Shown: piece by piece, positions 1 to 37,755 of the stretch
Layout: every line of letters begins with the position of its first letter
Numbering within the stretch: position 1 is the first letter of the stretch
Assembly: GCA_964244895.1 (NCBI GenBank)
Contig: CAXTKV010000025.1
Location: 1 to 37,755, forward strand
Length of the DNA: 37,755 bases
From: an uncultured Deinococcales bacterium
GTDB lineage: Bacteria; Deinococcota; Deinococci; Deinococcales; JAAFIG01
Direction: 5' to 3'
Made by a program: the position numbers and the translations under genes
Notes under the pieces: model-generated
Database searches by the model: none
Told to the model about the DNA's origin: nothing
The model's input: only the letters and a program-made list of their open reading frames with translations

Positions 1-2
1 GG

Positions 3-608
3 CTCGAGGCGTTGCGGGCAAGACCGGACTGGCTGGCCGTCTTCGGTGACGCCACGGTCATCAACGATCGCGGTGAAACGACAGCCGCGAGTGCGCTGTA
101 CCGCATCAACCGGGCTAACCGTCGGGCGCTCGAACAGGACGCGTTCCGGGCCGAAGAATTGATCCTGCGCTGGGCAGTTCCCGGCCCCGTATTGCTCTCG
201 CGACGCGAGACTTACGATTCTCAACGGGGCATCGGCGGTTATGACGAGACGATGCTGATCGAGGATCGCAGCTTATATCTGCGCTTGTTAGCACGTCGCG
301 CGCTCGGCTTCGTCAATCGCCCAGTGGCGGCCTACCGTGTACATGCTCGCAATACGATCCAATCGCCAAGGCTGCGCCGCGCTGTCTATGACGCGATCTA
401 TCGCAGTGAGGCAGGAATTCTCGAAGGCTTTGATGGCTCAACCCGAGATGCGCTAGAGTTCATTTTGAAACGCTCGAAATTGCACGTTCAGTTTTCCAAA
501 GGGGATTTACTCGAGCGCGTTAAACCCACTGTTATGTTGATGTTCAACACACTTGTGTTGCATGGTCGTTTGATTGCATTTGATCGCCGCGTGCGGCAGT
601 CCTCATGA
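3..608 (+). CDS. Glycosyltransferase family 2, C-terminal part (5' end outside window)
   Basis: Open frame from window edge; GGYDE..IED..LYLRL and YRVH motifs typical of GT2; lower GC than flanks. Confidence 0.7.
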   Translation, partial: LEALRARPDWLAVFGDATVINDRGETTAASALYRINRANRRALEQDAFRAEELILRWAVPGPVLLSRRETYDSQRGIGGYDETMLIEDRSLYLRLLARRALGFVNRPVAAYRVHARNTIQSPRLRRAVYDAIYRSEAGILEGFDGSTRDALEFILKRSKLHVQFSKGDLLERVKPTVMLMFNTLVLHGRLIAFDRRVRQSS

Positions 609-638
609 TCGGTGATCCACGCCTTTTTCTGCTTGAGT

Positions 639-683
639 ACACCGTCCAGCACGCAAATCTAGAAGTGCGTGTGGGACGGTGTT
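639..683. repeat. Palindromic family A copy
   Basis: ACACCGTCCAGCACGCA...TGCGTGTGGGACGGTGT inverted arms. Confidence 0.85.
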
Positions 684-752
684 GTTTGCGGTCTCTCCCG
701 GAAGTCATTCTTTGCTCACGCGCACTCAAACTTGGCCTGTACAATAACGACC

Positions 753-1709
753 GTGTTGGAGCGCCTTTCGATCATCATTCCCGTGTACAACGGTCGCAGC
801 GTCCTGGAACGCGCGCTCTCGATCCTGGAATCCGACGCGCGCGAGGCCGAAGTGATCGTGGTGGATGGCGGTTCCACGGACGGCGCGCTGGAGCTGGTGC
901 AGACGCGCTTTGGGTGGGTCAAGCTGGTTCAGGTCACGAATCACGGTTGGGCGCACGCCACCAATCGCGGTTTCGAGGTCGCCACCCGTGATGCGCTCCT
1001 GACGATGAATTCCGATTTGTTCCCGACGCGAATCGCGCTCGAGATGATGCTTTCGCGCCTGGAATCCGCGCCGGAAGTCGGCGCGGTCGGCCCGGTGCTC
1101 TTGAACCTGGACGGTTCCAGGCAGTGGGGTTTCGGCACGCTGTACTGGGCGAACTGGCACAGGATCGTCCGTCCCACGCGCACGAATCTGGTTCACGGCG
1201 CGTGCCTGATGACGCGCCGGGACGTGTTGGAGCGCGTGGGTGGTTTCGACGAGAATTTCTTTTTTTACAACGAGGAGTTCGACTGGTGCTGGCGCGTCGG
1301 CAACGCGGGCTTGCGGCTGGAAGTGTTGCCGTGCGAGGTCACGCACGTCGAGGGCGCGTCTTCGGGGCGCACACCGGAGATTCAGATCGAGCAGAACCGG
1401 GGTTCGATGTACCTGATCGACAAGCATTTCGGCTTCGTGATCGCGGAACCGACGCGCCGTTTCTTTCACCTGCTCGGCTGGCTGGGGTCGTTCCTCGATC
1501 CGCGCCGGGAGTTCCGCGCGTCGTGGGCGGCGGTCGAATCGATCGCCAAGCGCCGGGCGTACCTCGAGACGCCGTTGCCGTTGTCCGGTCGCGGCGAGGT
1601 CGGGTTCGGCGCTCGGAAACCGTCCTTTGCGGATCGCGCCGTTCAGCCAGAGGAATCCCGAATCTCGAGCCGGGGCGAACTGCTTCCGGTCGGTTCGAGC
1701 ACGGATTGA
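753..1709 (+). CDS. Glycosyltransferase family 2 (WbbL/rhamnosyltransferase-like)
   Basis: SIIIPVYN, VVDGGSTD, MNSD, GGFDENFFFYNEE motifs; start moved to GTG 753, 7 nt after TACAAT (ORF-track start 669 lies inside a repeat). Confidence 0.85.
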   Translation: MLERLSIIIPVYNGRSVLERALSILESDAREAEVIVVDGGSTDGALELVQTRFGWVKLVQVTNHGWAHATNRGFEVATRDALLTMNSDLFPTRIALEMMLSRLESAPEVGAVGPVLLNLDGSRQWGFGTLYWANWHRIVRPTRTNLVHGACLMTRRDVLERVGGFDENFFFYNEEFDWCWRVGNAGLRLEVLPCEVTHVEGASSGRTPEIQIEQNRGSMYLIDKHFGFVIAEPTRRFFHLLGWLGSFLDPRREFRASWAAVESIAKRRAYLETPLPLSGRGEVGFGARKPSFADRAVQPEESRISSRGELLPVGSSTD

Positions 1710-1717
1710 GGTTCGAG

Positions 1718-1766
1718 GAACACCGTCCAGTGCGCATTTTCGAGAACACCGTGCTGGACGGTGTTC
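1718..1766. repeat. Palindromic family A copy
   Basis: GAACACCGTCCAG...GAACACCGTGCTGGACGGTGTTC. Confidence 0.85.
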
Positions 1767-1865
1767 TTCTCGAGTTCTCGCCGCGAGCGCTGATCCAGAC
1801 GGGTTCTCGGAGGGCAAATCTCGTATTCACCCTCGAGATCGAGCGACGAGCCTTCTCGAAACGCG

Positions 1866-1890
1866 AAAAAGGGCGCGAGTCATCGCGCCC
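1866..1890 (-). terminator. Rho-independent terminator for the alpha-oxoamine synthase gene
   Basis: Minus strand GGGCGCGA-TGAC-TCGCGCCC-TTTTT, 21 nt after the stop. Confidence 0.7.
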
Positions 1891-1911
1891 CGATAGAACC
1901 CTCGCTCGAGC

Positions 1912-3135
1912 TTAAGAGATCACGCCGAGGGCGCGACCGACCTTCTCAAACGCCTCGAGCGCCTTCTCAAGGTGCTCGGGTTTGTGCGCGCCGTTGTAGC
2001 TGGTGCGGATGATGCTCTGACCTTCGGGAACGGCGGGCGGCACGCTGGGGGTGGTGAAGATCTTCATGTCCCACAACCCGCGCCAGAAGCGGATGGCGGT
2101 GTCCACGTCACCGACCAGCACGGGAATGATCGGGCTGTTGGAACCGAGCAGGTTGAAGCCCAGCGACAGCAGGTTCTCGCGCATGAAGTTGACGTTTTTC
2201 CACATGCGTTCGCGGTGTTCGGGTTCGGAACGCATGATCCGCAGCGCTTCGAGGGTCGCGGCGGCGCTCGGGCCGGGCAGGGCGGCGTTGAAGATGAACG
2301 GGCGCGCGGTGTGCTTGATGAACTCGATGATGTCCGCGTCGGCGGCGATGAAGCCACCCACGCTGGCGAAGGACTTCGAGAACGTGCCGACGACCACATC
2401 CACTTCGTTGGGGATGCCGAAGTGGTAGTGCGCGCCCTCGCCGCGCGGCCCGAGAACGCCGGTGGCGTGCGCGTCGTCGCAGATCAATCGCGCGCCGTAC
2501 TTCTTGGCAACCTTGTTGACTTCATCGACCGCGCCGATGTGACCGGACATGCTGAAGACGCCTTCGGTGTAGACCAGGCGTCCGCCGGGTTTGCCCTCGT
2601 CGGCTTTGAGCATCCGTTCCAGGTCGGCGGCGTTGTTGTGCTCGAAGCGCTTCAGGGTGCTGAACGTCAGCCTCGAGCCGTCGTAGAGGCTGGCGTGGTT
2701 CTCGCGGTCGAAGTAGATGATGTCGTGGCGTCCGCCCAGCGCGGCCACGCTCGAGGCGCACGCCAGGAATCCCGCGCCGAAAACCAGCGTGGCTTCCTTG
2801 CCCAGAAATTCGGCCAGTTCCTGTTCCAGCGTTTCGTGGATGGTCAGCGTGCCCGTCAAAAAGCGCGATCCGGTGCAGGAGGTGCCGAAATCGTCGATGG
2901 CTCGCTTGGCGGCCTCGCGGATGCGGGGGTCCTGGGTCAAACCGAGGTAATCGTTCGATCCGGTCAGGACGTATTCCTCGCCCTCGACGATGACCGTGCC
3001 GCCGCCGTGGTGGGCGATGGGTTTGAAGTACGGGTAGAGCCCGGCGGCCTGCGCCTCGTCCGCGCGGCTGAACCGGCGCGCCTTGACGAAGGCGTCCTCG
3101 ACGGGCCGGGGCGTATCGGTGGGTGTCTCGATCAA
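1912..3135 (-). CDS. PLP-dependent alpha-oxoamine synthase (serine palmitoyltransferase/BioF/Kbl family)
   Basis: GSNDYLGL, GSRFLTGT, NHAS, DDAH, GTFSKS motifs; TTG start with AAGGAGG RBS at 3144-3150. Confidence 0.85.
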   Translation of the reverse strand: MIETPTDTPRPVEDAFVKARRFSRADEAQAAGLYPYFKPIAHHGGGTVIVEGEEYVLTGSNDYLGLTQDPRIREAAKRAIDDFGTSCTGSRFLTGTLTIHETLEQELAEFLGKEATLVFGAGFLACASSVAALGGRHDIIYFDRENHASLYDGSRLTFSTLKRFEHNNAADLERMLKADEGKPGGRLVYTEGVFSMSGHIGAVDEVNKVAKKYGARLICDDAHATGVLGPRGEGAHYHFGIPNEVDVVVGTFSKSFASVGGFIAADADIIEFIKHTARPFIFNAALPGPSAAATLEALRIMRSEPEHRERMWKNVNFMRENLLSLGFNLLGSNSPIIPVLVGDVDTAIRFWRGLWDMKIFTTPSVPPAVPEGQSIIRTSYNGAHKPEHLEKALEAFEKVGRALGVIS

Positions 3136-3490
3136 GGTCGCAGCCTCCTTATCTCGCCGTTGAAACCTGAACACCGTTTCAAGTGCGCTCCAACTGATCT
3201 GGCCAACCTGCGCTCGAGGATGCTGAGCCTCGGTGTGCGTCCCGTGTCGCCCGGTGCGCATTCTGATGTTCCGAAGGTGCGCCGTCGAGCGTGAGTTCAG
3301 GCTATCACGTCCAATCGGGCGGAATTGGCGCGTTTAGAACACGATTCGGTGAGGTGGTCGGAAGTCAGAGGTCAGGAGTCTCGAGAAGCGCGCTGCCAAG
3401 ACGGACTCGGGATGGCTCGCATCAGCCGATGTGGGCGGGAGTTTCAACCCGACTTTCAACCCCTCGTGCCCGAGACGCCCTCCAGGATGC

Positions 3491-3540
3491 GAGAACACCG
3501 TCCTGCACGCGAATCTATACTGGCGTCCCCGACGGTGTTC
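3491..3540. repeat. Palindromic family A copy
   Basis: GAGAACACCGTCCTGCACGC...GCGTCCCCGACGGTGTTC. Confidence 0.8.
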
Positions 3541-3554
3541 CCTCTGACCTCTGA

Positions 3555-4541
3555 CTACTCCAGCTCGAAGCTGGCGCGAATCTCACCGACCTCGAGCCCG
3601 GCGACGTTCTTCGTGATCGGGTGCGCGAGGCTCGAGAGCGCGGGGTCGGTCGCGTCCAGCACGCCCAACTGTTCCAGAACCGCCAGCGCAGCCACGCCGA
3701 GGGCGCGCTCCGCGCCGTCCTCTATTTTGATGGCGATCCCGACCGGGCCGAAACGCGATTCGCGGGCGGCCAGGCAGATGAAGGCTTCCGCGCCGATCTT
3801 GGAGACCAGACCGGGGACGCGTTCCATCAGCACCGTGTCCGTGCGGCCCGTGCCAGCGATCAGCAGCGGGTGGGCGCGCATGGCAGCAAACGCGATCTCG
3901 AGCCGTTCGCGGTACGCGTCCGGGGCGCTCTGCGGGTCGGCCAGCCGGGTCATGGCGAGCGCGGCGTTGCGCATCGGCACGCGGAAGCACGGCACGCTGC
4001 AGCCGTCCACGGCGGTTTCGACGCGTTCAAGCCCGAAGAGTTCATTGATGCCGCGCAGGATTTCACGCTGCAACGGGTGATCCGGGTTCTGGTAACCGTC
4101 GTGACCCCAGCCGTTCGCCAGGCTGGCGGCGATCATGCCCGAGTGCTTGCCGGAGCAGTTGTTGTGCAGCACGCTCGGGCGCTCGTTGCGGTCGCGGAGT
4201 TGGTTGCGGGCGTCCTCGTTGAAGGGCGCGTGGATGCCGCAGACCAGCCAGTCCTGATCAATTCCAGCGGCGGCGTGAATCTCGCGCACGGTCTGGACGT
4301 GAACGGCTTCCCCGGCGTGCGAGGCCATCGCGATCGCCAGGTGGCGCGATCCCAGGCCGTAGCGTTCCAGCACGGGAATGAACGGTAAGGCCTGGAAAGC
4401 TTTGGCGCTGGAGCGCAGGTAGCTCGAGAAGCCCGGATCGCCCAGGTGAGCCGCCAGGCTCCCGTCTGGGCGCACCACGGCGGCGTGGACGCGATGGCGG
4501 CTCTCGAGGAGCCCGCCGCGAAGAACGTGAACGTAGGCCAC
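3555..4541 (-). CDS. Asparaginase II (Rhizobium AnsA type)
   Basis: RSSAK.FQ, SH.GE..H, HNNCSGKH, DGC, KIGAE motifs; leaderless GTG 6 nt after TAAACT. Confidence 0.9.
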   Translation of the reverse strand: MAYVHVLRGGLLESRHRVHAAVVRPDGSLAAHLGDPGFSSYLRSSAKAFQALPFIPVLERYGLGSRHLAIAMASHAGEAVHVQTVREIHAAAGIDQDWLVCGIHAPFNEDARNQLRDRNERPSVLHNNCSGKHSGMIAASLANGWGHDGYQNPDHPLQREILRGINELFGLERVETAVDGCSVPCFRVPMRNAALAMTRLADPQSAPDAYRERLEIAFAAMRAHPLLIAGTGRTDTVLMERVPGLVSKIGAEAFICLAARESRFGPVGIAIKIEDGAERALGVAALAVLEQLGVLDATDPALSSLAHPITKNVAGLEVGEIRASFELE

Positions 4542-4628
4542 GAATTGAGTTTACGCCGCGCGAGCTCGAAACCGTGCCACCTGAGAGCGTCGTCGCTCGA
4601 GCCTCCAGCTCTGGGTGATGGCATCGAT

Positions 4629-4671
4629 AGACCGTCCAGCACGCGTTTTAGGTTCGCGTCCCGGACGGTCT
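4629..4671. repeat. Palindromic family A copy
   Basis: AGACCGTCCAGCACGCG...CGCGTCCCGGACGGTCT. Confidence 0.85.
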
Positions 4672-4767
4672 GCTCGCGGTGTGGTTGCTCGAGGCGTCGG
4701 GCTGAACCTCGCGCGACGACCGTTCGGCTCGAGAATGCGCTTCTGACGAGAAAATGAGTCTGCACGC

Positions 4768-4787
4768 TGTCACAGAAAAAAGTGACA
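4768..4787. promoter_or_regulatory. Candidate operator upstream of nitrate assimilation operon
   Basis: Perfect TGTCAC-N8-GTGACA dyad in an AT-rich stretch about 90 nt upstream of the -35 box. Confidence 0.45.
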
Positions 4788-4876
4788 CTTTGCCATCCTG
4801 AGCACCAAACAAAACTCATTTGCAGTTCAAACTTGCTTGTTGTATCGAGTGCAATCGGTTGCAGTGCATAAATTGC

Positions 4877-4905
4877 TTGACACGAGGCCAACCACCGCGT
4901 ACCGT
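4877..4905 (+). promoter_or_regulatory. Sigma70-type promoter of nirA operon
   Basis: TTGACA-N17-TACCGT. Confidence 0.6.
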
Positions 4906-4994
4906 GATGCGGATCGAAGCGCTCGGCTGTCCGGGCGTCAACGTGAACGCGAACACCGGACACGTTTTCGATGGACACCCTGACCGGAGGCCAC

Positions 4995-6548
4995 GTGAAC
5001 CCGATCGAGCGCATCAAAACGGAAAAACTGGGGCTGGAGCTTCTCAAAGAGCTACCGCAACTGGCCGCCACCCCGCTCGAGAACCTGTCAGAAGACGACA
5101 AGCAGCGCATCAAATGGCTGGGCTTGTGGTACCGCAAAACCGACCCACCGAGCTTGATGACCCGCATCCGAATTCCGGGCGGCGTGGCCACCAGCGCGCA
5201 GTTGCGCGCCATCGCCGGAATCGCCCAGGATTTTGGTCGGGATCTGGTGGACGTGACCACGCGCCAGCAGGTTCAACTGCGCTGGTTCACGCTGCGCGAG
5301 GTTCCCGAAATTTTTGATCGCCTGTCCGCCGTCGGCCTCTCGAGCTTGCAGACGGGCATGGACAGCATCCGCAACGCCGTGACCTCGAGCGTGGCCGGAA
5401 TCTGCGCGGATGAGGTCGTGGACGCGCTGCCGGTCGTGAACGCAGTTTCGCGGTGGATCACCGACGATGGCGCGGGCAACGCGGCGGTCGCCAATTTGCC
5501 GCGCAAATTCAACCTGCACATCACCGGGCACAGGCACGACCTGGGCGCCTGCACCAACGACATCGGCATGTACCCGGCGCAGAAAAACGGCAGGCTGGGG
5601 TTCAACGTGCTGGTCGGTGGCGCGGTCGGCGGCAAGGTTCCCAGGCTGGCCAGCGAACTGGACGCGTTCGTGGAATCAGACCAGGCGCTCGAGATCGTGC
5701 GCGGCATCGTCGAGGTCTTCAACCTGCACGGCCCGCGCGAGGAACGCCACAAATCGCGCCTGAAATGGTTGCTGGCCGAATGGGGCGAAATAAAATTCCG
5801 CGATCAGCTCGAGGCGCACCTGGGTCACGCGATTGAACGCGCGGGCGAGGATTTGCGCGTCCACGGTGAACCCCGCCTGCCGCTCGGGGTGCAGAAGCAA
5901 AAGCAGGACGGCTTCGTGTACATCGGGGCGCACGTGCCCGTCGGACGAACCACCGGGACGGCGCTGATGCAACTGGCCGACCTGGCGGATCAGTACGGTC
6001 GCGGCGAGGCGCGCTTCACCATCGAGCAGAACATCATCCTGCCGTTCGTGCCGGAATCGCGGGTTTCCCAGGTTCTGACGAACCCGTTCTTCGCCGCCCA
6101 CGACCCGTTCCCGTCGAGAATCAAAGAGGGCGTCGTGTCCTGCACGGGCATCGAGTTCTGCCCGATGGCGATCATCGAAACCAAATCCCGAGCGCTCGAG
6201 GTGACTGACCAGCTCGAGGCCGAATTTGCAGATCAACTGCCGCTGCTGACGCCGCTCAGAATGCACTGGTCGGGCTGCCAGCACGCGTGCAGCAGCCACC
6301 ACATCGGAGATTTCGGCTTGCAGGGCACGAAAGTCAAACACGACGGCGCGATGGTGGACGCCGTGGACATTTTCCTGGGCGGCAAGATCGGGCGCGAGGC
6401 GCGGCTGGCGGACCGGGTCGCGGAGCGCGTGCCGATCTCGCAGGTGGCCGCCAAACTGGTCGAACTGACGCGCCAGCACCTGCCGCACCTGCTGGAGTTC
6501 CAAGGCGGGCGAACACAGGGTTCGCCCCTACAGGCGGCGGACGACTGA
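4995..6548 (+). CDS. nirA: Ferredoxin-nitrite reductase (siroheme)
   Basis: TTRQQVQ, LPRKFN, CTGIEFC and SGCQHAC ligands; GTG start after GGAGG; adjacent to nitrate reductase. Confidence 0.9.
   Translation: MNPIERIKTEKLGLELLKELPQLAATPLENLSEDDKQRIKWLGLWYRKTDPPSLMTRIRIPGGVATSAQLRAIAGIAQDFGRDLVDVTTRQQVQLRWFTLREVPEIFDRLSAVGLSSLQTGMDSIRNAVTSSVAGICADEVVDALPVVNAVSRWITDDGAGNAAVANLPRKFNLHITGHRHDLGACTNDIGMYPAQKNGRLGFNVLVGGAVGGKVPRLASELDAFVESDQALEIVRGIVEVFNLHGPREERHKSRLKWLLAEWGEIKFRDQLEAHLGHAIERAGEDLRVHGEPRLPLGVQKQKQDGFVYIGAHVPVGRTTGTALMQLADLADQYGRGEARFTIEQNIILPFVPESRVSQVLTNPFFAAHDPFPSRIKEGVVSCTGIEFCPMAIIETKSRALEVTDQLEAEFADQLPLLTPLRMHWSGCQHACSSHHIGDFGLQGTKVKHDGAMVDAVDIFLGGKIGREARLADRVAERVPISQVAAKLVELTRQHLPHLLEFQGGRTQGSPLQAADD
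6507..6531 (-). repeat. GTAG-type REP inside nirA 3' end
   Basis: Minus strand GTAG-GGGCGAAC-CCTGT-GTTCGCCC, 8-bp perfect stem. Confidence 0.75.
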
Positions 6549-6584
6549 TGATCGAAATTTGTGCGCAACAAAAGATGGATGCTC

Positions 6585-6636
6585 GAGAACACCGTTCCAG
6601 ACGATGTTTCTTGGGTTGCATCCCGGACGGTGTTTC
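6585..6636. repeat. Palindromic family A copy
   Basis: GAGAACACCGTTCCAGACG...CCCGGACGGTGTTTC. Confidence 0.8.
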
Positions 6637-8844
6637 TTGAATCGGGCTTTTGAACGGGCGCTCGAGCAGTCCGCCGAAACCCGAGTCACCCGCACGACCT
6701 GCCCGTACTGCGCGGTGCAGTGCTCGTTCGACATCCTGCACGACGACCGCGCGCTCGAGATGCGAAGCACGCCGGATTGCCCGGTGGCGCACGGCAGCGT
6801 CTGCAAGAAGGGATTGAGCGCATTGGAGGTCGTCGATCACCCGGATCGTTTGACTGCGCCGCTGGTGCGCAGGAACGGCGCGCTGGAACCCGCATCCTGG
6901 GACGAGGCGCTGGATCGGGTCGTGAGTGGCATGATCGCCACGCGGGCCAGATACGGGCCGGATGCCTACGGCGTGTTCGGTGGCGGCAGCCTGACCAACG
7001 AAGTCGTGTACCTGCTCGCCAAGCTCGCGCGGGTCGGGTTGAAAACCGCCAACATCGATTACAACGGGCGTTTTTGCATGTCGAGCGCCGCCGCCGCCAC
7101 CCGCGAGGTCTACGGGCTGGATCGCGGCCTGCCGTTCCCGGTCGCGCAGCTCGAGCGCGCCCGGTGCATCGTGCTGTGGGGCGCGAACCTGGCGGAAACC
7201 CTGCCGCCCTTGGCGCAGTACATCACGCGCGCCCGCAAGAACGGCGCGGCGGTGATCGTGATCGATCCTCGGGCGGCGCGCACCAGCTTCCTGGCCACGC
7301 ACGTGCTGCAGGTGCAACCCGGCGGCGATCTGGCGCTGGCGCTGGCCATGCAGAACGCGATCTTCGAGGCCGGTCTGGAGCGCCGCGAGTTCCTCGAGAA
7401 CCGCACGCAGGGCTGGCGCGAGGTCGCGCAGAGTGTGGAACACTGCACGCCAGAATGGGCCGCCGAACGCACCGGACTGACGCCCGAAGCCATCCGCGAC
7501 ATCGCCCGCGTGATCGCCCGGCGCGGCCTCGAGGAGGGCGGCCCGATCCCGGAAGGCGTCGTGATCCTCTCCGGGCGCGGCCCGGAACAGCAGGCCCGAG
7601 GGGTGGACACGGTGCGCGCACTGATTCACCTGGCGCTGTCCGTGGGCGGCATTTACGCGCCGTTGACGGGTCAGGGCAACGGTCAGGGTGGCCGCGAGCA
7701 CGGTCAGAAAGCCGACCAACTGCCCGGCTACCGTTCTATCACCGACGCCCGCGATCGGCTCGAGATGGCGCGCGTCTGGGGCGTGGAACCCGAGGATTTG
7801 CCCGGCAAGGGACTGAGCGCCCAGGAGTTGCTGGAAGCCTGCGGCTCGGCTGTGCACGGTCTGCTGGTGCTGGGTTCCAACCCGGTCGTCAGCGCCGCGA
7901 ACGCCATCAACGTCACGCGCAGACTCGAGTCCCTGGATCACCTGGTGGTGATCGACTTTCTGCCCTCGGAGACCGCGCAACTGGCGGACGTGGTGCTGCC
8001 GGGCAGCATGTGGCTGGAATCGGACGGCACCATGACCAACCTGGAAGGCCGCGTGCTGCGCCGCCGCGAGGTCACCAACCCGCCAGCTCAGGCCCGGACG
8101 GACTGGCGGATTCTGTGCGATCTGGGCGCGCGGTTGGGCCACCCGGAAAAATTCGCGTTCTCGAACGTGGAATCCGTGTTCACCGAGTTCGCTCGAGCCA
8201 CCAGGGGCGCGCCCGCCGATTACAGCGGCATGACCTATAAAAAACTCGGCACAGAGGGCCTATTCTGGCCGTGCCCCGACCTGAAGCACCTGGGCATCGA
8301 TTACGAGGGCACGCCCGAACCCTTCAAGATCGGCTTTCACCACGCCGACGGTCGCGCGCACCTGCGGCCCATCGCGTACCGCGAATCACTCGAGGAACCC
8401 GACCTGAACTACCCAGTGCGTCTGACCACCGGGCGTCACGCCGACCAGTACCAGAGCGGCGTGCAAACGCGCCGCGTGGCGTCCTTGACGCGCAAGGCCA
8501 GCCGCGCCGAGGCGCAACTGCACCCGAAGCTGGCCGCCCAGTACGGGCTCGAGGAGGATTCGAGCGTCACCCTGGAGACGCGCCGGGGACGCGCCACCTT
8601 CGCCGTCTCGTTGAACGCTCGCATCCGAGAGGACACCATTTTCGTGCCGTTCCACTGGCCCGGCGCGGGTCGCGCCAACGCGCTGACCAACGCCGCGCTC
8701 GATCCGGTGTCCAGGATGCCGGAATTCAAGGTCGCCGCCGTTAGGCTCGAGAAAACACCGTCCGGTACGCAACTTAACAGTGCCGTCCCGGACGGTGTTC
8801 TCGTACCCGAACCCGTTCTGGTCGGCGCAGTCAGCGCCGAATGA
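6637..8844 (+). CDS. nasA: Assimilatory nitrate reductase catalytic subunit (molybdopterin oxidoreductase, NasA/NarB)
   Basis: TCPYCAVQC...VCKKG Fe-S motif, NGRFCMSS, LTGQGNGQG, DPVSRMPEFK; exact start uncertain (6604 or 6637). Confidence 0.88.
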   Translation: MNRAFERALEQSAETRVTRTTCPYCAVQCSFDILHDDRALEMRSTPDCPVAHGSVCKKGLSALEVVDHPDRLTAPLVRRNGALEPASWDEALDRVVSGMIATRARYGPDAYGVFGGGSLTNEVVYLLAKLARVGLKTANIDYNGRFCMSSAAAATREVYGLDRGLPFPVAQLERARCIVLWGANLAETLPPLAQYITRARKNGAAVIVIDPRAARTSFLATHVLQVQPGGDLALALAMQNAIFEAGLERREFLENRTQGWREVAQSVEHCTPEWAAERTGLTPEAIRDIARVIARRGLEEGGPIPEGVVILSGRGPEQQARGVDTVRALIHLALSVGGIYAPLTGQGNGQGGREHGQKADQLPGYRSITDARDRLEMARVWGVEPEDLPGKGLSAQELLEACGSAVHGLLVLGSNPVVSAANAINVTRRLESLDHLVVIDFLPSETAQLADVVLPGSMWLESDGTMTNLEGRVLRRREVTNPPAQARTDWRILCDLGARLGHPEKFAFSNVESVFTEFARATRGAPADYSGMTYKKLGTEGLFWPCPDLKHLGIDYEGTPEPFKIGFHHADGRAHLRPIAYRESLEEPDLNYPVRLTTGRHADQYQSGVQTRRVASLTRKASRAEAQLHPKLAAQYGLEEDSSVTLETRRGRATFAVSLNARIREDTIFVPFHWPGAGRANALTNAALDPVSRMPEFKVAAVRLEKTPSGTQLNSAVPDGVLVPEPVLVGAVSAE
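8749..8802. repeat. Palindromic family A copy translated inside nasA C-terminus
   Basis: GAGAAAACACCGTCCGGTACG...CGTCCCGGACGGTGTTCTC encodes EKTPSGTQLNSAVPDGVL. Confidence 0.85.
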
Positions 8845-8894
8845 ATCGCCATGCCTCAATCGATCTCGAGCCACCGCTGAACCCGGAGGAACCC

Positions 8895-9038
8895 ATGGAC
8901 ACCACCGAATCACCCCGATCTGGAAACGCGATCCTGACCATCTCAAGCCTCGGGTTCACCCTACCGTTCGCGGCTATTCCGGCTTCGACCGCGATTCGCG
9001 GCACCGCGCGGACGGCAGCACAGTCGTTTCCGAACTGA
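8895..9038 (+). pseudogene. Possible NarK-type MFS nitrate transporter remnant (47 aa)
   Basis: Strong RBS GGAGGA; ILTISSLGFTLPFA resembles NarK TM1; ORF ends after 47 codons. Confidence 0.35.
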
Positions 9039-9069
9039 TCCAAGATCGCATCGAACTCGCAACGATGCG

Positions 9070-9118
9070 AAAAACGCCGTCGCGGACAGCATCCTTGAAA
9101 GACTGTCCGCGAAGGTGC
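9070..9118. repeat. Palindromic family A copy (degenerate)
   Basis: AAAACGCCGTCGCGGACAG...CTGTCCGCGAAGGTG. Confidence 0.6.
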
Positions 9119-9148
9119 GCTCGGAAGAACACATCCTGGGAGGGACGC

Positions 9149-10399
9149 ATGAAAAAGACGCACACCGCAAGCCCCGAGAAACCGATCTCGAGGCGCAACT
9201 TTTTGAAGACCGCCGCCGTCACGGGTGCAGCTTTCGCGCTGCCGAACATCTGGATTCAGGCCAGGGCCGCGGGCACGATCAAGCTCGGGTTCATCGCGCT
9301 GACGGATTCCGCCAGCCTGATCATGGCCAAGGAATTGGGGCTCTACAAGAAGTACGGCGTGGATGTCGAAGTCGTCAAGCAAGCCTCCTGGGCGGCCCTG
9401 CGCGACGGCGTGCTGAACGGTGACATTCAGGGCGCGCACTGCTTGTTCGGGATGCCCTTCAGCGTCTACACGGGCATCGGGGGTCAGGCGGGCAAGGAAA
9501 TGTACGTCGCCATGATCCTGAGCAACAACGGTCAGGCGATCACGCTCTCCAAGGCCGCGCTGGGCGTCGTCGGGCGCGATTACGCCAAGCTCAAACCCGC
9601 GCTCGAGAAACTCAGCCAGGATGGGAAGGACACGACCTTCGCCATGACCTTCCCCGGCGGCACGCACGACATGTGGTTGCGGTACTTTCTTTCCAACGCG
9701 GGCATCGACGCGAGCGTCACCGGCAAGCAGCGCATCATCACGATTCCGCCGCCGCAGATGGTCGCCAACATGAAGGTCGGCAACATGATCGGTTACAGCG
9801 TCGGTGAGCCCTGGAACGGCGTCGGGGTGGCGCAGGACGTGGGTTACACGACCATCGCCAGCCAGGAAATCTGGAAGCACCACCCGGAAAAAGCCCTGGT
9901 GGTCAACAAGGATTTCGCGGCCCGCAAGGATGAACTCAAAGCCGTGATGAAGGCCGTCCTGGAAGCTGCCGAGTGGATGGACAGCGTCCCCAACGTCCGC
10001 AAGGCCGCCGCCACCATCGGGCAGGCGCAGTACGTCAACGCCGCGCCCGAAATCATCGGCGCCAGGCTGGAGGGGCGCTACGACATGGGCAACGGCCTGG
10101 GCACCAAGCAATTCCTGGAAGACCGGATGCTCTACTACCGGGGCGGCAAGGTGTCCTACCCGCGCATGAGCCACGCGATCTGGTTCATGGCGCAGTACCA
10201 GCGGTTCGGCTACCTGAAGGCCGCGCCCGACTACAAGGCCATCGCCGACAAGCTGATCCTGACGGACGTGTACAAGGAAGTCGCCAAGGAGGTCGGCGCG
10301 CCGATCCCCGACGACGACATGAAGCCCTGGACGATGACGCTGGATAAAGCCAAGTTTGACCCCAACAACCCGGCGGCGTACCTCAAGGACGCGAAGTAA
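9149..10399 (+). CDS. nrtA: Nitrate ABC transporter substrate-binding protein (NrtA/CmpA family), Tat signal
   Basis: SRRNFLK Tat motif, LGFIALTDS, TFPGGTHD, PPPQMVANM, GEPWN, HPEK; ATG after GGAGG. Confidence 0.9.
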   Translation: MKKTHTASPEKPISRRNFLKTAAVTGAAFALPNIWIQARAAGTIKLGFIALTDSASLIMAKELGLYKKYGVDVEVVKQASWAALRDGVLNGDIQGAHCLFGMPFSVYTGIGGQAGKEMYVAMILSNNGQAITLSKAALGVVGRDYAKLKPALEKLSQDGKDTTFAMTFPGGTHDMWLRYFLSNAGIDASVTGKQRIITIPPPQMVANMKVGNMIGYSVGEPWNGVGVAQDVGYTTIASQEIWKHHPEKALVVNKDFAARKDELKAVMKAVLEAAEWMDSVPNVRKAAATIGQAQYVNAAPEIIGARLEGRYDMGNGLGTKQFLEDRMLYYRGGKVSYPRMSHAIWFMAQYQRFGYLKAAPDYKAIADKLILTDVYKEVAKEVGAPIPDDDMKPWTMTLDKAKFDPNNPAAYLKDAK

Positions 10400-10444
10400 A
10401 AACACCGTCCAGGACGGTTCCCCGGATACACCGTCCTGGACGCG
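10398..10444. repeat. Palindromic family A copy
   Basis: AAAACACCGTCCAGGACGGTT...ACACCGTCCTGGACGCG abutting the nrtA stop. Confidence 0.85.
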
Positions 10445-10513
10445 AGAATCACTTTTGGCACACCCTCGAGCCGACAGTTCTGAAGCCCGACTCCCGAGCA
10501 TCCCGGAGGAACC

Positions 10514-11353
10514 ATGAACGCACCAGATACGCTTCAGCGCGCTGCCTCCCTCGAGCGCAAGAAATCTGCGAGCCTGCCCGCCTGGGTGAGCGCTGGCCTG
10601 ACGGCGCTCGCCTACAGCGCAGGGAGCCTGTCGTTGATCGTCGGCGCGTGGTTGATCGTGCGCGCCAACAGCCCGGACTTGCCGACGCCTATTGCAGCCC
10701 TGGGCGTGTTCTGGGAACTGATCAGGTCGCCCTTCCATTACGGCGGGCCGAACGATCAGGGCGTGGGCCTGCTGCTTTTTTCCAGCCTGACGCGCGTGGC
10801 CATGGGCTGGGGGCTAGGCACGCTGGTGGCCGTGCCGTTGGGCATCGCGATGGGTTCCGTCAAACCGATCTACCGACTGATGAACCCGATCGTGCAGGTG
10901 CTGCGCCCGGTCTCGCCGCTGGCCTGGTACCCGATCGCGCTGGTGGTGCTCAAGAGCGCCCCGAACGCGCTGGTCTTCGCGATTTTCATCACCAGCCTGT
11001 GGCCGACCGTGATCAACACGGCCTTCGGCGTCGGGGCCGTACCGAAAGACTTTCAGAACGTGGCTCGCGTCTTCAGTTTTTCCAGCGACCGTTACGTGCG
11101 TCGCGTGCTGATCCCGTTCGCCTTGCCGCACATCGTGACCGGCATGAGGTTGTCCCTCGGCATCGCCTGGATGGTGATCGTGGCCGCAGAGATGCTGTCC
11201 GGCGCGGTCGGCATCGGCTTTTTCGCCTGGGATTCGTACAACGCGCTTTCCTACGAGAAAGTCATCAGCGCCATCGTGCTGATCGGCCTGACCGGATTGC
11301 TGTTCGACCGGGGTTTCGACTGGCTCTCAAAGCGGGTGAGTTACGGTGCTTGA
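10514..11353 (+). CDS. nrtB: Nitrate ABC transporter permease
   Basis: GPNDQG, LRPVSPLAW, WPTVINT, AWMVIVAAEML. Confidence 0.9.
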   Translation: MNAPDTLQRAASLERKKSASLPAWVSAGLTALAYSAGSLSLIVGAWLIVRANSPDLPTPIAALGVFWELIRSPFHYGGPNDQGVGLLLFSSLTRVAMGWGLGTLVAVPLGIAMGSVKPIYRLMNPIVQVLRPVSPLAWYPIALVVLKSAPNALVFAIFITSLWPTVINTAFGVGAVPKDFQNVARVFSFSSDRYVRRVLIPFALPHIVTGMRLSLGIAWMVIVAAEMLSGAVGIGFFAWDSYNALSYEKVISAIVLIGLTGLLFDRGFDWLSKRVSYGA

Positions 11354-12179
11354 AACCCACAAAACGCTCGACCCGCACGCCACGCACGATGCGGGGCTTC
11401 AGATTTCTTACGTCACCAAAACATTTTCCGGCAAGCGCGGCGAGTACGTCGCGCTGGAAAACGTGGACTTACAGATCAACCGTGGCGAGTTCGTGACCCT
11501 GATCGGCCATTCCGGTTGCGGCAAAAGCACGCTTTTGTCGATCCTGGCGGGTCTCGAGCTACCGACCAAAGGGCGCGTCTCGCTCGATGGGCAGACCATC
11601 ACCGCGCCCAGCCCGGAACGCGCGGTCGTGTTCCAGAATTACTCGCTGCTGCCGTGGATGACCGTCTACGAAAACGTTTCGGAAGCCGTCGAGGCCGCCT
11701 GCCCGAACCTCGAGCCGATCATGCAATCCGGGCGCGTCCAGACCTTCTTGCGCGCCGTGGGCTTGTGGGCGCACAAGGACAAGCGCCCGCACGAGATTTC
11801 CGGCGGCATGAAACAGCGCGTCGCCATCGCGCGTGCCTTCGCAATTCACCCGCGCGTGCTGTTGCTGGACGAACCTTTCGGTGCGCTGGATGCACTGACC
11901 CGAGGCAGCCTTCAGGATCAACTCAACGCGCTCTGGCAGGGCGAGGAGAGCGGCATCGAAACGATCGTGATGGTCACCCACGACATCGATGAGGCCATCT
12001 ACCTTTCCGACCGGATCGTGGTCATGACCAACGGCCCGCGCGCTGGCGTGCAGGAAATCATCGAAGTGCCCTTCCGTCGCCCGCGATCCCGCATGGAACT
12101 CGCCAAGAGCGACGAGTACGCCAGACTCCGCGAGCGGCTGGTGTACCTGCTGACCGACGTGCTGGCCGTCAAGGAATAG
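11346..12179 (+). CDS. Nitrate ABC transporter ATP-binding protein (NrtC/NrtD)
   Basis: GHSGCGKST, ISGGMKQR, LLLDEPFGALD, MTNGP. Confidence 0.9.
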   Translation: MLETHKTLDPHATHDAGLQISYVTKTFSGKRGEYVALENVDLQINRGEFVTLIGHSGCGKSTLLSILAGLELPTKGRVSLDGQTITAPSPERAVVFQNYSLLPWMTVYENVSEAVEAACPNLEPIMQSGRVQTFLRAVGLWAHKDKRPHEISGGMKQRVAIARAFAIHPRVLLLDEPFGALDALTRGSLQDQLNALWQGEESGIETIVMVTHDIDEAIYLSDRIVVMTNGPRAGVQEIIEVPFRRPRSRMELAKSDEYARLRERLVYLLTDVLAVKE

Positions 12180-12214
12180 GGCGGCCAGAGCCTCGAGATG
12201 GAAGGCGCGCGAGA

Positions 12215-12274
12215 CCCATCCGTCATCAGCCCGCCCTTGGCTGATGACACCTCCCCTCCCTGCCGTCAGGGAGG
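12215..12274. repeat. Double-hairpin element after the nrt operon
   Basis: GTCATCAGCC-N7-GGCTGATGAC then CCTCCCTG-N4-CAGGGAGG, both perfect stems. Confidence 0.6.
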
Positions 12275-12314
12275 ACAAAATCGAGATCAGGTATGTTGCT
12301 CTTGTGTCCTGAAT

Positions 12315-12457
12315 AGACCTCTTGCGCACGTCAGTCTCGAGCACGTCTTCACGCGAGGGCAACCATAAAGGTTGCCCCTACAGGATAGGTTTTGTAGGGG
12401 TACGTCTATGACCTACCCTTCCCTCGGGACGTGTTCGATCACATTCGCAGCAGGTCT
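12315..12457. mobile_element. MITE-like element, copy 1, carrying a GTAG-REP doublet
   Basis: Imperfect TIRs AGACCTCTTGCG / CGCAGCAGGTCT; internal GGGCAACC-ATAAA-GGTTGCCC-CTAC; near-identical copy at 37389-37514. Confidence 0.65.
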
Positions 12458-12490
12458 GGTGTTGCGTCGCACGTGCTTTTCAGGTCGCTC

Positions 12491-12550
12491 GAGAACACCG
12501 TTCTGGACAGTGTTCCTGAAGACGCAAAAAGACCGTCTGGGAAGGTGTTC
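12491..12550. repeat. Palindromic family A copy
   Basis: GAGAACACCGTTCTGGACAGTGTTC...GACCGTCTGGGAAGGTGTTC. Confidence 0.8.
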
Positions 12551-12563
12551 CTGAAACGTGAAA

Positions 12564-13118
12564 TCAGACGAGCAGCGTCTCGAGCGCGGATTGCTGCGCC
12601 TGGAACGCAGCGTTCTCGAGGACGGGTTGTAGGCCGTCGGGCGCAATCTCGCGCTCGAGGGGAACCCAGGACGCGCACCCGGCGTAAGCGGGAGTTTCCT
12701 CGAGCCACACCGCGTTCGGGACGGTGTGGACGCGCAGCAACAGGGCGTGAACCCAGGGTTGATCTCGGTACCGGAAACGCCGTTCGAGCGCGCCAGCCGT
12801 CAGGCACTGGTGCGGTTCGAGGGATCGGACGAATTCCAGATTCGTCAGCTTCCAGACGCGTTCGACCTGCGCGAAGGCGCGAAGTTCCAGCGCGCCCGGT
12901 CGGGGATTCTCGCGCAGCAGGTCTGAATACTCGGGGCGCAACTCGCCGGGGTTCTGGTGCAGGAAGGTCGGGTACAGCCAGAATTGCGCGCGCTCGACCT
13001 CGAAATCACCGTTTTTTTCAATAATGCCGCCCTTGCGCACGATCAAACTGGTGCGCCCCGACATCAGGGCGCGCACCTGAGCGTCCCATTCCTTGAGCGC
13101 CGTGCGGGTCGGGCTCAT
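12564..13118 (-). CDS. DUF1802 family protein
   Basis: ALKEW, RKGGI.E, F.LYPT..HQ, GC.SWV motifs. Confidence 0.85.
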   Translation of the reverse strand: MSPTRTALKEWDAQVRALMSGRTSLIVRKGGIIEKNGDFEVERAQFWLYPTFLHQNPGELRPEYSDLLRENPRPGALELRAFAQVERVWKLTNLEFVRSLEPHQCLTAGALERRFRYRDQPWVHALLLRVHTVPNAVWLEETPAYAGCASWVPLEREIAPDGLQPVLENAAFQAQQSALETLLV

Positions 13119-13124
13119 ACGGGT

Positions 13125-14198
13125 TTAGGGCAGCCTGATGGTGGCTGGGCTGGGTACGGTGCCGAGCTGACGCGTGGTCGTGCCGATGGTGGCGCTAACC
13201 AGGTCTGGCCTTCCGGCGCGCACGCGCACGGGTGGCGTGAAGCTCAGGCGCGTGTCCGATGCCGGGATGCCTTCGTAGACGACGCTGCCGTTCGCATCGG
13301 TGACTCGAATCCAGCTCGAGCCCTTGAAGCTCAGCGTGATCGCGTTGGGTGCGGACGCCTGGGCGCCCGGTTGTGTTCCGGGCGTTTGGGGCGTTGGTTT
13401 CGGCGCGGGCCGCAGGGCGAAGCTCAGGTTCGAGGCGGCGTTCAGATCAATTGTGCGCGCTTCCGTCTGGTATCCGGGCAGCTCGAGCTTCAATTCGCGT
13501 CCGGGCCCGACCGAAACGGGTGCGGCCTGAAGCGGTGTGACGCCGACCCGGATGCCGTCCAGGAAGACGGTCGCGCCACCGGGCAAGCTCGAGACGGAAA
13601 GCGGCACGCTGCGGGGCTCAGCGGGTGGGGTGACAGGGACGGGCGGGGCGGCGACCGCCGGTGGAGTAGCGATGGTCGCGGGCGCGTTGACGGCTGACGG
13701 TTGACCGCGCAGAACGCTGGTCACCAGGTACGCGATGGCCACCAGTGCGACCGCGATCACCGCAGCGATCCCGACCCACGGTGGCGCAGCCCGAGGCAGT
13801 TCGCGCACGGGCGGCAATTCGGTTTTGACGGCGGCGCGAGCGTAGGCCTCGAGGATCGGTTGGGGTTCCAGACCCACGGCCTGCGCGTAATTGCGCAGGT
13901 ACGCGGTGGTGTACACGGGTTCCGGTAGCGCATCGAAATCGCCGCGCTCGAGCGCATCCAGGATCGCGGTTCGAAGCCGCAACTTGGAGCCGAGCTCCTC
14001 GAGACTCAAGCCCTTTTCTTCGCGCGCCTCTCGCAGACGCGCACCGATGCTGGAACGATCCATCGCCTGGCTGCGCCCGATCTGCGGTGCGCCATCCGAG
14101 GATGGGTTCAATCGCGCATCGCCCGTTTTGGCGGTTCGCAATGGTTCGCTTGCCCGGTTGTTTCGTGAATCGTCCACCCTGGCATCCTCGAAATCCAT
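13125..14198 (-). CDS. RodZ-like HTH membrane protein with PEGA and DUF4115-like domains
   Basis: GARLREARE...LEELGSKLRLR...ALERGDFDALPEPVY HTH; one TM helix; SLPGGATVFLDG..VGVTP PEGA; SWIRVTD; start 14198 or 14063. Confidence 0.75.
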   Translation of the reverse strand: MDFEDARVDDSRNNRASEPLRTAKTGDARLNPSSDGAPQIGRSQAMDRSSIGARLREAREEKGLSLEELGSKLRLRTAILDALERGDFDALPEPVYTTAYLRNYAQAVGLEPQPILEAYARAAVKTELPPVRELPRAAPPWVGIAAVIAVALVAIAYLVTSVLRGQPSAVNAPATIATPPAVAAPPVPVTPPAEPRSVPLSVSSLPGGATVFLDGIRVGVTPLQAAPVSVGPGRELKLELPGYQTEARTIDLNAASNLSFALRPAPKPTPQTPGTQPGAQASAPNAITLSFKGSSWIRVTDANGSVVYEGIPASDTRLSFTPPVRVRAGRPDLVSATIGTTTRQLGTVPSPATIRLP

Positions 14199-14287
14199 CG
14201 TGCAGTGTCTTCTCAGTGAAGCTTACCTCAGTCAGAAGATGAGAAGTGAAACCCCATCGGCTGGGCCGGGCGGTGACGAACCCAGGC

Positions 14288-15181
14288 TCAGATCCCGGCC
14301 AGTGCGACCGCGATCTCGCCACCCAGCCGGGCGTTGGCGCGCAACAACACGCCGTTGACGCGATCCGTCTCGCCGTTGGAGAGCGCGCTGATGCGGCGCA
14401 GCAGGAACGGCGTCAGGAACTTGCCGTGCACACCCTCGCGGCGGGCTTCGTGGTTGGCGGCCTCGACCCAGGTTTGCACTTGATTGAAGGGCAGGCCATC
14501 CTTGATGGGGTTCATGACCATCAACGCCTGGTGGAGTTGCAAGGCGCGCGCCGCCCTGAACGCGGCGGCGATCTCGTGGGGCGTGTCCAACCTGGAAGGC
14601 ACGCTGTACGGGCTTTCGGCGCTGTGGAAGGCCGGAAAGACATCCGTGCCGTAACCCACCACGGGCACGCCCAGCGTTTCCAGCCGCTCGAGGGTCGCGG
14701 GCAAGTTCAGGATGCTTTTCGCGCCCGCGCACACGACCGTGATGCTGGTGCGGGCCAGCGCGGGCAGGTCGGCGCTCTCGTCGAAATCGTCGAAATGCAC
14801 GCCACCGATGCCGCCCGTGGCGAACACCTCGATGCCGACCAGCTTCGCCAGGTGCGCGGTCGCCGCCACGGTCGTGCCGCCGGACGCGCCCTTGGCGATC
14901 AGGGCGGGCAGGTTCCAGAGCGATACTTTCTCGATATTGCCGCGCGCCAGACGTTCGATCTGATCGTGCACCAGCCCCAGGTGAATCTTGCCGTCCAGCA
15001 CCGCGACCGTCGCCGGGATCGCGCCGGATGCGCGCACCTCGGATTCCAACGCCAAGCCCGTCTCGAGGTTGTACGGGTACGGCAAACCGTGGCTGATGAC
15101 AGTGCTCTCGAGCGCCACGACGGGCTTTTTTTGCTCGAGCGCATCGCGGATTTCACTGGTGAATTCGAGGTGAGGGTTCAT
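14288..15181 (-). CDS. psuG: Pseudouridine-5'-phosphate glycosidase
   Basis: VVALESTVISHGLPYP, GTTVAAT, ATGGIGGVH, DESADL, GAKSIL, TPFLL. Confidence 0.93.
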   Translation of the reverse strand: MNPHLEFTSEIRDALEQKKPVVALESTVISHGLPYPYNLETGLALESEVRASGAIPATVAVLDGKIHLGLVHDQIERLARGNIEKVSLWNLPALIAKGASGGTTVAATAHLAKLVGIEVFATGGIGGVHFDDFDESADLPALARTSITVVCAGAKSILNLPATLERLETLGVPVVGYGTDVFPAFHSAESPYSVPSRLDTPHEIAAAFRAARALQLHQALMVMNPIKDGLPFNQVQTWVEAANHEARREGVHGKFLTPFLLRRISALSNGETDRVNGVLLRANARLGGEIAVALAGI

Positions 15182-15297
15182 GACGGACTCCGATCTGGTC
15201 GTGCAGGACGGTATTTTTGAGCCTTGGAGCCAGTGCTTCTGTACGCGCATTGTCGCCCCGGTGTCCGCCAAAAGGCAAGTCTCGAGATCGCCAAAGA

Positions 15298-15357
15298 AAA
15301 AACACCGTCCCGAACGCTGTTTCTCGAGTGCCCAAATTCGCGTGCAGGACGGTGCTC
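15298..15357. repeat. Palindromic family A copy (half-site also at 15198-15216)
   Basis: AAAAACACCGTCCCGAACGC...CGTGCAGGACGGTGCTC. Confidence 0.8.
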
Positions 15358-15459
15358 TTGCCGTTGCCTTCTGGCTCGGCGGGGCTGCGCGCTGTCGGTG
15401 GCCCGAGCATCAGCTTTCTCGATGTGACAGACGAAGGGTCGGGGTTCGGCTCGTCCTTT

Positions 15460-15483
15460 GGGCGCGATAAATCGAGCCCCTAC
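15460..15483 (-). repeat. GTAG-type REP
   Basis: Minus strand GTAG-GGGCTCGAT-TT-ATCGCGCCC. Confidence 0.7.
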
Positions 15484-15523
15484 GGAAATCGTGACCAACA
15501 AACTTCTGACTCCCGACCGTCCC

Positions 15524-16438
15524 TCACGGGTACGGCTTGCCGACCGCCTTCGGAGCGCGAGCGCGACCGATGAACCCGGCCAGCACCAGGATCGTGATCA
15601 CGTAAGGCAGCATCTCGACGATCGGGGAGGGCAGAATTTCAGCCCCGCCCAGACGAATCGCGATCGCTCTGGACGCGCCGAACAGCGCGCAAGCCGCTAG
15701 CACGCGCCACGGTTCCCACTTGCCGAAAATCAAGGCCGCCAGCGCGATGAAACCCTGGTTGGCGCTCAGGTTGCGCGTGAAGGCGTTCAGGTTGCCGATG
15801 GACAAGAACGCGCCCGCCAGCGCGCCCAGGACGCCGGACAGGATCACCGCCGCGTAACGCGTGCGGTAGACGTTGACACCGACGCTGGCTGCGGCAGCCG
15901 GAGCCTCGCCGACGCTTCGTAGGCGCAAACCGAACGGCGTGCGGTACACGACGTAAGCCACCACGGGCACCAGCAGGAACGCCAGGTACGTCAACGGCGA
16001 AAACGAGAAGCCTTCCGGCCCCCACAACGGCAAGCGGTTCTGGACGGGCTGGGAATCGGTGGTGTTGTTGTAAAGGAACAACAGCACCACGCTCGGCACG
16101 CCGGAGGCGAGCAAATTGATGGCCGTGCCGGAAATCACCTGGTCGGCGCGGTACTTGATCGAAACGAAGGCGTGAATCCAGCCGACGAACGCGCCGACCA
16201 GCATCGCGGCCAGGGTCGCCAGCCACGGAACCCACGGCAAGTCCGCGTTCGGCGTGGCCGCCAGGATCGGCGCTTCGATCTGCTGGGCGACCACGGCGGC
16301 GGTCAGCGCGCCGAAAATCATGATGCCTTCCAGCGCGACGTTGACGATGCCGGAGCGTTCGCTGAACAACCCGCCGAGGGCCGCCAGCAGCAGGGGCGTC
16401 GTGAATCGGATGGCGGAGGCGATCAGAACCAGATCCAT
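15524..16438 (-). CDS. Nucleoside/simple sugar ABC transporter permease (NupC-like)
   Basis: LLLAALGGLFSERSGIVNVALEG, FGLRLRSVGE.P.AA, GFIALAALIFGKW, APKAVGKPY; ATG after GGAGG. Confidence 0.9.
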   Translation of the reverse strand: MDLVLIASAIRFTTPLLLAALGGLFSERSGIVNVALEGIMIFGALTAAVVAQQIEAPILAATPNADLPWVPWLATLAAMLVGAFVGWIHAFVSIKYRADQVISGTAINLLASGVPSVVLLFLYNNTTDSQPVQNRLPLWGPEGFSFSPLTYLAFLLVPVVAYVVYRTPFGLRLRSVGEAPAAAASVGVNVYRTRYAAVILSGVLGALAGAFLSIGNLNAFTRNLSANQGFIALAALIFGKWEPWRVLAACALFGASRAIAIRLGGAEILPSPIVEMLPYVITILVLAGFIGRARAPKAVGKPYP

Positions 16439-16484
16439 TTTCGTCCTCCCAGACGGTGATTGCGGATGGTGTTCGTTCGGGTAC

Positions 16485-16538
16485 GCCGCGCTGGACGGTG
16501 TTTTTGCATCTCGAGAAACAGCGTCCAGCACGGTCTTC
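16485..16538. repeat. Palindromic family A copy
   Basis: GCCGCGCTGGACGGTGTTTT...GAAACAGCGTCCAGCACGGTCTTC. Confidence 0.75.
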
Positions 16539-18478
16539 TAATCGGATGCGCTCGAGGGCTTCGGCTCGATCACCTCGGGCGGGCCGGAGGCTTGCGCGTC
16601 CGGCGGTGGGGATGGTTTCGGTTCGGGTTCCGGGTTGATGGTGCGAAAAAAATCGTTTGACAAGAACGCCCGCGCCGCGATGAACAAGACCATCAGGGCT
16701 TGCAAAACCGTCACGACCTCGCGCGAGATTTTATTGAGGGATTGCGAGAGCTGCAAACCGCCGACGTTCAGCACGCCGAACAGAATGCTGGCCCCGACCA
16801 CGCCGTTGGGCGTGTTGTTGCCCAAGAGCGCCACCGTGATGCCACCGAAGCCCGCGGAGTCCGCGGGGATGACTTGCTTGAGCCGGTACTCTTCCAGGGC
16901 ACCGCCCAGCACGTAGTGCGTGGCGGCCAAGCCAGCCAGCGCCCCAGAGATGGCCATCGCCAGGATCGTGTTGCGCGCGATGTTGACGCCACCGTACTCG
17001 GCGGCCTTGGGCGACAACCCGACCGCGCGCAACTCGTAGCCCAGCGTCGTGCGCCACAGGATCACACCGACCAGCCAGGCCGCGATCAGCGCGACGATAA
17101 AAGACATGTTCAAGCGCGTGCTCATCAGCGCGCTCGAGATCGGCACGCTGACGCGCGAGAAAAACGCCAAGCCCAGCACCAGCCCGACCGCGCCCAAACC
17201 CAGCGCCGGGACGAGGCGTTTGCGCAAGTTCCCGCGCCAGAACGCCAGCCCCGCCAGCACGCCCAAGAGCGCCAGCCACGGCGCAAAATTGATGATGTTC
17301 ACTCCCGTCTGCAAACCCAGCACCGTCACGATCCGCTCCAAATGCGAGCCCGGCAGGAGTTCCAGGCTCTTGGATTCTCCGCCCGGAGCCTTGAACGGCA
17401 AGCGCAATTCCCTGCCGAAAAACTTCGAGGAATCCGAGAGCAAAAAAATCAAGATGCTCGAGGCGACCACGTTGAGCATGATCGTGTTGATCACTTCACT
17501 GGCGCCGAAACGCGCCTTGAGCCAGCCCGGTATCGCGCCCCAGAACCCCCCGCCGACCGCCGCCGCGACGATCGCCAACGGCGCGATGACGATCGCTGGG
17601 CCGGGTACGTAGACGCCGACCAGCATGGCGAAAATCCCGCCGAACAGCACCTGTCCGGGCGCACCGATGTTGAACAAACCCGTGCGGAAGCCAAACGAGA
17701 GCGCCAGCCCGGTGAAGATCAGCGGCGTGGATTGCGCCAAGCTTAAAAGCGGCAAGGCAAAATCAAGTGCGGGCCGGAAGCGCGGTAGCACCGGCCCGAA
17801 CAGCGTCGAGTACGCGAACCACAGCAAATCCACGCCGCCGAACCACCGCCCAGCCAGACCCGGAACCTTGTCACCGCCCGGAACGGGTTGCAACAGCAGG
17901 ATCACCACGCCACCGACCGCGACCGCCAGCAGGAGCGCGATCACCGGAACCAGCGCCGTGCGGTAGCCCTGGAAGGCCCTGGCGCGCACCGGGTTCTGCG
18001 CCAGCCCCGCGAGCACGCCCGCCACGCCCGCGATCCAGACCAGCAAGGGCCACAGGCTCGGGCCGAATTTCTGAAATGGCAAACGCCGGTAGGCCGTGCC
18101 CGCGTCGATCAATGGGAACTGCACGATATCGACCGCGCGCACGAAGGCTCCGACCGTCAACGCGCTCAGCGCGATCACCACGATGCCCGCCACCATCATC
18201 CATCTCGACCTGATCCATGCCAGCCCCACCAGCGCCGCCAGCGCCGCGATGGTCAACCAACCGAAGATGGTCACCCACGTAAAATCCGGCAATTCTTTGG
18301 GCAAGAACCCCGTGAAGTCCAGCACCCGTCCCGGATGCACCAGGATCGCGCCCTCGCCGCTGAAGGATCTGGATAAGGTCGCGGTCGGCACGAGGAACGC
18401 ACCGACCAGAGCGATCAGCGCCAGGATCACCGCGATCCGCGAGAACGAGTCTGGTCTGGACGGCCTGGGTGCGGTCAT
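16538..18478 (-). CDS. Nucleoside ABC transporter permease (NupB-like) with extra N-terminal TM region
   Basis: TPLIFTGL, GLFNIGAPGQ, EVINTIMLN, GYELRAVG, GFGGITVALLG; leaderless ATG 7 nt after TAGAAT. Confidence 0.85.
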   Translation of the reverse strand: MTAPRPSRPDSFSRIAVILALIALVGAFLVPTATLSRSFSGEGAILVHPGRVLDFTGFLPKELPDFTWVTIFGWLTIAALAALVGLAWIRSRWMMVAGIVVIALSALTVGAFVRAVDIVQFPLIDAGTAYRRLPFQKFGPSLWPLLVWIAGVAGVLAGLAQNPVRARAFQGYRTALVPVIALLLAVAVGGVVILLLQPVPGGDKVPGLAGRWFGGVDLLWFAYSTLFGPVLPRFRPALDFALPLLSLAQSTPLIFTGLALSFGFRTGLFNIGAPGQVLFGGIFAMLVGVYVPGPAIVIAPLAIVAAAVGGGFWGAIPGWLKARFGASEVINTIMLNVVASSILIFLLSDSSKFFGRELRLPFKAPGGESKSLELLPGSHLERIVTVLGLQTGVNIINFAPWLALLGVLAGLAFWRGNLRKRLVPALGLGAVGLVLGLAFFSRVSVPISSALMSTRLNMSFIVALIAAWLVGVILWRTTLGYELRAVGLSPKAAEYGGVNIARNTILAMAISGALAGLAATHYVLGGALEEYRLKQVIPADSAGFGGITVALLGNNTPNGVVGASILFGVLNVGGLQLSQSLNKISREVVTVLQALMVLFIAARAFLSNDFFRTINPEPEPKPSPPPDAQASGPPEVIEPKPSSASD

Positions 18479-18611
18479 GCGCGGCATTCTAACGCCCAAG
18501 CTGGGCCTAAATCGCAAGCCTGACGGAACGCTGTACGCGCGGTTGCAACCTCGAGATCGAGTTGTGAAAGACGGGCTTCTCGAGGTGCGCTCCTCGAGAC
18601 TGACGCGAGAG

Positions 18612-18660
18612 GACACCGTCCAGGACGTGAATAATTGAATGCGTCCCGGACGGTGTTCTC
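18612..18660. repeat. Palindromic family A copy
   Basis: GACACCGTCCAGGACG...CGTCCCGGACGGTGTTCTC. Confidence 0.85.
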
Positions 18661-18740
18661 GAATGGGAACTTCTCGGGTTTCGGTTGGGTTCGAGTCTCG
18701 TAGGGCAGCCTTCCCGGTTGACCTCGCGCCCGAGGCGTAC

Positions 18741-20198
18741 CTATCCCTCGTGCGCTTTCAACCACGCCAGGATCTGGTCGGATTGGTTCTCGAGTTCGCC
18801 GTCCACCACGGCTTGCGCGGCCAGCTTCTTCAAGCGACCCAGTTCCGGCCCCGGCTCGAGGCCAAACGCGAGCATGATCTCGCGCCCGGAAAGCGCCAGC
18901 GCGCGCTCGTCGAAGCTGGCGATGGCCGGACCGAAGGCCTCGCAGCGTTGACGGACGGTGCGCGCCCAGGTGCGCGGGTCGAAACCTTCCGGCAGAACGT
19001 GCGCGCTCAGATCGGCCTCGCGGCATTCCAAGGCCGCCATCCAGTCGTCCCCGAGGTCGTTCAGCCAGCGTCGCAGCACCTTGTCGCTGGACACCCTGGG
19101 CGGTCTCATGTGCTGGCGCACGATGCGGACGGTACTTTCCAGGGTTTGCGCCGGGAATTTCAGGCGCTCGAGGATCGCGCGCGCCAGGTGCGCACCCTCG
19201 ACCTCGTGACCGTAGTAATGCGCGATTATCCCGGACGCGCCGGGAACGACCGGATGCTCAGACGCGCCAGGAACGACCGGATTCTTAGACGCGCCGGGAA
19301 CGACCGGCGCGATTCCATCATCACCGAAACTCTGCGTCATCGGTTTGCCGATGTCGTGCAGCAGCAGGGCCAGCCGCGCGTTTAACGCCGCGCCGCTCGA
19401 GACGGCGTAGCGCACGGCGTGAAAGACGTGTTCGTCCAGCGTGAACTGGTGGTGGGGGTTTTGTTGATCGAAACCGATGGATGCCCGAATTTCGGGCACG
19501 ATCCAGCCCAGCAACCCCGAATCCCGAAGGATTCGCAAAGCGCGGTGAACGCCATCCGCGTGCGAAGCCTCGAGCAGACCCAGCAGTTCCGTCTGCAGGC
19601 GCTCCGGCGCGACGGACGCAATCAGCTCGGCGCTGAGCGTCATCGCATCCAGGGTTTCCGGTGCGATCAAAAAGTCCAGCTTGGCCGCGAACCGCGCGGC
19701 GCGCAGCATCCGCAACGGGTCTTCCTTGAAACGCTCGTTGGCGTCACCGACCGCCCGCAGGACGCGATCTTCGAGATCGCGTCGCCCGCCGAAAGGATCG
19801 TGAATCGGGCCGTCCGGTAAGCGCTTTGCGATGGCGTTGACCGTGAAATCCCGGCGCGCCAGGTCAGCGTCTAAGGTCAGATGCGGGTCGTAGCTGACCT
19901 CGAAATCCCTGTGCCCGACGCCCGTGCTGCGCTCCGTGCGCGGCAGGGCCACGTCGATCGTGGCCTCCTGGCTCGAGACTTTCAGCACGCCGAAGCTCGC
20001 GCCGACCGCGTCCACGCGCGCGAAGGCGCTCAGACCTCCGACCAGCTCCTCGAGACCGATCCCCGTCACGAGCACGTCCGTGTCCTTGACCGGAAAGCCC
20101 AGCAGCCCGTCCCGCACGCCGCCGCCGACCAGGTACGCGACGCCACCGCGCTCAGTCACGGCGCGGACGATTTCCTCGAGGAGTTCGGCTTCATTCAT
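18741..20198 (-). CDS. cca: Class II tRNA nucleotidyltransferase with HD domain
   Basis: VGGGVRD..LG...DTD, RTE flexible loop, DLARRDFTVNA, EDPLRMLRAARF, HH..T..EH, HDIGKP. Confidence 0.9.
   Translation of the reverse strand: MNEAELLEEIVRAVTERGGVAYLVGGGVRDGLLGFPVKDTDVLVTGIGLEELVGGLSAFARVDAVGASFGVLKVSSQEATIDVALPRTERSTGVGHRDFEVSYDPHLTLDADLARRDFTVNAIAKRLPDGPIHDPFGGRRDLEDRVLRAVGDANERFKEDPLRMLRAARFAAKLDFLIAPETLDAMTLSAELIASVAPERLQTELLGLLEASHADGVHRALRILRDSGLLGWIVPEIRASIGFDQQNPHHQFTLDEHVFHAVRYAVSSGAALNARLALLLHDIGKPMTQSFGDDGIAPVVPGASKNPVVPGASEHPVVPGASGIIAHYYGHEVEGAHLARAILERLKFPAQTLESTVRIVRQHMRPPRVSSDKVLRRWLNDLGDDWMAALECREADLSAHVLPEGFDPRTWARTVRQRCEAFGPAIASFDERALALSGREIMLAFGLEPGPELGRLKKLAAQAVVDGELENQSDQILAWLKAHEG
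19220..19314. repeat. In-frame 87-bp insertion: three 27-bp-period units flanked by 8-bp direct repeat
   Basis: GACGCGCCRGGAACGACCGG at 19234, 19261, 19288; GCGCGATT at 19220-19227 and 19307-19314; encodes 3x PVVPGAS. Confidence 0.95.
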
Positions 20199-20227
20199 GG
20201 TGCGCCCTTCAGGATACAGGCGAGAAC

Positions 20228-20280
20228 GAGAACACCGCGCAGGACGCGAACTCGAGAATACTGTCCACTACGGTGTTCTC
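20228..20280. repeat. Palindromic family A copy
   Basis: GAGAACACCGCGCAGGACG...CTGTCCACTACGGTGTTCTC. Confidence 0.8.
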
Positions 20281-20284
20281 AGGG

Positions 20285-21253
20285 TTATTCGTACAGGGAA
20301 AGCAGGAAGGCATCGGCGTACTCGCGCTCGGGTTTTTCGGGCAGGACGCTGAGGGCTTCGGCGGCGCGGGCGGCGGCCAGCTTTTCGTCCAGCAACTCGA
20401 CCAGCCTCTCGTAGCCGTACACGCCCAGCTTCGTATCGCGCATCACGGCGGCGAACACGGGTTCGTGGGGGTAGGTCACGCGGCCCGTCAGATGCAACTG
20501 CCGGATCTCTTCGAGGACGCGCAGGCTGTGGCTGAAGGCTTTGAAGTCCACGCCCGCGTCCATCGCGGCCCGCGAGCGCTTGCCGTAACCGCGCTCGAGT
20601 TCGCGCAACGGCTCGAGCGCCCACGAGGCGCGCGCCGAGAAATCGAAGGCTTTTTCCAGGATCACCAGTTGCCGCTGGCTCGCGTCGCTGATGCGTTCAA
20701 AAGCCAGCCGATGATCCGCGATGTCCAGCAGGATCGTGGGTGCGACATCCCTGATCAGCCCGTCCGTGGCACGTTCCAGGTGATCTATGGCCACCCGGAC
20801 GGCGCGCAAATGTTTGCCCCGGTCGGTGTAGCGCACCGCTTGCGCGTAGGCGAAACCCATCATGCCCGAGAGCTGCCGCGAGAGCAGCCGCGTCGCGTCC
20901 AGATCGCGCAAGCGCGCCTCGAAAGCCGCGTCCGTGCCGTCCAGCACGGCGCTCGGGTTGGTGTGGCTGAACAATAGTGACACCGCGTTGATGTCGCCGC
21001 GCAGCACCAGCTTCAGCCAGAACTGCAGGCTCCAGACGGTCACGTCCACGTCGTCGCTCGAGTTTTTCAGGCCGCTGCCGGAGTTGTTCGTGTTGCGCGT
21101 GAACTGCTGCGGTGCGGTCTGCAAGTACAGCGATTCGCGCGAGGGCAAGAATATGCCCTTGATGTCGAGGTCGCTGTTCGGCGTGGCCGTGCCGAACAGC
21201 TGAGAGCCCGACCTGGCCAGGTACAGGAGTTTGTGCGGGTTGACATCGATCAT
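20285..21253 (-). CDS. Pol-beta superfamily nucleotidyltransferase (RlaP-like)
   Basis: SGSQLFGTATPNSDLDIKGIFLP, third acidic DVD, C-terminal DFKAFSHSLRV and LPEKP motifs. Confidence 0.8.
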   Translation of the reverse strand: MIDVNPHKLLYLARSGSQLFGTATPNSDLDIKGIFLPSRESLYLQTAPQQFTRNTNNSGSGLKNSSDDVDVTVWSLQFWLKLVLRGDINAVSLLFSHTNPSAVLDGTDAAFEARLRDLDATRLLSRQLSGMMGFAYAQAVRYTDRGKHLRAVRVAIDHLERATDGLIRDVAPTILLDIADHRLAFERISDASQRQLVILEKAFDFSARASWALEPLRELERGYGKRSRAAMDAGVDFKAFSHSLRVLEEIRQLHLTGRVTYPHEPVFAAVMRDTKLGVYGYERLVELLDEKLAAARAAEALSVLPEKPEREYADAFLLSLYE

Positions 21254-21544
21254 GAATCACCATTTTCTCTCCGGAACGCGCGAATACGCGTGCGGAACGC
21301 ATACCTGGGCCAATCGAGTGTGCCACACGGTGCGCGCCCCACAAAACGCGTTCTGGCCTAGGCTGTTCGCGCGGATTGCGCGATTATTTCATCCTGGACG
21401 GTACTCTCGAGAAGAGGACACTCGCCGCTCGAGGCTGAATGCCCCGGACGGGACAGAAAATAACGCTCGGGGTGGCGAATAGAACTGATTCGTTTAAAAC
21501 AGAACGTGTGTTAAAATGTGGCTCAAAACAAAAGGAGGTCGTTC

Positions 21545-21946
21545 ATGGCTCAAATCAAGGAAGCGAATCCCTGGCCGAAAGGCATCTTTGCCATCACCCT
21601 GTTCGTCGAAGACCTGGAAGCCGCGAAGCAGTTCTACAAAGAGGTTTTCGGCCTACCAGTAGAATTCGAGGACGATCACTCGAGCGTCTTCAACTTCAAG
21701 AACACCCTGATCAACTTACTGAAAACCACGGCGGTCAACGAACTGATCGAACCTGCGACGATGGCCAGCCGCGAAGCTGGATCGCGGATGGTCTTCACCA
21801 TCAAGGTTGACGACGTTGACGCGATGTGCGCGGAATTGACCGGGCGCGGGCTGGTGCTGCTGAACGGCCCGATGGATCGGCCCTGGGGTATTCGCACGGC
21901 CAGTTTCAAGGATCCTGCCGGTCACATCTGGGAGATCGCAACGTAG
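21545..21946 (+). CDS. VOC/glyoxalase family protein
   Basis: ITLFVEDLEAAKQFY, VDDVDA, PWGIRTASFKDPAGHIWEI; AAGGAGG RBS. Confidence 0.9.
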   Translation: MAQIKEANPWPKGIFAITLFVEDLEAAKQFYKEVFGLPVEFEDDHSSVFNFKNTLINLLKTTAVNELIEPATMASREAGSRMVFTIKVDDVDAMCAELTGRGLVLLNGPMDRPWGIRTASFKDPAGHIWEIAT

Positions 21947-22008
21947 ACCAGGCTGCACCCCAGAATTGGCCCGTGTCACATTTGAGGCTCGAGCCTAGAA
22001 TCCATGGT

Positions 22009-22680
22009 GTGACCGATATTGACTGGGCCGCGCTGCGCGAACAACAGCGCCAGATTGCGCTGAAGGCCGTCTACACCGGCTCGCTCGAGGGCGTGCGACG
22101 CTTCGCGGCGGTGGACATGTCCTCGCAATCCTTCTACGGCGGCGAGAACGCCGCGATGTACGCGGCGGCGGTCGTGCTGGAACGCGGCTCAAAGACGCCG
22201 CTCGAGGTCGCGACCGCCAGCATGATCCCGGAAGTGCCGTACAAGACGGGCTTCCTGGCCTTCCGAGAGGCTCCAGTGATCTCGAAGGCGCTCGAGCAAC
22301 TGCGTTCCAGTTTCGATCTCGTCTGGGTGGACGGTCACGGCCTGATGCACCCGCGCCGAGCCGGGATCGCCACGCAACTGGGCGTGCTGCTGGGCAAGCC
22401 CAGCCTGGGAGTCGGCAAGACGCCATTGCACGGCGAACACGCCGCGCTCGAGGACGCTGCGGGCTCCCGCCAGCCCGTCACGGCTCGAGGCGAAGACCTG
22501 GGTTTCGCGGTCAGGTTGCGGGATCGGGTCAAACCCATTTTTGTCTCGCCGGGGCACCTGTGCGATCCGGACGCCGCGCTCGGCTTCGTGCTGGAACACG
22601 CCGATGGGTACAGGCTGCCGTGGCCTTCTCGGGTCGCACACGAACAGGCCAACATTTTCCGGCGCGAGAGCGAAGACTGA
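22009..22680 (+). CDS. nfi: Endonuclease V
   Basis: AVD.S, PY.TGFLAFRE, VDGHG..HPRRAGIA, GVGK, KPIFVSPG; leaderless GTG 7 nt after TAGAAT. Confidence 0.92.
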   Translation: MTDIDWAALREQQRQIALKAVYTGSLEGVRRFAAVDMSSQSFYGGENAAMYAAAVVLERGSKTPLEVATASMIPEVPYKTGFLAFREAPVISKALEQLRSSFDLVWVDGHGLMHPRRAGIATQLGVLLGKPSLGVGKTPLHGEHAALEDAAGSRQPVTARGEDLGFAVRLRDRVKPIFVSPGHLCDPDAALGFVLEHADGYRLPWPSRVAHEQANIFRRESED

Positions 22681-22808
22681 ATCGCGAGCCTGCGAATCCC
22701 CGAAATCGTCCTTTTGGGCGCAATACTTCACGTTTCTTCTCAAACTGGAGTCCGTTCGAGGTGATTTTTCCACTGCGAATTTCCTTATACCCGAGTATCC
22801 TCGAAAGC

Positions 22809-23261
22809 GTGATTGATTACGGCCTGTTGAGCATCGGGAACCAGCCGGACGGCGTGATCGCCGTGCGCGCCTTCCTGACCCCGGACGAGTTCCAGGAAGT
22901 CTCTTACGAATCCGTTCAGGATGACAACGCCGCCATCCGGCGGGCGCTTCGCACCTTCTGCGACACGCGCCAGTTGCCGCTCGTGCTGACCGTGGGCGGT
23001 TCCAACGTCGGCGTGCGCGAACGCGTGCCAGAGATCACGGCGGAACTCTTAGAGCGCCCAATCCCCGGACTGGCCGAACTGATGCGCCTGGCCGGGATTC
23101 AGAAAGCCCGAGTCAACGCCCTCTGGCGCGGTCTGGCCGGGCAACGCGGCAGGTCGATCATCATCAACTTGCCCGCCCACGACACCACGACCGCCGTTCA
23201 GGCCGTGCTGCCGCTCCTGCCGGTCGTGCTCGAGGCGATCCGTATCGAAGTGCCCGCTTGA
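22809..23261 (+). CDS. MogA/MoaB-like molybdopterin-binding protein
   Basis: V.DD, LVLTVGG..VG.RE..PE.T, IPGLAELMR, IINLP; leaderless GTG 7 nt after TATCCT. Confidence 0.75.
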   Translation: MIDYGLLSIGNQPDGVIAVRAFLTPDEFQEVSYESVQDDNAAIRRALRTFCDTRQLPLVLTVGGSNVGVRERVPEITAELLERPIPGLAELMRLAGIQKARVNALWRGLAGQRGRSIIINLPAHDTTTAVQAVLPLLPVVLEAIRIEVPA

Positions 23262-23321
23262 ACACACCGTCCGGTACGCCGTTTTTGTACCTTCAAGAAC
23301 ACCGTCCTGGACGGTGTTCTT
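23262..23321. repeat. Palindromic family A copy (perfect core), possible terminator between convergent genes
   Basis: AAGAACACCGTCC-T-GGACGGTGTTCTT at 23295-23321 followed by a T-run. Confidence 0.9.
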
Positions 23322-23335
23322 TTTTGGCTCGAGCC

Positions 23336-24163
23336 TTAGCGCTTCTGGCAATTCGGACAAAAATGCGTGCCGCGTTGCGCCAGAAAGTATTTTTCTATTG
23401 GCGTCCCGCAGCGGCTGCAGGCTTCACCCGCCCGGTCGTAGACGGCGTGCTCGAGCTGAAAATACCCCGGTTCGCCGCGCGGTTGCTGATAGGAATTGTC
23501 CGACAGCGTGCTGCCGCCGGCCTGAAGCGCGCGGGTCATGACCTCGCGGATCGCACCGTGCAGACGCCCGGATTGGGCGCGCGTCAGATGGCCCGCCTCT
23601 GGGTGAATTTTCGCGTGCCAGAGCGCTTCGTCCGCGTAAATGTTGCCCACGCCCGCCACGGGTTTCTGCGATAAGAGCGCAGGTTTGACCCGACTGACCC
23701 TCTTCATGGCCGCCGCGAACGGGGCCAGCTTGAACTCCTCCGACAACGGTTCCGGCCCCATCGCCGCCAGCGTCCCGATGTGACCCCAGGCGTCCCGTGG
23801 CACGACCTCCCAGAAGCCGAAGCGTCTGGAATCCACGTAAGACACCTCGCCGCGATCCGTCTCGAGGCGCAGACGCTCGAAACGCGGCGCGTCCTGAAAC
23901 CGCCCCGAAGCGTCCGGGAAGCGGAAGCCGCCCGTCATTTTCAGGTGCACGATCACATCGAGCGGTTCAGCGGCGCTGTCGTCGTCCAGTCTGAAAATCA
24001 GGTACTTGCCGCGCCGTTCCAACCGATCCACGCGCCGCCCGATGGCCGAAAGCGTGTTGCGGTAACGCTCTGGGTCAGCGTGGTGAATCGCGGTGATGGT
24101 GCGCCCCAACAGCGCGGGTTCCAGGGCGCGACGGGTGGTTTCGACCTCCGGCAGTTCGGGCAT
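23336..24163 (-). CDS. mutM: Formamidopyrimidine-DNA glycosylase
   Basis: MPELPEVET, RRGKY, GVGNIYADE, C-terminal zinc finger CSRC...CPNCQ. Confidence 0.95.
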   Translation of the reverse strand: MPELPEVETTRRALEPALLGRTITAIHHADPERYRNTLSAIGRRVDRLERRGKYLIFRLDDDSAAEPLDVIVHLKMTGGFRFPDASGRFQDAPRFERLRLETDRGEVSYVDSRRFGFWEVVPRDAWGHIGTLAAMGPEPLSEEFKLAPFAAAMKRVSRVKPALLSQKPVAGVGNIYADEALWHAKIHPEAGHLTRAQSGRLHGAIREVMTRALQAGGSTLSDNSYQQPRGEPGYFQLEHAVYDRAGEACSRCGTPIEKYFLAQRGTHFCPNCQKR

Positions 24164-24221
24164 GGCCTGGAGTGTACGCTCGGGGCTGAAGCTCGAGAAG
24201 GGCGCAGGTCACGAGGCGCAG

Positions 24222-24244
24222 AAATACCGTGCTGGACGGTGTTT
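24222..24244. repeat. Palindromic family A single core overlapping the hisA stop
   Basis: AAATACCGTGCTGGACGGTGTTT. Confidence 0.8.
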
Positions 24245-24944
24245 AGCCTTCAGGAAACACCAGCGTGCCCTCGTAGAGCGCCCGACCGACGATCGCGCCC
24301 TCGATGCCCAAATCTTCGAGCAATTCCAGATCTTGAGCGTCGCGCACGCCGCCACCCGCCGCCAACCGACCCGGCCACGCGGCCCGCATGGCTTCCAGCG
24401 GCGCTCTGTCCAGCCCCTCGAGCGTCCCATCCCGGCTGACATCCGTATAAATCAAGGATTTCACGCCCTGCGCCCAGACGCGCGCCGCCAGTTCGGTCGC
24501 GCGAACGCGGCTCGCCTCGAGCCAACCCTTGACGGCCACCAGACCGTCCCTGGCGTCCACGCTGACCACGACCGCGCCCGCGCCGAAATCCGTCAGCAGC
24601 GCCGCCACCAATTCCGGGTTCGTGACCGCCGCCGTGCCGATCACGACCTGCGCCGCGCCACCCTCGAGCAGAATTCTGGCGGCTTCCAGGCTGCGGATGC
24701 CGCCGCCGACCTCGATGGGCACGGACAGTTCCTTTGCAATCTTGAGGATGATGTCGCGGTTCTCGCCCGCGCCCGTGGCGGCGTCCAGATCCACCAGGTG
24801 AACCAGCCCCGCGCCCAGCCCCGCCCAGTGCTGCGCGGCTTCCAGGGGATGTTCGAAGTAGACTGTCTCGAGTTTCGGATCGCCCTTGAACAACCGGACG
24901 GCGCGACCGCGTTGAATGTCCACGCACGGGATGACCTCGACCAC
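24243..24944 (-). CDS. hisA: ProFAR isomerase
   Basis: [42 protein letters not shown]. Confidence 0.95.
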
Positions 24945-24999
24945 GCGCAGAGATTACCAGAGATCGCGGATTCCTAAGGCCTGAACGTATGATTCGAGC

Positions 25000-25383
25000 G
25001 TGTTCCGCGTTTCGGTGCGTCGGTGGCTGCTGCGGGCCGTGCTGGTCGCGGTCGGCGCGGTCGTATTGACTGTTTTGACCGCACTCGTGCCGCGCCCGAT
25101 CTACCCGACGGACGGTGCGCAAATCGTGCGGTTCGGCTACCCGTTGCCGTTCATCGCGCAGGACGTTTCAGGCGTTCGGGTGAGCACCTACCCCGCCTGG
25201 GTCGGCCTCGAGCCTTCACGCGGGCTGGAATTGGCGTGGCGCACGGTCGCGGTGGATGTCGCGTTCTACGCGGTGGCGTTCGCGCTCGGCGGCGTGATGG
25301 TGCGCGCCGCCAACCGGGATCGGACGCGGCGCATCATGCAGCGCGACGTGCGCCTGGGACGCGACCCGAACTGGCGCGATTGA
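25000..25383 (+). CDS. Hypothetical membrane protein
   Basis: Two hydrophobic segments, FGYPLPF motif; leaderless GTG 6 nt after TATGAT. Confidence 0.65.
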   Translation: MFRVSVRRWLLRAVLVAVGAVVLTVLTALVPRPIYPTDGAQIVRFGYPLPFIAQDVSGVRVSTYPAWVGLEPSRGLELAWRTVAVDVAFYAVAFALGGVMVRAANRDRTRRIMQRDVRLGRDPNWRD

Positions 25384-25390
25384 AGCTCGG

Positions 25391-25440
25391 GAAGACCGTC
25401 CAGGACACGAACTCGAGAACGCGTCCTGGACGGTGTTCTC
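25391..25440. repeat. Palindromic family A copy
   Basis: GAAGACCGTCCAGGACACG...CGCGTCCTGGACGGTGTTCTC. Confidence 0.85.
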
Positions 25441-25445
25441 TCAAC

Positions 25446-26390
25446 TTACAGGATGCGTTTGCCCAACAAGCTCGCGGCCATCTCGACCATGATCCGCGCG
25501 GTGGCGTTGCGGTTGTCCAGCACGGGGTTGACCTCGACCAGATCGAGGCTGCCGACCTTGGCGGAATCCGCCAGAATTTCCATCAACAAATGCGCCTCGC
25601 GGTAACTCAGACCGCCGGGAACGGGCGTGCCGACGCCCGGAGCGATGCTCGGATCGAGCGAGTCCGCATCGAAAGACACGTGAATTCGGCTGACGCCGGA
25701 CAGCTTCTCGAGCGCATCGTGTGCGACCCGCGCCAGCCCGAGCGTGTCGATCTCTTTCATGGTGAAAATGCTCGCACCTCGGGCTTTCAGAAGCTCCCGC
25801 TCGGCGTGATCGACGCTGCGAATACCGATCATCACGATGTCTTCGGGCCTGATTTTTGCGCCCACCCCGCCGATGTTGACCAGCCGTTCGTCGCCCAGCC
25901 CGACCAGGTGCGCCACGGGCATGCCGTGAATGTTGCCGGACGGCGAGATTTCTGGCGTGTTGAAATCCGTGTGCGCGTCCACCCACACCAGCCCGATGCG
26001 CTCGCTCGGTTCATCTGCGCGCCGGGAACGACCGGGCTCATCTGCGCGCCGGGAACGACCGGCGCGACGCGCCACTCCAGCCACAGTGCCCATGCTCATC
26101 GAGTGATCTCCACCGATGCAGATTGGAAACATGTCACTCGGCAGTTGCGATAGCCGCTCTGCGGTTTCCTGGCACGCTTGAAGGATTTCTTCGAGGTAAC
26201 GCGGGTCGTTCGATGACCGATCGATGGCTTCCACCACGGGCACGTCGACGTTACCGTGATCCGTCACCTGGTGGCCCAGGGCGTGCAGGGTTTCCGCGAG
26301 TTGCGCGTACCGAATCGCGCTCGGCCCCATGTCCACGCCGCGCCGACCCGCCCCCAAATCCATTGGAATGCCCAGAATGCCAACCTTCAT
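25446..26390 (-). CDS. rocF: Arginase
   Basis: RRGVDMGP, GGDHS, DAHTDFN, SGNIHGMP, SFDADSLDP, EVNP. Confidence 0.93.
   Translation of the reverse strand: MKVGILGIPMDLGAGRRGVDMGPSAIRYAQLAETLHALGHQVTDHGNVDVPVVEAIDRSSNDPRYLEEILQACQETAERLSQLPSDMFPICIGGDHSMSMGTVAGVARRAGRSRRADEPGRSRRADEPSERIGLVWVDAHTDFNTPEISPSGNIHGMPVAHLVGLGDERLVNIGGVGAKIRPEDIVMIGIRSVDHAERELLKARGASIFTMKEIDTLGLARVAHDALEKLSGVSRIHVSFDADSLDPSIAPGVGTPVPGGLSYREAHLLMEILADSAKVGSLDLVEVNPVLDNRNATARIMVEMAASLLGKRIL
26011..26066. repeat. In-frame insertion: two 27-bp-period units sharing the cca repeat core
   Basis: CGCGCCGGGAACGACCGG at 26018 and 26045; encodes 2x GRSRRADEP. Confidence 0.95.
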
Positions 26391-26520
26391 GCGCGAAGGC
26401 TAGCACTACGATTTTGCGTTACTCGCACCCGTGAATCTTCATGCGGTAACGAAATCCTCAGTCAATGCTTCAGAACGCCGTCCTGGAGACGAGATTCTCG
26501 AGCATCACATGAATTCGCGC

Positions 26521-27321
26521 TCAACGCCGAGCGTGTTTGTATCCGGTGCTGACCAGCAACCAGCGCGTCAACCACGGCAACACGTGGTTGACCACCAGCA
26601 GCGCACCCACCAGCCACGGCACGACCGTCATGGCGCGATTTGATCGGATTGCGCCCGCGATGGCCTTCGCCGCGTCTTCCGCGCTGACCGACGGCAGCAC
26701 CCGACCGATGCCCGGAAAGCGGTCCGTCACGCCCCGATTCGTCGTGAAATACGGCGTCCTGACCTGACCGGCCAGCACCATGCCGACCGTCACGCCCGTC
26801 CCGACCAGATCAGCCCGCAACGTTTCAAACAGGCCGCGCAGCGCCCACCTCGAGATACCGTAAACGCTCGCGCCCGGCCACGGAGCCCACGCAATCGGCG
26901 AACCCATGATGATGATCCGCCCAGAGCGGCGCGCCAGGAAATCCGACATGAACGCCCGAACCACCCAGAAGGCCGCCCAGAACGGCGAATTCAGCATCTC
27001 GAGGGCCTCGTTGGGCTGGGTTTCCTCGATGAACAACCAGCGTCCCGCACCTGCGCTCAACACCAACGCGTCCGGCACGCCAACATTTTGCCTGACGGTC
27101 TGCGCGAGGTTTGACGCTGCATCGGCGTCGCTTAGATCGCACGCGTGAACGAACGCCGTACCGCCCGCACCGCGAATCTCTCGGGCGACCCGCTCCAGGT
27201 TCTCTGCCGTGCGCGCCACCAGAACCACCCTCGCGCCCAGGCGCGCCAAGTGCTTCGCGCTGGCCTCACCGATGCCGCTCGAGGCTCCGGTAATCAGGAT
27301 CGTGCTGCCCGCAATGTCCAC
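26521..27321 (-). CDS. Short-chain dehydrogenase/reductase
   Basis: ITGASSGIG, CDLSD, SAG; catalytic motif reads YGISR rather than YxxxK. Confidence 0.85.
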   Translation of the reverse strand: MDIAGSTILITGASSGIGEASAKHLARLGARVVLVARTAENLERVAREIRGAGGTAFVHACDLSDADAASNLAQTVRQNVGVPDALVLSAGAGRWLFIEETQPNEALEMLNSPFWAAFWVVRAFMSDFLARRSGRIIIMGSPIAWAPWPGASVYGISRWALRGLFETLRADLVGTGVTVGMVLAGQVRTPYFTTNRGVTDRFPGIGRVLPSVSAEDAAKAIAGAIRSNRAMTVVPWLVGALLVVNHVLPWLTRWLLVSTGYKHARR

Positions 27322-27353
27322 GGCCAGAAGTCTAACGTGCGGGTTCCTCGAGC

Positions 27354-27414
27354 GAAGACCGTCCTGGACGGTCTTCTTTCATCTTGAGAAAACGCCGTGC
27401 TGGACGGTGTTCTC
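27354..27414. repeat. Palindromic family A, two cores in tandem
   Basis: GAAGACCGTCCTGGACGGTCTTC and AAACGCCGTGCTGGACGGTGTTC. Confidence 0.9.
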
Positions 27415-27455
27415 TCGTTTGCCCAACCTAAAGAAGCTGATATGCTCAAGTCAAT

Positions 27456-27899
27456 ATGGGTTACTACATGAGGTTCATCACGACGGATGCTGCCCCGATT
27501 GATCTTGTCAAACTGGGCAAGGTGCTTCAAAACCTGAATGCCAAGTATGCACTCGAGATCGAGGACAACGAGGTGACGCTGTTGTATGGCGACGACACTT
27601 GCGCTGCCATCGAGATCAATCTGCCAGGAGACGGGCTTTTTGAGAATGAAATTGAAGAACTTATCGAGCCTTTAGAAGATCTCGAAGGTCAACAAAAGAA
27701 GCGCGTCCAGTCGGTTCTCGAGAATGCAAAGCAGGTTTTTGCTGTTCAGGTTCTCTCTGCTGCACGTGGTTCCGATGGGACGCTCGACTGCATCGGTCCA
27801 ATCTGGAAACATCTTTTTGAACATCATCAAGGTTTACTTCAGGCTGATGGTGAGGGTTACTACGACGACGCTGAGAATTTGATTCTCGAGGCGGATTGA
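27456..27899 (+). CDS. Hypothetical acidic protein, lower GC
   Basis: 147-aa ORF in a lower-GC patch; TATGCT upstream. Confidence 0.7.
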   Translation: MGYYMRFITTDAAPIDLVKLGKVLQNLNAKYALEIEDNEVTLLYGDDTCAAIEINLPGDGLFENEIEELIEPLEDLEGQQKKRVQSVLENAKQVFAVQVLSAARGSDGTLDCIGPIWKHLFEHHQGLLQADGEGYYDDAENLILEAD

Positions 27900-27920
27900 A
27901 CCCAAAGCGTTCATTTCCGC

Positions 27921-27949
27921 TTGCCCCTGACGCATCTCTGACCTATACT
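27921..27949 (+). promoter_or_regulatory. Promoter of SRP RNA
   Basis: TTGCCC-N17-TATACT a few nt upstream of the RNA 5' end. Confidence 0.75.
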
Positions 27950-27953
27950 CCCT

Positions 27954-28060
27954 GGGCGCTACCGGCGTAACGCGGTGGCGGCTCTCGAACCAGGTCAGAT
28001 CCGGAAGGAAGCAGCCTTAAGAGATGCCCGCCAGGTGCCGTTACCCACCGGTGGCGCACC
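27954..28060 (+). ncRNA. ffs: Signal recognition particle RNA (4.5S, small type)
   Basis: Domain IV motif GGTCAGATCCGGAAGGAAGCAGCC; closing stem GCGCTACCGG (27956-27965) pairs with CCGGTGGCGC (28048-28057). Confidence 0.93.
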
Positions 28061-28073
28061 TTATTGCCGTTTT

Positions 28074-28583
28074 CTAGCGTCTGGGACGAAGAAAGCCGAG
28101 CAGTCCAGATTTTTTGGGGCTCTGTTGGCGCTGGCTGGCGTACTGCTGGAACGGTGAGTTGGTCGGGTAAGAAACCTGGATGCCGCTGGTGGGGGCGCGA
28201 AGGTCGTAGAAACTTTCGATGTTGCCCCACGGGAATTCGTAGGGCGCGTACCGGTTGGTTTGCTGGTAGAGCCACGCGTCATACCAGCGTTTGGATTCGA
28301 TCAAGTCGTCTTCCTGGATCAGAATCTTGCCTTCCAGGTCGTCGGTGCGGCTGATCTGCACGCGGTAGATCATCTCGCGGTACAGCCAGGCTTTGACGGC
28401 GAACAGAATCCCCAGGGAATCGATGGCCATGCCGGCGATGAAGGCGTGATCGAAGGTTTTGTCTTCCAGGTGCACCAGTTCGACGTGTTCGGGTAGCTCG
28501 CTGGCGCGCAGGTTCGGGCTGATGGTCAGGTCGAGTTCCATGACGTAGACCGTGCCGTGGAGGGCATCCAGGATGGGTTTCAT
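28074..28583 (-). CDS. Hypothetical protein (169 aa)
   Basis: ATG overlaps the upstream stop (ATGA); globular-looking sequence with PWGNIESFYD. Confidence 0.7.
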   Translation of the reverse strand: MKPILDALHGTVYVMELDLTISPNLRASELPEHVELVHLEDKTFDHAFIAGMAIDSLGILFAVKAWLYREMIYRVQISRTDDLEGKILIQEDDLIESKRWYDAWLYQQTNRYAPYEFPWGNIESFYDLRAPTSGIQVSYPTNSPFQQYASQRQQSPKKSGLLGFLRPRR

Positions 28584-29533
28584 TCCAGCAACTCCCGGAG
28601 CGTCACGAACGCGTAGCCTCTGGCTTTGAGCGTCTCGAGAATTCGGGGCAGGGCGTCCTGCGTGGCGGGGACTTTCGGGCCGCCGTGGGAGTGCAGCACG
28701 ATGATCGAGCCGTCGCGGACGTGACCCAGGACGTTGTTGACGATCACGTCGGCGTCGCGTTGCCCGCCGTCTCCGCCGACCACGTCCCAGTCCACGACGC
28801 TCAACCCGAGCGCGTGCGCGTCGTCCAGGTCTATTTGGGAGTAGCACCCGCCGGGAAAACGGAAGAAGCGGTTGGGTTTGTGCGTGATGCCCTCCAGGAG
28901 GGTTTTGGTTTTGAGCATCTCGTCGCGTTCCCCGCCGCGCTTGATGCTGAGCAGGCCGTAGCACGCGCCGAAGAACGACGGATGCGAATACGAGTGGTTC
29001 TCGAGCTCAAAGAGGGGGTTGTCGGCGAGCGCTCGGGTTTCTTCGGGGTAAAGTTCAATCCACAATCCGGTCAAAAAGAACGTGGCTTTGACCTGCTCTC
29101 GTTCCAGGATCGCGTAGATGTTGGTGTTGTCGTAAGAGGCCACACGGTGCGTTTGCAGGGCGTGTCTCATGCCGTAGGTCATGTCCGCATCGAAGGTCAA
29201 TGCGATGCGTTTTCGGTCGCGCGGCCCGTGGCCGATCAGTCCGGGCATCTGCGGGTCTTTTGAATTCGTCCACGGGTTCAGCGCTGGCGGGTTCAGCGCT
29301 GGCGGTTTGAGCGTCGGTGCGACCGTGCGCGCTGGGGACGTTAGGGTGGTTGCGGTTCGAGCCTGAACGCTCCGGTTCGGTGGCGCGGTGCGTGCGCTCG
29401 GGCTGGTGCAGGCGGTTGCGCTGATGATCAGCAGTGCGCTCAGGGCGATGGCTCGAGCCTGTGCGCCTGGAACACCGTCCAGCACGCAATTCAGTAAACC
29501 TCGCGCTGGACGGTAGTCCCGAGGTGGCGACAT
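28580..29533 (-). CDS. Polysaccharide deacetylase (NodB/CE4), probable lipoprotein
   Basis: IALTFD, ATFFLTG, ENHSYSH, FRFPGG, GSIIVLH; lipobox ATAC; start uncertain; 15-bp repeat (PPALN) at 29273-29313. Confidence 0.85.
   Translation of the reverse strand: MSPPRDYRPARGLLNCVLDGVPGAQARAIALSALLIISATACTSPSARTAPPNRSVQARTATTLTSPARTVAPTLKPPALNPPALNPWTNSKDPQMPGLIGHGPRDRKRIALTFDADMTYGMRHALQTHRVASYDNTNIYAILEREQVKATFFLTGLWIELYPEETRALADNPLFELENHSYSHPSFFGACYGLLSIKRGGERDEMLKTKTLLEGITHKPNRFFRFPGGCYSQIDLDDAHALGLSVVDWDVVGGDGGQRDADVIVNNVLGHVRDGSIIVLHSHGGPKVPATQDALPRILETLKARGYAFVTLRELLE
29470..29516. repeat. Palindromic family A copy in the predicted deacetylase N-terminus
   Basis: GAACACCGTCCAGCACG...CGCGCTGGACGGTAG. 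Confidence 0.8.
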
Positions 29534-29535
29534 TC

Positions 29536-30057
29536 CTACCAGCCCATTTTCGCGCGCAGGGCCGCGACGTGCGCGACGTGGTGCCTGGAATGCCAGTCGT
29601 AGGTGGCGAGCGCCTGCTCGAGCGTGGTGCACCCGTTGTCCGGGTGGTTGAAGGTTCGTGTCCAACCCGTATCGGGGATGGCGCGCAGCAGCACCGTCCA
29701 GCGCGCGTGGAGCGCCTCGAGCAGCGTCAGGGACACGTCTATCGGCAAACTGGAGTCCGCGAGTTGCGCCCAACCCGCCTCGTCGTAGGGTTTGATCGTC
29801 GGTGCGTCTTCCGTCAACGCGAGCTTCATGCGGGTGTAGGCGTTGATGTGGCTGTCGGGCACGTGGTGCACGACCTGGCGCACCGTCCAGCCGCCATCGC
29901 GGTACGGCGTGTCCAGTTGCGCATCGGTCAGTCCTGCGACCGCCGCGCGCATCGTGGCGGGCGCGTCCTGGATGGTTTGAATCATCGCGGCGCGTTCATC
30001 CGGGGAATACGCGGCCTTGTGCGTCAACGGCCCGACGGGATACCTGGGATCGGTCAC
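29536..30057 (-). CDS. yfiT: YfiT/BstA-like DinB-family metal-dependent thiol transferase
   Basis: DPRYPVG, LDTPYRDGGWTVRQVVHHVPDSH, YDWHSRHHVAH; start 30057 or 30063. Confidence 0.88.
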   Translation of the reverse strand: MTDPRYPVGPLTHKAAYSPDERAAMIQTIQDAPATMRAAVAGLTDAQLDTPYRDGGWTVRQVVHHVPDSHINAYTRMKLALTEDAPTIKPYDEAGWAQLADSSLPIDVSLTLLEALHARWTVLLRAIPDTGWTRTFNHPDNGCTTLEQALATYDWHSRHHVAHVAALRAKMGW

Positions 30058-30193
30058 GGGCACATTCTGCCACGTTCACGGTCAGGACTCGAGCGGATTG
30101 TTCGCAGAGCCGATTCTCGAATGAATCGAATGGTCGCTCGAGTCCGTTGTGCGAAGGCTCGAGCATCTTGACACCGTTATCGAAATGAGGAAT

Positions 30194-30254
30194 AGACCGT
30201 CCTGGACGCGAGATCCTGCTCAGAGGAACGAGTTTGGGTGTCCAGCACGGTCTT
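30194..30254. repeat. Palindromic family A copy
   Basis: AGACCGTCCTGGACGC...GTGTCCAGCACGGTCTTT. Confidence 0.8.
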
Positions 30255-30299
30255 TGTTGCCCTCGAGAAACAGATTTTCAACCCGCAGCGAGGCTCAAA

Positions 30300-31469
30300 T
30301 TACGCTCGGGCGAAACGGATCGCGGCCTTCGCCAGCAACTCCGCCGCCAACGGCAGGGCGCGCTCGTCGTCGATGTCGAAACCGGGGTGGTGGTGCGGCT
30401 TGTCGCGCCCGGTGGCCGGGTCGCTGCTGCCGACGAAGAAATACACGCCGGGCTTGCGCGATAGGAATTCGGCCATGTCGTCGCCACCCATCGTCTGGTC
30501 GGCGTATTCGACGCTGGCGGTGTCCTGCACGGCCTCTATGAACTGGTCGCTGAGTCTGGCGTCGTTGCTGACGGCGGGCGGGCCGTACACCCAGCTGACG
30601 GATGCGGACGCGCCGAAGGCTCGAGCCAGCGATTCCGACATTTCCGTGATGCGCGTTTGCAACCTGGGGCGCAGCGCCTCGTCGAACGTGCGGAGCGTGC
30701 CCAGAAGCTCAGCAGTTTCGGGGATGATGTTGTGCACCCCAGAACCCGCGCGCAGGGTCGCGATCGTGATCACGGCGGGATCGAACGGGTTGACTTCCCT
30801 GGACACGATGCTCTGCAAGGCCGCGATCAAATGCGATCCGACGACAATCGGGTCAGTCCCCTGGTGAGGTGACGCGGCGTGCGCGCCCCTGCCGTGAATG
30901 GTGACGGTGAACGCGTCCGGAGCGGCCATCACCGGGCCGGGTCGCAGGCCGACCCATCCGGCGGGCTTGTCGTTCCAGAGGTGCAAACCCACGCAGGCGT
31001 CGATGCCGTCCATCAGATCGGGTCTGGCCTCGAGCATGGCGAGGGCACCCTGCACGATCTCCTCGGCGGGCTGAAAGACGAAACGGTAGTTTCCGGGCAA
31101 TTCGTCGCGGTTCTGCACCAACAAACTGGCGACGTGCGCGGCGATGCTGGCGTGACCATCGTGCCCGCAGGCGTGCATCTTGCCCGCCGTCAGGGACGCG
31201 TAACTCGCGCCCGTGGCTTCCAGGATCGGCAGCGCGTCGATATCGGCTCGCACCAGCACGGTCTTGCCGGGTCGCGCGCCGCGCAATTCCGCGATCAATC
31301 CCGTGCCGCCCACGCCGCGCTGCACCGTCAGGCCCAGCTTTTCCAGGTGATCCGCCAGGATGCCCGCCGTGCGGTGCTCCTCGAAGGCCAGTTCCGGGTG
31401 CTGGTGTAGGTCGCGCCGCATGGCGATCATGCTCATGGATAGGTCGTTGACGCCCTGTTTGATGTTCAT
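30300..31469 (-). CDS. M20D family amidohydrolase
   Basis: RRDLHQHPELAFEE, RADIDALP, MHACGHDGH, FQPAEE, HHPGFD. Confidence 0.92.
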   Translation of the reverse strand: MNIKQGVNDLSMSMIAMRRDLHQHPELAFEEHRTAGILADHLEKLGLTVQRGVGGTGLIAELRGARPGKTVLVRADIDALPILEATGASYASLTAGKMHACGHDGHASIAAHVASLLVQNRDELPGNYRFVFQPAEEIVQGALAMLEARPDLMDGIDACVGLHLWNDKPAGWVGLRPGPVMAAPDAFTVTIHGRGAHAASPHQGTDPIVVGSHLIAALQSIVSREVNPFDPAVITIATLRAGSGVHNIIPETAELLGTLRTFDEALRPRLQTRITEMSESLARAFGASASVSWVYGPPAVSNDARLSDQFIEAVQDTASVEYADQTMGGDDMAEFLSRKPGVYFFVGSSDPATGRDKPHHHPGFDIDDERALPLAAELLAKAAIRFARA

Positions 31470-31594
31470 GGGTCAGTCTAACGCGGGCGGCGCAAAGTCC
31501 TCGCATGAAATGAGGAAGTTGTTCAGAGGGATCGGAGTACGGCGACCCCTCGGTCTCTCACGTCGCGCAGCGGGTATCTCGAGATGCGCGGATC

Positions 31595-31643
31595 GAGACC
31601 GTCCAGCACACGGTTCGAGCATCGCGTGGCCAACGGTCTTCTC
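31595..31643. repeat. Palindromic family A copy (degenerate)
   Basis: GAGACCGTCCAGCAC...GTGGCCAACGGTCTTCTC. Confidence 0.65.
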
Positions 31644-31649
31644 GGGTGC

Positions 31650-32225
31650 TCAGGACTGACCTTTGAGGGCTCGGCTGCGCAGCTTCTCGATCTCGGCCAG
31701 CACGTCCTCGGGTCTGGTTTCCATCTCCAGGTCGGCCAGGTCGCTGGCGGCGCTATCCTCGATGCCGAGCTTGGCCTGGATCGCGTCGAGCATCTGAAGC
31801 ACGCGCGTGGTCTCGTGCTCGTTCAACAACCCGACTTGCAGGTGCAGATCGGCGCGGCTTTCCTGGAGTTCCGCCATGCGGTTCTGGCTGATCAGCACGA
31901 AGGTCGAAAGAAAAATCGCCTCGAGCGAGACGATCATCGTCAAGAGCCCGTAAGGGAAAGGGTCGAAGGGTTTGATGCCCAGGCGTCCCGTGTTCAACAA
32001 AATCCACGCGCCGAACCAGGCGACGTGGACGTATACGAACGTCAGCCGCCCCGAGAAGTTCGTGATCACGTCCGCGATCCGATCTTGCGGACTGCGTTCC
32101 CGCGTGGCCTTGAGGCGCAGCTTGAGCAGGGTTCTGATGTTGCGCTCGATCACCCTGGAGAGCGCCGGGTTGTCCTGGTCGGTGTCGGTCTGGCTGGCCC
32201 TCTTTTTCGGGAACAGGATGGACAT
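31650..32225 (-). CDS. DUF1003 membrane protein
   Basis: FDPFPYGLL..IVSLEAIF....LISQNR motif. Confidence 0.88.
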   Translation of the reverse strand: MSILFPKKRASQTDTDQDNPALSRVIERNIRTLLKLRLKATRERSPQDRIADVITNFSGRLTFVYVHVAWFGAWILLNTGRLGIKPFDPFPYGLLTMIVSLEAIFLSTFVLISQNRMAELQESRADLHLQVGLLNEHETTRVLQMLDAIQAKLGIEDSAASDLADLEMETRPEDVLAEIEKLRSRALKGQS

Positions 32226-32295
32226 GCCTTGAGGCTAGTCGAAACCAGTGGCGCACAGATGAAAGCTGCTCCGCTCCGATCATCGCGCTCGAGCG

Positions 32296-32352
32296 CACCG
32301 TCCCGGACGGGTTTTTTTGAACACAAGAAACACCGTTCTATACGGCGTTCTC
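32296..32352. repeat. Palindromic family A, two cores
   Basis: CACCGTCCCGGACGGG and GAAACACCGTTCTATACGGCGTTCTC. Confidence 0.75.
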
Positions 32353-32355
32353 GGG

Positions 32356-33588
32356 CTAGCGATAGACGCCCGTGTGCCCCAGCGAATACCGTCCGGGTTG
32401 CGGGAAGTACGACAGTCCGTGCGGGCCGCGTCCGACCTTGATGCGCCGCAGGAACGCGCCCTTGACGGTGTCGAAGACGTAAACCTCGTCGCTGTAGCGC
32501 GCGGAAAGCCACAGTTGCGTGCCGTCCGCGCTGACGCTGCCCATGTCGGGGCTGCCGCCGCCCGGAATGACCCATTTGGCGATCACGGTGCGCGTGGCGA
32601 AGTCCAGCACGCTGACCGTGCCTTCGCCCCGGTTCGAGATGTAGAGGTCTTTGGCGTCGCGGCTCGGGTAGATGCCGTGCGCGCCCTTGCCAGTCGGGAT
32701 GAAACCGATTTTCTCGAGCGTTTCGCCATCGATCAGGTACAGGCCGTTCGCCATCATGTCAGCCACGTAGAACACGCTGCCATCCGGCGAGAGTTTCACG
32801 TCCTGCGGCATGCCACCGACGTGAAGCTGCCCGATGACCTCGCGCTTTTCCACGTCGATCTTGAGAATCTCGCCGCTGAACTCGCAGGCGGCGATCAGGT
32901 AACGCCCGTCGGCGCTGAAATCCATGTGGTTGATGCCCTTGCACGGCACGCGCAGGCTGAAGTCTTTTTGCATGGTCTGCGGGTTCATGAAATCCAGCCG
33001 ACGCTGGTATTCGGCCACCACGATGGCGTACTGACCGTCCGGTGTGAAGTACAAATTGTAGGGGTCTTGCACTTTGACGGGTGCGCCGGGCGCGCTGGTG
33101 GCGGGATTGATCGGAATCAGGGTGTGGCCTTTGTCATCCGCGACCCACAGCGTCTTCAGATCCCACGATGGCACGACGTGCTGCGGTTCGTCCTGCACGG
33201 GGAAGGTGCTGATGACCTCGAAAGTTGCGGGGTCGATCACGCTGACCGTATCGGATTTGCCGTTGGGTACGTAGACGCGCGCTGGGATGTCCTTGACGGC
33301 GGGCGCGAGCATGCCTTTTTGCGTGAAGGCGTAAATGTTTTTCGGGTCGTAGGCGGGCATTCCGGGCAAGCCCTCGACCAGTTTCGTGCCGTCGGGTGCG
33401 GTCAGGTCAATCGTATTCGAGATGGCTGGTTTCGGAGTCGCCGGGCTCGAGGCGGTCAAGCTCGAGGCGGTCGGGCTCGAGGCGGTCGAGGTCGTGTTGA
33501 CCGGGTCGGATCGTCTGGCTTGCATGGCCGCCAATGCACCCACCGCGACGACCGCAACGACGGCGAGCATCACCAGAAATCGGTTCAA
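32356..33588 (-). CDS. Secreted YVTN/YncE-type beta-propeller protein
   Basis: Signal peptide; repeated VYV.N..S.TVSVID blades; 15-bp x3 repeat (TASS) at 33445-33487. Confidence 0.85.
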   Translation of the reverse strand: MNRFLVMLAVVAVVAVGALAAMQARRSDPVNTTSTASSPTASSLTASSPATPKPAISNTIDLTAPDGTKLVEGLPGMPAYDPKNIYAFTQKGMLAPAVKDIPARVYVPNGKSDTVSVIDPATFEVISTFPVQDEPQHVVPSWDLKTLWVADDKGHTLIPINPATSAPGAPVKVQDPYNLYFTPDGQYAIVVAEYQRRLDFMNPQTMQKDFSLRVPCKGINHMDFSADGRYLIAACEFSGEILKIDVEKREVIGQLHVGGMPQDVKLSPDGSVFYVADMMANGLYLIDGETLEKIGFIPTGKGAHGIYPSRDAKDLYISNRGEGTVSVLDFATRTVIAKWVIPGGGSPDMGSVSADGTQLWLSARYSDEVYVFDTVKGAFLRRIKVGRGPHGLSYFPQPGRYSLGHTGVYR

Positions 33589-33619
33589 GGGTTCTCCCGG
33601 AACGAGGGCGCGTTTCGTC

Positions 33620-34171
33620 TCACCGCGCCGTGACGCCCATCAGTTTGGCCTCGAGCAACTTGTGACGCTTGATCGCGTCGTGGACTTCCGTCAGGCTCGC
33701 TCCGGCTTTCAACCCCAGGCTGGGCGCGTCGATTGCGTACAGGTCGAAGTAAACGCGGTGCGGTTTGCCTCCCGCGATGGGGCACGGGCCGCTGTAGCCA
33801 AGCTTCCCAGCGCTGTTGCGACCCTGTTTGAAATCTGCGACCGTCGCGCCCGCGGGCACGGCTTCGGGCATTCCAGTCGCGGTGGCGGGAATGTCGTAGA
33901 CCACCCAACTGGCCGCCAGGCCGCCTGGTGCATCGTCCCAGCCTAGGATCGCGAAGCTTTTCGTGCCGACTGGCGGCGCGGAAAATATCAAGGGCGGGTT
34001 GACGCTGGCGCTGGCGCAGGTGTACTTCGCGGACATCGTCTGACCCGCTTTGTACGCGCTGCTCGAGACGGTGAAGCTCTGCGCGGCCTGCGCCACGAAC
34101 GGAACGACCGCGATCAGCACCATCGCGGTGACTCGAGGCCAGAAGGGAGCGGGAATACGGGATTTGAGCAC
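33620..34171 (-). CDS. YbhB/YbcL (PEBP) family protein, secreted
   Basis: YTC....NPPL, WVVYDIP, GYSGPCP, H...F.LYA; leaderless GTG 6 nt after TAACAT. Confidence 0.85.
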   Translation of the reverse strand: MLKSRIPAPFWPRVTAMVLIAVVPFVAQAAQSFTVSSSAYKAGQTMSAKYTCASASVNPPLIFSAPPVGTKSFAILGWDDAPGGLAASWVVYDIPATATGMPEAVPAGATVADFKQGRNSAGKLGYSGPCPIAGGKPHRVYFDLYAIDAPSLGLKAGASLTEVHDAIKRHKLLEAKLMGVTAR

Positions 34172-34233
34172 ACGAGGATGTTAAGGTGCGCCCGTGGAAA
34201 CGAGATGAAAGCCCATTCTCGCTGCCCGTAAAC

Positions 34234-34284
34234 GAGAACACCGTCCGGGACGCATGATAAAATACGCGTCCTGGACGGTGTTTT
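34234..34284. repeat. Palindromic family A copy
   Basis: GAGAACACCGTCCGGGACGC...GCGTCCTGGACGGTGTTTT. Confidence 0.88.
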
Positions 34285-34296
34285 TAGGTATTTACC

Positions 34297-34785
34297 TCAC
34301 GGAAAAATCGGCAGGTTCATGGCTTTCAGGCTGGCGTAGGTCACGCGCCAACCCGTGCTGGGGTCGGCCTGAAGTTGCGCCGTACCCGAACGCGTGGCCG
34401 TGATGGTCGTACCGGAACCCTCGATGGTCGCGACCAGGCGGTAACGCACGCTGGCCTGTCCGCCCTGAACGCGCGTGGCGGTGGCGTCCAGCGTGTAGCC
34501 CTTGAGCTTGCCGCCCTGCGCGAAGCTGCTCGGCGCGCCCGCCACGAAACGCGCGGACCAGTTCAGGTCATCGCAGCTCAGGCCCGCGAAGACCTGCTCG
34601 AGCGCGTTGCTGGCCAGCCGCGCGCTGGATTCGACCTGTGGCCGATCCAGGCCGGACACCTGATTGATGGCCTCCGATGCCCAATGGCACGGTGGCACGT
34701 CCACGAAACCGCCCTGACTGCGGGCGCTGAAGCTCAGCCCGAAGGCCGCCGAGACGAGAACGAGGCTTGCGAGATGTCGTTTCAT
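34297..34785 (-). CDS. Secreted protein with partial SLH-like motif
   Basis: Signal peptide then FVDVPPCHWASEAI; AGGAGG RBS. Confidence 0.7.
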   Translation of the reverse strand: MKRHLASLVLVSAAFGLSFSARSQGGFVDVPPCHWASEAINQVSGLDRPQVESSARLASNALEQVFAGLSCDDLNWSARFVAGAPSSFAQGGKLKGYTLDATATRVQGGQASVRYRLVATIEGSGTTITATRSGTAQLQADPSTGWRVTYASLKAMNLPIFP

Positions 34786-35056
34786 ACGTCCTCCTGGAGT
34801 GCTGCCGGATGGATCTCGAAATGCGCGGCTTCTCGAGATTAGGGGGTTTAGGATGCCCGCGCCGTGACGAATGGCACCGAGTGAGATCGACGCAACGATC
34901 CCGTCAACTGGAACAGCGATTTTTCCCGTCTGGAACGAATAACTTTGTTCAGGTGGGAATCAGATTGGTTTCAGTGTCGGCACAGTTCGGTCGCCTAAAT
35001 TTACCCCATCCGATGATTGATCGGCTGACCCGGTCGAGCCGGGCGGAGGGGTAAAC

Positions 35057-35677
35057 GTGTACGAAGCAGAAGCCAGCATAGATATCAGTGCAAATCCACA
35101 GACTGCCTGGGCGTACGTCTCGAATTACCAGAATTTCGACAAGATCATGTCGAACGTCAAAGAAGTCAAGATGCTGGACGCCGACACATCAGAGTGGCAC
35201 ATGTCGGGGCCTTTGGGTATTCCAGTTTCCTGGAAAGCTGTGACTACGGAAAACACGCCGTTGCGCCGCCTGGCGTGGCGTTCCACCGAGGGATCGCTCG
35301 AGAACCAGGGGTTCATCAGCCTAGAACCTCAGGGCAACGGCTCACGCGTGACCGTCCACGTCGAGTACACACCGCCGTTGGGCGCGGTCGGTGAGGCGGT
35401 GGCGAACCTGTTCAAAGACCCGCAGAAAATGCTCGAGCACGACCTGGCGCAGCTCGATGGGTTGATCGTCGGTACGACCACCGTCGACCCCGCAGTGAAT
35501 CGTGGGCCGGGTGGCATGGAGAACTTCGAACGGGTGGCCGAACGCGGCGAGAAGGTCGCTGCCCTCGGAGATATTCCTTCGCCCGGCGGCATGACCGGGT
35601 ACGGGATCGCGGACCGCGAGGCCCGCTCGGATCTCGATCCGGAAGTGGAGGGCGATATCGCCAGGAAAACGCGCTGA
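35057..35677 (+). CDS. SRPBCC (cyclase/dehydrase) family protein
   Basis: NF..IM.NV.EV, S.W...GPLG..VSW.A, LAWRS..G, Y.PP.G..G; GGAGG RBS. Confidence 0.85.
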   Translation: MYEAEASIDISANPQTAWAYVSNYQNFDKIMSNVKEVKMLDADTSEWHMSGPLGIPVSWKAVTTENTPLRRLAWRSTEGSLENQGFISLEPQGNGSRVTVHVEYTPPLGAVGEAVANLFKDPQKMLEHDLAQLDGLIVGTTTVDPAVNRGPGGMENFERVAERGEKVAALGDIPSPGGMTGYGIADREARSDLDPEVEGDIARKTR

Positions 35678-35770
35678 ACCGATCCGCCACCGGTTCCTCC
35701 GATTCGCGTTTCACGCCCACGCAAACCGATGCTCAGACATCGATGAATCACCGAAGAAACTAGGAGAAAA

Positions 35771-36811
35771 ATGTTGACCACACAAGCAACCACCGCCATC
35801 AACCGAGAAGGAACCATCATGCCGCGCATCAGTTGGACGGGCGTGCTGGCGGGCACGGTCGCCGGACTCGTGACCCAGGCTGCGCTCGTCGTACTCGGGC
35901 TGGCCATCGGGCTGGTGTCGGTCAGCAGCCTCGAGAACCTCGGCGGGGTAGCCATCACTGCGGGGATCTGGCTGGCGCTTTCGTGGGCCGTGGCCGCGTT
36001 CGTCGGGGGGTTGACCGCAGCGCGGGCGGCAGGGTATCTGACGCCCAGGCAGGGTCGCTTCAACGGCCTGTTGACTGGCATGGTGACGCTGCTCGTTTCG
36101 ACCTTGTTCACCGCCAGCCTGCTCGCCAGCGCGGTGGATCGGGTGACTGGTACGGCCCGCGATGTCGCGGGGGCGGCGGTCAGCGCCGTCGGCGGTGCAG
36201 CTTCGGCCACGGGCGGCGCGGTGGCGCAAAACGGTGGCCTGGCCGGAACCTTGCAGTCGCTCGGGCTGGGCGACGCGTATCAGGCGATCACGTCCGGATT
36301 GAGCGACAACGAACTGAACCAGATCATTGCCGATGCCTCGCCGGAACTGAACCAGACCCAGGTAGCGGCGGCCACGGGCGTGATTCGTGGCATCGTCAGC
36401 AACGCCAGCCGCGATTTGGGGACGGCCTTGCAGAACCCGAGCGCGCTGCCGGACTTCGTTTCTAACCGCGCGGACGCGGTCGCTAAAGCGCTTTCGGGCG
36501 ATCAATTCGTGAGTCGCCTTCAACGGCGCGGCCTGAGCCAAGCGCAGGCGCAACAGGTGGCCAAAGTCATTGCGCAGCGCGTCACTGACCTTCGGGCGCA
36601 GGGCGAACAGGCGGCCAAAGCGGCCAGCGACCAGGCGGCCCAGATCGCTAGGGACACGGCTTCTGCGGCGGGTAAGGCGGCCTGGATCTGGCTGCTCCTG
36701 GCCGGTCTGGTGATGGGACTCTCGAGCTTCGGCGGCAGCTTCGGCAAGGACGTCGATCCCAACCTGACCGAAACCGTCGTCGGCAGCAGCTTCGAGGCGC
36801 GCCGAACCTGA
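35771..36811 (+). CDS. Hypothetical membrane protein with Ala/Gln-rich helical region
   Basis: RISWTGVLAG N-terminus, four TM segments; AGGAG RBS. Confidence 0.75.
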   Translation: MLTTQATTAINREGTIMPRISWTGVLAGTVAGLVTQAALVVLGLAIGLVSVSSLENLGGVAITAGIWLALSWAVAAFVGGLTAARAAGYLTPRQGRFNGLLTGMVTLLVSTLFTASLLASAVDRVTGTARDVAGAAVSAVGGAASATGGAVAQNGGLAGTLQSLGLGDAYQAITSGLSDNELNQIIADASPELNQTQVAAATGVIRGIVSNASRDLGTALQNPSALPDFVSNRADAVAKALSGDQFVSRLQRRGLSQAQAQQVAKVIAQRVTDLRAQGEQAAKAASDQAAQIARDTASAAGKAAWIWLLLAGLVMGLSSFGGSFGKDVDPNLTETVVGSSFEARRT

Positions 36812-36933
36812 GCTTCGAGGCGCGCGGTAGGCTCTGGGACTGCGGATTCGGAACCTGAACCGTGAGCGCCTAGCCCGACTCCAGCAGGCTCGAGATCTCT
36901 CGCTCGAGCCTGCTCTGATGTAGCATTTCACTC

Positions 36934-37365
<432 letters not shown>

Positions 37366-37388
37366 ACCCGTCCAGCTCGAGCGGGGTG

Positions 37389-37514
37389 GAATAGACCTCT
37401 TGGGAAATTCAGTCTCGAGCACGTCTTCATGCGAAGGCAACCATAAAGGTTGCCCCTACAGGACAGGGTTGTGTAGGTATCCCTACCACGTGTTCGATCA
37501 CGTTCGCTGAAGTC
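37389..37514. mobile_element. MITE-like element, copy 2
   Basis: Shares GAATAGACCTCTTG, TCAGTCTCGAGCACGTCTTCA, GGCAACCATAAAGGTTGCCCCTACAGGA and ACGTGTTCGATCAC with 12311-12448; right TIR degraded. Confidence 0.7.
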
Positions 37515-37633
37515 AGAACCCTACCGATTCCGGCGCAAATCTCGAGAAATCGTGACTGCTCGCGGGGTGAATGGACAGTTCGCACCGGCCTCAGGATGGC
37601 TCGGACGAAATCACTTTCATATGAATCCCCATC

Positions 37634-37696
37634 GAGAACACCGTCCAGGACGGTCTTTTTTGCGAATCCAGGAACGGCGTGCTGGACGGTGTTCTT
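37634..37696. repeat. Palindromic family A, two cores
   Basis: GAGAACACCGTCCAGGACGGTCTT and GAACGGCGTGCTGGACGGTGTTC. Confidence 0.88.
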
Positions 37697-37755
37697 AAAA
37701 AATCAAGCCGGTTTGTTGCTGTCGAGGAGTTGCTCGAAGGCCCAGACCATGCGGG

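Follow-up and report, generated by a model that had tools for sequence, protein, structure and literature searches.

A tiny dispersed hairpin inserted in frame in cca, arginase and other genes of an uncultured Deinococcales bacterium

How repeats of 20-30 nt spread is an open question, and both the SDRs of Nostocaceae and the CGTC-tagged REPs are without a known enzyme. The repeats SDR1-8 of Nostocaceae, which Elhai et al. are said to have described in 2008, are reportedly about 21-27 nt long, keep their structure by compensatory stem changes and occur as filled and empty alleles among relatives. SDR5 is presented as a 21-nt module inserted precisely in the palindrome HIP1, and the available portions of these sources report no SDR outside Nostocaceae among HIP1-rich genomes (PMC5861425, PMC4390886, PMC13756078). 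CGTC-tagged REPs, which include RPE-4 and RPE-6, have a terminal CGTC (or TGTC, CCTC) tag, a stem of 8-9 bp starting with AT pairs, a loop of 4-5 nt and a CCA tail; head-to-head dimers predominate among them and clusters are rare (Di Nocera et al., 2013, PMC3733652), and Deinococcus is never mentioned in that main text. According to excerpts of their sources, GTAG REPs and REPINs go with a RAYT (TnpAREP) (PMC8266576, PMC3116915), and the Rickettsia palindromic elements RPE-1 to 3 are about 105-150 bp long with a conserved peptide (PMC10969869, PMC3184786).

By its behaviour, the hairpin family analysed here ranks with the smallest mobile DNAs. Tiny in-frame palindromic inserts are already known as a phenomenon, and this kind of element is already described in the Nostoc SDRs and in short intragenic REPs; the family itself, which the first-pass annotation did not recognise as a described one, was not found in the literature searched. 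Like the Nostocaceae SDRs, the family is short (a hairpin of 22-24 nt), dispersed (21 loci), lineage-confined and without a known enzyme, and it is associated with a palindrome that is highly iterated in its genome (CTCGAG, as HIP1 is in theirs). It would also share their reported compensatory stem changes and filled and empty alleles among relatives. Unlike SDRs, it is hosted in Deinococcota and not Nostocaceae, and it differs from SDR5 in its units of 24-36 nt, its variable tails and the minority of its loci at CTCGAG. Insertion inside the palindrome, as in SDR5, was seen at arginase, and CTCGAG lies near 8 of the 21 loci; it is absent from the insertion site in the orthologues of both cca and agmatine deiminase.

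Comparison with the other systems, as far as the accessible parts of their descriptions go, placed the family with neither CGTC REPs, GTAG REPs nor RPEs. It resembles CGTC REPs as a short tagged hairpin with a 3' tail, in-frame genic copies and no linked transposase, and departs from them in its 6-nt loop, a stem foot without AT pairs, a varying tag (CGTC at arginase) and head-to-tail tandem arrays (10 of 21 loci). With GTAG REPs it shares a short palindrome after a tetranucleotide starting with GT, tandem clusters and a RAYT-like gene in the genome; unlike them it has neither GTAG nor inverted doublets, is unlinked to that gene and has a large intragenic share. Like RPE-1 to 3 it forms in-frame inserts in unrelated housekeeping genes (nine here) that are tolerated as loops, yet it is a hairpin of ~24 nt, read in three frames and expanded in tandem. 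We lean towards viewing it as a lineage-restricted, non-coding hairpin of ~24 nt, inserted as blocks of 24-36 nt at a minimum of 21 loci, likely by host-repair capture.

Hairpin arrays in cca and arginase

The window, that is, the whole stretch of DNA analysed, comprises 37,755 nt. Searching it returned the five in-frame copies of an 18-mer on which the first-pass annotation was built, starting at 19236, 19263 (one mismatch), 19290, 26018 and 26045. No further match was found in the window with up to 3 mismatches allowed, and 100 shuffles gave a mean of 0.30 matches and a maximum of 2. The arrays and their host genes are laid out as follows.

18741..20198, minus strand: cca, encoding a CCA-adding tRNA nucleotidyltransferase with HD domain (485 aa); hosts the three-copy array
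19228..19314: in-frame insertion of 87 nt (33+27+27) in cca; its placement slides within an 8-nt direct repeat
19236..19253, plus strand: cca hairpin unit, copy 1, without outer right arm
19263..19280, plus strand: cca hairpin unit, copy 2, with one mismatch
19290..19312, plus strand: complete 8-bp hairpin in cca with GAACGA loop, then A
25446..26390, minus strand: arginase gene (314 aa); hosts the two-copy array
26008..26067: net in-frame insertion of ~60 nt (33+27) in arginase; its ends are placed to within 1-2 nt
26018..26035, plus strand: arginase hairpin unit, copy 1, without outer right arm
26045..26068, plus strand: complete 8-bp hairpin in arginase with GAACGA loop, then AC (the consensus end of the family)

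As previously noted, both arrays have a period of 27 (TRF), and the last plus-strand copy of each is a closed 8-bp hairpin followed by A, with a predicted fold of about -12 kcal/mol. A fixed unit of 18 plus 9 bp had also been proposed; this did not survive, the net inserts being 33+27+27 and 33+27 and the periods at family loci ranging over 27-33. The copies translate as PVVPGA in cca and as GRSRR in arginase, and coding copies across the family use three reading frames, so the hairpin is conserved at the DNA level, in agreement with the earlier interpretation.

The direct repeat at the cca insertion lies at 19220-19227 and 19307-19314, and the outer right arm of the complete cca hairpin coincides with native cca sequence (Ile-Ala codons), as the arm does with native codons in agmatine deiminase orthologues. 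Residues 295-321, encoded by the cca insert, are predicted to form a disordered loop; the model, with a mean pLDDT of 88, is confident except there. For arginase the model as a whole is weak (mean pLDDT 66). Read on the minus strand, the arginase stem is preceded by CGTC and followed by GCA.

A dispersed family with a covarying stem

The 18-mer is one variant within a broader family, in which an 8-bp stem encloses the GAACGA loop and which numbers 37 copies at 21 loci of the source genome (G000), a MAG of 328 contigs that is 91% complete. Genome-wide, 24 hairpins had 7 or all 8 of their pairs, whereas 59 permuted loops gave 0.17 such hairpins on average. The conserved part of the unit is a hairpin of 22-24 nt with covarying arms, followed by a variable tail; the loop is 6 nt and the stem ends in Y-R pairs, then G-C pairs. 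Among 23 terminal copies picked on the 12-nt core alone, 92 of 115 outer-stem positions were paired (60.3 +/- 4.7 expected; 0 of 100,000 shuffles as high), and 64 of 85 when only distinct arm types were used (40 expected). Intra-strand correction of quasi-palindromes is a possible alternative source of such covariation. AC directly follows the plus-strand stem in 14 of the 23 terminal copies, and the minus-strand hairpin thus begins with GT at most loci; the bases after the plus-strand stem differ among loci, and the tetranucleotide tag is never GTAG. Core matches on contigs C90 and C180 were unpaired and were regarded as chance, and one on C38 was dropped from the family, a relative having the same residues and no insert.

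Intergenic copies, absent from the window as had been observed, make up 13 of the 21 loci genome-wide, and at three intergenic sites a hairpin copy supplies a gene's stop codon. The genes beside 15 intergenic sites looked ordinary by eye. Within genes lie 16 of 37 core motifs; in-frame copies occur in nine functionally unrelated host genes, and the net insert is a multiple of three in all nine coding cases. The orientation to transcription shared by the cca and arginase arrays does not extend to the family, which occurs both ways round in genes and is reversed in the PreP-like and MutS genes. Direct tandem arrays form 10 of the 21 loci, and inverted pairs were never seen.

The exact 18-mer was found in 0 of 40 relatives. 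An order-wide search of 301 genomes gave 13 matches in the source genome, 2 in another (G005), 1 in each of four genomes and none in 295. GTDB genomes yielded 23 scattered loci, 22 of them single and on inspection without a family-like set; viral contigs yielded no match, and metagenomes 4 single matches, none family-like; no holder was listed among RNA entries. The named relatives of the host proteins belong to Deinococcota.

Filled, empty and copy-number alleles

We compared the host genes with those of relatives. The cca site was empty in 18 of 18 genomes of the taxonomic family, and arginase was empty in 16 of 17 genomes with a match and in 30 of 34 protein homologues. In the EF-G2 cluster 7 of 11 members are empty. 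Among close relatives (94-96% identical), the insert is absent from the arginase, SDR and PreP-like genes, from the SDR gene in a 94%-identical relative and from the PreP-like gene in a 96%-identical one; the DNA-level empty site from a close relative is known for arginase only and reads CTCGAG at the break. Copy number changes as well: cca has three copies here and one in relatives 82% and 92% identical and in independent run X3, and MutS has one shortened copy here against about four units in a 97% relative. These alleles bear out two earlier proposals: that a very small element inserts into coding sequence by multiples of three, and that it expands locally. For the agmatine deiminase insert, an origin by copying from cca (the two agree at 31 of 33 nt) is weakened by a 91% relative with native residues upstream.

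Mobility of the family is supported by the empty sites and copy-number variants in close relatives; further genomic copies exist, and the arrays are not assembly artefacts. Chance or misassembly might be suspected from a 328-contig MAG in which two family loci abut a contig end or gap; it is hardly credible, being opposed by the shuffle controls and, for the element itself, already refuted. The inserts in cca, agmatine deiminase, EF-G2, MutS and arginase recur in an independent run's contig and in independent proteins, and because that contig carries one cca copy, the element is no assembly artefact; runs X1 and X2 gave no contig spanning the cca or arginase site.

Patchy presence could also reflect allele exchange instead of repeated insertion, the hairpin being a host-selected protein-binding DNA or RNA site spread by short-patch recombination or by transformation between relatives and kept as useful. 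This would suit the nearly invariant core beside diverging tails, the three stop codons supplied by intergenic copies and the Asp-Gln-Gln tail common to the filled arginase alleles of an 89% relative and the 73% G002 group. The filled EF-G2 alleles do not form one clade in the best tree, which would fit exchange too, although the tree is still compatible with a single origin. We consider this account quite improbable given both orientations and three frames in unrelated genes, the closest relatives without the arginase, SDR-gene and PreP-like copies, and a family nearly confined to one of 301 genomes. Most likely the element is selfish and nearly neutral.

Through its inserts, proteins are steadily supplied with new loops. 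Relatives that are 82-97% identical hold filled, empty, one-copy and multi-copy alleles across nine genes including cca and mutS; this is an unusually good natural series, complemented by insertions that recur at one base and by a link with a HIP-like hexamer in a lineage outside the cyanobacteria, and the mechanism is therefore testable by comparing closed genomes.

Candidate routes of spread

Under the host-repair account that we favour, a single-stranded hairpin copy would be captured at nicks or gaps in target sequence similar to the hairpin arm. The folded hairpin may be the form that is recognised or stabilised, which would account for pairing being kept despite changing letters. Capture would then proceed through short homology to a TCGCG-like target or at the hyper-abundant CTCGAG, and gap filling would imperfectly re-copy ~10-18 nt of adjacent target, giving the variable tail. 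Frameshifting or stop-bearing inserts in genes would be purged, leaving in-frame ones in tolerant loops, and slippage between direct repeats would enlarge or shrink the arrays, such a process being common in this genome, which has 290 tandem arrays of period 21-40.

CTCGAG occurs 21,883 times genome-wide and lies within 15 nt of 8 of the 21 loci, a modest enrichment (3.5 expected, P = 0.014); the other 13 loci are without it. Flanks were more similar to their own locus than to the rest; the permutation p was < 5e-5 when the arm was included and 0.012 when it was left out. An imperfect target copy was significant at 5 of 19 loci only, in uncorrected tests to which the arm adds some built-in matching, and was not significant at cca (p = 0.38), arginase (p = 0.84), EF-G2 or oligopeptidase. 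Tails carried over from donor loci were also considered; for the tails of 8 coding loci no hairpin-bearing donor with up to 3 mismatches was found, the single flagged match not being an element.

A search for a HUH/RAYT transposase or reverse transcriptase bracketed by the hairpin had been suggested, and no such gene was found. Pfam searches of the source genome for Y1_Tnp, RVT_1 and IS110 gave 0 matches each and a motif scan was also blank, yet tblastn with relatives' proteins recovered an intact RAYT-like ORF (C12:40664-41187), so the Y1_Tnp blank was a miss. Its protein matched NF047646 with an E of 4e-14, at 52.6 bits and so short of the cut-off of 80. The family could be an atypical REP that a Y1 HUH enzyme, either this protein or a lost relative, mobilises in trans; minus-strand GTYR would serve as both tag and guide, and the variable tails would come from cutting at varying distances. 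The GT that opens the minus-strand hairpin at most loci agrees with this, and TnpAREP is described, in the consulted part of the source, as cutting either side of the REP with tag changes altering the cut (PMC8266576). Extended to a GTCG tag, that rule would predict C^G, matching the arginase break; the EF-G2 junction does not match it, and CG is too common to discriminate. Moreover, the hairpins that flank the RAYT-like gene and lie within it are of the GTAG type and not of the GAACGA-loop type; GTAG REPs lie in genes in 0 of 72 cases against 16 of 37 for the core motif; and none of 20 loci around relatives' Y1 genes had the GAACGA-loop hairpin nearby. Together with a tag that is never GTAG, direct tandem units without inverted pairs and the lack of tail donors, this makes movement by a Y1 enzyme rather unlikely. 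No cognate enzyme was found in the source genome, where a dedicated mobiliser could be missing because the assembly is 91% complete.

The source genome and 14 of 18 relatives have cas1, the local CRISPR repeat likewise starts with GT and carries a 6-nt loop on its stem, and inserts of 30-36 nt are of spacer-like size. An origin as degenerate CRISPR repeats, or as short fragments that Cas1-Cas2 inserted off-target, is nevertheless very improbable. Eight of nine repeats from cas1 loci of the taxonomic family were not above hairpin-preserving shuffles (p 0.23-0.91) and the ninth, a partial repeat, reached p = 0.04 over 8 nt; there is no target duplication of repeat length, the sequence between copies is not foreign spacers, and Rfam gave no credible match at five intergenic loci.

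Beyond the host-repair account, we put forward as an unlikely extension that CTCGAG-rich Deinococcales run an oligonucleotide-homing pathway: nicking in or close to the palindrome would prime capture, with errors, of hairpin cassettes of ~33 nt, and the hairpin family would be a parasite of the pathway. The same nucleotide would then be hit repeatedly with different cargo, and cassettes could be lost precisely; if true, this would connect HIP-type palindromes, in a way open to testing, with the so far unexplained movement of elements the size of SDRs. Repeated targeting is suggested by two hairpin types at one arginase base: a different hairpin array in another genus (G002), not clearly a dispersed family (1 exact match), begins at the same base as the insertion described here. 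At a second arginase CTCGAG, a third genus carries a further insert of 33 nt.

The hairpin family in the window and across the genome

The 18-mer recorded in the first-pass annotation was recovered three times in cca (19236, 19263 and 19290) and twice in the arginase gene (26018 and 26045), and a search of the window at up to three mismatches returned these five matches, against a mean of 0.30 and a maximum of 2 in shuffled sequence. The 27-nt period of both arrays and their different readings in the two genes were likewise borne out:

18741-20198, minus strand, cca gene, hosting copies read as PVVPGA
25446-26390, minus strand, arginase gene, hosting copies read as GRSRR

The window also contains 15-nt tandem repeats at 33442-33488, built around CTCGAG, and at 29273-29313.

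The window is contig C25 of the source genome, G000 (5.12 Mb in 328 contigs, 91% complete); where homologues of its proteins are named, they belong to Deinococcota. Within G000 the 18-mer occurs 12 times exactly and 29 times at up to two mismatches. The constant part of the element is the 12-nt core CGG-GAACGA-CCG, which has 37 exact matches versus 7 for the reversed control. The five outer stem pairs differ among loci with complementarity kept (CGCGC/GCGCG, TGTGA/TCACA, TACGA/TCGTA, TGAGC/GCTCA, TGCGG/CCGCA). Twenty-four GAACGA hairpins have 7 or 8 of their 8 pairs, compared with 0.17 on average when the loop was permuted in 59 ways, and together with tandem neighbours they make up 37 copies at 21 loci, which are not the same set as the 37 core matches. 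When 23 terminal copies were picked solely by their core, pairing was seen at 92 of 115 outer positions versus 60.3 ± 4.7 with arms swapped among loci; with each of the 17 arm types counted once, the figures were 64 of 85 and 39.9. The base 3' of the stem is A at 18 of the 21 loci and the next is C at 15, and a few loop or closing-pair variants were found.

Eight of these loci are genic and 13 intergenic, counting as intergenic, by judgement, the C75 locus, which precedes the start of a glutamine synthetase-like gene; a ninth coding case, in MutS, has a truncated arm and was left out of the 21. At 10 loci the copies are repeated directly in tandem, the period being 27-33. Stems closed by C-G were found at 8/8 coding versus 1/13 intergenic loci (Fisher p 4e-5), and three of the T-A-closed intergenic copies provide the stop codon of a gene. 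The orientation relative to transcription that the two window arrays share does not extend to all genes: seven of the nine coding inserts lie one way (five read as PVVPGA, two as GRSxR), and the other two, in the GTT frame, lie the opposite way. C151:8015-10200 carries 24 tRNA genes, with two element loci interspersed.

Filled and empty sites in relatives

The cca insert is absent from 18/18 genomes of the taxonomic family, and 16 of the 17 family genomes with an arginase match are empty. Net insert lengths are 87 nt in cca, 60 in arginase, 33 in agmatine deiminase, 36 in the SDR gene, 30 in EF-G2 and in oligopeptidase, 24 in MutS, and 60 and about 60 (in a variable loop) in genes that we take, from reading the sequence, to encode a PreP-like peptidase and a GNAT protein. 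In an independent sequencing run, X3, whose contigs are ~90-95% identical to G000, one contig spans cca with a single hairpin (19252 joined to 19318 by 14 other letters) and another spans arginase without the insert, with CTCGAG at the break. Two cca protein homologues, 82% and 92% identical, carry one unit each, and 26 of the 28 readable by the pattern are empty, 17 others being left unread. Relatives are empty for the SDR gene (94%) and the PreP-like gene (96%), and filled for agmatine deiminase (91%) and in 4 of 11 members of the EF-G2 cluster; a 97% relative has about four 30-nt MutS units versus one truncated unit in G000. The search for empty sites in orthologues that had been suggested earlier was productive, and close relatives also supplied copy-number variants.

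The empty sites show insertion. Because filled, empty and copy-number alleles occur in closer relatives, it is probable that arginase acquired its insert, and that the cca array expanded, in recent times, and the element is not an artefact, an explanation to which we give almost no weight. The GAACGA hairpin family is real and recent, and the data establish that it is dispersed, that its structure is conserved, that it inserts with the reading frame preserved and that its copy number changes.

The CCA protein model is confident (mean pLDDT 88) apart from residues 93-98 and the insert itself, at residues 295-321. The arginase insert is placed between a helix and a strand by a model that is weak overall, and an empty arginase homologue aligns without gaps to a solved arginase at the insert site.

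Thirty of 34 arginase homologues lack the insert, and the nearest of all (96%) is one of them. A homologue at 89% carries 11 extra residues of the window's type at that site, where three at 73% have a different array. The DNA behind this different array (G002, L068) has another palindrome (period 27, 72 nt net) that begins at the very base where the window insert begins, likewise with TCGCG; its terminal tail resembles that of protein P0195. The arginase of G006, from the genus of G002, is empty and has CTCGAG there. A third genus has a 33-nt in-frame insert with duplicated CGCTCGAG at another arginase site, near residue 60; the residue-60 set comprises arginases L069 (G015) and L074 (G013) and proteins P0210, P0217 and P0224. 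Near the same residue, another group has in-frame 8-residue tandem units. In an EF-G2 tree built with the insert removed, filled alleles require 3 changes and formed one group in 0/200 bootstrap trees; a single origin is compatible with the well-supported branches, and clustering of the filled label was not above shuffles. Repeated gain, precise loss and short-patch recombination are each possible; that the element is a host-selected site spread through recombination we regard as improbable.

Junctions and proposed mode of insertion

Native coding sequence supplies one of the two outer arms in cca, agmatine deiminase and the PreP-like gene. The stretch on the opposite side is often like the target adjoining the native arm. 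Over 19 loci (2 of 21 were dropped for a contig end or gap), flanks were more similar to their own locus than to others (p < 5e-5 if the arm is counted and 0.012 if it is left out). Locus by locus, this similarity holds in 5/19 (SDR gene, 13/18 nt; GNAT, 11/12; C21, 11/14; agmatine deiminase, 10/15 nt; C33, 7/10) and is not upheld for cca, arginase, EF-G2 and oligopeptidase. Even where an event is recent the target is copied imperfectly, while the core is invariant; no hairpin-bearing donor (≤3 mismatches) was found for eight coding tails.

CTCGAG lies within 15 nt of 8/21 loci, where 3.5 are expected (P = 0.014). It is the most frequent hexamer of G000 (21,883 copies, 4.3 per kb; 146 in the window), a genome that strongly avoids many other palindromes of six bases. 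This hyper-abundance is like that of cyanobacterial HIP1, and a literature search found no paper on it in Deinococcota. Tandem expansion is not peculiar to the element, since G000 has at least 290 tandem arrays of period 21-40. A dispersed intergenic family of 39-nt tandem repeats (2-3 copies per locus) includes, among the matches listed:

C8:9182
C21:25571
C29:31944
C47:2466
C51:5000
C127:340
C162:3
C174:2207
C229:3974
C241:842
C243:4243

We infer, with slightly better than even confidence in the scheme as a whole, that a single-stranded hairpin would be captured at a nick or gap, guided by short homology, that the neighbouring target would be filled in imperfectly, and that purifying selection and, lastly, slippage would follow.

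Candidate mobilisers, distribution and other palindromes

Movement by a trans-acting RAYT or another HUH enzyme is a distinctly less probable reading. An intact RAYT-like gene is present (L245, C12:40664-41187), detected by tblastn and missed by Pfam Y1_Tnp; it bears one GTAG hairpin within its ORF and a second one upstream, instead of the GAACGA hairpin. Family searches of the incomplete G000 assembly for Y1 transposases, reverse transcriptases and IS110 had no matches. A HUH/RAYT or reverse transcriptase gene flanked by the motif, for which a search had been suggested earlier, was not found in them. Core matches are intragenic in 16/37 cases (about five doubtful), versus 0/72 for the GTAG REPs of the genome, one of which is at window 12357, and 8/264 for another abundant palindrome family. 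A Cas1-Cas2 origin seems very improbable: Cas1 is present, yet shuffled hairpins come as close as the element does to CRISPR repeats of the taxonomic family. The cas1 gene lies with a CRISPR array of 37-nt repeats at C36:29330-32119, while C102:15886 and C161:4851 each have a short array made of other repeats.

The exact 18-mer is absent from 40/40 relatives searched. A structured-pattern search of 301 genomes gave 13 matches in G000, 2 in G005 of the same taxonomic family, 1 in each of four genomes and none in 295; three core matches in G005 look like element members. Scattered loci numbered 23 in GTDB genomes, 0 in viral contigs and 4 in metagenomes, and none of the GTDB and metagenome loci inspected forms a family. 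Given these counts, the element is largely restricted to one genus-level lineage within the sequences searched.

By description, the element works like the small dispersed repeat elements of Nostoc, and it resembles CGTC REPs of the short intragenic sort (PMC3733652) in the same way. It falls outside the definition of CGTC REPs as described there, and outside those of GTAG REPs and long RPEs. Among the literature listings and cited papers searched, none named a GAACGA hairpin family.

The element may be related to an abundant intergenic palindrome family of ACACCGTCC type (264 matches, 8 genic), because its variants at C2:19224 and C136:11780 resemble that type. Window members include, among others:

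639-684
1720-1765
8755-8799
18613-18657
23264-23318
34238-34282
37638-37693
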